Shown: positions 1-64,000, counted from the first letter of the stretch. The stretch: DNA of 64,000 nucleotides from Eubacteriales bacterium (GCA_045593165.1 JAZNWF010000071.1:5987-69986), one strand, 5' to 3'. The notes: generated from the sequence alone by a model not told the origin. Numbers and translations: made by a program.

Positions 1-46
1 ACGAAAGCTTTAATTATTTGTAACGCTTTAACAGTATTGATCGTTT

Positions 47-901
47 TCATATGCCACGTTTAGCCGCAACAACGGACTTGATATTTTCAAGCACTGAATA
101 CGGTATCTTCATATCTCCCTGACCAATCCCAATCTCTATATGCGGCTTCATTTTGGCGTGGTAATCTGTTCCACCGGAAATTTCCAATCCAAGCTCGTAT
201 GCAAGGTTCTGAAAATACTCCTGCATTTTGGGAGTATATTCATTATAATAGCCCTCGATACCGCACAAGCCGTACTGCTTGAGCTCAAGCAGGAAGCTTC
301 TCAATTCAGTATCGTTCAAACGTATAAGGTGCGGATGCGCCACGAATGAAACGCCGCCCGCGCTTTCTATAAGCTCAACAGCCATTTTCGCTGTTAGATA
401 CTGAGTTCCGTCATATGCCGGTCTGCCGTTTGCAAGGTATTTATCAAATCCTTCTTTTACACTTTGAGTGTAGCCCTTATTGAAAAGTATCTTTGCAAAG
501 TGCGCTCTTCCGATAAGTCCAGACGGAGCGATAGCAAATGCATCCTCCATAGTAACGTCAAATCCGAGAGCGCGCAAATTATTACAGGTATTTACAGTAC
601 GCTTATATCTGACCTTATTTATATTTTCGAGTGCGTTTTTTATAACGTCGCTTTTATGGTCAATATAAAATCCCAAAATATGCGTTTCTGTTGCCGACTG
701 AACTGAAAATTCGATAGCCGGCACAACCTCTACGCCATATTGCTTCCCTGCTTCGATAGCTTCATCAATACCAGAAACGGTATCGTGATCTGACAAAGCA
801 ATCGCCTTTAAGCCGCGTTCCGCGGCGTGTGCAACAAGCTCTGTCGGTGTCATAGAGCCATCCGAGCAATTAGAATGAGTATGAAGATCGATATAATCCA
901 T
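47..901 (-). CDS. PHP-domain metal-dependent phosphoesterase (TrpH/YciV-like)
   Basis: 284-aa ORF with N-terminal IDLHTHSNCSDGS and LSDHDT motifs typical of the PHP fold. Its start overlaps the stop of the upstream small ORF. Confidence 0.8.
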   Translation of the reverse strand: MDYIDLHTHSNCSDGSMTPTELVAHAAERGLKAIALSDHDTVSGIDEAIEAGKQYGVEVVPAIEFSVQSATETHILGFYIDHKSDVIKNALENINKVRYKRTVNTCNNLRALGFDVTMEDAFAIAPSGLIGRAHFAKILFNKGYTQSVKEGFDKYLANGRPAYDGTQYLTAKMAVELIESAGGVSFVAHPHLIRLNDTELRSFLLELKQYGLCGIEGYYNEYTPKMQEYFQNLAYELGLEISGGTDYHAKMKPHIEIGIGQGDMKIPYSVLENIKSVVAAKRGI

Positions 902-1110
902 TATTCTTCGTCTTTTCTGATATATATTCCTTTCAAACGCATAAAGTGGTTTGAAAGTCTGATTTCGTTATCTCCCTTAGGTATGGCATCGAAAAAGTGA
1001 TTATACCCATAGGTTTCTTTATATACCGCATGTGTTTCTGTGCCGTCCGGCCAGCGGATATATACCTTATCCCCCTCGTCGAGCACGCATTCTCCTACAA
1101 GATAGCTCAT
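901..1110 (-). CDS. Small hypothetical protein (69 aa)
   Basis: ORF overlaps both neighbours at start and stop, 4 nt with the M32 gene and 1 nt with the PHP gene. This suggests translational coupling. No recognisable motif. Confidence 0.5.
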   Translation of the reverse strand: MSYLVGECVLDEGDKVYIRWPDGTETHAVYKETYGYNHFFDAIPKGDNEIRLSNHFMRLKGIYIRKDEE

Positions 1111-2603
1111 ATTGAATAAACCTCACTGAATTTTTCTTCGAGATAATCAACGTAGCAGTTCGGGTTAAATTCGCCGCAAACCTTATTAAAGAGATCGGTG
1201 GGATCGTACATACAGCCGTGCTGCCATATTTTTTCGCGCAACCAATCGTTTATAGGAGTAAGTTTGCCGTTTTTGATAGCGGCATCGACGTCAACATCCT
1301 TTTTCATTTCCTTTATAATCTGTGCGCCGTAGGCAGAGCCAAGAGCATATGACGGGAAATATCCTACGTTCGCATTCGACCAATGGCTATCCTGCAATAC
1401 TCCATTTTTATCATCGGGCACATCTACACCGAGATATTCTTTATAAAGTCGATTCCATTCTGAAGGAAGATCCTTAGCGCAAATTTCTCCCGACATCATA
1501 CGCTTTTCAAGCTCATAGCGAACCATTACGTGCAAGGAATAGGTTAATTCATCTGCTTCGGTACGGATAAGCGAGGGTTCAGAACGGTTGATCATACGGT
1601 AAAATGCATGCGCATCAACGCCTTGAAGCTGCTCAGGAAATTCTTTTTTCAAGAACGGCAGAATAAGTTCGCAGAAGGATCTGCTTCTACCGATGATATT
1701 TTCATAGAAGCGTGACTGGCTTTCGTGGATCGCCATAGACACACCGCCCTCAAGAGATGAGCGGAAAAGCTCTTCTTTTGAATTCATATCGTATAATGCG
1801 TGTCCGCATTCGTGTACGACGCTATAAAGTGAGCTTGCAAGATTATCCTCATAATAATGTGTAGTGATACGAACGTCCTTACCCGTAAAACTTATGGTGA
1901 AGGGATGCTCGGTTTCACCGACGGTGAAATGATTTCGGTCGATGTCCATTACATCAACGAGGTAATCGGTAAATTTAATCTGCTTATCCTTAGGATAATT
2001 AAGCTTCAAAACAGAATCATCAATCTGCTTTGCATTACCGACCTTTGCGATAAGCGGAACGAGCTTTGCACGAAGCGCCGAGAAAAATTCATCACAGCGT
2101 TCCTTGGTAAGACCGCGCTCGTATTTATTTAAACAAACGTCGTACGGATCTTTATCGGGATCGGTATACGCCGCGAACTTCTTTAAAGTATCAAAGGTTT
2201 TTTGCAAATAAGGCTCGAATAAAGCAAAGTCGTTATTTTCCTTCGCCTTATGCCAAACCGCAGATGATTCGGTCAAATGTATATTAAAATCCACCATCTC
2301 TTGCATCGGTATTTTGCGAGTTTCATCGTATTCGCGATAAAGCTCGGTTACCTTGCGGCGATCTATTTCGGACAGCTCATCGAGATTAGCGTTGAGTATT
2401 TCAAGCGCTTCAATAAGCGAGGGAGCGGTTATAAGCTCATAGCTCATACGTGAAAGCTCACCAAGAGTAAGCGCACGTATTTCAACGCTTCCCTCGGGGG
2501 CAATGGTATCACCGTCATAATAAAGTATACCGCACGCGTGGTTGATTGCAGAGTTTGCCTTTTCAAATTCTTCGATTTTTTTAAGTGCTTCGTTAACAGT
2601 CAT
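1107..2603 (-). CDS. Carboxypeptidase Taq-type metallopeptidase (M32 family)
   Basis: 498 aa with an HECGHALY zinc motif (HExxH) followed by HESQSRF and a GYFPSYALG-type region, all characteristic of M32 carboxypeptidases. Confidence 0.88.
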   Translation of the reverse strand: MTVNEALKKIEEFEKANSAINHACGILYYDGDTIAPEGSVEIRALTLGELSRMSYELITAPSLIEALEILNANLDELSEIDRRKVTELYREYDETRKIPMQEMVDFNIHLTESSAVWHKAKENNDFALFEPYLQKTFDTLKKFAAYTDPDKDPYDVCLNKYERGLTKERCDEFFSALRAKLVPLIAKVGNAKQIDDSVLKLNYPKDKQIKFTDYLVDVMDIDRNHFTVGETEHPFTISFTGKDVRITTHYYEDNLASSLYSVVHECGHALYDMNSKEELFRSSLEGGVSMAIHESQSRFYENIIGRSRSFCELILPFLKKEFPEQLQGVDAHAFYRMINRSEPSLIRTEADELTYSLHVMVRYELEKRMMSGEICAKDLPSEWNRLYKEYLGVDVPDDKNGVLQDSHWSNANVGYFPSYALGSAYGAQIIKEMKKDVDVDAAIKNGKLTPINDWLREKIWQHGCMYDPTDLFNKVCGEFNPNCYVDYLEEKFSEVYSI

Positions 2604-2612
2604 ATTAACTCC

Positions 2613-4028
2613 TTAAATAACGATTTTTTGCCATTTTCCACTTATGAATCTATAAGCAGAAAAGCCCAAACGCATATATTGATCTATCAGCAGGCTTATC
2701 CACGCACCGTACAGACCCAATCCTATGGGATAACACAGAACATACGCGGTAAGCGGTCTGACGACGCCGATCGTAATTGCCGAAGTGACGGCAACGTATT
2801 TCGTGTCACCCGCGCCGCGTAAAGCACCGTTATAAATAACCTGCGATATCTGACCGGGCGAAACAAGCGCAATAATATAAACCAATATTATTCCGTGCTT
2901 CATAATGAAATCATAATTGATATCCGTCGGATCAGCAAACATCTCGAGCATCAAATTACCGCCGAACACCAATAGCACGCATAAAAGCAACGAAATGATA
3001 ACACCAACGCGCTGACCAGCTTTTGCAAAAAGAGATGCAAGATCAGGGCGACGTTTTCCAAGATTCTGACCAATTAACGCACTCGCGGCAACACTCAGTC
3101 CGTCGCCGCAGGCAAACGATATGGTTGTGATGTTCATACAAATCGTATGTGTGGCGAACTCGGGCGTTCCGAGATCGGCAACGAGCTTTGCATAAATAAA
3201 GAAGCCAATACGCATAAATATTTGTTCGGTGCCTGCGCCAAGTGATACCGAGCCCAGCGTTTTTAGCAGAGGCAGCTTCCAACGGAGCATTCCTTTTAGA
3301 TCGAAATGCAAGAATTTGCCCTTGCCTAACAAGGAATAAACACTCATACAGAACGAAGCGATGTTACCGAGAAGCGTAGCAATTGCCGCGCCCTCTACAC
3401 CGAGCTTGGGAAAGAACCACAAGCCGTTGATAAGGAATGCATTAAATATAACGTTAGTAATGTTGGCAACAACGTTCGTACGCATCGAAATTTTAGTATT
3501 TCCGCTTCCTCTTTGCGCCGCATTGATTATCATACCGAACGACGTAAACATAAGACCTATCATAGTGATACGGAAATACATTGTCGATTCGGCAATAGTA
3601 TCGTTATTCGCACCTGCAAAATACAGGAGCGGCTCCGCAGTAAATACAGCGGTGCCACAGAGTATTACCGCAAGAACTGCGGTAAGGCCGAGTGCCTGCG
3701 CAAGTGCAGCGTTTGCACCCTCCTTATCGTTTTGACCTTTACGTCGAGACACGATTGCAGTCACGGCGATATTCAGTGCAAAAAACACCGAATAGAATAT
3801 CATTCTCGGTTGGGTGGTAAGTCCTACCGCGGCCACGGAATTAGTGCCGCATGAGGAAACCATCACGGAGTCGACGAGATTGACAAGGCTCATCAGTATT
3901 GACTCGACCATCGCGGGCCAAGCCATTTTCATAAAGCCTTTATATAGAGATTTTGTATCGGGGAGTTCGCCGTGAATCTTTAATTTTCGCGACATACCTT
4001 CCGAGGTAAAAAGTCTTGAAATAAGCAT
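2613..4028 (-). CDS. MATE family efflux transporter
   Basis: 471 aa, about 12 predicted TM helices, MAWPAMVESILMSLVNLVD-type N-terminus typical of MATE/NorM proteins. The start could instead be the internal Met at residue 12. Confidence 0.85.
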   Translation of the reverse strand: MLISRLFTSEGMSRKLKIHGELPDTKSLYKGFMKMAWPAMVESILMSLVNLVDSVMVSSCGTNSVAAVGLTTQPRMIFYSVFFALNIAVTAIVSRRKGQNDKEGANAALAQALGLTAVLAVILCGTAVFTAEPLLYFAGANNDTIAESTMYFRITMIGLMFTSFGMIINAAQRGSGNTKISMRTNVVANITNVIFNAFLINGLWFFPKLGVEGAAIATLLGNIASFCMSVYSLLGKGKFLHFDLKGMLRWKLPLLKTLGSVSLGAGTEQIFMRIGFFIYAKLVADLGTPEFATHTICMNITTISFACGDGLSVAASALIGQNLGKRRPDLASLFAKAGQRVGVIISLLLCVLLVFGGNLMLEMFADPTDINYDFIMKHGIILVYIIALVSPGQISQVIYNGALRGAGDTKYVAVTSAITIGVVRPLTAYVLCYPIGLGLYGAWISLLIDQYMRLGFSAYRFISGKWQKIVI

Positions 4029-4030
4029 AA

Positions 4031-5515
4031 TTAGTTATGATAAAGTTTTTTGGTCTGGTAGCGGGGCTCGCACGTAAGATTGATGCCGAGCTTCTTTAAT
4101 AATTTTTCATCCACCTGCGAAAGCAAAACCGAAGAGTGCATTTCACAGCCCGTAAGATTCTTCAATTGGTCCAACGCCAAGCGTGCGTTTTTATCGGTAA
4201 CCGCGCAAACCGAAAGTGCAATTAGTATTTCATCGGTATGCAATCGCGGGTTACGGCTTCGCATATGATTGGTTTTTAATTCCTGAATAGGCTCGATTAC
4301 CTCAGGCGAGATAAGCAAAACCTTCTTTTCGATTCCTGCCAGATGCTTAAGCGCATTCAAAAGCATAGCGCTTGATGCGCCCAACAACGATGTGGTTTTA
4401 CCGGTTATAACGGTTCCGTCAGACAATTCTATTGCTGCCGCAGGGCCGTTTGTTTCATCAGCGCGCTTGTTTGCAGCAAGCGCAACAACACGGTCATCTT
4501 TTGAAATACCGCATTGGTTCATAAGTATTTCTATTTTATAAACCGCACCGTCTTCCCCTAATCCCTTTCTCTGCTGACCGAGAGCTTCATAATAGCGTCT
4601 GATTATTTCCTGCTTTGCGGCTACGCGGCACACTTCATCATCACATATTGCATTACCTGCCATATTAACTCCCATATCGGTGGGAGATTTATAGGGTGAT
4701 TTACCGTAGATGCGCTCGAACATAGCATTCAACACCGGGAAAATTTCAACGTCGCGGTTATAATTTACCGTCTGCACGCCATACGCTTCAAGATGGAACG
4801 GGTCGATGCAGTTTAGGTCGTCAAGGTCGGCGGTTGCAGCCTCGTAAGCTATATTCACGGGATGCTTGAGCGGAAGATTCCATATCGGAAATGTTTCGAA
4901 CTTTGCATAACCGGATTTGACACCGCGCTTATGCTCGTTATAAAGCTGTGACAAACAAACTGCCATTTTTCCGCTACCGGGGCCGGGCGCAGTAACCACT
5001 ACCAAACGTCGTGACGTTTCGATAAAATCGTTACGTCCATAGCCGTCATCACTTACTATGTATTTGATGTTCGCAGGGTATCCTTCGATATGGTAATGCT
5101 TATACGTAGTTAGTCCAAGCATTTCCAAGCGTTTTTGAAAAGCAACTGCAGCAGGCTGAGAGTTATATTGAGTAAGAACAACGCTTCCCACGAACAATCC
5201 GCAGGCACGGAACGCATCGATAAGACGCAATACCTCCTGCTCGTACGTGATGCCCAGATCTCCGCGAACCTTGTTCTTTTCAATATCGTTACTGTTAATG
5301 ACTATAACGATCTCCGCTTCATCCTTCAATTCGGTAAGCATATCTATTTTTATGCCCGGCTTGAAGCCCGGAAGCACACGCGATGCGTGATAATCGTCAA
5401 ACAGCTTTCCGCCGAACTCCAAATACAGCTTTCCGCCAAACTGATCGATTCTTTCTCTAATATGACGTGTTTGCAATTCCACGTATTTCTCACAATCAAA
5501 GCCCATTTTGTTCAT
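4031..5515 (-). CDS. DUF1846 / UPF0371 family protein
   Basis: 494 aa. N-terminal GFDCEKYVELQTRHIRERI...GGKLYLEFGGKLFDDYHASRVLPGF matches the conserved UPF0371 signature. Confidence 0.85.
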   Translation of the reverse strand: MNKMGFDCEKYVELQTRHIRERIDQFGGKLYLEFGGKLFDDYHASRVLPGFKPGIKIDMLTELKDEAEIVIVINSNDIEKNKVRGDLGITYEQEVLRLIDAFRACGLFVGSVVLTQYNSQPAAVAFQKRLEMLGLTTYKHYHIEGYPANIKYIVSDDGYGRNDFIETSRRLVVVTAPGPGSGKMAVCLSQLYNEHKRGVKSGYAKFETFPIWNLPLKHPVNIAYEAATADLDDLNCIDPFHLEAYGVQTVNYNRDVEIFPVLNAMFERIYGKSPYKSPTDMGVNMAGNAICDDEVCRVAAKQEIIRRYYEALGQQRKGLGEDGAVYKIEILMNQCGISKDDRVVALAANKRADETNGPAAAIELSDGTVITGKTTSLLGASSAMLLNALKHLAGIEKKVLLISPEVIEPIQELKTNHMRSRNPRLHTDEILIALSVCAVTDKNARLALDQLKNLTGCEMHSSVLLSQVDEKLLKKLGINLTCEPRYQTKKLYHN

Positions 5516-5525
5516 TATAGTACCC

Positions 5526-6170
5526 TCAAAGAGAATCTTTATTTATAATTCCGGGAAGCTCTGATAAATCGGAAATAACAGTTCTTCCCGTTGCAACAAG
5601 TGCTTTTTCACACTGATGCCCTGCTGAAATTAATATACAATCCGATCCGATGCAGGATGCGGTTTCACTATCATGCACCATATCACCGATAAACACACAC
5701 TCGTCCTTAGATATGCCGTTATTCAGCAAATAATCACGTGTACGTTCTATTTTACTGCCAACATAACAATCCGAGGCTCCGAGTATTTCTTCAAAATAAA
5801 TATCCAATCCATAGCGTTTCAGCACAGGCTCGATATATTTATTCTGACTCGAGGAAAAGATATACTGTTTATAGCCCTTCTGATGAAACAACTCCAATGT
5901 TTTCTTGGTGTTTTCAAACAGAGGGTAATTCCGCATATGCTTTTCACACAAAGGATTAAACTCGGCGGATAGCTTTTCCATAGTTTCATTGGAAATATCC
6001 ATAACCTTTTTATAAAACTCGATTATGGGCATTTCTATCAAGTCGCGATATTCAGTTAGACTAATGCTTGGAACACCTCTGGCATCGAGCATATCGTTTA
6101 CAGCATCGCACGTAGCCTCCGCATCGTCGAGCAGTGTACCGTTCCAATCCCAAAATATATATTTATACAT
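5526..6170 (-). CDS. HAD-superfamily hydrolase (phosphoglycolate-phosphatase-like)
   Basis: 214 aa. DWNGTL (DxDxT-like motif I variant), SSS motif II region and GDMVHD motif IV. Confidence 0.8.
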   Translation of the reverse strand: MYKYIFWDWNGTLLDDAEATCDAVNDMLDARGVPSISLTEYRDLIEMPIIEFYKKVMDISNETMEKLSAEFNPLCEKHMRNYPLFENTKKTLELFHQKGYKQYIFSSSQNKYIEPVLKRYGLDIYFEEILGASDCYVGSKIERTRDYLLNNGISKDECVFIGDMVHDSETASCIGSDCILISAGHQCEKALVATGRTVISDLSELPGIINKDSL

Positions 6171-6263
6171 ATTATATTACCTCAATAATATAATGTAACA
6201 TATTAAACAATTATTTTCAACAGTTTTCGATGAGTAAAACCATTTTTTACCGAATATTTTAAG

Positions 6264-6296
6264 TAAAAAACGCCTTGCTGTCGCAAGACGTTTTTA
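6264..6296. terminator. Bidirectional intrinsic terminator
   Basis: aacgccttgc-tgtc-gcaagacgtt hairpin (10 bp, 1 mismatch) flanked by an A-run and a T-run. Lies just downstream of the 6303-6590 gene. Confidence 0.7.
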
Positions 6297-6302
6297 TTTT
6301 GT

Positions 6303-6590
6303 TTACTTTTGCTTCAATGCTCTTTCAAGCCAGATAGTTCCGATTTCGAAAGCATCGTAAAAATTGCGTTTTTCGCATTGCTTTACGACCTTTTCGTTAA
6401 AAGAAATATCGTCGTCTGTGTTTTGTATCTGAACAAGCACCTTTGTAGCAACCTCAAGCTCGCCGACCTTTTTTACCTCAAGAATATTCATAAATAGTAT
6501 GAATTTATCGTCAGGAAAGCCGTAGAACAGAAATCTGCCCTGTCTTACAAGGGGCTTACCCTTATACATAAGTGTTTTGATTTGACTCAT
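6303..6590 (-). CDS. Hypothetical protein (95 aa)
   Basis: ORF 8 nt downstream of ireB and followed by a terminator. No motif recognised. Confidence 0.55.
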   Translation of the reverse strand: MSQIKTLMYKGKPLVRQGRFLFYGFPDDKFILFMNILEVKKVGELEVATKVLVQIQNTDDDISFNEKVVKQCEKRNFYDAFEIGTIWLERALKQK

Positions 6591-6597
6591 TGAAAAA

Positions 6598-6891
6598 TCA
6601 GCCTTTCTTTTTGCCGTCTGTATTGATGAAATCCTCTACAAGAGTGCGTAAAAGCTCATCGCGGTCTATCTTGGAGATGATCGCACGTGAATTGTTATAG
6701 TTGGTGATATAAGTAGGATCCTCAGAAATGATATAACCTACGATCTGATTTATAGGGTTATATCCCTTTTCCACGAGAGATTCATATACGCTCTGCAACT
6801 GTTCGCGCATTATTTCCTTGTTCTGTTCCTTTATTGGAAACATCAAGGTTTTTTGCTTATTATCGACCGGTTTTTGGTTTTTGTCCTTCAT
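6598..6891 (-). CDS. ireB: IreB family regulatory phosphoprotein (UPF0297/DUF965)
   Basis: 97 aa. EKGYNPINQIVGYIISEDPTYITNYNNSRAIISKIDRDELL is the conserved IreB/YrzL core. Confidence 0.85.
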   Translation of the reverse strand: MKDKNQKPVDNKQKTLMFPIKEQNKEIMREQLQSVYESLVEKGYNPINQIVGYIISEDPTYITNYNNSRAIISKIDRDELLRTLVEDFINTDGKKKG

Positions 6892-6934
6892 TTTCGACCC
6901 TCCTTGACCGATTTGTCAGATAGCACTTTTGAAT

Positions 6935-6963
6935 ATTATACAACAAACTTTTGTTCTTTGCAA
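6935..6963 (-). promoter_or_regulatory. Sigma-70-type promoter for ireB
   Basis: Minus strand reads TTGCAA, 17 nt, TATAAT. It sits about 45 nt upstream of the ireB start, with a GGAGGG RBS in between. Confidence 0.7.
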
Positions 6964-6980
6964 GACTTTTTAATATATTT

Positions 6981-9362
6981 TTATGAACGAAGAACGATCC
7001 CATGTTCCTTATCAAGCTTTTTGAGTATCTTCTTAACGCCCGCATCGGCATCCTCATCGGTAAGTGTTTTATCCGCAAGACGGAATACCAATCTTACCGC
7101 AACGCTCTTTTTGCCCTCTTCTACGCCCTTACCGCTATATACGTCGAACACGTACGCATCCTCAAGCGATTTTCCTGCATAGGAGCGGATATCCGAAAGA
7201 AGCTTGCCCGCCTCGTGATGCTTATCACAAATAAGCGCGATATCTCTTTCCATTGCTGGATATACGGGAAGCGGTATATAGCCGCGTTCGTTCTTAACCG
7301 ATTCAAAAAGCGTTTCAACAGAGATTATAGCAACGCACACGCCCTTGGGAAGATCGTAATTTTCGCAAACGAGCGGATGAACCTCTCCGATAGTACCGAC
7401 GGTTTTATCTCCGACTACTACGTTTGCACATCTGCCCGGGTGGAAATAAGGCAAATCGCTCTCGGCTACGTATTCACGAGCGCAAATATTCATACGGGTG
7501 AACAACGCCTCTGCATCCGCCTTTAATTCATAGAATCCGCCGCAATCGGGTGTAAATGCGAAACAAAGTGATTTCTTTTCAACCGACAGATCACCGTCAC
7601 GATAATACAGCGTCATTATTTCAAACATGCGGCATTTTTCTACCTTACGGTTTACATTTCTCGAAAGGACCTCAAGCATAGAGGGCAACGGATGAGCACG
7701 CATTACCGAGGTATCCTCGCCAAGCGGATTGATAAGCTTAATGAAATCGCGAAGATTACTGTCTGCGGGGATATTGATTTTATCGAGCGCATGCGGAGAA
7801 ACGAACGAATACGTGCAGCATTCGCAATAGCCGAGGCCTGCCATAACATCGTTTACGTTATAGCGGAACGCCTCGAGAGGCAATCTGCCGCCCAAATCCG
7901 CTTCGCCCTTGAACATTGTGGGCTCGATATTATCGAATCCGTAGAGACGAACCACTTCCTCTGCAATATCAGCGGTATTGACAATATCGCTTCTGTAAGG
8001 AGGAACAATAAGACCGCCCTTGCCGTCTGCGATAAGCTCAACGGAAGAAAGAAGCTTATCCATTTCTTCATCGGAAATATTCGTACCTAGGAGTGCGTTT
8101 ACCTTTGCACGGTCGTATGCTACGACACGCTCATTTATATCTGCATTATTGATATCGATTACGCCCTCAACAACCTCACCGCATCCGAGAAGTGCTACAA
8201 GCTCTGCCGCACGGTCGACTGCAGGAAGAGTATTGCAAGCAGGAAGTCCTTTTTCGAACTTTGCGGACGAATCGGTACGCAATCCAACGGCTTTAGATGT
8301 CTTACGAATACTTTCACGTGCAAAGTTTGCACTTTCAAAAACAACGGTAGTGGTAGAATCGAGAATTTCGCTATTCTCGCCGCCCATTACGCCTGCTAAT
8401 GCGACTGCACGGCTACCGTCGGCGATAACGAGCATTTCGGGAGTGAGCTTACGGGTGATTCCGTCGAGAGTTACGATTTCTTCGCCTTCATTTGCATTGC
8501 GAACGTTGATTTCGCGGCTCTTGATATATTCATAGTCGAACGCGTGCATCGGCTGACCGTATTCAAGCATTACATAGTTAGTAATATCGACGATATTATT
8601 GATAGGCCTTACGCCTGCGGCACGAAGCTTTGCACGAAGCCAAAGCGGCGAGGGTGCAATTTTTACGTTTTTAACAACTCTCGCGGTATAACGGGGGCAA
8701 AGCTCCTTATTAAGCACGTTGACCTTAATATAATCGCTTGCCCTTTCATCCTTGACCTCTTCTACCTTCGGGGTGGGAACGTTTACCTTTTCGCCAAAGG
8801 TTGCTGCAACCTCACGCGCGATACCTATATAGGAAAGACAGTCGGGACGGTTAAAGGTAAGCTCAAATTCAACGATGGTATCGTTAATCTTACATACGTC
8901 ACGGATGTCATCACCGAGATTGCATTGCTCTTCCAAAAGGAAGATGCCGTCCTCGATCGCATAGGGGAAATCATTTACGGTAAGTCCGAGTTCACCCAAG
9001 GAGCATAGCATACCTTGAGAAACAACACCGCGGAGCTTGCCGGTCTTTATGGTTTTGCCGCCGGGAAGCTTTGCACCGTCGAGACACACGGGAACGATAT
9101 CACCCGCCTTGACATTTTGTGCGCCGGTAACAATTTGAAGTTTTTCTTCACTTCCAACATCGATCTGGCAAACGATAAGATGATCGGAATCGGGGTGCGG
9201 TTCGGTTGACATAATTCTGCCAACAACAACGTTTTCAATATCGCTTCCGAGAACCTTATATCCTTCTACTTTAGTGCCGGACATTGTCATGCCATCGCAA
9301 AAGGTCTTTATATCCTCGGGAACATTTACATAGTCTTTAAGCCAATTAAGTGATACTTCCAT
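6981..9362 (-). CDS. pheT: Phenylalanine--tRNA ligase beta subunit
   Basis: 793 aa. N-terminal MEVSLNWLKDYV, tRNA-binding, B3/4, B5 and FDX-ACB architecture. Immediately downstream of pheS. Confidence 0.95.
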   Translation of the reverse strand: MEVSLNWLKDYVNVPEDIKTFCDGMTMSGTKVEGYKVLGSDIENVVVGRIMSTEPHPDSDHLIVCQIDVGSEEKLQIVTGAQNVKAGDIVPVCLDGAKLPGGKTIKTGKLRGVVSQGMLCSLGELGLTVNDFPYAIEDGIFLLEEQCNLGDDIRDVCKINDTIVEFELTFNRPDCLSYIGIAREVAATFGEKVNVPTPKVEEVKDERASDYIKVNVLNKELCPRYTARVVKNVKIAPSPLWLRAKLRAAGVRPINNIVDITNYVMLEYGQPMHAFDYEYIKSREINVRNANEGEEIVTLDGITRKLTPEMLVIADGSRAVALAGVMGGENSEILDSTTTVVFESANFARESIRKTSKAVGLRTDSSAKFEKGLPACNTLPAVDRAAELVALLGCGEVVEGVIDINNADINERVVAYDRAKVNALLGTNISDEEMDKLLSSVELIADGKGGLIVPPYRSDIVNTADIAEEVVRLYGFDNIEPTMFKGEADLGGRLPLEAFRYNVNDVMAGLGYCECCTYSFVSPHALDKINIPADSNLRDFIKLINPLGEDTSVMRAHPLPSMLEVLSRNVNRKVEKCRMFEIMTLYYRDGDLSVEKKSLCFAFTPDCGGFYELKADAEALFTRMNICAREYVAESDLPYFHPGRCANVVVGDKTVGTIGEVHPLVCENYDLPKGVCVAIISVETLFESVKNERGYIPLPVYPAMERDIALICDKHHEAGKLLSDIRSYAGKSLEDAYVFDVYSGKGVEEGKKSVAVRLVFRLADKTLTDEDADAGVKKILKKLDKEHGIVLRS

Positions 9363-9380
9363 TATCTGTTCCTCCCTTGA

Positions 9381-10394
9381 TTAAAACTGCTTGAGGAAGC
9401 GTGCGTCATTTTCGTACATAAGACGAAGATCGTCTATGCCAGACATAACCATCGCAACACGTTCTACGCCCATACCGAATGCAAAGCCGGTATAAACCTC
9501 GGGGTCGATTCCGCCTGCGCGAAGAACCTCGGGATGAACCATACCCGAGCCGAGTATTTCCATCCAGCCCTCACCCTTACACAGACGGCAACCCTTACCG
9601 CCGCATACGAAGCAGGAAACGTCAACTTCTGCCGAAGGCTCGGTGAACGGGAAATTATGAGGACGGAAACGAGTCTGGGTTTCGGGTCCAAACATTGTTT
9701 TTGCGAATTTCGAAAGTATTCCCTTGAGATCGCCCATAGTGATGCCCTTATCGATAACAAGACCCTCGAGCTGATGGAACATAGGCGAATGCGATGCATC
9801 GGCAACGTCGCTTCTGTACACTCTGCCGGGAGAAATGATACGGATAGGAGGTGTCATATTACGCATTGCACGTATCTGGACAGGAGACGTTTGGGTTCTC
9901 AAAAGAGTGTTTTCGGTGATATAAAACGTATCCTGAAAATCACGCGAGGGGTGATCGGCAGGTGCATTCAACGCATCGAAGTTATTATAAACAGTTTCTA
10001 CCTCGGGGCCCTCTACAACAGAGAATCCCATATCTATAAAGATGCTCGTCATACGCTTCATAGCCGCGGTAATCGGGTGAATATGACCTGCGGTTGCAGG
10101 AACTGCGTTATATGTAACGTCAAGCTTTTCAGCCTCGAGACTACGCGCCAATTCAAGCTTTTTCAGCTCTGCGCCGCGAACCTCGAGTGCGTTTTCAATG
10201 CAGTTTCTTACTTCGTTTGCAACAGCGCCGATTATAGGTCTTTCCTCGGGAGTGAGTGAGCCCATACCGCGAAGAATAGCGGTGAGTGCACCCTTTTTAC
10301 CGAGGTATTTGATTCTGATTTCCTCTAACGAGGTCTCCGCAGCTTCAATTTCAGCCACAGCATTTGTTCTTATAAGCTCTAGTTGTTCTTTCAT
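9381..10394 (-). CDS. pheS: Phenylalanine--tRNA ligase alpha subunit
   Basis: 337 aa. Class II aaRS motifs (HPxxD..FY, FRPHNFPFTEPS, GFAFGMGVERVAM). Confidence 0.95.
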   Translation of the reverse strand: MKEQLELIRTNAVAEIEAAETSLEEIRIKYLGKKGALTAILRGMGSLTPEERPIIGAVANEVRNCIENALEVRGAELKKLELARSLEAEKLDVTYNAVPATAGHIHPITAAMKRMTSIFIDMGFSVVEGPEVETVYNNFDALNAPADHPSRDFQDTFYITENTLLRTQTSPVQIRAMRNMTPPIRIISPGRVYRSDVADASHSPMFHQLEGLVIDKGITMGDLKGILSKFAKTMFGPETQTRFRPHNFPFTEPSAEVDVSCFVCGGKGCRLCKGEGWMEILGSGMVHPEVLRAGGIDPEVYTGFAFGMGVERVAMVMSGIDDLRLMYENDARFLKQF

Positions 10395-10418
10395 TTATAA
10401 ATGCCTTTCTGAAGCGAC

Positions 10419-11522
10419 TTATTCAAGGTAATCCTTTAATTTTTTGGAACGGCTCGGATGACGAAGCTTACGCAACGCCTTTGCCTCTATCTGACGGATA
10501 CGTTCACGGGTGATATCGAATACCTTACCAACCTCTTCCAACGTACGGGGTCTGCCGTCTTCAAGACCGAAACGCAATTTAAGCACTGCCTCTTCACGCG
10601 GAGTGAGAGTATGCAATACCTCGAGAAGATGCTCACGGAGCATCTGATACGAGGCTGCATCGGCAGGTGCGGGAGTATTATCATCCGCGATAAAGTCGCC
10701 AAGGTGAGAATCCTCCTCTTCACCGATAGGCATTTCGAGCGAAACGGGCTCTTGCGCGATCTTCAAAATATCGCGAACCTTATCGACGGGCATATCCATT
10801 TCCTTTGCAATTTCTTCATCGAGAGGATCTCTTCCCTTTTCCTGAAGAAGCTGACGTGAAACGCGGAGTACTTTATTAATAGTTTCAACCATATGAACGG
10901 GTATTCTTATGGTTCTTGCCTGATCCGCGATAGCACGGGTAATTGCCTGTCTGATCCACCAGGTAGCATAGGTAGAGAACTTAAAGCCCTTACCGTAGTC
11001 GAACTTTTCAGCCGCCTTCATAAGACCCAAATTGCCCTCTTGAATGAGGTCGAGGAAGAACATACCGCGGTTTACATAACGTTTCGCAATGCTAACAACA
11101 AGACGAAGATTTGCTTCAACGAGCTGTTGCTTTGCGGCAAGATCGCCGTGAGACATTCTGTTAGCCAATTCGAGCTCTTTTTCTGCCGAAAGAAGCGGAA
11201 CCTTACCTATTTCCTTAAGATACATTCTTACGGGATCGTCGATAGAAACGCCCTCCTGAGTAAGAAGCGTATCAACATCCTCGGGTGACTCCTCAAATTC
11301 CTCATTATCGATATCGTCTTCGGACATATCGAATACAGCACTTGCGTTTTCGGCAGCAATCTCGATACCGTTACGCTCAAGCGCTTCGCATACCCTTTCA
11401 ATTTTTTCGATAGAAACGTCGGAATCGGCGACTGCTTCAAGTATCGTCGCAATCTTTATAGTGCCTTTTTCCTTTGCTTCATCGAACTGTTCCTGAGTAA
11501 AGCCGGACAAATCCTTATCCAT
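10419..11522 (-). CDS. rpoD: Primary RNA polymerase sigma factor (sigma-70/SigA)
   Basis: 367 aa. Regions 1.2 to 4 are present ([55 protein letters not shown]). Confidence 0.95.
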
Positions 11523-13320
11523 TTTTATCCTCCTGTATGTTAGACTTTTTATTTTTTATCATATTCAAATACTCACCGAGCGCACTTGCCGGATCCGATT
11601 CGATTTTTTTATCATATTCATTGCGTTCGCGGAGTGTTTTCAACGCGTCTATATGCGAATTCAATGCGGCCAATGTGATATCACCAAGCTCAAGACGGGA
11701 CGCTCTGCAATTTTCCAGAGCACCTATTTCTCGCGCAGTAAGCACACCGTCCTTTGATAGAAGTATTTCTCTGCCCTCTGTAAAATCATCACGGAATAAA
11801 TTAAATATCTTTTTATTCAACGAGGTTGCAAAATCGTCCTCTGTCAAGCGTTTCAGAGCTTCGGGACCGAAATCGCTTCTGATAAGCAACAGCCCCAATA
11901 TCGATTCCTCATGAGAGGCTTCGGACGAGAAGCGCAATTTATCGGTGTTTGCGCCGCCACCGTATCCGCTTTGCTCCCTGAGTGCCGCACGTGCTATTTC
12001 TCTTTTTGCTTTGCTATCCTGCTTTTGATACAGGCGTTCAACCTCTGTTCGAACAGCCTCTGACGTAAGTCCAAGCTGCTGTGCCGCACGAGATGCATAT
12101 ACCTCACGCTCGGGACGCGAGGCGAGAGAAGCAATAAACGAGGTCACCTCAGAAACAGCGCGAAGCTTTTCCTCGGCTATCGAAACATCAAAGCGTGAAA
12201 TGATTTCGTTTATGCGGTAATCTATCTGTCCGGACGATCCGGTTAGCTTTGCTCTGAATGCGTTAGCACCGAACTTTTTGATAAATTCATCCGGGTCCTT
12301 TGCTTCCGTGCCGAGATTGATTATTTTTGTATCGACACCTACCTGATTAAGCAGATCGATACCCTTTAAAGTTGCTTTTCTGCCCGCTTTGTCTATATCA
12401 TATGCAAGATAAACGGTACGGCAAAAGCGTGCTATTATTCTTGCGTGCTCAGACGTTATCGCAGTACCGAGCGTCGCAATTGCGTTATCAAAGCCTGCCT
12501 GATGCAGAGCTATAGCATCGGGCGAGCCTTCACAAAGTATCAACGTACCTGATTCGGTATTTTTAGCAATATTCAAGCCGAAAAGAACTCGGCTTTTTTT
12601 GAATACGGGGGTATCGGAGGTATTAATATATTTCCGTTCATCCTCTTCGTTAAGTCGTCGTCCGCTGAACGCTACCACCTCGCCGTTGGTATCGAACACA
12701 GGGAACATTATACGGTTGCGGAAGATATCGTAAAGTCTGCCCTTTTTATTTTCGCCGCCCAAAAACGCAGTTTTAATTTCTAACGGAGTAAAGCCCTTTG
12801 CCATAAGATGATCACAAAGCGGAGCTTGTCCGAAGGCTGAATTGGGAGCATATCCGATACCGAAGCGTTTGATTGTGGTCGAGCTGAATTCTCTTTTCGC
12901 AAGGTATGTTCTTGCCTGCTCACCCTGCGGAGCGACGAGCGCTTTATAGAAAAACCTTGCGGCTTCTTTATTTATCTCAAGCAGTCTGTCACGGCGCACA
13001 ATCGGCTCATTCGAGCGTTTTTCATAATTTTCTTCCACTTTAATCCCTGCGCGCTTCGCCAAAAACTCAATAGCCTCGCGATATTCGAGGTTTTCTGTCT
13101 GCATTACGAACGTAACGACATCACCGCCTGCGCCGCAGCCGAAGCAGTAATAGCTTGAGGTTGAAGGAAATACCGTAAATGACGGCGTACGCTCGCTATG
13201 GAACGGACAACGTCCGACAAGATTACTGCCCGCACGTCTTAAAGTAACGGTTCTTCCGATAACCTCCTCGATGCTGTTACGCATTTTCAGTTCTTCCAAA
13301 AATTCACGCGTAAACGCCAT
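11515..13320 (-). CDS. dnaG: DNA primase
   Basis: Zinc finger [25 protein letters not shown] followed by a TOPRIM domain. Start moved to the Met (MAFTREF) preceded by AAAGGAGG 7 nt upstream. The ORF-track start at 13350 lacks an RBS. Confidence 0.93.
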
Positions 13321-13353
13321 CGTATTTCCTCCTTTCATAAAATCGAACAAAAA

Positions 13354-14352
13354 CTATTTATACTGCCAAACCTTCGGCACAAAAAGCTCGTTAAAGCAGC
13401 CTAATGCATATCTGTCGGTCATACCTGCGATAAAATCGGCTGTTACGATGCTGATTCCGTCACGCTCGGCATATTTCATATATTCCTTTGGAATACTTTC
13501 GGGGTGAGCTGAAAAATGTTCGAACAGGAACGTAATCATATTTATAACCTTATTGTCCTCGCTCTTGGTAACCTTGTCGCGATATACGGCATCAAACATA
13601 AAGTCACGAAGCTTATCCATAGCCGAGTAATACGGCTCCACAAGGCCAATTCCGTTTTCTATGCCGTGGTTTATAGCCGCCTGAACGAGATTGGTAATTC
13701 TTACTCCGTGAGTATAACCGAGGATATCCAAGACGTCCTTGGGGATATCGTCAATGCGCAAAACTCCGGCGCGGACAGCATCATCAATATCGTGATTTAT
13801 ATACGCAATTCTATCGGCAATCTTTATGATCCTTCCCTCTAAAGTGGATGCCGGTTTATCTCCCGTATGGCAGAGTATGCCGTCGCGTACCTCGTACGTA
13901 AGATTCAAGCCATTGCCTTCGTTTTCGAGAAAATCAACGATGCGCAGGCTTTGCTCGTTATGTCTGAATCCGCCGGGAAGAAGAGAATCGAGCGCTCTTT
14001 CTCCCGAATGACCGAACGGAGTGTGTCCGAGATCGTGGCCCAACGCCGCAGCTTCGGTAAGATCCTCGTTAAGACGTAACGCACGTGCAATTGTACGAGC
14101 GATCTGAACAACCTCAAGCGTATGCGTAAGGCGAGTACGGTAATGATCGCCCTCGGGTGCTAAAAACACCTGCATTTTATGCATCAAGCGACGAAAGCTT
14201 TTACAGTGAGTAATACGGTCGCGATCGCGTTGAAACTCGGTACGGACAGGACAATCCTCGACCGGACGTAATCTTCCGCGAGTATCCTTTACACGAAACG
14301 CCTCTTTGCAAAGAAACGCTTCTTCAAATGCAAAAGTGCCTTCTTTCATCAT
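13354..14352 (-). CDS. dGTP triphosphohydrolase-like HD-domain protein
   Basis: HD-domain signature (RLTHTLEV..ALGHDLGHTPFGH). The ATG at 14352 follows a GAGGGTG RBS, and the track start at 14367 is a GTG inside that RBS. Confidence 0.88.
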   Translation of the reverse strand: MMKEGTFAFEEAFLCKEAFRVKDTRGRLRPVEDCPVRTEFQRDRDRITHCKSFRRLMHKMQVFLAPEGDHYRTRLTHTLEVVQIARTIARALRLNEDLTEAAALGHDLGHTPFGHSGERALDSLLPGGFRHNEQSLRIVDFLENEGNGLNLTYEVRDGILCHTGDKPASTLEGRIIKIADRIAYINHDIDDAVRAGVLRIDDIPKDVLDILGYTHGVRITNLVQAAINHGIENGIGLVEPYYSAMDKLRDFMFDAVYRDKVTKSEDNKVINMITFLFEHFSAHPESIPKEYMKYAERDGISIVTADFIAGMTDRYALGCFNELFVPKVWQYK

Positions 14353-14475
14353 AAATATCACCCTCACGATTTTGTTTTACAAGAATATATACGCTAAAAT
14401 ATGCAAATTTACTTTTTTGTTTTACTTTTTTTGCAAAAAATTAGCAAATTGTCAATTTCTTTTTTTCGCTTTCGC

Positions 14476-14504
14476 TTGTCTTTTACTGAAAGTAATGGTA
14501 TAAT
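14476..14504 (+). promoter_or_regulatory. Sigma-70-type promoter for the DUF5685 operon
   Basis: TTGTCT, 17 nt, then TGgTATAAT (extended -10), about 35 nt upstream of the ATG at 14539. Confidence 0.7.
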
Positions 14505-14538
14505 TGTTTCTGTATTATTATACAATCACGGAGGCACG

Positions 14539-15396
14539 ATGTTCGGTTATATCAGGCCTGTCAAGGCCGAGCTCTATGTTAAGGACAGCGAATTTTATTC
14601 CGCAACCTATTGCGGTTTATGCCGATACGGCGGAAAAAACATATCGCATTTAACACGTTGGCTTTTAAACTACGATTTCGTATTACTTGCTTTATTACGA
14701 ATGTCGTTGACCGACGAATCGGTTTGCGTTCAAAAAAAGCGTTGCCCTTATAATCTACGCAAAAAGAACTGCACCTGTGCTGATGAAAGCTATTCGTTTG
14801 TATGCTCTGCATTTGGTCACCTTACGTACGGAAAGCTTTTGGATGACATAAAGGATGAAAAGGGCCTTAAGCGTCTTATAAAAAAGGCTGTCAAGCCCAT
14901 ATTCAGCCATATCAACCTGAAATCCGATAAATTTGAGGGTCTTCAGGATATCGTCGTTGACGGCCTTTCAGCCACGGATGAAGCGGAGAAATCACAATGC
15001 TCATCCCTTGACCGCGCCGCAGACGGATTTGCCGCAATGGTGAAGAAAATCGCTTCATACGGGCTTGAAGGAGCAAAAAAACGCATAGCCGAGGACTGTG
15101 GATATCACATAGGCAGATTTATATATATAGCTGATGCATTCGACGATATGGAAAGCGATGAAAAAAGCGGCAATTATAATCCGCTTCTTCTCCGCTACGG
15201 AAGTGCTGAAAACGCTATGAACGATGTCGAAGCTATTAAAGAAACGCTGTTTGACAGCTTGAACGCATTTTCACACGCCTATGCTCTTGCGGTTCACGAG
15301 CCGATGAATGGTATAGACAGAATAATATTTAACATAACAGAGCTCGGCGGAAGAGCCGCCGTAGCGCGCATTATCGAAAGGAAAAGCAAAATATGA
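14539..15396 (+). CDS. DUF5685 family protein (uncharacterised, Cys-rich N-terminus)
   Basis: Starts [29 protein letters not shown] after a GGAGG RBS. I recognise this N-terminus as the DUF5685 family. The upstream 46 codons of the track ORF are low-complexity and overlap the promoter. Confidence 0.75.
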
Positions 15397-16010
15397 CCAA
15401 CCCTTATGAAGTATTGGGAGTTTCGGAAAACGCATCCGACGAGGAGATAAAGAAAGCGTACCGAAAGCTCGCAAAGCAGTATCATCCCGATAACTACGTC
15501 GATAACCCCTTAAAGGATCTTGCGGCTGAAAAAATGAAAGCCATCAACGAAGCTTACGACACAATTCAGAAGCAACGTGCTAACGGTTATTCGGGCAACA
15601 CAAACTATAATAGCAATAACAGCTCTAATTCCTATAACGGTGATAACGGATTCGTTCGCGTACGCAGGCTTATCAACGCTAACCGCATCGACGAGGCGGA
15701 AGCTGTTCTTAACGGTATGTCCGCCGGCGAACGCAACGCAGAATGGCATTTCCTTATGGGGCTGATCTTCTACCGCAAGGGTTGGCTTCAGGATGCAAGA
15801 AACGAAATCAACATCGCTTGCCAAATGGATCCCTACAACCGTGAATACCGTGCCGCTCAGCAGAGGTTGAACGGCGGCGCATATTCGAGTCCTTATGCAG
15901 GCATGAATACTAACACGAGCGGGTGTACCGGATGTGACGTTTGTCAAGGATTGCTCTGTGCTGACTGCTGTTGCGAATGTATGGGCGGCGACCTGATACG
16001 CTGCTGTTGA
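15393..16010 (+). CDS. J-domain protein with TPR-like middle and C-terminal cysteine string
   Basis: N-terminal J domain ([18 protein letters not shown] with an HPD motif). The tail [28 protein letters not shown] has 11 Cys in 28 residues. ATGA overlap with the upstream gene. Confidence 0.85.
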
Positions 16011-16011
16011 T

Positions 16012-16527
16012 ATGAAAAAAGCAAAAAAAATTGCCATTGCGGGAATTTTGACTGCATTGGCAGTAGTGTTTTTATTTGTTGGTTCTTTATTTCAAACACT
16101 CGACTTAAGTGCGGCGGCATTGGGCAGCATAATAATTCTCATCGCCTTGATAGAGCTCGGAAAAAGCTGGGCTATGGGTGTTTATGCTGGCGCTTCTCTG
16201 CTTTCCATGCTATTGCTTCCGAATAAAACGGCAGCTTTGATATTTATGCTTTTTGCAGGGTTTTATCCGATTATCAAGCAACCCTTAAACCGCATTAAGC
16301 CCATATGGTTTTCATACCTTGTGCGCATTACCGTGTTCAACGCATTATTAACCGTACTGGTATACGTATCCACATACTTTTTCGGTATTGATGAAAGTTT
16401 TATTGGGTTCGGTGTTATAATTTACGCGCTTTCGAACATTACCTTCCTCGTATATGATTTCGCTTTGGAGCGCATAGCCGTTACCTATGCAGTACGTATA
16501 AAACCGATGCTTTTCAGAAGACGGTAG
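16012..16527 (+). CDS. Small integral membrane protein (about 5 TM)
   Basis: 171 aa and hydrophobic throughout. Starts 2 nt after the stop of the J-protein gene. Faint resemblance to ECF-transporter S components, which is not enough to call. Confidence 0.6.
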   Translation: MKKAKKIAIAGILTALAVVFLFVGSLFQTLDLSAAALGSIIILIALIELGKSWAMGVYAGASLLSMLLLPNKTAALIFMLFAGFYPIIKQPLNRIKPIWFSYLVRITVFNALLTVLVYVSTYFFGIDESFIGFGVIIYALSNITFLVYDFALERIAVTYAVRIKPMLFRRR

Positions 16528-16556
16528 TTGACAAATTTAAACACGCGTGATATAAT
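16528..16556 (+). promoter_or_regulatory. Consensus sigma-70 promoter for yicC-remA-rpoZ-priA
   Basis: TTGACA, 17 nt, TATAAT, followed about 28 nt later by a GGAGG RBS and the ATG at 16585. Confidence 0.8.
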
Positions 16557-16584
16557 TATATGATATTTTTTCCGGAGGTCCTAT

Positions 16585-17463
16585 ATGATAAAGAGCATGA
16601 CCGGCTACGGACGCCACCGTGAGGTGATAGACGGCCGCGACATACTGTGCGAGGTCAAGTCGGTAAACAGCCGCTACCTCGACACTAACATAAAATTAGG
16701 CAGACTTTATTCCGCGCTTGAGGACAAGGTCAAGCAGTACGCTTCGAGTCGTGTTTCGCGTGGCAAATTGGATATATACATCTCGATCGACAACATTCAG
16801 GGTGATGATAACGGCCTTTCGGTAAACGAAAAGTTTCTCGAAAGTTACGTTGCGCTTCTCCGTGACATCAAGGACAGATACTCATTAGGCGGCGACGTTA
16901 CGATACAAACAGTTGCCGGCAGAAACGAAGTATTCGTTCAGACCCGTCCCGAAGAAGACACCGAAGCCGCAGGAAACGCACTTTTGACCGTTATGGAAAA
17001 GGCATTTGACGGTTTCACGGCTATGAGAGAAGCGGAGGGTGCAAAGCTCGAAGCAGACCTTATTTCTCATCTTGAGGTTTTAGAAGGCATTCGTGCAAGC
17101 ATCGCGTTAAGAGCGCCCGAATCGGTAAAGGAAAATAACGAAAAGATGAAGGCACGCATTCGCGAGCTTTTGGACGGTGCCAATTACGACGAATCTCGCT
17201 TGCTTACGGAATGTGCGGTATTTGCCGACAAGGCTGACATCAGCGAGGAGCTTGCAAGGCTTGATTCGCACTTCACACAATTTCGCAAGATACTTAAAGA
17301 AAACGCACCCGTGGGCAGAAAGCTTGATTTTCTTGTTCAGGAAATGAACCGCGAGGTAAACACCATTGGCTCGAAATGCAACGACAGCGAGATAGCGAAG
17401 CAGGTCATCGAAGCGAAAAGCTACGTTGAAAAGATCCGCGAGCAGATACAGAACATTGAATAG
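16585..17463 (+). CDS. yicC: YicC family stress-induced protein
   Basis: 292 aa. MTGYGR N-terminus and the C-terminal DFLVQEMNREVNTIGSK motif typical of YicC/YloC. Confidence 0.9.
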   Translation: MIKSMTGYGRHREVIDGRDILCEVKSVNSRYLDTNIKLGRLYSALEDKVKQYASSRVSRGKLDIYISIDNIQGDDNGLSVNEKFLESYVALLRDIKDRYSLGGDVTIQTVAGRNEVFVQTRPEEDTEAAGNALLTVMEKAFDGFTAMREAEGAKLEADLISHLEVLEGIRASIALRAPESVKENNEKMKARIRELLDGANYDESRLLTECAVFADKADISEELARLDSHFTQFRKILKENAPVGRKLDFLVQEMNREVNTIGSKCNDSEIAKQVIEAKSYVEKIREQIQNIE

Positions 17464-17475
17464 GAGGCCGAGTCT

Positions 17476-17715
17476 ATGAAGCTTATTGATGCGGGATTTG
17501 GCAACTATATAAACTGCGAGCGTATTATTTCGGTGGTATCGCCTGATTCGTTACCCGTAAGACGCTTGATACAAGATGCAAAAAACGCAGGCAGAATGAT
17601 TGACGTCAGTTGCGGAAAAAAGACCAAATCGGTTCTTGTAACCGACAGCGACCACATAATATGCTCCGCAGAAGAGCCCGAAGTAATAATCAAAACCATT
17701 GAATCGTGTAATTAA
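17476..17715 (+). CDS. remA: DUF370 protein / RemA-like regulator
   Basis: 79 aa. GFGNYINCERIISVVSPDSLPVRRLIQDAKNAGRMIDVSCGKKTKSVLVTDSDHI matches the RemA/YlzA family. Confidence 0.9.
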   Translation: MKLIDAGFGNYINCERIISVVSPDSLPVRRLIQDAKNAGRMIDVSCGKKTKSVLVTDSDHIICSAEEPEVIIKTIESCN

Positions 17716-17743
17716 TTTTCAAAAATAAAGAGGTAATCACATT

Positions 17744-18004
17744 ATGATGCTTTATCCCAACGTTCAGGACCTTACCAACGATAAAGTGAACCGCTACAAG
17801 CTTGTTATTGCAACCGCTAAATGCGCACGCCACCTTATCGACAAAGCAAACGACGAGCGTGAGCTTGAAGAAAGACGCAGATTGGAAACCGATCGCTTCT
17901 CCAAGGACAATAAGTACGAAAACGATATTCTCCTTACCGAAAAGCCCGTATCGGTAGCCGTTCAGAAGCTTTACGACGGCGAATATACCATAGTTACCGA
18001 ATAA
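17744..18004 (+). CDS. rpoZ: DNA-directed RNA polymerase subunit omega
   Basis: 86 aa. NRYKLVIATAKCARHL core, in the conserved position between remA and priA. Confidence 0.85.
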   Translation: MMLYPNVQDLTNDKVNRYKLVIATAKCARHLIDKANDERELEERRRLETDRFSKDNKYENDILLTEKPVSVAVQKLYDGEYTIVTE

Positions 18005-18005
18005 A

Positions 18006-20474
18006 ATGAAGAAAGCGTATGCCTTCGTACACATAACCGATATAAATTACGGTATTGACAGAGAATACAGTTATTTCGTGCCGGAAAATCTCCGTGACGA
18101 AATTAAAATCGGTTCGGTGGCGGTCGTGCCTTTCGGCAATTCAAACAAAAGAGTTAGTGCCGTCGTATGCGGTTTTGCGGAGTCTTCGGATTATCCGCAC
18201 TGCAAATCGATCGACAGTATTTTGGCTTACCCGTTTGAAGTGCCCGAAGACCTCATCCGCACCTGTACGTTTATGAAGGAGCGCTTTTTCTGTACATTCG
18301 GAAGTGCTTTTCGCACGGTTATACCGCCCGGCGTAAATCTCGGAAGCGAAACCGTTTACGAAGCGGTAAGCGATAAAAGCGTCGATAGGCTCAACAGCTC
18401 GGCTGAGGTTTTATTTAGACACATCAAGCTAAACGGTGCTTGCAACGAGCGTGAACTGGTAAATGAGTTCGGCGAGGAATGCAAAAAGCTTTTATCGTCG
18501 CTTACAAAAAGCGGGTACATCGTACGCGACACACGCGTGCCGGAAAAACTGAACGAAAAGAATCTTCACACCTATACGCTCACCATTCCGACAGAAGAAG
18601 CCAATGCGCTTTGCGAAACAGGCGAAGGTCTTACCGAAAAGCAGAAGGGACTTATAAGTCTTCTGACACACTTCCCCGCCGCTACAATGCGCGAGATCGA
18701 GGAGTTGGGCGGTTATTCATCCGCTATTGTAAACGCTCTTGTTAAAAAGGGATACGTCGAAAAACGCGATACGACTTTTTTCCGCGAAGCATACAATTTC
18801 AGCAACGTCGAGCCTGAGGGTGAATATCATCTTTCCGATGAGCAAAGAAATGTTGTTGACGGGCTCACAGAGCTTTCCAAGGCAAAGGAAGCGAAGGCGG
18901 CTTTGCTTTTTGGTGTTACAGGAAGCGGAAAGACAAGAGTTATAACCGAAACCGCAAAGAGTGTCATTGCCGACAGCAAGCAGGTTATTATTCTCGTTCC
19001 CGAGATAGGACTTGCATCGCAGGCTGTTAAAGCGTATGCGGCGGCATTCGGCGAACGCCTGGCAGTTATACATTCGATGCTGTCCGTCGGCGAACGTACA
19101 GACACCTACAGGAAAATCCAAAGCGGCGAAATAGACATTGTTATTGGCACACGAAGTGCAATATTTGCGCCGTTTAAGAATTTGGGTATGGTCGCTATTG
19201 ATGAGGAGCAGGCGCACACATATAAAAGTGAAATGCAACCCAAATACAACGCTATAGACGTCGCTCGCTTCAGATGCGTCGAGGCGAATGCATTATTGCT
19301 CCTTGCATCTGCCACACCCTCGATCGAAAGCTTTTACAAAGCAAAAAAAGGAATATATTCCCTTTTCACACTCAATAATCGTTACGGCGGAAGCGAGCTT
19401 CCCGAGGTGATCATTGAGGATCTTCGCGAGGATCCGACACGGTTTTCGGAAAAGATGATAGGCACACGCTTATCGTACGAATTGAAAGCAATAAAGGCAA
19501 ACGACGAACAGGCTTTGCTCTTTGTAAATCGCCGCGGCTTCAACTCCCACATTTCCTGCAGAGAATGCGGCTATGTTTTTACTTGTCCGAACTGCTCGGT
19601 ATCACTCACTCACCACGCTTACGAGGGAAACAGGCGAGGCGGAAAGCGTTTATCCTGTCATTATTGCGGATACACAGTGTCTCTTCCCTCACAATGCCCA
19701 ACCTGCGGCGGCAACAAAATCGGATATTCGGGATTTGGAACCCAGAAGCTTCAAGACGAGCTCGAGAGCGATTTTTCCGAGCTTAAAATAACGCGAATGG
19801 ATTCTGACACTACCGGAGGAAAATTCTCGCACGATAAGCTTATCGAGGAATTTGCCAACCGTGAAAGCGATGTTCTTATAGGCACGCAGATGATTTCCAA
19901 AGGCTTGGACTTCCCCGGAGTCAAGCTCGCAAGTGCGGTTTCCATCGACAATTCGCTTTATATGGATGATTTCCGTGCAGGCGAGCGCACGTTTTCTCTT
20001 ATTGCACAGCTTGTGGGACGTGCGGGACGCGCAGGCGGTAAAGGAAAAGCAATCTTGCAGACATATAATCCCGAAAACGAAACGTTAAGGCTTGCCGCAA
20101 CACAAAATTATGAAAAATTCTACGAAAGCGAGATACGCTTAAGAAAAGCCGTTGTATTTCCGCCGTTTTGCTCGATGGCGGTGTTTGGTTTTGCGTCGGT
20201 TTCCGAATCGGAGTGCGAAGCGTTTGCGCGCAGATTTGACACAATTTTGCTTTCGAAATACGATAAAGAATTCAAAGATATTAAAATAATAAAATTCGGT
20301 CCGTTCAAAAACGGAGTTTACAAAGTAATGGGCAGGTTCCGTCAGCGCATTATTATAAAGTACAAGGACAGCGCACGAGCACGCGAGTTTTTATCCGCGC
20401 TATACAAAGAAGGTCTGACAGCTTCTCCAAAGGGAGTAAAATTCGACCTTGACGTGAACCCCACTCTTATTTAG
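18006..20474 (+). CDS. priA: Primosomal protein N' (replication restart helicase)
   Basis: 822 aa. Walker A GVTGSGKT, a DEEQ box, and a Cys-rich zinc insertion CRECGYVFTCPNCSV..CHYCGY..CPTCG. Confidence 0.95.
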   Translation: MKKAYAFVHITDINYGIDREYSYFVPENLRDEIKIGSVAVVPFGNSNKRVSAVVCGFAESSDYPHCKSIDSILAYPFEVPEDLIRTCTFMKERFFCTFGSAFRTVIPPGVNLGSETVYEAVSDKSVDRLNSSAEVLFRHIKLNGACNERELVNEFGEECKKLLSSLTKSGYIVRDTRVPEKLNEKNLHTYTLTIPTEEANALCETGEGLTEKQKGLISLLTHFPAATMREIEELGGYSSAIVNALVKKGYVEKRDTTFFREAYNFSNVEPEGEYHLSDEQRNVVDGLTELSKAKEAKAALLFGVTGSGKTRVITETAKSVIADSKQVIILVPEIGLASQAVKAYAAAFGERLAVIHSMLSVGERTDTYRKIQSGEIDIVIGTRSAIFAPFKNLGMVAIDEEQAHTYKSEMQPKYNAIDVARFRCVEANALLLLASATPSIESFYKAKKGIYSLFTLNNRYGGSELPEVIIEDLREDPTRFSEKMIGTRLSYELKAIKANDEQALLFVNRRGFNSHISCRECGYVFTCPNCSVSLTHHAYEGNRRGGKRLSCHYCGYTVSLPSQCPTCGGNKIGYSGFGTQKLQDELESDFSELKITRMDSDTTGGKFSHDKLIEEFANRESDVLIGTQMISKGLDFPGVKLASAVSIDNSLYMDDFRAGERTFSLIAQLVGRAGRAGGKGKAILQTYNPENETLRLAATQNYEKFYESEIRLRKAVVFPPFCSMAVFGFASVSESECEAFARRFDTILLSKYDKEFKDIKIIKFGPFKNGVYKVMGRFRQRIIIKYKDSARAREFLSALYKEGLTASPKGVKFDLDVNPTLI

Positions 20475-20484
20475 GAGGACACAT

Positions 20485-20958
20485 ATGGCTATTTTAAACA
20501 TTCTCAAAGAGGGCGATGAAACGCTTCGAAAGAAGTGCAGACCCGTTGAAGAAATCACACCGAGAATACTTACACTTCTTGACGATATGCACGACACGCT
20601 CGAAAAAGCTCAGGGTGTCGGTCTTGCCGCACCTCAGGTAGGCGTACTCAGAAGAATCGTTATCGTTGAGATAGGCGACAAGAAATACGAAATGATCAAC
20701 CCCGAAATCGTTGCCACCAAGGGCAAGCAGGAGGAAATTGAGGCTTGTCTTTCGGTACCCGAAAAGTACGGTCTTGTAAAGCGTCCTGCTTGGGTTAAGG
20801 TACGCGCCACCGACAGAAACGGCAACGTTTACGAAGTGGAGGGCACAGAGCTTATGGCGAGATGTTTCTGTCATGAATTGGATCATCTTGACGGTACATT
20901 ATACATTGACAGAGCCATCGAGGTCTACGATGCCGACGAAATCGAGGACGAAGAATGA
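20485..20958 (+). CDS. def: Peptide deformylase
   Basis: 157 aa. GVGLAAPQVG, EACLSVP and HELDHLDG motifs. Confidence 0.95.
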   Translation: MAILNILKEGDETLRKKCRPVEEITPRILTLLDDMHDTLEKAQGVGLAAPQVGVLRRIVIVEIGDKKYEMINPEIVATKGKQEEIEACLSVPEKYGLVKRPAWVKVRATDRNGNVYEVEGTELMARCFCHELDHLDGTLYIDRAIEVYDADEIEDEE

Positions 20959-21884
20959 AAATCGTTTTTATGGGCACGCCCGAGTTTGCGGTTTCCTCAC
21001 TCGAGGCAATATATGAATCGGGTCACGAGGTAGTGTTAGTCGTAACACAGCCCGACAGACCCAAGGGACGCGGCTACACGCTTACCCCCTCCGAAGTAAA
21101 GCAATACGCGCTTTCAAAAGGCACTGCGGTTATTTCCCCCACCTCCTTGAAGGACGAGGACGTAATTAAAGCTCTTGAGGATACAAACGCCGACCTTTTT
21201 ATAGTAACAGCGTACGGCAGAATTCTTTCAAAGCGAATTCTCGACATACCCAAGCTCGGCTGTATAAACGTCCACGCATCTCTTCTCCCCGAGCTTCGCG
21301 GTGCGGCCCCCATAAACCGTGCCATTATGAACGGCGATACCATTGGCGGCGTGACCATTATGTTTATGGACGTAGGCATGGACACGGGCGACATTATTTT
21401 GAAAAAAGAAATTGAGATCAAGGATGAATGGTGTGCGGGCGAATATCACGATGCACTTATGGAATGCAGCAAGGAAGCATTGAAGGAATTCATCTCCATT
21501 GCAGAAAGCGGAAGCATTCCGAGAGAAGCGCAAGACACCGAACAAGCCACCTACGCCGCAAAAATCGGTAACGACGATGCATACCTTACCTTCAACGAAA
21601 CGGCTGTTGCAGTACGAAACCGCATAAGAGGATTATCCCCCTTCCCCGGCTCGTTCTTCTTCCTGCGCGGCAAGCGTATAAAGGCAAGAAATGCAATACT
21701 TGGCAACGGTTCCGCAGAACATGGCACTATTCTTTCCACCGACAAGGGCGGTATCGAAATCGCCTGCGCTGAAGGAAGCGTTATTATTACACAGCTTTGC
21801 CCAGAGGGCAAAGGCGTATGCGATGCCGCAAGTTATCTCCGCGGAAACAAAATTGAGATCGGTATAAAAGTAAATGAGCGATAA
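20955..21884 (+). CDS. fmt: Methionyl-tRNA formyltransferase
   Basis: 309 aa. MKIVFMGTPEFAV, VVTQPDRPKGRG, NVHASLLPELRGAAPI. ATGA overlap with def. Confidence 0.95.
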   Translation: MKIVFMGTPEFAVSSLEAIYESGHEVVLVVTQPDRPKGRGYTLTPSEVKQYALSKGTAVISPTSLKDEDVIKALEDTNADLFIVTAYGRILSKRILDIPKLGCINVHASLLPELRGAAPINRAIMNGDTIGGVTIMFMDVGMDTGDIILKKEIEIKDEWCAGEYHDALMECSKEALKEFISIAESGSIPREAQDTEQATYAAKIGNDDAYLTFNETAVAVRNRIRGLSPFPGSFFFLRGKRIKARNAILGNGSAEHGTILSTDKGGIEIACAEGSVIITQLCPEGKGVCDAASYLRGNKIEIGIKVNER

Positions 21885-23103
21885 AGCAAGACTTGCCGCC
21901 TACAACGCAATTAAACGTATTTTTGGCGGTGCATACTCAAATCTTATAGAATTCGCCGAAGATTTAAAGGGCATAGACCGTGCTTTTGCCGAAAGCATTA
22001 CGTTAGGTACGCTCGAAAGAAGACTCACGCTTGAATTCGTACTGAACAGCTTTATCAAAAACGATACAAAATCCGATGTAAAGCTTCTGTTGATGACCGG
22101 TGTATATCAGATACTTTACATGGACCGCGTACCCGACAACGCCGTTTGCGACGAAACGGTTAAGATTGCCAAGGATTTATTCGGTAAAAACGTATCGGGA
22201 TTTGTCAACGCAGTTTTACGAAACGTATGCCGCGGCATCACGGATATTAAAGACAGCATCGAACATGCAGATGAACACATTAAATATTCGGTAAACAAAG
22301 AGTTATTTTCGCTTATCAAATCGCAGTACCCTGTAGAATACGAGCATATTTTTAATGCTTTTTTTAAAAAAAGCGAAAACGCGTTACGCGTAAACACCTT
22401 AAAATCCGACGCCGAAACCGTCGCAAAAGCAACAAACGGAACGGTTTTAAGCAAAAAAACTGTTATTTGTACCAATATTGCAAACGCGCTTAGCTTTATA
22501 GATAACGGTCAATTTTATATTCAAGGGCTTGCATCGCAAAAAGCCGTCGAGCTATTAGAGGCGCAGCCCGGTAATACGGTCATAGACGTTTGTGCATGCC
22601 CCGGCGGAAAAAGCTTGGGCGCGGCGTTAGATATGGATAACAAGGGAAAAATTTATTCCTTTGATATACACGCAAAAAAGCTTCCGCTTATCGAAAAGAG
22701 CGCATCGCGGCTCGGCATAAGCATTATCACCACGGCGAATCAGGACGGACGGACGGCGCGTGAGGATTTGATAGGAATTGCCGACAGAATTATATGTGAC
22801 GTCCCCTGCAGCGGAACCGGCGTTATGGGCAGCAAGCCCGAAATCAAATACAAATCGCCCGCGGAGTTCAGAGGTCTATACCCGACTCAGGCGGCGATAA
22901 TAGAATCTGCGTCAAAATATCTTAAAACAGGTGGTATCATGGTATACTCTACCTGCTCGATAAACAAGCTTGAAAATGAGGATATAGTGCACGGATTTAT
23001 TGATAAAAACGAACATTTCAAGCTCATATATGAAAAAACCTGTCTTCCTTACGGAAACGAAAAGGAAGGGTTTTATATGGCAAAAATCATACGGGAGAAA
23101 TAA
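21874..23103 (+). CDS. rsmB: 16S rRNA (cytosine967-C5)-methyltransferase
   Basis: 409 aa. NusB-like N-terminus and a SAM-MTase core (DVCACPGGKS, DVPCSGTG, YSTCS). Confidence 0.9.
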   Translation: MSDKARLAAYNAIKRIFGGAYSNLIEFAEDLKGIDRAFAESITLGTLERRLTLEFVLNSFIKNDTKSDVKLLLMTGVYQILYMDRVPDNAVCDETVKIAKDLFGKNVSGFVNAVLRNVCRGITDIKDSIEHADEHIKYSVNKELFSLIKSQYPVEYEHIFNAFFKKSENALRVNTLKSDAETVAKATNGTVLSKKTVICTNIANALSFIDNGQFYIQGLASQKAVELLEAQPGNTVIDVCACPGGKSLGAALDMDNKGKIYSFDIHAKKLPLIEKSASRLGISIITTANQDGRTAREDLIGIADRIICDVPCSGTGVMGSKPEIKYKSPAEFRGLYPTQAAIIESASKYLKTGGIMVYSTCSINKLENEDIVHGFIDKNEHFKLIYEKTCLPYGNEKEGFYMAKIIREK

Positions 23104-23105
23104 AA

Positions 23106-24134
23106 ATGAAGGCTGACGTGCTTTCGATGTTTCCCGAGGAATTGGGCGCGTTTTGCGAATCGCTTAATCAACCCAAATACCGAGGAAAACAGATTTTCGA
23201 GGGTCTTTACAAAGGAAATAGGAATTTTTCGGAATTTTCGTCGCTCCCCAAGGCGTTCCGTGACAAGCTTGATGAAGAAGCCTTTATCCCTACGGCAAAA
23301 ATCAAGCGCAAATTAGTTTCTGCTATCGACGGCACGGTGAAATATCTATACGAGCTTCACGACGGTGAAACCGTTGAAAGCGTATTTATGCGCTATCATC
23401 ACGGCAACACGATGTGCATTTCAACGCAGGTCGGTTGTCGCATGGGATGTGCGTTCTGCGCATCTACCAAAGCAGGTCTCGTTCGCTCGCTCGCACCGTC
23501 CGAAATGCTTTTACAGATCATTGAGGCAGAACGAGATCTCGACGAGCGCGTATCTAACGTGGTGCTTATGGGTATGGGCGAGCCTTTGGATAATTACGAC
23601 AACGTAATGAAATTCTTACGTCTGATCAACCACGAAAGCGGACTTAACGTAGGACTTCGGCATATTTCCCTATCGACCTGCGGTCTTGTAGATAAAATAG
23701 ACAGACTTGCCGACGAGGGATTGCCCATTACACTTTCGATTTCACTCCACGCTCCGAATGACGAAATACGCAGGCAGACCATGCCGATCGCAAACAGATA
23801 TTCCATAAAAGAGCTTTTAACTGCTTGCAGACGATATATTGACAAAACCGGAAGGCGTATATCCTTTGAATACGCACTTATTGCAGGAGTAAACGATTCG
23901 AAAGAAAATGCACACGAACTGGGACGTCTGCTTTCCGGAATGATATGTCATTTGAATCTTATTCCGGTTAACCCTATAAAGGAAAAAAACTTCCAAAGAA
24001 GCGAAAAAAATGCCATAAAGGTATTTACAGAAACGGTTGAAACATATAAAATAAACGTAACGGTACGACGCAAGCTCGGTGCAGATATAAACGCATCCTG
24101 CGGACAGCTCCGTGCCGAAGACAAGAATCAATAA
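23106..24134 (+). CDS. rlmN: 23S rRNA/tRNA (adenine-C2)-methyltransferase, radical SAM
   Basis: 342 aa. GCRMGCAFCAS (CxxxCxxC) and the C-terminal GxDIxASCGQL motif. Confidence 0.95.
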   Translation: MKADVLSMFPEELGAFCESLNQPKYRGKQIFEGLYKGNRNFSEFSSLPKAFRDKLDEEAFIPTAKIKRKLVSAIDGTVKYLYELHDGETVESVFMRYHHGNTMCISTQVGCRMGCAFCASTKAGLVRSLAPSEMLLQIIEAERDLDERVSNVVLMGMGEPLDNYDNVMKFLRLINHESGLNVGLRHISLSTCGLVDKIDRLADEGLPITLSISLHAPNDEIRRQTMPIANRYSIKELLTACRRYIDKTGRRISFEYALIAGVNDSKENAHELGRLLSGMICHLNLIPVNPIKEKNFQRSEKNAIKVFTETVETYKINVTVRRKLGADINASCGQLRAEDKNQ

Positions 24135-24153
24135 TCTTTAAGGACGAACCTCT

Positions 24154-24912
24154 ATGAAATACGGCGGAAAAACCGACGTTGGAATAAAACGCAAATGCAA
24201 CCAGGACAGCTACGCCGTTTTCTCCAAGGATGGATATTTCTGTGCCGTCGTATGCGACGGTATGGGCGGTGCAAAGGGCGGTAACGTGGCAAGCGGTCTC
24301 GCCGTTAAAACCTTTGCATCCGTAATTAAAAAGGCGTTCGCCGCCAACAGTGCAGACGATTTTGACGAAAAATCCATAAAACGATTATTAAAGCTTGCTA
24401 TTGATGAAGCAAATACCGCAGTCTACAAAAAGTCGCTTGCCGATGACGAGCTCGAAGGCATGGGAACAACACTTGTCGCCATACTCATATGCTTGAACGG
24501 CACGTACGGAGTAAATATAGGCGACAGCAGACTATACTGTCAGCGAGACGGTGTTTTGAAGCAAATATCCAAGGATCATTCATTTGTTCAGTACCTTATC
24601 GACAAGGGCGAAATCAAGCCTGATGAGGCTGCTGAGCATCCGAATAAAAATATCATTTTAAGAGCATTGGGCGTAAACGAAAAAGTCGAGTTTGATAACT
24701 TCAGAATCGACAGCTACGATCGTTTGTTGCTCTGCACAGACGGGCTCACTAACCACGTAAGCGACCAACGTATCGGAGAGATAATCTCCGGCGCATATAT
24801 TACAAAGCCGCCTTCATACAAGGCACGTGTCGAAAGACTTATTGCCGAAGCCAATAATGGCGGCGGACTCGATAACATCACCGCGGTTCTCATCGCAGGG
24901 GATTGTGATTAG
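24154..24912 (+). CDS. PP2C-family Ser/Thr protein phosphatase (Stp/PrpC)
   Basis: 252 aa. NQDSY, VCDGMGG, GTT and DNITAVL motifs. Immediately upstream of prkC. Confidence 0.92.
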   Translation: MKYGGKTDVGIKRKCNQDSYAVFSKDGYFCAVVCDGMGGAKGGNVASGLAVKTFASVIKKAFAANSADDFDEKSIKRLLKLAIDEANTAVYKKSLADDELEGMGTTLVAILICLNGTYGVNIGDSRLYCQRDGVLKQISKDHSFVQYLIDKGEIKPDEAAEHPNKNIILRALGVNEKVEFDNFRIDSYDRLLLCTDGLTNHVSDQRIGEIISGAYITKPPSYKARVERLIAEANNGGGLDNITAVLIAGDCD

Positions 24913-24946
24913 TCCTTATAACAAAGCGCACGAAAGGAAAAACAAC

Positions 24947-27244
24947 ATGAACAAATACGAAGGTTTGGTCGGAAAGGTACTCGACGGCAGATATAAGATC
25001 CTCGAGCTTGCGGGCATGGGCGGTATGGCATGTGTTCTCAAGGCGCAGGACCTCGTCATGAACCGCATCGTTGCTATTAAAATCCTTAACGACGAATACA
25101 ACGGCAACGAACAGGCCGAGGCAAGATTCATTGACGAATCCAAGGCCGTTGCTATGCTTTCCAACAAGAATATCGTAAGCGTTTATGATGTCGCCATCTA
25201 TCCCGACATCAAATATATCGTTATGGAATATCTCGACGGCATCACGTTGCGAGAATATCTTGACAACAAAGGCGCGATCGATTGGAAAGAGGCGTGCATT
25301 TACACGTTGCAGATTCTTCGCGCACTCGAGCATGCCCACAGCAAGGGTATTATCCACCGCGATATCAAACCGCAAAATGTCATTCTGATGAAAAACGGAG
25401 ACATTAAGGTTACCGACTTCGGTATCGCAAAGCTTCCCAATTCGATGCTAGAGCAAAAGGACGAAAAGGCCATCGGTACGGTATACTACATCTCACCCGA
25501 GCAGGCCTGCGGTCAGGACACTGATTATTACTCTGATATTTATTCCGTCGGTATTATGCTTTACGAGGCTGTTACGGGAACACTTCCCTTCGTTGCGGAA
25601 ACGCCCATGGACGTTGCGATGATGCAGGTAAATGATGAACCCGTACATCCGCGCGATATCGTTCTGAATATCCCGGTCGGAGTTGCGCAGATAATCCTTA
25701 AGGCAATGGAAAAGTCGCCGTCCGACAGATTCCAATCTGCTCATACTATGGCAAAAGCACTTGAATGGGTGCTCCGCAATCCCGACGTGATTTTTGCTAT
25801 GGACACCGCTGTTCTTGACGAAAGCGATCCTATCGGAAAAAGCAGTGTCATTTCGATAGATATGATCGATACAGCCGAGCTCGAGCCATACAATGAAGAA
25901 GAAATGGCATCGTCGTTAGGCAAGAAAAAATCAAAGGCAAAAGAAAAGAATACTCCTGCAAAGACCGTGAAGGGCAAAAAGCCCGCTAAAAAGAAAAAAG
26001 TAAGCAGATCTATGTCACCGATAATTTCCGGTGTCACGCTCTCATTCTTACTGGTTGCAGTTGTTATCGCTTTAATGCTTTTTGTTGATTTGATAAACAG
26101 CAAGAACGAGCAGGACGATGAAGAAAAGCGCAGACTCGTTCAATACCCCAATATTGTCGGTTCTACATTTAACGAGGATCTTTTGGTTACAAAGGGATAC
26201 CTTGTTGAAGGCAAAATATTCATGGTGGATGAAGAGGATATCGTATGGGTTTCCAACGATGACGTTGAAAACAACACCATAATCGCTACCGATCCCCAAC
26301 CCTATGATACCGGCAAGCCCAACGATAACGATATTTACTACTTTGACTCTATAACCGTTAACGTTTCAAGCATCGTCGAAGTACCCGAGCTTACCGGCTT
26401 ATCGAAGAAAAACGCAGAGGTAACGCTCGAATCATTGGGTCTTGTAGTAAATTTCGAAGAGGTTATGTTCCCCGAAAACCCCTACGTTTACGATAATCAG
26501 GTAATTTCGGTCGAATACCAGAACAGCAACGGCGAAATGGTCAACGCTGAGGGTGTCACCTTAAAGGTGGGTCAGACCGTTGTTCTTAAATACTGCACCA
26601 AATCGAAGACCAACTACACCGCCGCGCTTCCCAACCTTATCGGTATGGATAAGGATCTTGCAAAGCGTTATGCGCAATATGCAAAATTCACGGTAGAGAT
26701 AGTTGAACAGCAAATGCCCGACGGTGACAATACGGTATTTGATCAGAGCATTACCGCAGGCACCGTAGCAGATGCAGGAACCATTGTTACACTATACGTA
26801 AAAGCACCTTACGTCGGTGCATTGATGCCTAATCTTATCGGATATTCACTTGAAAACGCAAAAACCGCGTTATCGATTGCAGCAGGCAGAGTTATCAACG
26901 TTAATTACTTCTACTACTCTGCTGACAGCAGCATGAAAACTAACATCGATTTTATTTGTGCCAACTCGGTTTCGCTTTCTGACTGTCTTGGTAAATTAGA
27001 GCAGCACAACTGCACAAGCATGCCAATAGGTGCTGATCCCGGTACTGACTTTATAGTATATCAAAGCCTATCCGAAGGCTCTATACTCACTCCGTACATA
27101 TACAACGTAAATGTTATTATTATCAAATACACTGACAGCACGCAAGGTGGGATCAACCCCGACGTTCCGGGTGACACGTCCGATCCGACTCTTCCAGATA
27201 CGTCTGAAACTCCCGACACGTCCGACACGGAGGTTCTTCCTTGA
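24947..27244 (+). CDS. prkC: Ser/Thr protein kinase with extracellular PASTA repeats (PrkC/IreK-like)
   Basis: Hanks kinase core (GMGGMACV, HRDIKPQN, DFGIA, SPEQ), one TM segment, then three PASTA-like repeats (PELTGLS.., LPNLIGMD.., MPNLIGYS..) and a D/T/P-rich tail. Start set at MNKYEGL, downstream of AAAGGAAAA. The track start at 24827 overlaps stp. Confidence 0.92.
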   Translation: MNKYEGLVGKVLDGRYKILELAGMGGMACVLKAQDLVMNRIVAIKILNDEYNGNEQAEARFIDESKAVAMLSNKNIVSVYDVAIYPDIKYIVMEYLDGITLREYLDNKGAIDWKEACIYTLQILRALEHAHSKGIIHRDIKPQNVILMKNGDIKVTDFGIAKLPNSMLEQKDEKAIGTVYYISPEQACGQDTDYYSDIYSVGIMLYEAVTGTLPFVAETPMDVAMMQVNDEPVHPRDIVLNIPVGVAQIILKAMEKSPSDRFQSAHTMAKALEWVLRNPDVIFAMDTAVLDESDPIGKSSVISIDMIDTAELEPYNEEEMASSLGKKKSKAKEKNTPAKTVKGKKPAKKKKVSRSMSPIISGVTLSFLLVAVVIALMLFVDLINSKNEQDDEEKRRLVQYPNIVGSTFNEDLLVTKGYLVEGKIFMVDEEDIVWVSNDDVENNTIIATDPQPYDTGKPNDNDIYYFDSITVNVSSIVEVPELTGLSKKNAEVTLESLGLVVNFEEVMFPENPYVYDNQVISVEYQNSNGEMVNAEGVTLKVGQTVVLKYCTKSKTNYTAALPNLIGMDKDLAKRYAQYAKFTVEIVEQQMPDGDNTVFDQSITAGTVADAGTIVTLYVKAPYVGALMPNLIGYSLENAKTALSIAAGRVINVNYFYYSADSSMKTNIDFICANSVSLSDCLGKLEQHNCTSMPIGADPGTDFIVYQSLSEGSILTPYIYNVNVIIIKYTDSTQGGINPDVPGDTSDPTLPDTSETPDTSDTEVLP

Positions 27245-28128
27245 GTATTGTCGAAAAAGAGGGTTTGATACTTTCGGGCAAAAACGGGCTATATTCGGTT
27301 GAATCAGACGGAATCAAATATGCATGCCGTTCAGGTACAAAGATACGTAAATACGACGGCAAGCTTCTGGCGGGCGACCGTGTTATTTTCCGTGACAACG
27401 GCGACGGCAACGGATTCATTACATCAATGCTTCCGCGAAAAAACTTTTTGATCCGTCCGCCCGTTGCTAATATCGACCTTTTAGCAATGGTCGTTGCCCC
27501 AAAGGATCCTGTGCCTTATCTTTACAACATTGATCTTCTTACAGTCATCGCAAAGAAAAGCGACATAGAATGCGCTATAATTGTTTCTAAAAGCGATCTT
27601 GCTGATCACAGCGAGATATCCGAGGTATATGCAAAAACCGATTTCAAGGTGCTTATAACAAGCTCTGAGGACGGCTACGGCATAGAAGATGTAAAAAGCT
27701 TATTAAGCGGAAAAATCTGCGTGCTCTGCGGAGCCTCGGGGGTTGGAAAATCCACACTTATAAACGCATTATATCCACATTTAAAACGCGAAACTGGTGA
27801 GCTTTCCGAGAAAATCGCTCGCGGAAAGAACACCACGCGTACCACGGAGCTATTTGCTTTGGGTAGCAATACTTATCTTGCAGATACGCCCGGCTTCACT
27901 GCCGTAAACACCGAGCTGTATTGCTCGATCGACCACAAGGAGCTTCATTCCCTATTCCCCGAATTTGAAGCATATGAAAAAGAATGCAAATATGCCGATT
28001 GCACTCACACAAAAGAAACAGAATGCGGCATACTCTATGCTGTCGAAAGAGGAGATATTTCCGCGAATCGACACGAAAGCTACAAAAAATTATACTGCGA
28101 GCTTAAAAGCATCGACAGATATAAATGA
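27241..28128 (+). CDS. rsgA: Ribosome small-subunit-dependent GTPase A
   Basis: 295 aa. Circularly permuted GTPase (VSKSDL, GASGVGKSTLINAL, DTPGF) plus a C-terminal zinc knuckle C..C.H....C. TTG start overlaps the prkC stop. Confidence 0.9.
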   Translation: MSIVEKEGLILSGKNGLYSVESDGIKYACRSGTKIRKYDGKLLAGDRVIFRDNGDGNGFITSMLPRKNFLIRPPVANIDLLAMVVAPKDPVPYLYNIDLLTVIAKKSDIECAIIVSKSDLADHSEISEVYAKTDFKVLITSSEDGYGIEDVKSLLSGKICVLCGASGVGKSTLINALYPHLKRETGELSEKIARGKNTTRTTELFALGSNTYLADTPGFTAVNTELYCSIDHKELHSLFPEFEAYEKECKYADCTHTKETECGILYAVERGDISANRHESYKKLYCELKSIDRYK

Positions 28129-28142
28129 TTTTGGAGGATATT

Positions 28143-28790
28143 ATGTTTATCGGATACTATTCTTTAGCGAACGCTGTTACAATGTTCGGTCTTATCTCGG
28201 CAATCGCGTCCTGCTTTTTAGCGGCGAACGGAAACATCAAGTTTGCGCTTTATATGCTTTTCCTCTCGCTGTTATGCGACACCTTCGACGGTAAGATCGC
28301 AAGATCAACCCCAAACCGTACGGCTAAGCAAAAGTTCTACGGTATACAGCTTGATAGCCTTTGCGACGCTATAAGCTTCGGTGTAACGCCCTGCTTCATA
28401 GCTTATTCGTTCGGCTTTGACGGTGGATTCGACATCTTCATTTATTGTATGTTCATTCTCTGCGGTGTCATCAGACTTTCCTATTTCAACACTCTTGCAA
28501 ATGCAAATCCCGGCAAGCCCGTTAAGACGTTCCGTGGAGTTCCTATTCCGATGTCCACACTGGTTATCACGTTCCTCTTCGTATTGACAACGTTTATGCC
28601 TGCGAGCTTATCGATTTGGTTCTTCAGAATCTGCCTTTTGCTTTTGGCTATTGGATTTATACTTAATATTCGTATCAAAAAGCCTACCATAAAAGGCGGT
28701 ATAATTTTCATAACCGTTCAGATAATTTTCCTGCTTACTCTGCTCCTTGCAGGTGACTGCCAAGGACCTGTTGCGGCGGTTGTTGCTTAA
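28143..28790 (+). CDS. CDP-alcohol phosphatidyltransferase (phosphatidylserine-synthase-like)
   Basis: DTFDGKIAR..G..LDSLCD matches the D(x)2DG(x)2AR...G(x)3D(x)3D motif. Multi-TM. Start set at the ATG 6 nt after GGAGG. Confidence 0.85.
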   Translation: MFIGYYSLANAVTMFGLISAIASCFLAANGNIKFALYMLFLSLLCDTFDGKIARSTPNRTAKQKFYGIQLDSLCDAISFGVTPCFIAYSFGFDGGFDIFIYCMFILCGVIRLSYFNTLANANPGKPVKTFRGVPIPMSTLVITFLFVLTTFMPASLSIWFFRICLLLLAIGFILNIRIKKPTIKGGIIFITVQIIFLLTLLLAGDCQGPVAAVVA

Positions 28791-28802
28791 ATTGATATAA
28801 AG

Positions 28803-28834
28803 AAAGTGATGCTGAAATATGCATCACTTTTTTT
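28803..28834 (+). terminator. Intrinsic terminator after the prkC-rsgA-pss unit
   Basis: Perfect 10-bp stem aaagtgatgc/gcatcacttt with an 8-nt loop, followed by TTTTTTT. Confidence 0.8.
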
Positions 28835-28835
28835 G

Positions 28836-28871
28836 CAATAAAAAACCGTGCTTCATTAAGAGGCACGGTTT
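28836..28871 (-). terminator. Intrinsic terminator after the M23 peptidase gene
   Basis: On the minus strand, an aaccgtgc/gcacggtt 8-bp stem followed by TTTTTT. Confidence 0.7.
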
Positions 28872-28878
28872 ATATTAA

Positions 28879-30018
28879 TTATTCGTAATCTACAAAGATG
28901 AGAGGATTTACTATTTCGCCATCTACGTGAACTTCAAAGTGGAGGTGAGGTCCGGTCGAATTACCGGTAGAACCGATCTTTCCAACTACATCACCTGCTT
29001 TAACAACGTCGCCAACCGAGACAGTAAGTGATTTGAAGTGAGCGTAAAGCGTTTGAACACCATTACCGTGGTCTATAATAACACAGTTGCCGTATCCTCC
29101 GTACCAATCGGCTCTGATAACGATACCGTCTGCTGCCGCAACCGCAGGTGCGCCGTTGCATTCGCTATCAGCAATATCTATACCGTTATGAGTACGTCCC
29201 CATCTGGGACCCATATAGGAGGTTACGATGCCATCATAGGGCTTGATGAAGTCACCGTGAGTAGCAACGTTCATACCATCCGAGCAGGTACCGATACGAA
29301 TCACCTCAGGGGAGGGTTCAATAGTAACATCAAGAGATAATACAGTTCGGGAAATTTCGACACCGTCTACACAAATTACCTCGTAGGTTTCCGTGCCTCC
29401 GCCGTCGTAACCCTTTGTAACTACGTTAACAACACCGTCACGTATAGAATCGGTATAAACAGTTTTTACTGGATGCTCTATAACAACAGTCTGACTGAAA
29501 TTAAGAGTCGAACGAACCGAAAGCTTAACAGGAAGAAGTTCGCCGCTGTAATCAAGAACCGAAGTAGAAAATTCGTGCTTATTCTTCATACCGAGCAGCG
29601 TTGCTATTTCGTTATCATCGACGAACGCTTCGGGAGCGTATTTGCCCGATACATATTCAATTTCATTTGTAAAAGCACAAACAGCATCAGGATCAATACC
29701 CAAGGAAAGAATTCTAAAGGAAAGAACACTGTCGATTGCCTGCTGAGCTGATGCTTCATCATCAACGGCTGCAACAAGATATCCGTCTACGTAAATTCCG
29801 ATACCTTCCAAAAGCTCTGCTTCGGAGTTTGCGCTTTCCGATTCTGCAGATGACTGCGCGCCGCTTACAAGCAATTCCTCATCAGAAATCGACGCGCTTT
29901 CGTTTTTATTTCCCGCAAATGCGAAGATGCAACCGAAAGCAACGGCAAACGCAAGTATCGAAATTATAGTTATTCTATGTTTTTTGAGCTGCGTGATGAC
30001 GCTATTCATACCGGCCAA
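28879..30018 (-). CDS. M23 family metallopeptidase with G5-like domain, membrane-anchored
   Basis: 379 aa. N-terminal TM segment. The central segment (KTVYTDSIRDGVVNVVTKGYDGGGTETYEV) resembles a G5 domain. C-terminal HNGIDIA ... GNSTGPHLHFEV LytM/M23 motifs. Confidence 0.88.
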   Translation of the reverse strand: MAGMNSVITQLKKHRITIISILAFAVAFGCIFAFAGNKNESASISDEELLVSGAQSSAESESANSEAELLEGIGIYVDGYLVAAVDDEASAQQAIDSVLSFRILSLGIDPDAVCAFTNEIEYVSGKYAPEAFVDDNEIATLLGMKNKHEFSTSVLDYSGELLPVKLSVRSTLNFSQTVVIEHPVKTVYTDSIRDGVVNVVTKGYDGGGTETYEVICVDGVEISRTVLSLDVTIEPSPEVIRIGTCSDGMNVATHGDFIKPYDGIVTSYMGPRWGRTHNGIDIADSECNGAPAVAAADGIVIRADWYGGYGNCVIIDHGNGVQTLYAHFKSLTVSVGDVVKAGDVVGKIGSTGNSTGPHLHFEVHVDGEIVNPLIFVDYE

Positions 30019-30182
30019 AAGCAGTTTCCTCCATTAAACATTCAAATAATTCCATTTGCGAGTATACACCCCAATTATGAACTGAATATTAAATAATGTT
30101 AAACAATTGTGAACGCTCATGCATATTTTACGACATATTTATGACATCAATATTCCAAAATGCAAATTATTTGGGAAAACTC

Positions 30183-30211
30183 TTGAAAACAGATAAAAGT
30201 GGTTGTATAAT
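30183..30211 (+). promoter_or_regulatory. Sigma-70-type promoter for ilvE
   Basis: TTGAAA, 17 nt, TATAAT, about 38 nt upstream of the ATG at 30249. Confidence 0.7.
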
Positions 30212-30248
30212 TAACAAATAGGTTTATATATTGAAAGGATATACTCAA

Positions 30249-31313
30249 ATGCAGATCACTAAAACACTTACCACTACACCGAAGGCAAAGCCCACAGGCG
30301 CACTTGGCTTCGGCAAAATATTCACCGACCATATGTTTATTATGGATTACAGTACTGAAAAGGGCTGGCACGATGCAAGAATCGTACCTTTTGCTGATAT
30401 TTCTCTTTCCCCTGCCTGCATGGTATTCCATTACGGACAGGAAATGTTCGAGGGTATGAAGGCTTACCGTGCAAAGGACGGCAGAGTCCTTTTGTTCCGT
30501 CCCGAAAAGAACATCGAACGTATGAACAACACCAACGCAAGAATGTGCATTCCGCAGGTAAACGTTGATGACGTTCTTCAAGCGATCGAAGAAGTAGTTA
30601 TGGTAGACCAGGATTGGATTCCCACCGAGCCCGGTACATCGCTTTACATCCGTCCCTTTATTATTGCTACTGACCCCTTCCTCGGCGTTCATCCCTCACA
30701 CACTTATAAATTCATGATAATCCTCTCTCCCTCGGGCTCTTATTACGCCGGCGGTCTTGCGCCCGTTAAGATTTGTGTTGAGGACGAATACGTACGCGCT
30801 GTCAAGGGCGGCACTGGATATGCAAAGGTAGGCGGCAACTACGCAGCTTCGCTTATCGGTCAGGAAAAGGCTGAACAGCTCGGCTATGCACAGGTGCTTT
30901 GGCTCGACGGTATCGAGCACAAGTACATCGACGAGGTTGGCGCGATGAACGTATTCTTTGTTATCGGCGATAAGGTCGTTACTCCTAAGCTCGAAGGCAA
31001 TATTCTTCCCGGCGTTACCAGAGATTCGGTTATCAATTACTTAAAGGCAAAGGGCTATACCGTTGAAGAACGCAGAGTTTCTATCGACGAGGTATATGCT
31101 GCAGGCGAAAGCGGCGAGCTTAAGGAAATGTTCGGCACAGGTACTGCGGCGGTTATTTCTCCCGTCGGCCTGCTTGATTGGAACGGTAAGAAGCTCACCA
31201 TCAACAACGGCGAGATCGGCACCGTTTCACAAATGCTTTATGATGAGATCACCGGCATTCAGTTCGGCGAAAAGAAAGATGAGTTCGGATGGAGTCACGA
31301 AATAAAGAGATAA
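30249..31313 (+). CDS. ilvE: Branched-chain amino acid aminotransferase
   Basis: About 354 aa, class IV aminotransferase (FEGMKAYR, LYIRPF, GG.KVGGNYA, NVFFV, GTAAVI). Start set at the ATG (MQITK). The track start is a TTG 18 nt upstream. Confidence 0.92.
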   Translation: MQITKTLTTTPKAKPTGALGFGKIFTDHMFIMDYSTEKGWHDARIVPFADISLSPACMVFHYGQEMFEGMKAYRAKDGRVLLFRPEKNIERMNNTNARMCIPQVNVDDVLQAIEEVVMVDQDWIPTEPGTSLYIRPFIIATDPFLGVHPSHTYKFMIILSPSGSYYAGGLAPVKICVEDEYVRAVKGGTGYAKVGGNYAASLIGQEKAEQLGYAQVLWLDGIEHKYIDEVGAMNVFFVIGDKVVTPKLEGNILPGVTRDSVINYLKAKGYTVEERRVSIDEVYAAGESGELKEMFGTGTAAVISPVGLLDWNGKKLTINNGEIGTVSQMLYDEITGIQFGEKKDEFGWSHEIKR

Positions 31314-32578
31314 CTCAAAACGAATATATTGAGGAAAAGGCGGAGTTTACCTCCGCTTTTTCGGAGGTTGAGCCGGAAGCAGAAGTCTTAACGGAAGAAA
31401 TCGAACAAATCGAGAATGAGAGTGAAAGAGCCGAAGATGCCGCAGACACAGAAGAAAAGCGCGGTAATTTTATAGAGCGAATCCGTAAAAGCGAATTGTT
31501 TACAACGCCGTTTAAGATATTACTGTGCACAACGCTCGCATCGTTGATCGTTTACGTCATTTCGCGCTTTGTTCCTACATTTGCAGAGCTTTGGACACGT
31601 TATCCCGCACAGTCAATACGTTTTGTGCTCGCAAAGCTGACGGGATGGATTCCGTTTTCGCTTGCGGAAACGCTTATCGTATCACTTCCTGCCTTGGCGA
31701 TTGCATACATTGTGGGTTCTACCGTATCCACAAAGCGCGACGGAAGCGACAAGAATTTCTACCGTTGGTTACGTCCGCTATTATCGGTTGTATTAGTTAT
31801 TTTGACACTGTTTTTATCTGCATTCGGTCCCGCATACGGCAGATACACGCTCGCAGAAAATTTGGATCTCGAGCAGAAAGCGGTTTCCTCCGAAGAATTA
31901 TTCTCTACGGGAATTATCGTTTCCTCAATGGCGAATTTAGAGCTCCGCGAGGTGGTATTCGACCTTTCGGGCGCATCGGTAATGCCTTATGATTATAACA
32001 CACTTGTAGACAAGATGAATAAAGCGTTCGGAAACTATGCCGAAACCGCTGACTACATTGGGCACTTTGATTCCAATCCTAAGCCGATTGCGCTTTCGGA
32101 GCCGATGACATACACGCACATTTCGGGTGTTTACACCTTTATGACGGGCGAATCCAACGTAAACACAAACTATCCCGACTTTTTAATACCATTCACTATG
32201 GCGCACGAAATGGCGCATCAGCGTGGCATCGCACGTGAGGACGAAGCAAATTTCGTTGCATTTTTGGTATGCATCAGCAGTGACGACGCGTATATACGCT
32301 ACAGCGGATATACAAATATGCTTCACTATTTAAACGGTGCGCTTTCGCGTGCCGATTCGGACAAATACGCAGTTCTTTACCGTAATTATATTCCTGCATC
32401 TATCCAAAAGGAGTTTTCGGCGTATTCAAAATTCTTCGACAAATACCGTGAAAGCGTTGCAAGCGAGGTCACAGGTGCCGTAAACAACTCATTCCTACAA
32501 TCGCAGGGACAGCAGGCGGGCACTAAGAGCTACGGCTTGGTAGTGGATCTTGCGGTTTCGTATTATAAAGCAAAATAG
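31289..32578 (+). CDS. DUF3810 domain membrane protein (putative zinc metalloprotease, HEMAHQRG)
   Basis: 429 aa. Acidic N-terminus, TM helices, and HExxH embedded in FTMAHEMAHQRGIAREDEANF, as in DUF3810 proteins. Confidence 0.8.
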   Translation: MESRNKEITQNEYIEEKAEFTSAFSEVEPEAEVLTEEIEQIENESERAEDAADTEEKRGNFIERIRKSELFTTPFKILLCTTLASLIVYVISRFVPTFAELWTRYPAQSIRFVLAKLTGWIPFSLAETLIVSLPALAIAYIVGSTVSTKRDGSDKNFYRWLRPLLSVVLVILTLFLSAFGPAYGRYTLAENLDLEQKAVSSEELFSTGIIVSSMANLELREVVFDLSGASVMPYDYNTLVDKMNKAFGNYAETADYIGHFDSNPKPIALSEPMTYTHISGVYTFMTGESNVNTNYPDFLIPFTMAHEMAHQRGIAREDEANFVAFLVCISSDDAYIRYSGYTNMLHYLNGALSRADSDKYAVLYRNYIPASIQKEFSAYSKFFDKYRESVASEVTGAVNNSFLQSQGQQAGTKSYGLVVDLAVSYYKAK

Positions 32579-32605
32579 CAAAAGGTGCTCGATTGAGCAC
32601 CTTTT

Positions 32606-33709
32606 TTATATTATAAACAGTTCGAACGAGGTAAGAACGATAAGGAATGCGAAATTCACAAGCGAGAATTTCGCGATATAGCTTACGGTTTTTCCCGGTT
32701 GGTCCTTACAGTATTCACGGAACGTGATAAGGCTTGCAAGCGAAGAAATTAACGTACCGACTCCGCCGATATTTACGCCTATAAGCAGAGATGCATAATC
32801 GTTTGTGAAATTGGAAAGCAACACCGCAGAGGGCACGTTGCTTATGAACTGGCAGGATATTACCGAAAAGAGAAGAGTATTTTTTTCGAGCAAGCCCGAC
32901 AACAGTTCTCTCACGGGCTCGATTCTTGCCATATTTCCCGCGAAGATAAAGAAGAACACAAAGGTAAGCAACAAGGGATAATCGACGTCGCGGAGCGCTT
33001 TGCGGTCCACAAACAGCAAAACCGCAGGTATGATTATCAAGCCGAGAATATACGGTATTCCTTTAAATACAATCGCTATCGAAAGAACGAAAAGCATAAG
33101 CAAAAGCGCAGTCTTCCCTTTCGGCATTGCGATCGGCGAATCCTCCTGGCTTATCGGCTCGGGCTTGATAAACAAGCAACAGATCGTAATAAGTGTGATA
33201 GACAACGCGAACGGCAGAGCCATTATTTGCAAAAATTCCATATCGGGAATAGAAAATCGCGAATAAAGGTAAAGGTTTTGCGGATTACCGAAAGGCGTAA
33301 GCATACCGCCTAAATTTGCAGAAATATTCTGCATTATAAAGGTAAATGCCATGTACTTTTCCTTGCCCGTTGTTTTTAAAACAAGGTACCCGAGCGGAAG
33401 AAAAGTAAGGAGCGCCATATCGTTCGCGATAAGCATTGAGCCGATAAACGTGATATAGACAAGCGCAAGGATAGCACTGCGTATTGTTTTGAACTTAGAT
33501 ACCAGCTTTCCTGCAAGCATATAGAAGAAATTGATATTTCTCAATGCGCACACAACCGCAAGCACACAAAACAGACAGACGAGTGTTTTAAAATCGAAAT
33601 ATCCGACATATTCACTATCTACGGGGACAAAAATCATTGTCACAACCGCTGCTACAAGAGCAATAAACATCACAGTATTCTTTTTTACAAACCCAAGAAT
33701 TGTTTGCAT
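32606..33709 (-). CDS. Anion permease, ArsB/NhaD (citrate-transporter-like) superfamily
   Basis: 367 aa, about 10 TM, with NISANLGGMLTPFGNPQNL and IGVNIGGVGTLISSLASL repeat motifs typical of this permease fold. Confidence 0.75.
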   Translation of the reverse strand: MQTILGFVKKNTVMFIALVAAVVTMIFVPVDSEYVGYFDFKTLVCLFCVLAVVCALRNINFFYMLAGKLVSKFKTIRSAILALVYITFIGSMLIANDMALLTFLPLGYLVLKTTGKEKYMAFTFIMQNISANLGGMLTPFGNPQNLYLYSRFSIPDMEFLQIMALPFALSITLITICCLFIKPEPISQEDSPIAMPKGKTALLLMLFVLSIAIVFKGIPYILGLIIIPAVLLFVDRKALRDVDYPLLLTFVFFFIFAGNMARIEPVRELLSGLLEKNTLLFSVISCQFISNVPSAVLLSNFTNDYASLLIGVNIGGVGTLISSLASLITFREYCKDQPGKTVSYIAKFSLVNFAFLIVLTSFELFII

Positions 33710-33754
33710 ATACTTTTCCCTGTCTTTTTGTTTGGCAATAATTTCACGATGCGC

Positions 33755-33783
33755 ATTATATCACTATACAGCATATTCTGCAA
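33755..33783 (-). promoter_or_regulatory. Sigma-70-type promoter for the permease gene
   Basis: Minus strand reads TTGCAG, 17 nt, then TGaTATAAT (extended -10), about 45 nt upstream of the ATG at 33709. Confidence 0.7.
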
Positions 33784-33796
33784 TCGCAAACATTAA

Positions 33797-33826
33797 CAAA
33801 AAAGAACCGCCGAAACGGTTCTTTTA
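33797..33826. terminator. Hairpin plus T-run (second terminator downstream of tRNA-Thr)
   Basis: aagaaccg/cggttctt 8-bp stem with T-runs on both strands. Confidence 0.6.
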
Positions 33827-33890
33827 TGTATGTTTTAGGACGACAGTCCTCCGGACTGCTTATTATACCCCTTCAAATCTCTTCAGAATA

Positions 33891-33927
33891 AAAACAAAAC
33901 GACGGGACTTGCCCGTCGTTTTGTTTT
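33891..33927 (-). terminator. Intrinsic terminator directly after tRNA-Thr
   Basis: aaaacaaaacgacggg / cccgtcgttttgtttt long palindromic hairpin abutting the CCA end of the tRNA. Confidence 0.85.
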
Positions 33928-34002
33928 TGGAGCTGGTGGAGGGATTTGAACCCTCGGCCTATTGATTACGAATCAATTGCGCTACCCCTGCGCCACACCA
34001 GC
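33928..34002 (-). tRNA. tRNA-Thr (anticodon CGU)
   Basis: Hand-folded cloverleaf: acceptor GCTGGTG/CACCAGC, D arm GCGC-AGGGGTA-GCGC, anticodon arm ATTGA-TTCGTAA-TCAAT, T arm GAGGG-TTCAAAT-CCCTC, encoded CCA. Confidence 0.93.
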
Positions 34003-34032
34003 ACAGCACCCACAACTGCAGGCGCGAAATGG

Positions 34033-34061
34033 ATTATAACATTTTATTTTCGAATTGTCAA
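34033..34061 (-). promoter_or_regulatory. Consensus sigma-70 promoter for tRNA-Thr
   Basis: Minus strand reads TTGACA, 17 nt, TATAAT, about 30 nt upstream of the tRNA 5' end. Confidence 0.8.
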
Positions 34062-34068
34062 TATATAA

Positions 34069-35067
34069 TTATAATGCGCTGTAAAATTCACCCTTTAAGC
34101 GTATGGGCGGAATTTCCACATGCTTATTCTTCATCGGAAGAAGAACAACAATTCCGATAAGAAGGACTATCGTAACAGCTAATCCTCCTTCGGGACCGAA
34201 GCTTCCGCCATTGAACAGTATGCTTTCGCCGATATAATTAGTACTGAACAGCGTTTCGCCGCTTAAAGATCCGCTGACCTTACAGCCAAAGATATTACCC
34301 TGTGCGAAATTCCATATCGAATGTATTGCGCCGATACCCCATATGCTTCCTCTGCGTAGAAAATACAACGCCGCAAATACGCCGAAAAGAAACAGATTAA
34401 TAATTCCCATTATGCTGATTCCGTTGTTGGCAAGGTGTAAGAACGCGAACGTTGCCGAGCTGGCAAATACAGAAATCGCAACGCTTGATGTATAGCTTCC
34501 CGAAACAAAGAAGAAACCGCGTAAAAGCACCTCTTCGCTCATACCCTGTACTAAAAAACCAGCAAAGAAAAGCAATATCATCGGAACCGAAACATCGTAA
34601 TTGAATTCGGTTATCTCTGCCTGACCGCTTAAAAGCATTATTCCGTAAGCAGCAGAGAACATCAACAAACCGATTCCGAGTCCCGAAAGATATTCAGACA
34701 CTGCGCCCTTTTTGAAAAAGCCGAGTGAGCAAGCGCGTCTGCGCTCGAAACGCGTACAGTAAAACAAGGTGGCAATTATCATACCGGCTGTTGCAATTAA
34801 CGATACAGCGTCCATCCATACGGGCATAAACTCATATACCGCATCCACCAACACGTCGGCATCTGTAACACCCGATTCCATTAAAAGTGTTAGTTCCTCA
34901 CTCGTGAAGATATAGTATTGCATCGGAACCATCAACAACGCGCCACTCAACATAGATCCGAGAAAATATATTAATATGAACATTAACGCTATTGTGAAAA
35001 AACTCCTGCGCTTCGATGTGAGCCTTGCTTCCTCGATAGCGGCAGTAGTATTAAAAACCTTTTCCAT
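34069..35067 (-). CDS. CPBP family intramembrane glutamic endopeptidase (CAAX protease-like)
   Basis: 332 aa, multi-TM. EEVLLRGFFF (motif 1), FAFLH (motif 2) and HSIWN (motif 3). Confidence 0.85.
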   Translation of the reverse strand: MEKVFNTTAAIEEARLTSKRRSFFTIALMFILIYFLGSMLSGALLMVPMQYYIFTSEELTLLMESGVTDADVLVDAVYEFMPVWMDAVSLIATAGMIIATLFYCTRFERRRACSLGFFKKGAVSEYLSGLGIGLLMFSAAYGIMLLSGQAEITEFNYDVSVPMILLFFAGFLVQGMSEEVLLRGFFFVSGSYTSSVAISVFASSATFAFLHLANNGISIMGIINLFLFGVFAALYFLRRGSIWGIGAIHSIWNFAQGNIFGCKVSGSLSGETLFSTNYIGESILFNGGSFGPEGGLAVTIVLLIGIVVLLPMKNKHVEIPPIRLKGEFYSAL

Positions 35068-35150
35068 GTCAAAAACCCTTTAATTCAAGAATAATTAATT
35101 GTAGCATACAAAAAAATAAAAGTCAATTACCGTGATATGTCAAAAAACAC

Positions 35151-35179
35151 TTGCATTTGTTAAAATCGTGTGATATAAT
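35151..35179 (+). promoter_or_regulatory. Sigma-70-type promoter for tRNA-Leu
   Basis: TTGCAT, 17 nt, TATAAT, about 30 nt upstream of the tRNA 5' end. Confidence 0.75.
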
Positions 35180-35210
35180 ACCCCTTGCGTGAGAAAATCA
35201 TGCATCAATT

Positions 35211-35297
35211 GCCGGAATGATGGAATTGGCAGACGTGCTGGACTCAAAATCCAGTGGTAGCGATACCGTGCGGGTTCGACCCCCGCTTCCGGCACCA
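35211..35297 (+). tRNA. tRNA-Leu (anticodon CAA)
   Basis: Hand-folded: acceptor GCCGGAA/TTCCGGC, anticodon arm CTGGA-CTCAAAA-TCCAG, long variable arm, T arm GCGGG-TTCGACC-CCCGC, encoded CCA. Confidence 0.92.
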
Positions 35298-35300
35298 AAA
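35277..35300 (+). repeat. Direct repeat copy 1 (3' end of tRNA-Leu)
   Basis: cgacccccgcttccggcaccaaaa, identical to 35433-35456. Confidence 0.9.
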
Positions 35301-35303
35301 CAA

Positions 35304-35336
35304 AGAACGAGGTTTTTACCTCGTTTTTTGTTTTTT
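35304..35336 (+). terminator. Intrinsic terminator after tRNA-Leu
   Basis: aacgagg-ttttta-cctcgtt hairpin followed by TTTTTTGTTTTTT. Confidence 0.8.
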
Positions 35337-35354
35337 ATGTCAGAAAAATAAACT

Positions 35355-35442
35355 GCGGGGTGTCGAAGGGCGCGTGTTGAATGACGTACCGGTGGCACGT
35401 CAGACCGCGCCACAGCTCCGTCCGCAGACGGGCGACCCCCGC
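35355..35442 (+). other. GC-rich nested-hairpin element of unknown function
   Basis: Closing stem gcggggtgtcg/cgacccccgc. Inner stems ggcgcg/cgcgcc, tgacgt/acgtca and ccgtc/gacgg. Its 3' strand is part of the tRNA-Leu repeat copy 2. No ORF and no promoter seen. Confidence 0.45.
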
Positions 35443-35456
35443 TTCCGGCACCAAAA
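35433..35456 (+). repeat. Direct repeat copy 2 (orphan duplicate of the tRNA-Leu 3' end)
   Basis: Exact 24-nt match to 35277-35300. No matching 5' acceptor strand upstream, so it is not a functional tRNA. Confidence 0.9.
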
Positions 35457-35490
35457 ACAAAAAGAGTCCGTTCAGGACTCTTTTTGTTTT
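35457..35490. terminator. Bidirectional terminator (overlaps the cca stop codon)
   Basis: agagtcc/ggactct stem flanked by an A-run and a T-run. Confidence 0.75.
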
Positions 35491-36632
35491 ATGTATGACA
35501 GCAAAGCTTCTTTTTTATTTTCTACAAGGTCTGACAAAACGAGCGAAAGGAGATATTCCTTTGCTTTAGATATTTCCTTTCCCTCGATTCCCATCGACAT
35601 AAGATCATTACCATTTATATCGAGCTCGTGTACAAAGATACATCTACCTTCATCGAGCAGCTTTTCTGCTATATTATCCGAATCCTCATTATACAGCGCG
35701 TGGCGATATGAAACGACATCCAATGCGTCTTTCCTGTTACCGTATGATGAGATATACATTTTTAGTTCATATATGTCCTGTGGAACCGGGGACGACGAAA
35801 GAAGCATATCCACTCTGCGCTTTGTTTCGTTATCGGCTCGCAAATACGAAAGCGCTGACAACGATTTTTCTTTACACACGTACGCAATCCGCATTGCAAA
35901 ATCGTTTGGTAAACAGTAAAGACGCGTAATATCATTCGATATCGGGAATATCGGCGAAAGAGCATCGCGGTAATTTACGATCACATTCAATGCGAAATCA
36001 CCGCAAAGCAATTTTTTCAGTTCTGTATACACTCGCTCGGGCGAAACCCGTTGAAGTGTTGGTGCAAGCTCGTGCACGGCAAATGACGTTTCCCTTTCGA
36101 GCTCGAATCCAAGCGTCGCCGAAAAGCGCAGAGCTCGCAATATACGTAGCGCATCCTCGGAAAAACGGATTTTTGCATCGCCGACAGCACGGATGATTTG
36201 AGATTTTATATCCTTAACTCCGCGATGCGTATCCACGATCCCTCTTTTATGAGAATATGCGATAGCGTTCATAGTAAAATCGCGGCGTGCAAGGTCTTCA
36301 TCTAAATTTCTTACAAATGAAACGTTATCCGGGTGGCGCGAATCGGTATAGCCTGATTCGGTTCGGTAGGTCGTTACCTCGTACGCAATATGGTCGAGCA
36401 CCACGGCAACCGTACCATGTTTTATGCCCGTTTCGATAACCGCGTGATCGGAAAACACAGTTTTGGTTTCCTGCGGTAGCGCGGACGTTGTTATATCGTA
36501 ATCGGTAACCTTTCTTCCGAGTATGCTATCGCGCACACAACCACCGACGGCAAATGCCTCGAAGCCCGATTCCTCGAGCTTATTTATGATATATTCTGTA
36601 TTTTTATCTAGCTCGATATACATTACCGTCAC
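35472..36632 (-). CDS. cca: CCA-adding tRNA nucleotidyltransferase
   Basis: 386 aa. GGCVRDSILGRKVTDYDITT polymerase-beta head motif and RRDFTMNA. Confidence 0.9.
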   Translation of the reverse strand: MTVMYIELDKNTEYIINKLEESGFEAFAVGGCVRDSILGRKVTDYDITTSALPQETKTVFSDHAVIETGIKHGTVAVVLDHIAYEVTTYRTESGYTDSRHPDNVSFVRNLDEDLARRDFTMNAIAYSHKRGIVDTHRGVKDIKSQIIRAVGDAKIRFSEDALRILRALRFSATLGFELERETSFAVHELAPTLQRVSPERVYTELKKLLCGDFALNVIVNYRDALSPIFPISNDITRLYCLPNDFAMRIAYVCKEKSLSALSYLRADNETKRRVDMLLSSSPVPQDIYELKMYISSYGNRKDALDVVSYRHALYNEDSDNIAEKLLDEGRCIFVHELDINGNDLMSMGIEGKEISKAKEYLLSLVLSDLVENKKEALLSYIKQKES

Positions 36633-36719
36633 CGCCTTTCAGTGAAAATATAATATCACACAAATTCTTTTTATGCAACAATGCATTTTTTCAAATCGGT
36701 TATAATAGATTTGTAACGG

Positions 36720-38015
36720 GTGAAGAAAATGAGGGAGTTAGCGATCATAATACTCTTTAGTGTGTTTCTTACGGGTTGCACGGCTTATGCGGCGGAAACG
36801 GACAAGCCGGAATATTGGAAAAACGCAAATTATCACGTTTCAAAGTTCAAAGCGGACAGCGTATCTAACGATGCTTTATTACAAGCAGACGATTTTCTAA
36901 ATGGGATATGGATATCGCAATTTGATATGCACCCTATCCTTCGTAACGGCAACAAGCAACGCGGACAAGCGGAGTTTGAGGCTTTAGCGGAAACGGTGAT
37001 TACAAACCTGAAGCGCGACGGGTTTGACACGGTATTCTTACAGGTGCGTCCGAACGGCGACAGCTTGTACGAAAGCGAAATATACCCTGCGTCTAGATAT
37101 ATAGCAGGTACCTACGGCGGAAACATTGAATACGACGCAGTTGAGATATTCTTAAACCAAGCGTACGATGTTGGCATTTCAGTGCACGCGTGGATAAACC
37201 CATTCAGACTTTGCTACGAAGAAGAGCTTATACATTATGGGCGCGGTATCTTTTACGAATGGTACACAGAGGGTATCGGAAAACGGATAGAGCGTTCACC
37301 GGACGGTATTTTGTATCTTGACCCTGCTTACACAGAAGCTACGGAAATAATCGTTTCGGGTGTTACTGAAATATTGAAGCGATATAGTTTCGACGGTATA
37401 CACATAGACGATTATTTTTATCCTACAGAGTTCGAATTCCAAGATGACGAAGAATTTTTCAAAAGTGCATACGTAAACAAGGGCGATTTCCGCAGAGCAA
37501 ACATCGACCGTACGGTACAAGCCTTATATCGCGCTACACATGAATTCGAAAACAAAATTTTCGGCGTTGCGCCTGCAGGCAACATATATTCTCTATCGAA
37601 CGGTTGGTACGTAGATATTTACAAATGGTGCGAAAACGACGGATATATTGATTACATTATGCCACAATTATATTACGGGTTTGAAAACGCAACCTGCCCG
37701 TTTGACGAGGTACTTGAAGATTGGGTAAGTGCCGTTAAAAACGAAAGCATTAAGCTATACATAGGTCTTTCGGCGGCAAAATGCGCTTTGGGAAGCAAGG
37801 GTGAGCCAGATATTTATGCAGGCACAAACGGAAAATTCGAGTGGCGCGACAACAAGGATATTCTCGCGCGGTCGCTTGAGCTTATACAGGAAAAAGCAAA
37901 CGGTTTTTGCATTTTTTCCTATTCCTCGTTTTATGACCCTATAACAGGCGAAGACAACGATTTAACAATTGACGAAAAGGAAGCATTTATTGAAGTAATA
38001 AAAAAGGAGTCGTAA
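36720..38015 (+). CDS. Glycoside-hydrolase-like lipoprotein (GH10-like / DUF187, YngK family)
   Basis: 431 aa. Lipobox FLTGC. TIM-barrel-like segments (VFLQVRP.GDS.Y, HAWINPF, GIHIDDYFYP) as in the family annotated as family 10 glycosylhydrolase. Confidence 0.75.
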   Translation: MKKMRELAIIILFSVFLTGCTAYAAETDKPEYWKNANYHVSKFKADSVSNDALLQADDFLNGIWISQFDMHPILRNGNKQRGQAEFEALAETVITNLKRDGFDTVFLQVRPNGDSLYESEIYPASRYIAGTYGGNIEYDAVEIFLNQAYDVGISVHAWINPFRLCYEEELIHYGRGIFYEWYTEGIGKRIERSPDGILYLDPAYTEATEIIVSGVTEILKRYSFDGIHIDDYFYPTEFEFQDDEEFFKSAYVNKGDFRRANIDRTVQALYRATHEFENKIFGVAPAGNIYSLSNGWYVDIYKWCENDGYIDYIMPQLYYGFENATCPFDEVLEDWVSAVKNESIKLYIGLSAAKCALGSKGEPDIYAGTNGKFEWRDNKDILARSLELIQEKANGFCIFSYSSFYDPITGEDNDLTIDEKEAFIEVIKKES

Positions 38016-38036
38016 ATCAACTCCGCATTATAATTT

Positions 38037-38070
38037 TTAAGCCTCGGTATATCCAATCACCGAGGCTTAA
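38037..38070. terminator. Strong hairpin between convergent genes
   Basis: Perfect 12-bp stem ttaagcctcggt/accgaggcttaa. The U-tract is weak on both strands. Confidence 0.55.
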
Positions 38071-38073
38071 TCT

Positions 38074-39228
38074 TTATCCGTTAGATTCAAGTTCTATCAG
38101 CACGTTGCCTTTTATATCATATACCTTAATTAATTCTTTATCTTGTACCGATACAGTATCACCGCAAATAGTAAATTGCTCGTATTCGCCGAATTCCTCG
38201 AACTCATATTCTTTTATTAATTCAAACTCGCTTGTAAATACCTTGAGTGAGCCTTTTTGACAGACGATAAGGTATTTCCCAAAGAAAAAAGCATTATCAT
38301 AACCATATTCGTTTATAGCAAATGCTATTACCTTTTCGTTGCTACCGTTATAGATATTGATTCTTGATATTTCGACATAACCGTCATAATACTCATAGAA
38401 ATATACATAATCGTTTCTTACCCCGACAAATTGCACGCGGTTGGGAATCAACATCTTTTCTTCACCATCTGCAAATTTCACCCACATACTATCGTCGTCT
38501 TTTAAATAAAGGTCGTTATTTCCATATTCATATAGTGGACAAATCTGGGCTTCCCGTTTATCGGTGCCATCGTAGTTTGATGTATACAGAATTTCATCTT
38601 CGTAAAAATATATACAATCTTTCGAAAAAGTAAAGCCATATGCATTTTCAAGCAGCTTCTTATTTGTGCCATCGCGAAAAAATTCAGCATAGTACCATTC
38701 GCCGTCGTGGCAACATCCGAGAGCATCATCATAATATCCAAACAGTCTTCCGTTATTTTCGTGCAGTTCAAAAGCCTTAGGATAGTATTCTTTTTTGACT
38801 CCTTTCTCAAAACGGTAACATCCGTGATCTAAATGATCGGTTTCTTCATTGTAATCGTAACGATGAACATAAGAATTATCCCCAAAATAAGTATAGTAAC
38901 TATTGTACGAATCAGGTGTTCCTAACCAATCGGCAACATATCCGTTTTCATCTATTGCGGTATCTTCAAACGAGATGTGCTCTACTTCATAACGATAGAT
39001 CCCATCTACAAATGCAAGATTTTCGGGTTTCGACTCTTCGGGTTTTGACTCTTCCGATTTGGAATCTTCCGGTTTTGATTCGTTGGAAGTCGCATCGATG
39101 TTACTTTCACTTTCAGAAGGAGATACGATGGAATCCGTTTTATCGGTTGACGGAATGTTTTCTGATTTGCAACAGGATACGGAAAAGATAAATGAGATAA
39201 TGAGAATAAATGCACTTATTTTTTTCAT
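38074..39228 (-). CDS. Hypothetical lipoprotein with acidic pentapeptide linker and Tyr/Asp-rich globular region
   Basis: 384 aa. Signal peptide plus lipobox-like SVSCC, (E/D)SKPE repeats, then a Y/D/E-rich body of unknown fold. Confidence 0.65.
   Translation of the reverse strand: MKKISAFILIISFIFSVSCCKSENIPSTDKTDSIVSPSESESNIDATSNESKPEDSKSEESKPEESKPENLAFVDGIYRYEVEHISFEDTAIDENGYVADWLGTPDSYNSYYTYFGDNSYVHRYDYNEETDHLDHGCYRFEKGVKKEYYPKAFELHENNGRLFGYYDDALGCCHDGEWYYAEFFRDGTNKKLLENAYGFTFSKDCIYFYEDEILYTSNYDGTDKREAQICPLYEYGNNDLYLKDDDSMWVKFADGEEKMLIPNRVQFVGVRNDYVYFYEYYDGYVEISRINIYNGSNEKVIAFAINEYGYDNAFFFGKYLIVCQKGSLKVFTSEFELIKEYEFEEFGEYEQFTICGDTVSVQDKELIKVYDIKGNVLIELESNG
39022..39081 (-). repeat. 4 x 15-nt imperfect tandem repeat (coding)
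   Basis: ttcgggtttcgactc / ttcgggttttgactc / ttccgatttggaatc / ttccggttttgattc encode ESKPE-DSKSE-ESKPE-ESKPE on the minus strand. Confidence 0.85.
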
Positions 39229-39294
39229 AAAAAACCTCCCAAAAACGTCTTTTCACCTATATAGACGTATTTTGGGAGTAAAATGTCACATTTT

Positions 39295-39681
39295 TTATAA
39301 AAGTTTTTTTGTTTTTGCGTAAGTTTTTTCAATAAAGCGTTCGGAATTGACGGTAAAACGTTCGTGCATACCCTCGCCGATTATTCCCGATTCGTCGGAC
39401 GCGGTTACCTTGAAGACGAATTTCCTGCCCTCGTGCGACAGAAGTTCGGCTGTTGCGCTGACATTCATTCCGACAGGGGTTGCGGCTACGTGGCTTACGT
39501 TCAGCATCGTGCCTACCGTTGTTTCGCCATCGTTAAGAATGCTTGACACGGCTTCACACGCCGCTTTTTCCATAAGTGCGAGCATTGCGGGTGTTGCATA
39601 CACCTTTAAGCTTCCGCTACCTATTGAAAGCGCTGTATTGGATTCGGTTACCATTTCAAAAACTGTTGCTTTTATTTCCAT
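39295..39681 (-). CDS. Hotdog-fold thioesterase (FlK-like family)
   Basis: GSGSLKVYATPAMLALMEKAACEAV ... VSHVAATPVGMNVSATAELL..GRKFVFKVTA..ESGIIGEGMHERF matches the small thioesterase family. Start set at MEIKATV. Confidence 0.8.
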   Translation of the reverse strand: MEIKATVFEMVTESNTALSIGSGSLKVYATPAMLALMEKAACEAVSSILNDGETTVGTMLNVSHVAATPVGMNVSATAELLSHEGRKFVFKVTASDESGIIGEGMHERFTVNSERFIEKTYAKTKKLL

Positions 39682-39783
39682 AACTATTCCCTTTTTTACT
39701 GTTTTTTTATATGATATCAAAGCCTTGATGCTCTGTCAAGAAAAAGAAAATGATATATCCTATGAAAAATTTTTAAAAAAGGG

Positions 39784-39812
39784 TTGACAATTTTGGTTGG
39801 TTGTTATAGACT
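39784..39812 (+). promoter_or_regulatory. Candidate promoter for the blaI/blaR1-like operon
   Basis: TTGACA, 17 nt, TAGACT (alternatively a 15-nt spacer to TATAGA). The -10 is imperfect. Confidence 0.5.
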
Positions 39813-39827
39813 AACATCAGAGGTTGG

Positions 39828-39863
39828 CGATTACAAACCGAACGGTACCACGGAATGTAATCG
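39828..39863. promoter_or_regulatory. 36-nt imperfect palindrome with TACA/TGTA cores (candidate BlaI-family operator)
   Basis: cgATTACAaaccg-N10-cggaaTGTAATcg, arms matching 11/13, located between the promoter and the blaI-like start. Confidence 0.5.
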
Positions 39864-39903
39864 GCGACTGTGTGCACACAAATTATTCACAAGAGGTATT
39901 ATT

Positions 39904-40266
39904 ATGGAAAGTTTGAAGTTATGCGAAAGCGATTATCGTTTTATGACAGTTATCTGGGACAACGAACCGATACCGTCGGGTAAGCTTGTTGAGCTTTGCA
40001 AGGAAAAGTTGGGTTGGAAGAAGCCGACGACCTACACAACGCTTAAAAAGCTTTGCGAAAAGGGCTTTGCAAAGAACGAAAACACCGTCGTTTCCGCTCT
40101 TATTCCGCGCAACGAGGTACAAACGTATGCAAGTGAGCATTTCGTTGAGCATACCTTCGACGGTTCTCTGCCGAAGTTTTTAGTATCCTTCCTCGGCGGA
40201 AAAAAGCTTTCCGAACAAGAAGCAGAGGAGCTTAAAAAGCTGATAGACGAACACAAGGAGGATTAA
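39904..40266 (+). CDS. BlaI/MecI/CopY family transcriptional repressor
   Basis: About 120 aa winged-helix protein (SDYRFMTVIWDNEPIPSGKLVE..KKPTTYTTLKKLCEKGF). Directly upstream of an M56 sensor gene. The track N-terminal extension was rejected. Confidence 0.88.
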   Translation: MESLKLCESDYRFMTVIWDNEPIPSGKLVELCKEKLGWKKPTTYTTLKKLCEKGFAKNENTVVSALIPRNEVQTYASEHFVEHTFDGSLPKFLVSFLGGKKLSEQEAEELKKLIDEHKED

Positions 40267-40268
40267 TA

Positions 40269-42050
40269 GTGGTTAACATTTTTAACATCGTTTTGCAGAT
40301 GAGCTTTGATGCAAGCGTTGTTATCCTTGTCGTATTGGTTATGCGGCTTATTTTGGCTAAAGCACCGAAGAAGTATTCGTATATGCTTTGGAGCGTTGTC
40401 GCGTTCAGGCTTTGCTGTCCGATAAGCTTTGCCGCTTTTTTCAGTGTTTTCAGACTCGGGCAGCCAAATGCTCCCGAATTGCCGAATTCGAGCGGTGATA
40501 TTATTATCGAAAACACGTTCGGCAATCCAAACGTCGGCGAAAACGTTTCTGTTTCTACCGTAGGCGGCGCAGAGCTGACAAGTACAAATTGGATACAGAT
40601 ATTCAATACCACGGTTATGATAATCTGGTTTATCGGATTTGCCGCGGTGCTGACATACGCCATCGTTTCTTATTCCAAGGTGAAACGAATGATGTCCAAC
40701 GCCTGCCGTTACGATAAAAACGTTTTTATGTCCGAGCGTGTAAGTTCTCCTTTTGCTTTAGGATTTATTCGCCCTAAAATTTACATCCCTTTCGGGCTCG
40801 ACGACGAAACACGTGAGCAGATACTTATGCACGAAAGGTGTCACATAAAACGCGGCGATCACATTATTAAGCCGTTAGCGTTTTTGATACTTGCCGTACA
40901 TTGGTTCAATCCGTTTTGTTGGTTAGCATTCAAGCTGATGAGTCTTGATATGGAAATGAGCTGTGACGAGAGGGTTTTGAAACTACGAGGAGATGAAGTG
41001 ATGAAAAAGAACTACTCGAAAGCACTGCTTTCGTTTGCTACAAACCGCCGCTTCCCTGCTCCGAGCCCTATTGCATTCAGCGAAAGCGGAGGAAATGCGG
41101 AAAAACGCATTAAGCACGCACTATATTGGAAAAAGCCCAAGTTTATTGTTAATCTTATATGTATCATTCTTTGTGTTGCGGTTTTAGCCGCCTGCGCCGC
41201 AAACGCGGAGGTTCCGAGTTGGGACAAAGTCAAGACCGAAACCTTTGGCGAAAACCCATATAATTTTGTTTTTGCAAGCAACGGTGACGGAACTTGTGTT
41301 ATAAGGGAGATCCGTGTGGATATTCACTACGAAGGCGACATTCACCTGATAATTCCCGAAAAAGCACCCAACGGCGATGTCGTGATCGGTATAGACAATT
41401 TTTGGGGACTTGACGGAGATTCGGTAATGCGCAACCTACCGAGATATCTTACAAAATCGGATATGGAAGCGATCGTTACGAGGATAGAAAAACAATCACC
41501 CCAAAAAGCTGTTGAAAACCTATATTCGATAGGCTATAACCCTGCACGTGATGCGAAAACCTTCTTTGCGTTCTTTAGCGAAGAGGAGGCGGCAAACAGC
41601 AACATTTATTATAAGCTCGAGCCCTATTTACAAAGGGACGAAAAAATGAGATTGTCAACCATACTCGACGTATACGGGTTCGACGAGGAGGATGCATATC
41701 AATACACAGTTAATTTCCTCGATTCGCTCGAAAAGGATTCCCACGAGCAAAACGAGGCGGCTCGTGAAGCGTTCAAGCATCTTTACTTTGATGGAAGAAG
41801 AATAACCGAGATAACCTTCCCCGAAAGTGTAAAATCGATTGAATACGGTTCGTTTGATGGCTGTGATTCGCTTGAAAAGGTAAATGGTTTGAGCAATGAT
41901 TGCGCTATATCGCTGTTTATTTACGACGAGACCTCTGACACAGGTTATATTAACGAGCACGTAATCATTTCCACTGCAGACAAAGAGGATCTGACAAGCA
42001 CAGCTTATGAAAAAGATTCCAACGAGGATCTTATAAACGCAATAAAATAG
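40269..42050 (+). CDS. BlaR1-type M56 peptidase sensor-transducer with C-terminal leucine-rich-repeat-like ectodomain
   Basis: 593 aa, GTG start. N-terminal TM plus HERCHIKRGDH (HExxH) M56 domain. The C-terminal roughly 270 aa lack penicillin-binding motifs (no SxxK seen) and contain ITEITFPESVKSIEYGSFDGCDSLEKV, a BspA-type LRR signature. Confidence 0.82.
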   Translation: MVNIFNIVLQMSFDASVVILVVLVMRLILAKAPKKYSYMLWSVVAFRLCCPISFAAFFSVFRLGQPNAPELPNSSGDIIIENTFGNPNVGENVSVSTVGGAELTSTNWIQIFNTTVMIIWFIGFAAVLTYAIVSYSKVKRMMSNACRYDKNVFMSERVSSPFALGFIRPKIYIPFGLDDETREQILMHERCHIKRGDHIIKPLAFLILAVHWFNPFCWLAFKLMSLDMEMSCDERVLKLRGDEVMKKNYSKALLSFATNRRFPAPSPIAFSESGGNAEKRIKHALYWKKPKFIVNLICIILCVAVLAACAANAEVPSWDKVKTETFGENPYNFVFASNGDGTCVIREIRVDIHYEGDIHLIIPEKAPNGDVVIGIDNFWGLDGDSVMRNLPRYLTKSDMEAIVTRIEKQSPQKAVENLYSIGYNPARDAKTFFAFFSEEEAANSNIYYKLEPYLQRDEKMRLSTILDVYGFDEEDAYQYTVNFLDSLEKDSHEQNEAAREAFKHLYFDGRRITEITFPESVKSIEYGSFDGCDSLEKVNGLSNDCAISLFIYDETSDTGYINEHVIISTADKEDLTSTAYEKDSNEDLINAIK

Positions 42051-42053
42051 ACA

Positions 42054-42089
42054 AAAAGACGGGATCAAATTGATTCCGTCTTTTCTTTT
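42054..42089. terminator. Bidirectional intrinsic terminator
   Basis: aagacgggatca-aat-tgattccgtctt hairpin flanked by A- and T-runs, between convergent genes. Confidence 0.75.
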
Positions 42090-42098
42090 ATTCAATTC

Positions 42099-42851
42099 TT
42101 AACCCAACAATACGTCGCTCGCCAGCATTACGCAAAATCCGACAAGAAGCGCGTAGGTTGCCGCGCGCTCGCTTCCGTGCGAATGTGTTTCGGGTATCAT
42201 TTCGTCGCTTATTACGTAAAGCATCGTTCCGCCGGCGAATGCCAAGGCAAACGGCAATATTACCGTCGCTATGCTTACCGCAAAATAACCTATAAGCGTG
42301 CCGACAACCTCGATCAATCCCGTTATCATAGCACAGACAAAGGTCTTCTTCGGTGAAACGCCTGATGCGAGCATCGGTCCGATAATAACCATACCCTCGG
42401 GAATATTTTGAAGTGCTATACCGCCTGCTATTATAAGCGCCTGAGAGGTATCGCCCGAGCCGAACCCAACGCCTGCAGCTATACCCTCGGGAAGATTGTG
42501 TATAGCGATCGCGGTGACAAAAAGCAGCACTTTATTCAAGCCGTTATCCTCGTGGTGCTCGATATCCGTACCTACCATTTTGTGCAGATGAGGCACTACC
42601 TTATCGATAAGGTTCAAGCACAGCGCGCCGACAAATATGCCCGCTACAGTAATAACAAGACCGTATTCTCCACCGTATTCAAGCGACGGAAGCACAAGCC
42701 CGAGCACTGCCGCGGCGAGCATTACCCCTGCCGCAAAGGATAGCACGATATCCGAAAATCTATGTGAAATTTTTTTGAAAACAAAGCCAATAAGCGCACC
42801 TATTACCGTTGCGCCGCCGACACCCAACGCCGTAAGCAATACCAATTCCAT
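42099..42851 (-). CDS. ZIP family divalent-metal transporter (ZupT-like)
   Basis: 250 aa, 8 TM. AIAIHNLPEGIA and LQNIPEGM motifs. Confidence 0.88.
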   Translation of the reverse strand: MELVLLTALGVGGATVIGALIGFVFKKISHRFSDIVLSFAAGVMLAAAVLGLVLPSLEYGGEYGLVITVAGIFVGALCLNLIDKVVPHLHKMVGTDIEHHEDNGLNKVLLFVTAIAIHNLPEGIAAGVGFGSGDTSQALIIAGGIALQNIPEGMVIIGPMLASGVSPKKTFVCAMITGLIEVVGTLIGYFAVSIATVILPFALAFAGGTMLYVISDEMIPETHSHGSERAATYALLVGFCVMLASDVLLG

Positions 42852-42877
42852 TTAAGTATTACTCCTTTACACTTAAT

Positions 42878-42910
42878 CAAAAAGCATCGGTTTTACCCGA
42901 TGCTCTTTTT
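42878..42910. terminator. Intrinsic terminator ending the O2/ROS-detoxification operon
   Basis: agcatcgg-ttttac-ccgatgct stem with T-runs on both strands. Confidence 0.75.
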
Positions 42911-42924
42911 CACAGTATATGTAT

Positions 42925-43134
42925 TTATACCTTTTCGGGTCCCATAAGTATTTCGGATATTACATCAAGCACCTTAGAGTGACAACCACCGCAGCCTGTT
43001 GAACAATGCGTTATTTTTTGAACATCCTCAAATGCCGCAAGTACACTATCGAAGGTTTTATGCGTATGAAGCGCATCAGCTATATCAACGTAGCTTACTT
43101 GCTTACAGTTACATACCATATAATTTTCTTTCAT
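42925..43134 (-). CDS. BFD-like [2Fe-2S]-binding domain protein
   Basis: 69 aa. VCNCKQV ... CSTGCGGC Cys pattern of the BFD-like domain. AAGGAG RBS. Confidence 0.8.
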   Translation of the reverse strand: MKENYMVCNCKQVSYVDIADALHTHKTFDSVLAAFEDVQKITHCSTGCGGCHSKVLDVISEILMGPEKV

Positions 43135-43146
43135 CGTTAAGCTCCT

Positions 43147-43302
43147 TTACTCCGCGCTGAAGTTTTCCTTGCCTACTCCGCAGAGAAGACATTCGAAATC
43201 ATCGGGAAGATCTTCAAATTTAGTACCCGCCACAATTCCGTGTTCGGGAATACCCACTTCTTCATCGTATTCCCAGCCGCATATGTCACATACGTATTTC
43301 AT
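43147..43302 (-). CDS. Rubredoxin
   Basis: 51 aa [15 protein letters not shown]...[15 protein letters not shown] with two CxxC pairs. AGGAGG RBS. The track N-terminal extension was rejected. Confidence 0.92.
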
Positions 43303-43319
43303 TATCTGATTCCTCCTGA

Positions 43320-43694
43320 TCAAAGTTCTGCCTTCCACAAGCCGTGGAGATTGCAATATGCATAAACCGCTATCGGCTTTTCCTCGCCGAGAACAAAGGT
43401 CACGGTAGGGGCATCGCCTGCTTTAAGACATCTTCTGTGTCCGCCGCAGCAGGTTTCGAGATACACCCATTCGATAAGATGCTCTTCAGTCATAGGATGA
43501 TCGACTGAGCCAACGTTTACAATAACCTTTCCGTCTTCAACGGTAGCAACGGGGATATGCTTTTCCTTACTCGCTTCAACTGTACCGGGAACGAGCTCGG
43601 TCATTTTTTTGCCGCAGCACATCATAGGGACGCCTGAAGAATGTACCATACCTACAAGGTTGCCACAGGTTTCACATACGTAAAATTTTGCCAT
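43320..43694 (-). CDS. Desulfoferrodoxin (2Fe superoxide reductase)
   Basis: 124 aa. N-terminal desulforedoxin-like CETCGN..CCG. SOR domain [32 protein letters not shown]. Confidence 0.92.
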
Positions 43695-43716
43695 GATTGT
43701 ATCCTCCAAAATTATA

Positions 43717-45507
43717 TTATTCAATAGGTTCGAAATCAGCTGCTCCGTGCTTACACAACGGACAGATGAAATCCTCGGGAAGCGGATCGCCCTCGTAAAC
43801 GTATCCGCAGATTTTACAAACGTATCCCTTTTTACCGTCGGTTTTGGGCCTGGGCTTTACGTTTTCGTGGTAATAGCTATACGTCATTGTTTCCCTGTCG
43901 GAGATAACACGAGATTCGGTTATCGAGCAGATGAACATTCCGTGAGTATCCAAATCGACATACTGCTCAACCTTTAACGACATAAACGAATTGATATATC
44001 TCGGTAGGAAGACAAGTCTGTTATCCGAGCGAAGCGTTTCGCAATTTGCGAACTTATCGACGTTTCTGCCGCTTACAAATCCAAACGCCTCGAACACCTT
44101 AAACGGTGCATCGACAGTAAGGCAATTGATATTCATTATACCCGACTGCTTTATAATATGATGTGAATAGTTTTCTTTATTGATCGTAACGGCTATTCTG
44201 TTCGGAGAATTAGTTACCTGCGAAACGGTATTAACTATACAGCCATTATCCTTTTTTCCGTCGTTACTTGTTACGACGTACAAACCGTAGCCGATCTTGA
44301 AAAGCGCCGTTAAATCGTTTTTATTTGCGGTTGAGTCCTGCTGAGCGAGGTAATCTTTACAAAGCTCATTTGCAAGATCTTCTATCTGCTGTTTGCTTTC
44401 ATCGTTAAGCGCAGAAAGTATTCTAACCGTGGTTTCCGCATAATTGATATTTTTGCACTTTTCGAGCATTCCCTTCATTACCTTTGCGGCAAGAGGTGCC
44501 CAGCTTCCGTTTTCTATAAACGCTACGGTACGGTTTTGGAAATTACGCTCGGTGAGGTGATTAATAAACTCGCGCATAAACGGGAATATGTCCGCATTAT
44601 AGGTTGTGGTTGCAAGAACCAGCTTTCCGTAGCGGAACGCATCCTCAACCGCCTCTGCCATATCGCATCTTGCCAAATCGTTTACTACAACCTTGGGGCA
44701 ACCGTTTGCTTTCAGCTTTTCTGCAAGCTGAAGAGCAGCCTTTTTTGTATTACCGTATACTGAGGTATACGCGATAACGATTCCTTCGGTTTCTACCGAA
44801 TAGCTAGACCAGATATTATAGAGATTGAGGTAATAACCGAGATTTTCGGTAAGAACCGGTCCGTGAAGCGGACAGATGATGCTTATATCGAGCGCAGATG
44901 CCTTTTTGAGCAGGCTCTGAACCTGCGGACCGTATTTACCTACTATACCTATATAATATCTTCTTGCCTCGCACGCCCAATCCTCCTCTACGTCGAGTGC
45001 GCCGAATTTACCGAAGCCGTCTGCTGAGAACAATACCTTATCGGTGCTATCGTAGGTTACGATGACCTCAGGCCAATGAACCATAGGTGCAGTTACGAAG
45101 GTCAAAACGTGTTTTCCGAGCGATAAAGTATCTCCCTCTCCGACAACAATCTGCTTTTCGGGGAAATCGGTGCCGAAAAAGTTCTTCATCATCGCAAACG
45201 CCTTTACGGACGAAACGATCTTCGCATCGGGATACGCCTTTACGAAATTGAAGATATTTGCCGAATGGTCGGGCTCCATATGCTGAACTATAAGGTAATC
45301 GGGACTTCTGCCCTGAAGCGTATTTTGTATATTATCGAGCCATTCGTGAGTGAAGTTTGCATCGACGGTATCCATTATCGCGATCTTTTCATCAATTATC
45401 GCGTAGGAATTATACGCCATACCGTTGGGAACAACGTATTGTCCCTCGAAAAGATCGACCTTATGATCGTTAACACCAATATATTTTATATCGTTCGTTA
45501 TCTTCAT
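43717..45507 (-). CDS. Multidomain flavodiiron protein (metallo-beta-lactamase + flavodoxin + flavin-reductase-like + rubredoxin)
   Basis: 596 aa. HMEPDH diiron motif, flavodoxin IVIAYTSVYGNTKK, a split-barrel flavin-reductase-like segment (GLYVVTSNDGKKDNGCIVNTVSQV), and a C-terminal rubredoxin CKICGYVYEG...CPLCKHG. Confidence 0.9.
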   Translation of the reverse strand: MKITNDIKYIGVNDHKVDLFEGQYVVPNGMAYNSYAIIDEKIAIMDTVDANFTHEWLDNIQNTLQGRSPDYLIVQHMEPDHSANIFNFVKAYPDAKIVSSVKAFAMMKNFFGTDFPEKQIVVGEGDTLSLGKHVLTFVTAPMVHWPEVIVTYDSTDKVLFSADGFGKFGALDVEEDWACEARRYYIGIVGKYGPQVQSLLKKASALDISIICPLHGPVLTENLGYYLNLYNIWSSYSVETEGIVIAYTSVYGNTKKAALQLAEKLKANGCPKVVVNDLARCDMAEAVEDAFRYGKLVLATTTYNADIFPFMREFINHLTERNFQNRTVAFIENGSWAPLAAKVMKGMLEKCKNINYAETTVRILSALNDESKQQIEDLANELCKDYLAQQDSTANKNDLTALFKIGYGLYVVTSNDGKKDNGCIVNTVSQVTNSPNRIAVTINKENYSHHIIKQSGIMNINCLTVDAPFKVFEAFGFVSGRNVDKFANCETLRSDNRLVFLPRYINSFMSLKVEQYVDLDTHGMFICSITESRVISDRETMTYSYYHENVKPRPKTDGKKGYVCKICGYVYEGDPLPEDFICPLCKHGAADFEPIE

Positions 45508-45538
45508 AAAAAACTCCTGCTTTTTATTTGTTGTGGTT

Positions 45539-45567
45539 ATTATATCACAAAAAAATACGTTTGAAAA
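45539..45567 (-). promoter_or_regulatory. Candidate promoter of the flavodiiron operon
   Basis: Minus strand reads TTTTCA, 17 nt, then TGaTATAAT (extended -10), about 30 nt upstream of the start. Confidence 0.5.
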
Positions 45568-45582
45568 GGGGTTTTACAAAAT

Positions 45583-47055
45583 TTATTGAGAATTTTTCTT
45601 ATTATCGTTTTCTTTTATAAATTCTTCTAATTTTAGAGAGAGATCGCGTTTTAAAATCGGTATTGCATCGCGCCTTACCCAGCTTGACCAATAGGTATAG
45701 CCGCCTAACGTCATCGAGCGCGGTGTAGCCATATAGTTATAGTAACCGCAAACCTGATCAATGGGGATCGTTTTAACGCCTGTAAAGCGTGAGCGAAGCC
45801 ACAAGGACATATCCACCAGGCTTTCACCGGGAACACCGACGAATAAGTATCCGCAAAGCATCATCGCGTATACCCTTACCGTCACCTTATGTGTTTTCAA
45901 TTCCTCGTCAGTAAATCCGTATTCACTTCCGCGGCACATATGGGGTATATGTCCGATTCTCCATCGGTCATCGATAAGACGTTTGATTTCGGCAGGTGTT
46001 TTCCCTTCCTTGATTGCATCATCCAACTCTGCTTGAGCGTTTTCGACCTTATGCCAGATATTTTTCACTTCTTCGTAATTATACGGAATATCCTCCTTCA
46101 TAGGAAGCTCGATATCAAAGTAATCTGTTTTAAACAGTTGATCGTTATCAAGCTTTTTGAAATTGGATTCAACGCATTCACGGAGTTTACCGCCTATTAA
46201 TTTTGCTAAGCGTTTACATTCATCTGCGGACTTTTTATAGGTATCGGTATCCTTACAGTCCTTTTTAGTCGCAAGGTCTGCGCAGGGGCCGTTTATATAC
46301 ATCCCCACACCGCCGAAATATGCCTCCATATCGTCGGCAAGATAGCCCGTCCAATCGTAATCGTAATGATATTCTTTGAATCTCTCGGGGTTATCGCTAT
46401 GCTCGAAAAGCACGGCTACGTCGGGATGTGCGGCAAAACGGCTTAACGTGCCCAAGGTATTGCCGTTTTTGTCCTTAAACATAAACAGATACGCCAAAGG
46501 ATCGTTATTATTATCGAAATATATCGGCTTATCAAACACGGGGAGATTTGGCTTATATCCCTTTAAAAGCATTATATCGGGGTTTTGGGTAAAGGGTTTG
46601 CCATGCTCGTCAAACTCGATTCCACGCCAGACCGTTACTCCGCCCAGGCCCTCTATATATTGCTCGCGGTTGAACGAAAATTCCGTTCCCATATCGCACT
46701 CGGCGGAGAAGACATCACATTCGACGGCATTATCTATCATAGAGAGCACTGTTTGAGTTGATTTTTCTATCAACGCATCCATAACAGAGCCTGTGATATC
46801 GTCATATCCCGGTGCGGCGTGTATCTGAAGCTCGTGATACCATACAGATCTTTCGGGTATGCCGGTACGCTTTGATATTTCTTTTACGAAGCGCGCCGCT
46901 TCGCGAGAGTAGGTGGCATTAAAATCGAACGCGGCGATCAGCGCCCTTTCTTCGCCTGATTCTATATACAAAAATCTACCGTACAAATCTGTTCCGTATG
47001 GCCACACGGGCTTGAACGTACCCTTGGTTGACATCTTGGCAAAGCTGCATTTCAT
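45583..47055 (-). CDS. Hypothetical protein (490 aa), no confident family assignment
   Basis: Long ORF with its own promoter and a GGGGGA RBS. The N-terminus faintly resembles neutral-ceramidase-like hydrolases, which is not enough to call. Confidence 0.7.
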   Translation of the reverse strand: MKCSFAKMSTKGTFKPVWPYGTDLYGRFLYIESGEERALIAAFDFNATYSREAARFVKEISKRTGIPERSVWYHELQIHAAPGYDDITGSVMDALIEKSTQTVLSMIDNAVECDVFSAECDMGTEFSFNREQYIEGLGGVTVWRGIEFDEHGKPFTQNPDIMLLKGYKPNLPVFDKPIYFDNNNDPLAYLFMFKDKNGNTLGTLSRFAAHPDVAVLFEHSDNPERFKEYHYDYDWTGYLADDMEAYFGGVGMYINGPCADLATKKDCKDTDTYKKSADECKRLAKLIGGKLRECVESNFKKLDNDQLFKTDYFDIELPMKEDIPYNYEEVKNIWHKVENAQAELDDAIKEGKTPAEIKRLIDDRWRIGHIPHMCRGSEYGFTDEELKTHKVTVRVYAMMLCGYLFVGVPGESLVDMSLWLRSRFTGVKTIPIDQVCGYYNYMATPRSMTLGGYTYWSSWVRRDAIPILKRDLSLKLEEFIKENDNKKNSQ

Positions 47056-47087
47056 AATCGTTATCCCCCTGAATACTTACTGATTTC

Positions 47088-47116
47088 GTTATAGCACAAT
47101 TGCATATTGATTGCAA
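47088..47116 (-). promoter_or_regulatory. Sigma-70-type promoter for the 490-aa hypothetical gene
   Basis: Minus strand reads TTGCAA, 17 nt, then TGcTATAAC. Confidence 0.65.
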
Positions 47117-47127
47117 TAAAAACATAA

Positions 47128-47169
47128 TGGGAAAATGAAAAGGAAGCGCAGTAGACAAAGCTACTGCGC
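47128..47169 (-). terminator. Intrinsic terminator after the ECF sigma / anti-sigma pair
   Basis: gcgcagtag-N6-ctactgcgc perfect 9-bp stem, then a T-rich tract on the minus strand. Confidence 0.7.
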
Positions 47170-47173
47170 AGTT

Positions 47174-48526
47174 TCAAGCAACGCCATAATATGAGTTTGT
47201 TTTGTGTTTGCTTTTTTGATTTTCAAAATATTCATCCAAGCCGCTTACTTCAATTGCAGGAACATACGTTTTAGCATATGTTTGTATTCCATCCTCCGAT
47301 ACATTTATACATTTATAAAAAGCATAAAACGGGATAATCATTTCTCCGCTTACTCCTGACACGTATTCAATATCAACACAGGTATAATCACTGAAATCGA
47401 CCTCAGGCTGTGCCGCCATACATAGCGGGCAGGAATGACCTCCGAAAACGTATCCTTTTTCCAACAATTTCTCCGCTTCTTCCAACGAAAGCTTTTTTGA
47501 TTTTGACGTAACGGTATAATATTCATTCAAATCGACAACAGTTTCTCGGAGTGACACATCCGTCAAAAATGCTTCATCCTTAGAACCGCCCCAATCACAC
47601 ATAGTTCCTTTACCCCAATCGGTATGAAGAATCAATCTAATATAACTCGATGTCTTCGGCACGTTTAAGAAATTCTCCGGAAAAATTGTTTCTTCGGGAG
47701 TATAAAGATATATCGTTATGGCATCAAGCTGATCATAAGAATAATCACGTTCGATCTTAACTTCGGTATATGCTTTGCCGAATGAATTGCAAATATAATC
47801 GATAGTGTCCTTCAGTTTTTCTTGGATTTGCTCATCCGTGTCTGACTCCAAAACCGATACCATTTTATTCTCAATCGATAATCTTTGTTCGGGATATTGA
47901 TGATAATTAAAATACAGACTATTCCCACCGCCTATGAAATAGATACGGCGGCTTTCGTCCTCATTGGTTAATTTCGCTTCATAAAAAGCGGTGCCGTATG
48001 AATAATCCTTTTTTTCTATTTCGTAATCCGACACCTCTATATTGAAAAAGTGCGCTACAGAATTCGAATATTTATCGATAAATTCTTTAACATTGCTTTT
48101 TGTGACCGTCTCTTTTTTCCGCGAAAATATGGGAAGATACTCTGCTTCAGGCAACGGCAACAGATACAAATACTCCGGCGAAGCTACATAAACCTGGATA
48201 TATTGATTTGTACCATCATACTTAAGATCAAAAATATCGGCAATCTCATCTACATTTAAAACACTATTTTCCACACTTGAATCGATAACGGGAGACCATG
48301 GGTCACCCTGAGGCAAATATGGTTCGATATAGGCTTGATCGCGGTTGAACAGCGTCGCAACAATCGCTGTAATAATGATTGCAAAGCACGCAGCCATATA
48401 CCAAATACGCTGCCGTAAATTCCTTGTTTTCTTATTACGGATTATTGTTTCTTTTTTATTTATAAAATTTTCGATGATCTCCGAATCGATGTGGTTCATT
48501 CCTTCATTCCACTGCTCTTGATTCAT
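47174..48526 (-). CDS. Single-pass membrane protein, putative anti-sigma factor
   Basis: 450 aa. Short cytoplasmic N-terminus, one TM (IWYMAACFAIIITAIVATLF), large extracytoplasmic domain. 4-nt overlap with the upstream ECF sigma gene. The function is inferred from context only. Confidence 0.6.
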   Translation of the reverse strand: MNQEQWNEGMNHIDSEIIENFINKKETIIRNKKTRNLRQRIWYMAACFAIIITAIVATLFNRDQAYIEPYLPQGDPWSPVIDSSVENSVLNVDEIADIFDLKYDGTNQYIQVYVASPEYLYLLPLPEAEYLPIFSRKKETVTKSNVKEFIDKYSNSVAHFFNIEVSDYEIEKKDYSYGTAFYEAKLTNEDESRRIYFIGGGNSLYFNYHQYPEQRLSIENKMVSVLESDTDEQIQEKLKDTIDYICNSFGKAYTEVKIERDYSYDQLDAITIYLYTPEETIFPENFLNVPKTSSYIRLILHTDWGKGTMCDWGGSKDEAFLTDVSLRETVVDLNEYYTVTSKSKKLSLEEAEKLLEKGYVFGGHSCPLCMAAQPEVDFSDYTCVDIEYVSGVSGEMIIPFYAFYKCINVSEDGIQTYAKTYVPAIEVSGLDEYFENQKSKHKTNSYYGVA

Positions 48527-49116
48527 ATAGAAAAACCCTCACTTTCAAGTTTGGCTTTTAGGGCGACTCTGATTGCAGCAAGCTCCTTATTCACCATAGA
48601 CCTGCTCAATTGCAATTCACGTGCAATCGTATCGATCGAATCGGATATATAATATCTGCTTATAAATATAAATTGACGGCGTTCTGAAAGCGAACGGACA
48701 AACCCGCTGATTACACCTCCGAGACGTCTTGCATCAAAATCCAATTCAACATCATCGCTTGATATGAAATCTCCAAGCTCGGATAAAGAAATTGTCATTT
48801 CGGACGGTATAGCCGTCTTCTTACGCTTATTATGGTAGCGTTTTATTGCCACTCTTCGTACGATCGTTGTCAGGAACGCTTTAAGTAAATTGGGTCTTGT
48901 CGGCGGCATAGCATTCCAAGCACCGATATAAGTATCGTTCAGACATTCTTCGCAATCGAGTCTGTCATACAGCACATTGTAAGCAATAGAAAGCAGATAC
49001 TTTTTATATTTGAAGTCAGTCTCATCGATTGCTTTTTCATCGCGAGCCCAATATAGCTCGATAATTTGTTCATCGCCTATCGGCATTCTTGCGATTTCTT
49101 TCTGTTGGAGTTCCAT
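48523..49116 (-). CDS. ECF-type (sigma-70 family) RNA polymerase sigma factor
   Basis: 197 aa. Region 2 (YLLSIAYNVLYDRLDCEECLNDTYIGAW) and a region 4 HTH (ISDSIDTIARELQLSRSMVNKELAAIR). Confidence 0.85.
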   Translation of the reverse strand: MELQQKEIARMPIGDEQIIELYWARDEKAIDETDFKYKKYLLSIAYNVLYDRLDCEECLNDTYIGAWNAMPPTRPNLLKAFLTTIVRRVAIKRYHNKRKKTAIPSEMTISLSELGDFISSDDVELDFDARRLGGVISGFVRSLSERRQFIFISRYYISDSIDTIARELQLSRSMVNKELAAIRVALKAKLESEGFSI

Positions 49117-49224
49117 AGCTTAACACCCTTTCCATATATAAAATTCACCCTTCATATATAGATGTACCGAAAATTTTGAAAGTGTGTAATATTTTACCGT
49201 TTTTTCTATAATATACACGAAGAT

Positions 49225-49270
49225 AAAAAAGACCGCATTAAAGTTTTCAGCTTGAAATGTGGTCTTTTTA
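49225..49270 (-). terminator. Terminator at the end of the aromatic operon
   Basis: 11-position stem (aagaccacatt/aatgcggtctt, 1 mismatch on the minus strand) followed by TTTTTT. Confidence 0.65.
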
Positions 49271-49287
49271 TTGTTCGGATTTAATAT

Positions 49288-50316
49288 TTAAAGCTTATCT
49301 GCCAGTTCGTAGATGAGGTTTTCGGTTTTTTCCCAGCCCAAGCAGGGGTCGGTTATGGATTTACCGTAAACGTGTTCTCCGATTTTTTGAGCGCCGTCCT
49401 CAAGGTAGCTTTCAATCATAAGTCCTTTTACAAGCTTCTTAATATCGTTATTTTGCGAACGGCTTGTTACGATTTCATTAGCGATACGTATCTGTTCAAG
49501 ATAGCGCTTGCCCGAGTTATTATGGTTCGTATCAACTATTACGGACGGATTCTTAAGTCCCGAGGATGCATAAAGCTCGGAAAGCTTTAAAAGATCCTCA
49601 TAATGATAATTGGAAACGCTCTTGCCTGCAAAATCAAGGTATCCGCGAAGAATTGCGTGTGCATATGGGTTGCCCTCGCTCTTTACCTCCCATCCGCGAT
49701 AGATAAAGGTATGGCTTGCCTGAGCAGCGTGTATAGCATTCATCATTACCGACATATCTCCGCCCGTGGGGTTTTTCATACCAACGGGTACATCAAGTCC
49801 GCTTGCGGTAAGGCGGTGCTGTTGGTTTTCAACCGACCTTGCACCGATAGCAACGTACGCAAGAAGATCGGACAGATAACGATGGTTTTCGGGGTAAAGC
49901 ATTTCGTCCGCACAGGTGAAGCCGTAATCCTTGAGCGCGCTCATATGAAGCTCACGTATAGCAACGATGCCCTTATACATATCGGGCTTTTCCTCGGGAA
50001 CGGGCTGATGAAGCATTCCCTTATATCCCTCACCCGTAGTACGGGGCTTATTGGTATAGATACGGGGGATTATTAATATTTTATCGTTTACCTCGTCCTG
50101 AACCTTGCGCAAGCGCGAGATATATTCCAATACGGGCTCGCGGCTATCTGCAGAGCAAGGACCGACGACCAGTATAAACTTATCGGATTCACCCGAAAAG
50201 ATGTTACGTATCTCTTCGTCACGCTGAAGCTTTACGCTTTCCATTTCCTTTGTCACGGGGTAATCCTGCTTGACCTGCTGGGGAATGGGAAGCTTGCGGA
50301 AGAATTGCATATTCAT
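49288..50316 (-). CDS. aroF: 3-deoxy-7-phosphoheptulonate (DAHP) synthase, class I
   Basis: 342 aa. VVGPCS, KPRTT.GEGYKGM, and IVDTNHNNS-type motifs. Confidence 0.9.
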   Translation of the reverse strand: MNMQFFRKLPIPQQVKQDYPVTKEMESVKLQRDEEIRNIFSGESDKFILVVGPCSADSREPVLEYISRLRKVQDEVNDKILIIPRIYTNKPRTTGEGYKGMLHQPVPEEKPDMYKGIVAIRELHMSALKDYGFTCADEMLYPENHRYLSDLLAYVAIGARSVENQQHRLTASGLDVPVGMKNPTGGDMSVMMNAIHAAQASHTFIYRGWEVKSEGNPYAHAILRGYLDFAGKSVSNYHYEDLLKLSELYASSGLKNPSVIVDTNHNNSGKRYLEQIRIANEIVTSRSQNNDIKKLVKGLMIESYLEDGAQKIGEHVYGKSITDPCLGWEKTENLIYELADKL

Positions 50317-50339
50317 AATAAGTACCTCTTGGTAAAAAA

Positions 50340-51206
50340 TTACAATTTTTTCTTTTTATCAAATCTTTTTCGGCGTTCGGTGGAAAGGCGCATCATTTCG
50401 CGCATTCTTTCCCTATCGCCGTTCTTTATCGTATCATACAGCTCGTCGAACGACTTGCGGTAATTGTCCATTTCGGTCAACAGCGTTTCGCGGTTTGCAA
50501 GAAACAGCTCGCTCCACATCTCGTCATTAATATTTGCAATACGAGTTAAGTCACGGAACGAGTCGCCCGTATACCTTTCCAGATCGGGCTCCTCACAGGC
50601 GCACATCAGCGACACTGCAATACAGTGAGTAAGCTGTGAAAGAAATGCTATCATTTGGTCGTGCTTCTTGGGGGACAGCACCGATATTTCGCGGAAGCCG
50701 AGCGTTTCGCCCAAATCGCCGCAAAGCTCCACCGTATCAAGCGAATTTTTTTCGGTCGGAACGACGATATAGTTAGCGTTACGGAAGATGCTTTCATCGG
50801 CATACTTGACGCCAGCCGTTTCCTTACCTGCCATAGGATGAGCCGAAATAAATTCTACACCCTCGGGCAGTAACGACTGTATTTCGTAAACGATACATTC
50901 CTTTACGCCCGTTACGTCGGTGATTACCGTTTTTGGTGCGATAAGGTGGCCGTGCTGCTTTATCCAATCGACGAAAATATGAGGGTAGAGTGCAAAGACG
51001 ATTATATTTGCTTCCTTAATAAGCGTTTCGTCCACAAACGCCGAGCCCTTTGTGATGAGATTATGCTCAACAGCATAATCGATAGTCGACTGCTTACGCG
51101 TTATTGCTGTTACGTAGTAACCCTGTCTTGTAAGGCTTTGAGCATAGCTGCCGCCCAAAAGACCCAAGCCGACTATTAAAATTTTTTTGGATTTATCAAG
51201 TGTCAT
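50340..51206 (-). CDS. tyrA: Prephenate dehydrogenase
   Basis: 288 aa. Rossmann IVGLGLLGGS, then HPMAG.E and the dimerisation domain. Confidence 0.9.
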   Translation of the reverse strand: MTLDKSKKILIVGLGLLGGSYAQSLTRQGYYVTAITRKQSTIDYAVEHNLITKGSAFVDETLIKEANIIVFALYPHIFVDWIKQHGHLIAPKTVITDVTGVKECIVYEIQSLLPEGVEFISAHPMAGKETAGVKYADESIFRNANYIVVPTEKNSLDTVELCGDLGETLGFREISVLSPKKHDQMIAFLSQLTHCIAVSLMCACEEPDLERYTGDSFRDLTRIANINDEMWSELFLANRETLLTEMDNYRKSFDELYDTIKNGDRERMREMMRLSTERRKRFDKKKKL

Positions 51207-52404
51207 AAACTTCTGCTTCTACCTTTAAAGTTTTAAGTATATCGAAGAAATCGGGATAGCTTTTACTTACCGCCTCAACGCCTTCTATTTCGCCTCCGAC
51301 GAGTGTCAAAAGCACTGCAAGCGACATTACGATTCGATGGTCGTTATGTCCGCAAAGAACATCCGCGGGGTGCTTTAACGCTCCCGAGCCGACGAAAACG
51401 TCATCATCGTTCACCGTTACGGGTATACCGAGCTTCATAAGCTCTTCTTTCATAGCGTTTGCACGGTCGCTTTCCTTGATTTTAAGACGTTTTGTTCCTG
51501 TAAACTTAATATTTCCGACAGTGGCCGCTAACGCAAACAGCACAGGTGCAAGATCGGGGCAATCCGAAAGATCAAATTCCCTTTTACCCATTTTCATATC
51601 CGCGAAAATATTCTTATAAACTCGATCGCCCTGCAGGCTTTGTGCATTCAGGCCGTTTACCTTGACCTCTCCGCCCAAAAAGCCGAGCGCATCGAGAAAC
51701 GCGGCGTTTGATTGATCGCCCTCGACGGTATACGTACGGGATTTATAGCTTTGGTTGCCCGGTATTATAAATCTCGAGCCGACACGTGTTATCTTAATTC
51801 CGAAATCGGAAAGCGCGCTCATCGTCAGGTCGATATACGATGAGCTTTCGAATTTACCTGTTATTTCTATAATGCTGATACCGTCAAGCACAGGCAGTAC
51901 ATACAGCAAGCCCGTGATAAACTGGCTTGAAATATCGCCCGGTATACGATAATTTCCGCTTTTAAGTCTGCCGCATACGGTAACGTAATCTTCACCCTTT
52001 TGGAAATCAATGCCCTGCTCGCGACATATCGATTCATATACGCTTAATGGACGCTCGAAAAGGCGTTTACTGCCCTTTAACGTTATTCTTTTGCCGGAAA
52101 TAAGACACATCGGCAACAAGAAGCGAAGCGTGCTACCGCTTTCATTACAATAAAGCTCTGTGCCGTCGTGTATGTCTGACAAATCCAGCGAGCCGATATT
52201 TACCTTATCACCGCATACCTCTGCCTTTGCGCCGAGTGATTTCAAGCAATCAAGCGTAGCCGAAATATCCTTTGAAAATGCAAGATTATTAATTTCACTT
52301 CCGCAAGAAAGCGCGCCGCAGATAAGCGCGCGATGCGCCATGCTCTTTGACGGCGGCGCATTTACCTCGCCTATTGCTTTTGACGGGTTGATGATTACCT
52401 TCAT
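51196..52404 (-). CDS. aroA: 3-phosphoshikimate 1-carboxyvinyltransferase (EPSP synthase)
   Basis: 402 aa. PPSKSMAHRALI, GSTLRFL, DHRIVMSLAV. Confidence 0.93.
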   Translation of the reverse strand: MKVIINPSKAIGEVNAPPSKSMAHRALICGALSCGSEINNLAFSKDISATLDCLKSLGAKAEVCGDKVNIGSLDLSDIHDGTELYCNESGSTLRFLLPMCLISGKRITLKGSKRLFERPLSVYESICREQGIDFQKGEDYVTVCGRLKSGNYRIPGDISSQFITGLLYVLPVLDGISIIEITGKFESSSYIDLTMSALSDFGIKITRVGSRFIIPGNQSYKSRTYTVEGDQSNAAFLDALGFLGGEVKVNGLNAQSLQGDRVYKNIFADMKMGKREFDLSDCPDLAPVLFALAATVGNIKFTGTKRLKIKESDRANAMKEELMKLGIPVTVNDDDVFVGSGALKHPADVLCGHNDHRIVMSLAVLLTLVGGEIEGVEAVSKSYPDFFDILKTLKVEAEVYDT

Positions 52405-52405
52405 T

Positions 52406-52840
52406 TTATTCTCCGAGATGATCTATCAAAAGGTCGATTGCGTTCAGGTATCCGTTGAAGCCCTGACCACTTACCGTTTTTATACAGTGTTCGCGCACGT
52501 AGCTAATTTGTCGGAACGCTTCTCGCTTGGAAACATCGGAAATATGCACCTCAACGGCAGGAATACTGACAGCCTTTAACGCGTCAAGCAGTGCTACGCT
52601 CGTATGGGTATACGCGGCGGGATTTATAACTATGCCTTCGGCATCACCGAGCGCGGACTGAATCTTATCTACAAGATCGCCCTCGTGATTTGACTGATAT
52701 ATCTCCACATCAATTCCCTTTTCGGCAGCATAGCCGTTTATCATAGCGCAAAGGTCATTATACGTGCCCTTGCCGTAAACATCAGGCTCACGAATACCGA
52801 GCATATTAAGATTAGGTCCGTTTATAACAAGAATTTTCAT
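52406..52840 (-). CDS. aroQ: Type II 3-dehydroquinate dehydratase
   Basis: 144 aa. MKILVINGPNLNMLGIREP..YG, NHEG, INPAAYTHTSVAL. Confidence 0.95.
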   Translation of the reverse strand: MKILVINGPNLNMLGIREPDVYGKGTYNDLCAMINGYAAEKGIDVEIYQSNHEGDLVDKIQSALGDAEGIVINPAAYTHTSVALLDALKAVSIPAVEVHISDVSKREAFRQISYVREHCIKTVSGQGFNGYLNAIDLLIDHLGE

Positions 52841-54074
52841 TTAGCAGATCCTCCAAAATTTGCCTTGCGTTAAGCTCCGCACCGTCAACGCACACTATAC
52901 GCTTATCACACGAGTCACAATATATCGAATATCGTTCGTTATAGCGTTTTTCGAGAAGCTCGCGGTTTTTCGAAAGCGGACGATCGTCACTTGTTTTAAT
53001 ATCGTCAAGCGCACGGTCGAGAAAGTAAACCCTTCCGTTTTCTCTTAACAACTCAAGGTTTACATAATTCAATATTGTGCCGCCACCCGTTGAGATGACC
53101 GCGCCCTGCATAGCGGACACTTCCTTTACGACCGCAGATTCAATTTCCCTGAATTTGCTTTCGCCCGATTCGGTGATTATCTCATTGGGCGTTTTTCCGA
53201 TTTTTTCGGTTATAACGTCATCGGTATCGATAAGCGTTTTCCCGAGCATTTCGGCAAGATGTCTGCCGCACGCAGTCTTGCCGCTTCCGGGCATTCCTAT
53301 TAACACGATGTTTGATTTTTCGGCGTATATTTCCGAAAATATCTCGTCGATCCTTGATTTATCTACCGATTTACCAACGAATTTTTCAGCCGCGTACGCT
53401 GCCTGCGCAACAAGCATATACAATCCGCCGCACGCTTTTACTCCCATTTTCTTTGCATCGCAGACAAGCTTTGAATTTAGAGGATTATACACCACATCAA
53501 TAACGCCTTGTAATTCAGGAAACTGTCTTACGTCTACTGCAGATTCATAAATATCCGGATACATGCCCGACGGGGTGGTATTGATGATTATTTCGGCATC
53601 GTTATGCTTATTCAACGCCAAATCATAGGTAACACAACCGTCGCGCCCGCTTCTTGATACGCGGAATATTTCTGACGCGCCAAGCGTTTTCGCGGTATAA
53701 AGCGCTGTCTTTGACGTGCCGCCGCTACCCAAAACAAGAACTTTTTTATTCTTAATTTCGATTCCGTTTTTATTTATAAGAGCAGTTAAGCCCATAACGT
53801 CGGTATTATAGCCGTACAGCACTCCATCAACATTGACGATCGTATTGACAGCACCGATGCTTTTTGCGGTTTCGTCGACATGATCGATATACGGAATAAC
53901 CGCTTCTTTATAAGGAATTGTTACATTAATTGCTTTAAATTCTCGATCACGCATAAAGAAATCGAGTTCAGCTTTGCTAATTGCCTTTAATTCGTAATCG
54001 TAGCCGAAAAGCTTTTTATGTATTTCCGCGGAAAAGCTATGACCGATCCTTTCGGCGATAAGCCCGTACATCAT
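52812..54074 (-). CDS. Fused shikimate dehydrogenase / shikimate kinase
   Basis: N-terminal AroE (YGLI..SFS..HN-like, NVTIPYK, NTD..G, GSGGTSK). C-terminal AroK (IVLIGMPGSGKT, DTDD). Start chosen at the ATG overlapping the aroC stop (ATGATG). Confidence 0.88.
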   Translation of the reverse strand: MMYGLIAERIGHSFSAEIHKKLFGYDYELKAISKAELDFFMRDREFKAINVTIPYKEAVIPYIDHVDETAKSIGAVNTIVNVDGVLYGYNTDVMGLTALINKNGIEIKNKKVLVLGSGGTSKTALYTAKTLGASEIFRVSRSGRDGCVTYDLALNKHNDAEIIINTTPSGMYPDIYESAVDVRQFPELQGVIDVVYNPLNSKLVCDAKKMGVKACGGLYMLVAQAAYAAEKFVGKSVDKSRIDEIFSEIYAEKSNIVLIGMPGSGKTACGRHLAEMLGKTLIDTDDVITEKIGKTPNEIITESGESKFREIESAVVKEVSAMQGAVISTGGGTILNYVNLELLRENGRVYFLDRALDDIKTSDDRPLSKNRELLEKRYNERYSIYCDSCDKRIVCVDGAELNARQILEDLLNENSCYKRT

Positions 54075-55162
54075 AGCGCCAACCAGTCCGTTCCGTGCTT
54101 TGTTGCAAGAGCATCGGCTATTACGAGCGCAGTAACGCAATCCACTACGATCCTCGCGCGGTGAACGATGCAGGGATCATGCCTTCCCTTAGAAGCTAGG
54201 ATAGCATTTTTGAGGTTTACATAATCTATAGTATTTTGTTCCTGTGAAATCGTAGGAGTCGGACGCACTGCGCAACGGAAAATGATCGGCATCCCGTTAG
54301 TTATACCGCCATTTATTCCGCCCGAATTATTGGTAACCGTACATACAGTATTGTTTTCCGTATAGAACAAATCGTTCGCTACCGATCCGCACATATCTCC
54401 GAATGCAAAGCCCGCGCCGAATTCTAAAGCCTTAACCGCGGGAATCGAGAACAATGCGTGTGAAAGCAAGCCCTCGACCGTATCAAACCACGGCTCTCCA
54501 ACACCTGCTTCGACGCCGACAACCGCCGTTTCAAGTACGCCGCCGACGCTATCGCCGTTTGCTTTGGCATTTATTATTTTTTCCTGCATCATAACGCCCG
54601 CGTTTTCATCAAGCGTCGCAAACTGCATTTCGGACAACGCTTTAATATCGTTTATCATATCCGAAAAATCACGATCGTCGACACCGCCGATTCTTTTTAC
54701 GTGAGTGCCTATATATATTCCCTTTTTATTTAGTGCAGGGATAATTATTCCGCCTGCGGCAACCAGCGCCGCGGTAATTCTTCCGCTGAAATGTCCGCCT
54801 CCGCGGTAATCCTCATAGCCACGATATTTGATATGCGCGGTATAATCGGCGTGTGAAGGACGTGCAAGACGAGAGGTCTTTTCATAATCCTTCGAGCGCG
54901 TATCGTTATTGGGTATCGTTATACAGATCGGTGTTCCCGTTGTGTATCCGTTAAATACGCCGCTATGGATTATGAATTCATCCGCTTCGTGACGTGCGGT
55001 GGAGATGCTTCCCGAAGGACGTCTGAGCGACAAAAGCTTTTTGATATATTCCTCATCAACGGGTATACCCGAGGCAAGGCCGTCGATAACACAGCCCACC
55101 GATGCACCGTGGCTTTCACCGAAAAGAGTCAGTGATATATTGTTGCCTATCGTATTTTTCAT
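54071..55162 (-). CDS. aroC: Chorismate synthase
   Basis: 363 aa. FGESHG, RPSHAD, GGGHFSGR, RHDPC. Confidence 0.95.
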   Translation of the reverse strand: MKNTIGNNISLTLFGESHGASVGCVIDGLASGIPVDEEYIKKLLSLRRPSGSISTARHEADEFIIHSGVFNGYTTGTPICITIPNNDTRSKDYEKTSRLARPSHADYTAHIKYRGYEDYRGGGHFSGRITAALVAAGGIIIPALNKKGIYIGTHVKRIGGVDDRDFSDMINDIKALSEMQFATLDENAGVMMQEKIINAKANGDSVGGVLETAVVGVEAGVGEPWFDTVEGLLSHALFSIPAVKALEFGAGFAFGDMCGSVANDLFYTENNTVCTVTNNSGGINGGITNGMPIIFRCAVRPTPTISQEQNTIDYVNLKNAILASKGRHDPCIVHRARIVVDCVTALVIADALATKHGTDWLAL

Positions 55163-56181
55163 TATATCCCCTGCCTTATCATTGTTTCGTATTCTTCAAA
55201 CGGCATTTTACGCAGCTCGAAGCTTCCTGCCTTTTGCACGTACACAATGGTAATATCGTTACCTGTAAGCTTTTTATCGTGCTTGCAGGCATCAACAATT
55301 TTTTCCTTGTCCGCACCATTGGTTTCACACGGCAAATTATATGCCTTAAGAACAGGTACAAGCCTTGCCCTTACGCTTGTATCGCACATAGGGATCATTC
55401 CTATCGCAACACATTCGCCGTGATAATAATTTTCCATTCCGTTTGAGCTTTCTATTGCGTGAGCAAGAGTGTGACCGAAATTGAGCACGCGTCTCAAGTC
55501 GCCTTCTCTTTCATCCGCCTCCACGACGCTTTTTTTCACCAAAAGCGAACGTTCGATAACCGTGTCTATCTTTTCTAACGCCTTGCCGCTTTCGAAAAGT
55601 TCAAACAGCTCTTCATCGTGAGTAAGCGACATTTTAATTGCTTCGGCAAGGCCGTTTGATATCTGGCGCGGCGGAAGCGTTTTAAGGGTATCGGGATCAA
55701 TAATTACCGCCTTGGGAGGATAAAACGCGCCGACTATATTTTTGAGACCCATAAAGTCAACGGCGGTCTTCCCACCGACAGATGAATCGACCTGCGACAA
55801 AAGTGTGGTCGGGATATTATAAAAATCGATACCTCGCATATACGCGCTTGCGACAAAACCCGACAGGTCGCCTACCACTCCGCCGCCTACGGCTACGACG
55901 CAATCGCTTCTCGTAAATCCGTTCTCGACAAGCGTCCTCAGCAAAAGCTCGAAGCTTTCAAGCGTTTTCGAGGATTCGCCCTGCTCGATAGTTACGATCA
56001 CGGCATTCTTACACTGCGCCTTTACAGCTTCGGCGTACGAGCTCGGAACACCTGTATCGGTCACAACGAGAGCCCTTCGGTTAAGGTTCAGGTATTCCGA
56101 TACCTTATTAAGCGCACCGCGTTCAAGATATATATTGTATACGCCCGACGACGTTTTTACGGGAATGACCATATTTTTCAC
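55162..56181 (-). CDS. aroB: 3-dehydroquinate synthase
   Basis: 339 aa. GGGVVGDL.GF, VPTTLL.QVDSSVGGKT, GHT.AHAIE. Confidence 0.93.
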   Translation of the reverse strand: MKNMVIPVKTSSGVYNIYLERGALNKVSEYLNLNRRALVVTDTGVPSSYAEAVKAQCKNAVIVTIEQGESSKTLESFELLLRTLVENGFTRSDCVVAVGGGVVGDLSGFVASAYMRGIDFYNIPTTLLSQVDSSVGGKTAVDFMGLKNIVGAFYPPKAVIIDPDTLKTLPPRQISNGLAEAIKMSLTHDEELFELFESGKALEKIDTVIERSLLVKKSVVEADEREGDLRRVLNFGHTLAHAIESSNGMENYYHGECVAIGMIPMCDTSVRARLVPVLKAYNLPCETNGADKEKIVDACKHDKKLTGNDITIVYVQKAGSFELRKMPFEEYETMIRQGI

Positions 56182-56189
56182 CCAAAATT

Positions 56190-57278
56190 TCAGATTTTGA
56201 TCTCTTTTTCGTAGGTTGCGATGATTTTAACGTTATTACAGCAGCTCTGAAGCTCGGCAAGCATCGCCTTGCCCTCGAACGTACCGAGATTGCCGTCGCC
56301 CTCTGCATAGAAATAATAATCCCAGATAAGATCCTTCGTGGGACGGCTTTTTAATGCGCGCAGGTTGAATCCGTGCTCGCCGATTACCGAAACTGCTTTA
56401 CCAAGCGAGCCTGCCGCGTTTTTGACAGTGAACAGCATTATAAAATGCTTATCGGTAGCTGCGTAATCGCGATGATTTCTCGAAAATACTGCGAATCTTG
56501 TGGTGTTATTTCCGCTTTCGTTTATATGTCCCTCAAGCTTTTTGAGCCCGAACTTTATTGCCGCCTCTTCGCTCGCAATAGCGGCAGTATCGTGTCTGCC
56601 CATTTCGGCAACCGTTTTTGCGGCAACCGCTGTATTTACGGCCTCTACCGCTTCAAATCCGTGCTTTTCGATATATTTAGCGCACTGTCCGAGTGCCTGA
56701 GGATGACTTATGACAGTCTTCACCTCATCCATCGTAGTGCCCTTGACCGCGAGAAGATTCTGAATGACCTCTGCCTCATAAACACCGTTGATATAAAGGT
56801 CACCGAAGAAAGCAAGGTCTAAAACTCTGCCGACGTCGCCGTTTTGGCTGTTTTCAACGGGAAGCAACGCGCAGTCGCATTCACCCGAAGCTGCCGCATC
56901 GTAAGCGGATTTGAAATCAGGGTATCCGATACAGGTTGCGTCGGGGAAAATACGTTCAGCCGCAATATTCGCAAACGCCCCCTCGACTCCGCTGTATGCA
57001 ACACGCATACCATCTAAAAGTTTATGCTGATATTTTTTCGAAACGTCTATCGTGCTACGGAGAAAATCAACATAATACGAACGGTAATCGTCGTTTTCGA
57101 TAGCTTCGGAATTACGTGCGATTATTTGCGCTTCTCTGCCGAAATCGTCTACCGGAATTCCGTTTGCCTTTTTATAGTCCGCAACCATTTTCACAGCGTC
57201 CATACGCTGTTCGAACAAGCGTGCCATTTCCCTGTCAGTCGCGTTGATGATATTCCGCGCCTTATCAAGTTCGTTCAT
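56190..57278 (-). CDS. pheA: Bifunctional chorismate mutase / prephenate dehydratase (P-protein)
   Basis: 362 aa. N-terminal AroQ-type CM helix bundle (R..ID..D..L..L...R), a PDT domain (VAYSGVEGAF.., ISHPQAL.QC), and a C-terminal ACT domain. Confidence 0.9.
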   Translation of the reverse strand: MNELDKARNIINATDREMARLFEQRMDAVKMVADYKKANGIPVDDFGREAQIIARNSEAIENDDYRSYYVDFLRSTIDVSKKYQHKLLDGMRVAYSGVEGAFANIAAERIFPDATCIGYPDFKSAYDAAASGECDCALLPVENSQNGDVGRVLDLAFFGDLYINGVYEAEVIQNLLAVKGTTMDEVKTVISHPQALGQCAKYIEKHGFEAVEAVNTAVAAKTVAEMGRHDTAAIASEEAAIKFGLKKLEGHINESGNNTTRFAVFSRNHRDYAATDKHFIMLFTVKNAAGSLGKAVSVIGEHGFNLRALKSRPTKDLIWDYYFYAEGDGNLGTFEGKAMLAELQSCCNNVKIIATYEKEIKI

Positions 57279-57303
57279 TTTTAAAATCTCCTTCGGGTTT
57301 ATT

Positions 57304-57354
57304 AAAACAAAAAATCCGCCAACCTATATGCTAAAAAAGCATAACGGATGCGGA
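57304..57354 (-). terminator. Leader terminator (attenuator) upstream of pheA
   Basis: Minus-strand hairpin of 5+2+5 bp (TCCGC..CC..TATGC / GCATA..GG..GCGGA) followed by TTTTTTGTTTT. It ends about 25 nt before the pheA RBS. Confidence 0.6.
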
Positions 57355-57379
57355 CTGCCGTTTGTTATGAACGATAAAT

Positions 57380-57448
57380 TTAAGCGTTCAGAGCAGACGA
57401 GCAGTCCTTTTTAAAATAATAAAAATACTGATATGCAGTAAAGAACAT
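57380..57448 (-). CDS. Candidate leader peptide MFFTAYQYFYYFKKDCSSALNA (aromatic-operon attenuator)
   Basis: 22 codons translated by hand. GGAAGGAG RBS 8 nt upstream of the ATG. 4 Phe and 4 Tyr in the first 12 codons. Located between the promoter and the leader terminator. Too short to appear in the supplied ORF track. Confidence 0.6.
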   Translation of the reverse strand: MFFTAYQYFYYFKKDCSSALNA

Positions 57449-57483
57449 CTCGTATACTCCTTCCTAAAAAACTAATTGCTCAA

Positions 57484-57512
57484 ATATTAATACTTTTTTT
57501 GCAATTTGTCAA
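57484..57512 (-). promoter_or_regulatory. Consensus-like sigma-70 promoter of the aromatic operon
   Basis: Minus strand reads TTGACA, 17 nt, TAATAT, about 35 nt upstream of the leader ATG. Confidence 0.75.
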
Positions 57513-57627
57513 TAGGTTGCTTGCGTTTTTTTGATAAAATGTTATCATAATCAAGCCGTTTTTTGTTTTTTTTGCAATTTGAAACGTTCATAAGATGTAA
57601 AACATTTATTATTACTTCTTTATAATC

Positions 57628-57656
57628 TTGATTTTATGCGAATTATTTTATATAAT
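57628..57656 (+). promoter_or_regulatory. Sigma-70-type promoter for citrate synthase
   Basis: TTGATT, 17 nt, TATAAT, then an AAGGAGG RBS and the ATG at 57696. Confidence 0.7.
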
Positions 57657-57695
57657 ATAAATTAAGTTATTTTTATACAGAAGGAGGTAGCGGAA

Positions 57696-59057
57696 ATGAA
57701 GAAATCCTATTCCGCAATCACACCCTACATTCAGGAAATGGCTGAAATTTCCTGCAAGAACAATGCAATAGAGCCTGCTATGTATCTGCACCACCATGTA
57801 AACAGAGGCTTACGTGATATGAACGGCAACGGTGTAGTTACGGGTCTTACCGAGGTTTCGAAGATAAAGGCTAAAGATATTAACGATTCGGGTGAGATAA
57901 TTCCCTGTGAGGGTCAACTTTGCTATCGCGGTATCGACGTTCGCGATTTTGTAAAGGGTTTCCGTGCCGATGACAGATTCGGCTACGAAGAAGCGGTATA
58001 TCTGCTTTTGTTCTCGGAGCTTCCCGACGCTGAGCAATTGGATCGCTTTAACAAGGAGCTTACCTCTTACCGTTCGCTCCCGAAATCCTTTGTACGAGAT
58101 ATGATATTGAAAGCACCCGGCAAGGATATGATGAATATGCTTTCGCGCTGTGTCCTTGCGCTTTATGCATACGATGACAATCCCGACGATATATCGATTC
58201 CCAACGTATTGCGCCAAAGCATGCAGTTGATTTCGATGTTCCCTCTGCTTGCTGTATACGGATATCAATCATACCGTCACTATCACAAGGGCAAAAGCCT
58301 GCACATACGTCTGCCCAAGCCCTATTATTCGACCGCAGAAAACCTTTTGCACATTCTTCGCAAGGACGGCGAATTTTCGTTGCTCGAAGCGCGCATCCTC
58401 GATCTTTCTATGGTACTACACGCTGAGCACGGCGGCGGTAACAACTCTACCTTCACTACTCACGTAGTAACCTCCTCGGGCACGGATACCTACTCCGCTA
58501 TAGCGGCAGCATTGGGCTCGCTAAAGGGCCCTCGTCACGGCGGTGCGAACATCAAGGTCGTAAAGATGTTTGACGATATGAAAAAGCACATAAACGTCAA
58601 AAACGTAGGCGAGATCGAGGATTACCTCGTCAAGCTTCTGGACAGACAGGCCTTTGACAACGCGGGGCTAATTTACGGTATGGGACACGCTGTATACTCA
58701 CTTTCCGACCCTCGCTCAGACATCCTGAAGGAATGCGCTCAGATGCTTTCCAAGGAAAAAGGAAAGGAAGAGGAATACGCGCTGTACGAAACGGTTGCAA
58801 GGCTTGCGCCGCAGATAATCGCCGAAAAACGCAAAATGTATAAGGGCGTAAGTGCAAACGTGGACTTTTACTCGGGTCTTATTTACAAGATGCTGAATCT
58901 GCCTAACGAGCTATATACCCCGATTTTTGCGGTATCGCGCATTGCGGGCTGGTCGGCTCACCGCATAGAAGAAATACAAAACGCAGGGAAAATAATCCGT
59001 CCCGCATACATAAGCGTAAAGGGCGACAGAGATTATATTCCTATGAGCGAACGATAA
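57696..59057 (+). CDS. Citrate synthase (citrate/2-methylcitrate synthase family)
   Basis: 453 aa. HAEHGGGNNSTF, GPRHGGAN, GMGHAVY, NVDFYSG motifs. Confidence 0.92.
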   Translation: MKKSYSAITPYIQEMAEISCKNNAIEPAMYLHHHVNRGLRDMNGNGVVTGLTEVSKIKAKDINDSGEIIPCEGQLCYRGIDVRDFVKGFRADDRFGYEEAVYLLLFSELPDAEQLDRFNKELTSYRSLPKSFVRDMILKAPGKDMMNMLSRCVLALYAYDDNPDDISIPNVLRQSMQLISMFPLLAVYGYQSYRHYHKGKSLHIRLPKPYYSTAENLLHILRKDGEFSLLEARILDLSMVLHAEHGGGNNSTFTTHVVTSSGTDTYSAIAAALGSLKGPRHGGANIKVVKMFDDMKKHINVKNVGEIEDYLVKLLDRQAFDNAGLIYGMGHAVYSLSDPRSDILKECAQMLSKEKGKEEEYALYETVARLAPQIIAEKRKMYKGVSANVDFYSGLIYKMLNLPNELYTPIFAVSRIAGWSAHRIEEIQNAGKIIRPAYISVKGDRDYIPMSER

Positions 59058-59063
59058 AACAAG

Positions 59064-59093
59064 CAGGACGGGAATTTCTCGTCCTGATTTTTT
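59064..59093 (+). terminator. Intrinsic terminator after citrate synthase
   Basis: caggacg-N9-cgtcctg stem followed by ATTTTTT. Confidence 0.8.
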
Positions 59094-59143
59094 CGAAAGA
59101 TTAAGATTTTTTAAGGTTAATTTTAGGAAACTCGTGTATATAC

Positions 59144-59226
59144 TAAAATGTTTTAAAATGTTATTATGCGATCATTCGACATAAAACGTTTTAAAATTAA
59201 AAACTTTTGTTGTTTTTTCAACAAAA
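59144..59226. promoter_or_regulatory. Cluster of repeats upstream of marR (candidate operator sites)
   Basis: Tandem TAAAATGTT-T-TAAAATGTT (59144-59162), perfect palindrome AAAACGTTTT (59183-59192), and inverted repeat TTTTGTTG-N6-CAACAAAA (59205-59226) abutting the RBS. Confidence 0.4.
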
Positions 59227-59241
59227 TTCAGAGGTGACGAA

Positions 59242-59694
59242 ATGGTCAGCGGATTTGAAAGATTCATCCTTTCCATCACAGAAATCGACAGATACTGGAA
59301 CAAGATCGCCGCAGAAGAAATGATCAAGCACGGATTGAAGAGCCCCTATGCAGTTTATCTCATTGTTTTATACAAAAACAAAGATGGAGTTACCCCAACC
59401 GAGCTTTGCGAGATATGCAGCCGTAACAAGGCAGACGTTTCCCGTGCAATGAGCGATATGCAGAAAAAGGGTCTGGTCGTAAAGGAAAACAACGGTAAAA
59501 ACATCTACCGCGCACGAATGCTGCTTACCGAAAGCGGAGTTGCTGCGGCACAGCGCATTTGCGATTCTGTTGCAAAGGCAGCTTTCGCGGACGGAAATAT
59601 CCCCTCCGACGAGCAGTTTGGTGCTCTTTACAACATGCTCGAGCTTATTTCGGGCAATCTTCTCAACGCTGTTACGACTATTGTATCGGAATAA
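59242..59694 (+). CDS. MarR family transcriptional regulator
   Basis: 150 aa. Winged HTH (VTPTELCEICSRNKADVSRAMSDMQKKGLVVKE). Confidence 0.85.
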   Translation: MVSGFERFILSITEIDRYWNKIAAEEMIKHGLKSPYAVYLIVLYKNKDGVTPTELCEICSRNKADVSRAMSDMQKKGLVVKENNGKNIYRARMLLTESGVAAAQRICDSVAKAAFADGNIPSDEQFGALYNMLELISGNLLNAVTTIVSE

Positions 59695-59704
59695 GATCCT
59701 TAAG

Positions 59705-60373
59705 ATGAAGAAAACGGTATTTTTATCAAACCTCGTTCTTCTCGTCGTGACCGCTATCGTCGCATACATATATTACTTGAACGGCGGTTTGCTTTTAAAG
59801 GGAGCGACAAGCGCCTGCTTTGTAGCTATCGGCGCACTGAACACATACTATTCCCTGCGTTATTGCAAAGCGCATAAGGGCTTTGCATTACTTACTTTTT
59901 GCGCGCTTTTGCTTTCGATGCTGGGTGACGTTATTATTAACGTTAACTTTATCATCGGCGCCGTAATTTTCGCGTTCGGACACGTATGCTACGTATTAGC
60001 TTTTACAAAAAGAAAAGCGTTTTGCAAAGCAGATATCCTCCTCGGAAGCATAATATTCGTATTTTCGGTTTTATTCCTATTGCTTATGCCGACTCTTGAT
60101 TTCGGCGGTCAAATAATGCAGATCATCTGTATTATTTACGCTCTTATCATCTCGTTTATGGTCGGAAAGGCGATAGCGAACGCAGTATTCCAAAAAAGCA
60201 GAACCGATTACACAGCCGCATTGGGAAGTATACTTTTCTTTGTTTCCGATATGATGCTTGTGCTTTACGTTTTTGGAGGGGCGGATCCGTTTATCAACAC
60301 GTTATGTCTTCTCACGTACGTGCCTGCGCAATGTATTTTCGCAGTATCTATTCTCCTATCGGCAAAAGAATAA
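59705..60373 (+). CDS. YhhN-family membrane protein (lysoplasmalogenase-like)
   Basis: About 222 aa, 7-8 TM. LLSMLGDVIIN and FFVSDMMLV motifs typical of YhhN. Start set at MKKTVFL. The track extension overlaps marR. Confidence 0.8.
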   Translation: MKKTVFLSNLVLLVVTAIVAYIYYLNGGLLLKGATSACFVAIGALNTYYSLRYCKAHKGFALLTFCALLLSMLGDVIINVNFIIGAVIFAFGHVCYVLAFTKRKAFCKADILLGSIIFVFSVLFLLLMPTLDFGGQIMQIICIIYALIISFMVGKAIANAVFQKSRTDYTAALGSILFFVSDMMLVLYVFGGADPFINTLCLLTYVPAQCIFAVSILLSAKE

Positions 60374-60386
60374 ACCCATTGTTATA

Positions 60387-60412
60387 AAGGAGCTTTGATA
60401 GCTCCTTTTTTT
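60387..60412 (+). terminator. Intrinsic terminator after the yhhN-like gene
   Basis: aaggagct-ttgat-agctcctt stem followed by TTTTTTT. Confidence 0.8.
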
Positions 60413-60413
60413 A

Positions 60414-60442
60414 TTGATTTTTTACTAAATATGTGTTATAAT
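60414..60442 (+). promoter_or_regulatory. Sigma-70-type promoter for the LysR-family gene
   Basis: TTGATT, 17 nt, TATAAT. Confidence 0.7.
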
Positions 60443-60481
60443 TTTAAAAATCACTTCGAAGATGTTCACGAGGTAGGATTT

Positions 60482-61402
60482 ATGAACATTATTCATATGA
60501 AATATGCCGTTGAGGTCGCACGGTTCGGCTCGATAAACAAGGCAAGCGAAAGCTTGGGAATGGCACAGCCGAATATAAGCAGAGCCATAAAGGACTTGGA
60601 AGCTGATCTCGGAATAACTATTTTCGACCGCTCCGCAAAGGGCATGAATCTCACGCCCGAGGGCAAGGAGTTCATTGCAAACTCGCAAAAGATTCTTAAC
60701 CAACTAAGCGAGCTTGAAGAGATGTACAGCGGCGGCATGCCAAACAAGCAAAAGCTTTCGCTTTCAGCTCCGCGCGCGGGATATATCGCCGATGCATTTG
60801 CAAGCTTTTCGCTTCACATCGCCGATACCTCTGCGGAAATTCTGCTCGACGAGACCGGCACTTACAACACCATAAAAAAGATATTATCGTCCGATTGCAA
60901 GCTGGGTATTATACGTTATGACGAGGATGCCGACGGATATTTTAAGGAAATGCTTGAGAAAAACGAGCTTTTATACGAAACCGTTGCAACATTCAGATAC
61001 ACTATACTCGTAAGTAAAAGCAGTCCGCTCGCTTCACTTGACAAGATAAGCGAAAACGATCTGCGCGATAAGATACAGATCACCCACAACGATCCCTACG
61101 AAGCAACGCTTTCCGCTTACGAAACCAAGAAGGGTGAAAAAAGAGGCAGCACATCGAGGTGCATATACGTGCTCGACAGCGCGGCACAGCTCGAGTTGCT
61201 TTCGGAAAATCCCGAAACGTTCATGTGGGTATCTCCCGTCCCCCAAAAGCTTCTTGACCGCTACGGTCTGGTTCAAATAGAGGGAGCAGATAACAAAAAG
61301 ACCTACAAGGACGTGCTTGTTCACCGCAGAGATTACAAGCTCACTCAGCTCGATAAAACCTTTATTAACGAGTTGAACAACGCAAAAAACAGCACATTTT
61401 GA
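60482..61402 (+). CDS. LysR family transcriptional regulator
   Basis: About 306 aa. N-terminal HTH (MKYAVEVARFGSINKASESLGMAQPNISRAIKDLE) and a substrate-binding domain. Confidence 0.88.
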   Translation: MNIIHMKYAVEVARFGSINKASESLGMAQPNISRAIKDLEADLGITIFDRSAKGMNLTPEGKEFIANSQKILNQLSELEEMYSGGMPNKQKLSLSAPRAGYIADAFASFSLHIADTSAEILLDETGTYNTIKKILSSDCKLGIIRYDEDADGYFKEMLEKNELLYETVATFRYTILVSKSSPLASLDKISENDLRDKIQITHNDPYEATLSAYETKKGEKRGSTSRCIYVLDSAAQLELLSENPETFMWVSPVPQKLLDRYGLVQIEGADNKKTYKDVLVHRRDYKLTQLDKTFINELNNAKNSTF

Positions 61403-61406
61403 TACC

Positions 61407-61441
61407 AAAGGGCTTTCCTGTTAAAAGGCAAGCCCTTTTTC
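61407..61441 (+). terminator. Intrinsic terminator after the LysR-family gene
   Basis: aaagggctt...aagcccttt stem followed by TTTTT. Confidence 0.8.
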
Positions 61442-61634
61442 TATATAAAAACGGCATAACAATCACATATTTTTCCATCAAAACGAAGTCCCGAAATCAT
61501 CAGTATTTCCAAAGGCTTTCGAACTGTTCCGGGGTATATCAATATATATAATATCGATATGCCTAACTCATAATTCCCAAAACGCATTTTTTTTGATAGA
61601 ATAATGTCGAATAATTAAAATAGGAGGAAACTGC

Positions 61635-62255
61635 GTGAAACAGACAAACGTTATGAAAGCCACACTCGGACGGCTTCCCTCTTATCTGGAATTTTTAAAG
61701 GGGCTTGCGCCCGACGAATACGTTAATATTTCCGCGACCGTAATTGCCAAATCGTTGGGTTTGGGCGAGGTGCAGGTCCGCAAGGATCTGAACTCGGTAA
61801 GCGGCGCAGGCAGACCTAAATTGGGATACGATAAGCGTGCTTTGATAAAGCGGCTCGAGGAGATCCTCTGTCCCACCGCAAACAGCCACGCGGTAATAGT
61901 CGGTGCAGGAAAGCTCGGCCACGCTTTATTGGAATACACCGGCTTTTCCAACTACGGCTTGACAGTATCTGCCGCATTCGACAACAACAAATCCTTGATT
62001 GGACGCACGTCGAGCGGAAAAGAAATACTTCCCATCGAAAGCATATCCGAATACTGCAAAAGCCAAAACGTGCGGATCGGTATTATCACCGTTCCCTCGT
62101 CCGCCGCACAGGAGATATGCGATCTACTGTTGGACTGCGGAATTACAGCCATATGGAATTTCGCACCGTGTGCATTAAGTGTACCCGACGGAGTGATTCT
62201 CCAGCAGGAAAACCTCGCGCTATCGCTTGCGCATCTTAAAACCCAAATGAAATAA
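61635..62255 (+). CDS. rex: Redox-sensing transcriptional repressor Rex
   Basis: 206 aa. RLPSYLEFL, a winged helix, and a Rossmann VGAGKLG. GTG start 7 nt after AGGAGG. Confidence 0.92.
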   Translation: MKQTNVMKATLGRLPSYLEFLKGLAPDEYVNISATVIAKSLGLGEVQVRKDLNSVSGAGRPKLGYDKRALIKRLEEILCPTANSHAVIVGAGKLGHALLEYTGFSNYGLTVSAAFDNNKSLIGRTSSGKEILPIESISEYCKSQNVRIGIITVPSSAAQEICDLLLDCGITAIWNFAPCALSVPDGVILQQENLALSLAHLKTQMK

Positions 62256-62291
62256 TTTAAACATAAACAACATCAAAAGGAGTATTTTATC

Positions 62292-62531
62292 GTGAAAGTT
62301 ACCATTTGCATCGGAAGTTCCTGCCATCTCAAAGGCTCGCGCCAGGTCGTTGAAGCACTTCAGCAGCTTGTCGCAACAAACAACCTCGGTGACAAAGTAG
62401 AGCTCGGAGGCACATTCTGCATAGGAAAATGCCAGCAGGGTGTTTGCGTCACCGTTGACGATGAATTTTTCTCGGTTACCCCTGACACTGTTAAAGAATT
62501 TTTCGAAACCCAGATACTCGCAAAGATCTGA
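62292..62531 (+). CDS. Small thioredoxin-like [2Fe-2S] ferredoxin
   Basis: 79 aa. CIGSSCHLKG ... FCIGKCQQG Cys pattern. GTG start after AAGGAG. Confidence 0.75.
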   Translation: MKVTICIGSSCHLKGSRQVVEALQQLVATNNLGDKVELGGTFCIGKCQQGVCVTVDDEFFSVTPDTVKEFFETQILAKI

Positions 62532-62553
62532 CGATTAAAACAGGAGTTTAGTA

Positions 62554-64000
62554 ATGCCTAACTGTTTGACACTTAAAAAGTCCAACTGTAAGAACTGTTA
62601 CAAATGCATACGCTACTGTCCCGTTAAATCAATTCGTTTTTCCGGCAACCAGGCGCACATCATCGGCAACGAATGTATCCTTTGCGGCAACTGCTTCGTT
62701 GTTTGCCCGCAGAACGCAAAGGAAATCGTCAACGAGACCGAAAAGGTTCGCGTTCTGCTTCAAAGCGGCGCGCCCGTTATTGTCAGCCTCGCCCCCTCAT
62801 TCATTGCGAACTATCAGGGCGTAGGTATAGAAAGCATGCGCAAGGCTTTGAAGGCATTGGGCTTCTTCGACGTAGAAGAAACCGCTATCGGTGCGACCAT
62901 GGTCAAGAACGAATACGAGCGCATTCTTCGCGAAGAAGACCGCGACATCGTTATATCGTCCTGTTGCCATTCGATAAACCTGCTTATACAGAAGCACTTC
63001 CCCAAGGAGCTTCAATATCTTGCGGACGTTGCATCTCCTATGCAGGCTCATTGCAAGGATATTAAAAAGCGCAATCCCGATGCAAAAACCGTTTTCATCG
63101 GCCCTTGCGTTGCAAAGAAGGACGAAGCTGAGCATTACGAGGGCATCGTAGACGCCGTTCTTACGTTTGAAGAGCTTACAAAATGGCTCGAAAGCGAAAA
63201 AATAGAGCTTGAACAAGAAATAATACCCGACGACAACAGCCGTACAAGATTTTTCCCGACGACCGGCGGCGTATTAAAGACTATGGCACAGGATGCTCCC
63301 GGATACACCTATTTGGCACTTGACGGCGTACAGAACTGCATTGCCGCATTGAAGGATATCGAAAACGGCAAGATACACAACTGCTTTATCGAGATGTCCG
63401 CTTGCGTTGGCAGCTGTGTGGGCGGTCCTATTATGGAAAAGTTCAACAGCAACACCGTAAGAGATTACATCGCGGTATCGGAATACGCGGGCACTAAGGA
63501 CTTTGACGTTGTTCAGCCCTCGCCTATCGAGTTGAAAAAGAATTTCGAATACATCGAGCTTCGCTCGCCGATACCTACCGAATCTGAGATACGCGACATT
63601 TTGAAGCAGATGGGTAAATTCAGACCCGAGCAGGAATTGAACTGCGGATCTTGCGGATACGATACCTGCCGCGAGAAAGCTATTGCTATATATCAGGGCA
63701 AGGCGGAGATATCGATGTGTCTTCCCTTCCTTAAGGATAAAGCGGAGAGCTTCTCGGACACCATCGTTAAGAATACCCCAAACGGACTTATCGTTTTGAA
63801 CGATAAGCTCGAGGTACAACAGATAAACAGTGCCGCGTTGAAGCTTATGAATCTCCGTTCGGCATCCGATATAATGGGCGATCAGGTAGTAAGAATACTC
63901 GACCCCACCGTATTTATGAATGTTCACAACACAGGCAGAGGCGTATACAACGAGCGCGTATATCTTGCAGAATATGGCAAATACGTTGAGCAAACCGTTG
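62554..64000 (+). CDS. [FeFe]-hydrogenase-like sensory protein (HydS-type) with PAS domain, 3'-truncated by the window end
   Basis: Hand-translated open frame, absent from the track because it has no stop in the window. Two CxxCxxCxxxCP ferredoxin motifs. H-cluster-like motifs SSCCHS / GPCVAKKDE / EMSACVGSCVGGP. NCGSCGYDTC four-Cys motif. Then a PAS-like segment (TPNGLIVLNDKLEVQQINSAALKLMNL). Confidence 0.85.
   Translation, partial: MPNCLTLKKSNCKNCYKCIRYCPVKSIRFSGNQAHIIGNECILCGNCFVVCPQNAKEIVNETEKVRVLLQSGAPVIVSLAPSFIANYQGVGIESMRKALKALGFFDVEETAIGATMVKNEYERILREEDRDIVISSCCHSINLLIQKHFPKELQYLADVASPMQAHCKDIKKRNPDAKTVFIGPCVAKKDEAEHYEGIVDAVLTFEELTKWLESEKIELEQEIIPDDNSRTRFFPTTGGVLKTMAQDAPGYTYLALDGVQNCIAALKDIENGKIHNCFIEMSACVGSCVGGPIMEKFNSNTVRDYIAVSEYAGTKDFDVVQPSPIELKKNFEYIELRSPIPTESEIRDILKQMGKFRPEQELNCGSCGYDTCREKAIAIYQGKAEISMCLPFLKDKAESFSDTIVKNTPNGLIVLNDKLEVQQINSAALKLMNLRSASDIMGDQVVRILDPTVFMNVHNTGRGVYNERVYLAEYGKYVEQTV

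Follow-up and report, generated by a model that had tools for sequence, protein, structure and literature searches.

In Firmicutes, the T-box is the usual link between tRNA charging and read-through of a leader terminator, reading uncharged tRNA directly and without translation, and in classical leader-peptide attenuators the regulatory codons are held in segment 1 of the leader. The leader families of Rfam include Phe_leader of the gamma-proteobacteria, the Lactococcus leu/phe leader and other amino-acid leaders. In E. coli and other gamma-proteobacteria, pheL-pheA is regulated by leader-peptide attenuation through ribosome stalling (PMC3082878; PMC11802643). Another example has been described in Corynebacterium glutamicum, where the aroR leader (Phe-Tyr-Phe) lies upstream of the aroF operon and is summarised as responding to Phe and not to Tyr (Neshat 2014, in PMC11802643). 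Within the Firmicutes, His leaders have been predicted in the B. cereus group, in Peptostreptococcaceae including C. difficile, and in Erysipelotrichales (PMC2965389; PMC9413887). The uORFC-13-1 motif, as outlined by Brewer et al. (2021, PMC8632094), is a candidate Phe uORF that precedes aroF in Acholeplasma and unassigned environmental sequences and is directly followed by an intrinsic terminator, with 24 representatives that carry 'at least one' Phe codon. Predicted cases are less rare in Firmicutes than was assumed in a preliminary description of the locus considered here, in which leader-peptide attenuation was taken to be only sporadic in Gram-positives (PMC2965389; PMC9413887; PMC8632094).

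The locus is found in a 64,000-nt stretch of Eubacteriales DNA that was analysed as a whole and is referred to below as the window. All features of the leader lie on the minus strand, between a divergent citrate synthase gene and pheA (Table 1). In a Pfam scan, the predicted regulated operon has the gene order pheA, aroB, aroC, aroE-aroK fusion, aroQ, aroA, tyrA and DAHP synthase, where the pheA product carries chorismate mutase, prephenate dehydratase and ACT domains; besides pheA and tyrA it has the full set of common aro genes, and the scan found no trp genes from pheA to DAHP synthase. This content fits the codons of the leader, as had been pointed out, with Phe and Tyr codons standing before a Phe/Tyr and common aro operon. 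Judging from the sequence, the element very probably attenuates transcription in a ribosome-mediated, leader-peptide manner, with charged tRNA-Phe and tRNA-Tyr as the signal and the entire Phe/Tyr and common shikimate operon as the target. Conservation and compensatory changes in about 190 copies, among the matches listed, support the core of the preliminary description, which was a Phe/Tyr leader peptide over an overlapping antiterminator and terminator before pheA-aro-tyrA. The promoter-like site reported there is also present, and from its spacing transcription would start near 57477; a scan of the 1.1-kb region returned four sites scoring likewise against 3.6 expected, so that the match, at about chance frequency, is by itself no proof of a promoter.

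Table 1. Features of the leader locus and folding energies (kcal/mol) of its predicted structures in the window and as family means
Feature	Position	Strand	Basis or remark	Energy, window	Energy, family mean
Citrate synthase gene	57696..59057	+	divergent neighbour of the pheA leader
Sigma-70-type promoter-like site, TTGACA-17-TAATAT	57484..57512	-	scan, 10/12 consensus positions
Leader SD GGAAGGAG (57464..57457) and spacer; segment 1, 5' strand of P1	57449..57464	-	sequence
Leader ORF, 22 codons and UAA, MFFTAYQYFYYFKKDCSSALNA	57380..57448	-	sequence, translation; homologous ORFs in 78/80 pheA-homology loci
Regulatory codon cluster, codons 2-12	57413..57445	-	4 Phe (UUC, UUU x3) and 4 Tyr (UAU x4), no Trp
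Segment 2, shared strand in ORF, codons 14-20	57390..57407	-	sequence, folding, family alignment
Stop-codon hairpin Hs, UGAACG / CGUUCA	57368..57390	-	folding	-4.3	-8.6
Segment 3, ACGGCAGUCC, 3' strand of antiterminator	57352..57361	-	sequence
Intrinsic terminator (predicted), interrupted hairpin 57355..57314 and UUUUUUGUUUU	57304..57355	-	folding	-19.8	-18.8
pheA ribosome-binding site GAAGGAG (57294..57288) and start codon	57276..57294	-	sequence; outside terminator stem
Predicted regulated operon, eight genes, pheA to DAHP synthase	49288..57278	-	Pfam scan
P1 duplex				about -14	-14.4
Antiterminator and Hs				-22.5	-24.3
Full-length minimum-energy fold			P1, Hs and terminator in the window	-45.9	-47.9

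Like pheL-pheA, the Clostridia leader has end-product codons in a short leader ORF, alternative antiterminator and terminator hairpins, and, by prediction, pheA under its control, but the two have no sequence or covariance-model similarity and their hosts belong to different phyla. While pheL has Phe codons only and serves pheA alone, the Clostridia leader interleaves Phe and Tyr codons and precedes a whole-pathway operon that includes tyrA. The layout is different as well, in that the SD of the leader itself and the spacer make up segment 1, with the codons placed in the loop of the P1 helix, as opposed to the codons being in segment 1 as seen in classical leaders. The closest functional parallel is, by analogy and as far as it is summarised in PMC11802643, the aroR leader of C. 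glutamicum, which is likewise a mixed Phe/Tyr leader before a DAHP synthase-first operon, as in 51 of the Clostridia copies among the matches listed; it has an actinobacterial host and three regulatory codons only, however, and common descent is not expected. The Firmicute His leaders share the phylum and the predicted mechanism, which stands there too in place of T-box or repressor control, but they sense His, belong to other operons and other lineages, and are purely computational predictions. By its description, on which alone the comparison is based, uORFC-13-1 resembles the Clostridia leader in its Phe-codon uORF, its terminator and the DAHP synthase gene downstream, and its environmental members could in principle overlap with the Clostridia family. 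With the T-box, the leader has in common a competition of antiterminator and terminator, but it lacks a specifier loop and the T-box sequence. Three features differ from the textbook arrangement, namely a segment 1 that is the leader's own ribosome-binding site, a stop codon within a hairpin inside the antiterminator loop, and the association with four types of first gene, sometimes in tandem. The sequences as a whole most likely reflect a classical logic of ribosome-mediated attenuation operating in Oscillospirales-type Firmicutes.

The distribution of the element was followed in an unbiased sample obtained by a pheA protein search (one genome per species, 80 loci, 67-86% identity). It was present in 78 of these loci, the remaining two ending at contig ends, and the ORF and the RNA motif were never found apart. 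In 30 of the 80 loci pheA itself has the F/Y-rich leader ORF about 100 nt upstream, while in about 50 a class I/II aminotransferase gene precedes pheA and the leader is upstream of that gene. The hosts, most of them from ruminant guts, are MAGs of uncultured Acutalibacteraceae, Oscillospiraceae or 'Eubacteriales'. A stricter DNA pattern scan returned at least 119 further stretches, nearly all of them true copies (at least 110 more), for a total of about 190 copies among the matches listed, in well over 100 uncultured gut Clostridia; all carriers are uncultured MAGs, and no cultured carrier was identified among the matches listed. In the listed matches of the pattern scan, the leader is followed by DAHP synthase as first gene in 51, by pheA in 27, by aminotransferase in 26 and by aroB in two. 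A match in the isolate Acutalibacter intestini (L147) was rejected as a chance match in GC-rich coding DNA, and a loose pattern, TTTA-N4-6-GRCTGY-N30-60-CAGTCCGC, was set aside as it gave mostly chance hits in unrelated phyla, 11 of 120 being real. When related pheA upstream regions were aligned, the short ORF, the aromatic cluster and the stems proved to be conserved, with compensatory changes, as the preliminary description had anticipated for a genuine attenuator. The fold of the 196-nt leader has a z of -3.65 against dinucleotide shuffles, and this, with the recurrence in 78 of 80 loci chosen by homology, makes the whole arrangement more than chance.

The 22-codon ORF with its SD, and a peptide in which eight of residues 1-12 are F or Y and W is absent, are all as first described, the GGAG of the SD ending 8 nt from the ATG. 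Across 149 distinct leaders, which encode 144 distinct peptides, lengths run from 17 to 32 codons and the mean codon content is 4.6 Phe, 3.7 Tyr and 0 Trp (F+Y mean 8.3 per 23 codons); the 76 distinct peptides of the pheA-homology subset have means of 4.6 F, 3.5 Y and 0 W. The start codon is ATG in 139 leaders, GTG in seven and TTG in three, an SD was found in 148 of the 149, and a start codon linked to the SD in frame likewise in 148 of 149. From the SD-linked start to GGACUG the distance is 29, 32, 35, 38, 41, 44 or 47 nt, which is 2 mod 3 in 148 of 149 leaders, so that leader length varies in whole codons only. GGACUG itself is positioned 8 nt past the last Phe codon, again in 148 of 149. 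The aromatic run is kept in all 144 distinct peptides, and in the 149 leaders its positions switch synonymously, between TAT and TAC and between TTT and TTC. A rare-codon device was considered and rejected, as TTT/TTC and TAT/TAC are about equally used in the window's genes.

The ORF strand that follows these codons, segment 2, takes part in two helices. As the 5' strand of the antiterminator it is GGACUGC.CGU (57407..57397), and as the 3' strand of P1 it is CUCGU.UGCUCU (57401..57390), with an overlap at 57401..57397. The complementarity of GGACTGC (57407..57401) with GCAGTCC (57358..57352, both on the minus strand) had been recognised from the sequence and is now found to be part of a 10-pair helix that is 93.4% paired in an alignment of 132 distinct leaders (A2, MAFFT), with compensatory changes across the family. 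Beyond it, the 1-nt bulge that had been proposed is present, at U57400, while the two base pairs given for the extension are in fact three (C57399-G57359, G57398-C57360 and U57397-A57361). In alignment A2, double-sided changes occur in 61 cells versus 17.4 in column shuffles, where kinship of the sequences makes both shuffle and permutation statistics overstate independence, and pairing is 26-40% in the control in which the partner was slid. Among the compensations seen across the family are GGACUGUCUU/AAGACAGUCC, GGGCUGUCUU/AAGACAGCCC, GGACUGCCCGU/ACGGACAGUCC and GGGCUGUCC/GGACAGUCC, and most members have a C.A mismatch at position seven of the antiterminator. The last four nucleotides of segment 3, GUCC (57355..57352), double as the base of the 5' arm of the terminator, in agreement with the earlier proposal that the 3' half of the antiterminator shares bases with the terminator base. 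RNAalifold run on a first alignment, which recovered just the core of the antiterminator along with a spurious stem of 4 bp, was discarded.

The second helix of segment 2 is P1, in which the leader SD and spacer are paired with the stretch of the ORF that directly follows GGACUG on its 3' side. The 5' strand of P1 in the window is made of GGAGUA (57460..57455) and ACGAG (57453..57449), and GGAGUA.ACGAG with CUCGU.UGCUCU gives a duplex of -13.9 kcal/mol; in other lineages the corresponding strands are GAGGUG.AACGG/CCGUU.CACC, GAGAG.CACGG/CCGUG.CUCU and AGAGAGGAGACA/UGUCUUACCUCU. An alignment-free test across the family, with 2000 permutations, gave -14.4 kcal/mol for cognate partners as opposed to -10.3 kcal/mol for permuted ones (z = -18.5, subject to the kinship just mentioned), none of the 2000 permutations being as low, and control segment pairs showed little or no effect. 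In the alignment of the window's subfamily, the inner pairs of P1 show GC/AU compensation and pairing of 93% or more, whereas one register forced on all 132 sequences leaves only 49.9% paired, because the register differs by lineage or subfamily. An inner extension of P1, pairing ORF nucleotides 3-9 (GUUCUUU) with AAAGGAC, exists in the window and was not retained, being weak in the family (-2.9 vs -2.4 kcal/mol).

The third helix is the predicted terminator, for which the interrupted hairpin and U-run of the preliminary description are both present. Its base of six pairs is 91.5% paired in the 132 sequences and has compensatory changes at four of the six, as in the change from CCGCA/UGCGG to CCCAC/GUGGG in two members (L019 and L040); throughout the family a U-run follows the hairpin. 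In the window the U-run ends at 57304 and is followed after about 10 nt by the pheA ribosome-binding site, a closer spacing than the roughly 25 nt that had been placed between hairpin and ribosome-binding site. The hairpin was not called by a simple terminator consensus scan, as the stem is interrupted. A further hairpin, Hs, has the leader stop UAA (57382..57380) in its loop and lies within the antiterminator loop. In the family, the Hs region comprises 141 unique, otherwise unalignable sequences with a mean fold z of -2.55 and a hairpin in nearly all; the leader stop codon is within Hs, in the loop or the 5' arm, in 125 of the 141, and Hs is otherwise variable.

As predicted from these sequences, 1:2 (P1), 2:3 (the antiterminator, extended by Hs) and 3:4 (the terminator) are mutually exclusive. 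The two-hairpin model of the preliminary description was right in its competition of antiterminator and terminator and incomplete in that it missed the conserved P1 and the stop-codon hairpin. Comparison of the energies, for which that description had called, sets -22.5 kcal/mol for the antiterminator with Hs against -19.8 kcal/mol for the terminator; without P1 the two states are near in energy, so that the order of synthesis should decide between them, while with P1 available the off state wins energetically in the folding model. From the sequence, P1 would then act as an anti-antiterminator, and termination would be the default, as P1 takes segment 2 out of play. The terminator base pair is part of the full-length minimum-energy fold in just 86 of 149 leaders. 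When a ribosome footprint was kept unpaired, the minimum-energy structure was still P1 and the terminator at most stall positions; a constraint of this kind has no means of modelling how a ribosome would sterically stop a helix from closing around it, and the result is not used as support.

In segments 2 and 3 the nucleotides themselves are conserved, third codon positions included, and the peptide tail after the aromatic residues is explained by RNA pairing and not by peptide conservation. Both observations would suit a switch that works by RNA only, where the GGACUGCCCGU...ACGGACAGUCCGCA core binds a metabolite, uncharged tRNA or a protein and the ORF is incidental; riboswitch, T-box-like and TRAP/PyrR-like control all come under this reading. 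It is very unlikely in view of the in-frame, SD-linked start in 148 of 149 leaders, the length steps of strictly 3 nt and the synonymous variation at the aromatic positions, to which is added that the ORF and the RNA motif never separate in the pheA-homology sample. The conserved RNA consists of simple helices, with no conserved multi-stem aptamer, and neither a T-box nor any riboswitch of Rfam matches it. An Rfam 15 cmscan of 56900..58000 with all 4227 models (E <= 10) gave chance snoRNA, miRNA and sRNA matches only, and the leader was likewise unmatched by Rfam at five related loci, other subtypes included. At the gathering threshold, the 64-kb window has no T-box or riboswitch and just two tRNAs, and the leader has no T-box match at E <= 10, so the lack of T-box elements remarked upon earlier holds for window and leader. 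Nor was the leader matched by the covariance models of the amino-acid leader families of Rfam (e.g. the gamma-proteobacterial Phe_leader), and no published description of a Phe/Tyr leader in Clostridia was found in the literature searched.

A ribosome-dependent attenuator could also answer to general translation stress (antibiotics, ribosome availability or overall starvation) and not to Phe/Tyr specifically. The bmrCD and vmlR leaders of B. subtilis are an example of attenuation responding to translation inhibitors, which documents inhibitor-responsive, ribosome-mediated attenuation in Firmicutes (PMC4191407; PMC9226507), and any stall in the P1 loop would yield the same RNA outcome. This reading nevertheless has little chance of being correct, as in each of the 149 leaders the region prone to stalling consists of a run of 3-8 F/Y codons, without W, and as the element always precedes aromatic biosynthesis operons and never resistance genes among the matches listed. 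A nascent-peptide sensor is barely plausible. In such a system, a TnaC- or SecM-like arrest by FYFYYF-x-x-D/G-C would occur on free Phe/Tyr or another ligand, in keeping with the motif [FY]YFYYF-x-x-[DG]-C being well conserved as peptide across the leaders, but the logic would be the wrong way round, since a stall caused by abundant Phe/Tyr would increase synthesis of a product already in ample supply. The peptide varies at its N-terminus and in its tail, and its D/G-C positions fall exactly on the GGACUGC pairing strand and show covariation with segment 3, so that RNA pairing explains those residues. The failure of the simple scan to call the hairpin would fit a leaky constitutive terminator or insulator without regulation, the ORF being an unrelated micro-protein or a chance ORF, but the probability of this is close to negligible with three mutually exclusive helices conserved with covariation, a constant spacing from the codon run to segment 2, and an element that travels with various first genes, all from one pathway.

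For the attenuator sensing charged tRNA-Phe and tRNA-Tyr, and with the sequence features, conservation, covariation and energies observed as above, we infer ribosome positions, a steric exclusion of P1 and a regulatory outcome as follows. Transcription from the promoter (57512..57484) would give a leader RNA some 170 nt long with four segments capable of pairing, of which 1 is the SD and spacer, 2 is ORF codons 14-20, 3 is ACGGCAGUCC and 4 is the 3' arm of the terminator. If no ribosome has loaded, P1 would form once segment 2 emerges, leaving segment 3 free, and the terminator would form, with termination near 57304. When Phe-tRNA and Tyr-tRNA are plentiful, a ribosome would cross segment 2 to the stop codon inside Hs, melt Hs and cover the 3' part of segment 2, so that 2:3 would be barred and the terminator would again form. 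The stop codon in the window begins 25 nt past the first G of GGACUGC, a distance at which a ribosome at the stop would cover the 3' extension of the antiterminator strand and Hs, but probably not GGACUGC; the earlier view that such a ribosome masks GGACTGC is therefore kept for the 3' extension and Hs and probably not for the heptamer itself.

When either charged tRNA is scarce, the ribosome would stall within codons 6-11, inside the P1 loop, where a following ribosome can occupy the SD, and P1 would be blocked. With GGACUG located 8 nt past the last Phe codon, a stall at codons 6-11 should leave it free, and the exposed GGACUG would pair with segment 3 before segment 4 is made, allowing RNA polymerase to read into pheA. 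Because the Phe and Tyr codons are interleaved, shortage of either amino acid should open the operon, which suits an operon with both pheA and tyrA. The switch would depend on the assumed steric block of P1 and on co-transcriptional kinetics. In B. subtilis, transcription is reported to proceed largely uncoupled from translation (Johnson 2020, summarised in PMC7858274), and a similar uncoupling, if true here, would count against a coupled mechanism.

A more tentative proposal, possible but on balance doubtful, is that the element is the main aromatic amino-acid control in a large gut Clostridia clade, in the role of the T-box, and that pairing of its SD with the antiterminator strand makes ribosome loading during RNA synthesis the only way to switch the operon on. 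With the leader ribosome-binding site paired in this manner, only a co-transcriptionally loaded ribosome could do so. If this is true, the pioneer ribosome would be closely coupled to RNA polymerase at this locus, unlike the runaway transcription of B. subtilis, and the leader would be a natural two-amino-acid sensor (Phe or Tyr), single or tandem. The locus could serve as a tractable test of transcription-translation coupling in Clostridia.

The element offers a sequence-defined, predicted control of aromatic biosynthesis for a large, almost entirely uncultured group of herbivore-gut Clostridia, whose carrier genomes have no T-box or known regulator at the aromatic operon, and lengthens the still short list of Firmicute amino-acid leader peptides by one case with good support. 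Its copies among the matches listed form a set large and coherent enough for a new RNA or leader family in annotation pipelines. With an SD-sequestering P1, a stop in a hairpin, a conserved C.A mismatch within the antiterminator and occasional tandem copies, the leader may be reusable as a Phe/Tyr-responsive genetic part. On two contigs (L215 and L265), two complete leaders are found in tandem upstream of DAHP synthase.

Leader-headed operons with differing first genes were found both among the loci recovered by pheA homology (L001-L080) and among those recovered by the DNA-pattern scan (L201-L314). In the matches listed from the latter scan, the first gene 3' of the leader encodes DAHP synthase in 51 cases and a class I/II aminotransferase in 26; it is pheA in 27 and aroB in two. 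In the window, the DAHP synthase gene is the last of the operon. The leader seems to keep its position at the operon head while the order of the genes behind it is reshuffled.

At two loci from the pattern scan, L215 and L265, a single DAHP synthase gene is preceded by two complete leaders about 190 nt apart, each with its own Phe/Tyr-rich peptide, antiterminator and terminator. This arrangement is like that of tandem riboswitches or tandem T-boxes, and should give a steeper response.

In most of the family (82 of 151 members) the seventh position of the antiterminator helix keeps a C.A mismatch. The window's subfamily forms a C-G pair there instead, with a single bulged nucleotide directly after it; these alternatives may serve in tuning the balance between antiterminator and terminator. 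The pheA genes 3' of the leader in two further loci, L251 and L297, are only about 49% identical to that of the window, and some contigs are labelled Lachnospiraceae, Acetatifactor or Tyzzerella. Because of this, the family may reach past Acutalibacteraceae and Oscillospiraceae, or else the MAG labels may be unreliable.

Throughout the window (1-64000), the only Rfam matches at gathering thresholds were two tRNAs; known cis-regulatory RNAs, T-boxes and riboswitches included, gave no match at these thresholds, and a scan for other short SD-preceded ORFs with amino-acid runs gave no second leader-like ORF. Downstream in the operon, the listed TTG start of the fused shikimate dehydrogenase-kinase ORF runs about 70 nt into the end of aroC, so its true start probably lies further downstream. 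On the other side of the leader, the plus-strand promoter-like site in the spacer means that the leader/pheA and citrate synthase transcription units stand back to back.

Positions of the features discussed, in window coordinates unless a locus or alignment is named
Feature	Position	Strand	Remark
Seventh antiterminator position	columns 89 and 165, alignment of 132 distinct leaders (A2)		window 57401 / 57358 region
Tandem complete leaders	L215:467-838	minus	upstream of one DAHP synthase gene
Tandem complete leaders	L265:592-949	plus	upstream of one DAHP synthase gene
tRNA	33931-34002	minus	Rfam gathering threshold
tRNA	35211-35294	plus	Rfam gathering threshold
Shikimate dehydrogenase (N-terminal domain)-shikimate kinase fusion	52812-54140	minus	single 442-aa ORF
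AT-rich spacer, 180 nt	57513-57695		common to leader side and divergent citrate synthase gene
Promoter-like site TTGATT-17-TATAAT	57628-57656	plus	inside the spacer
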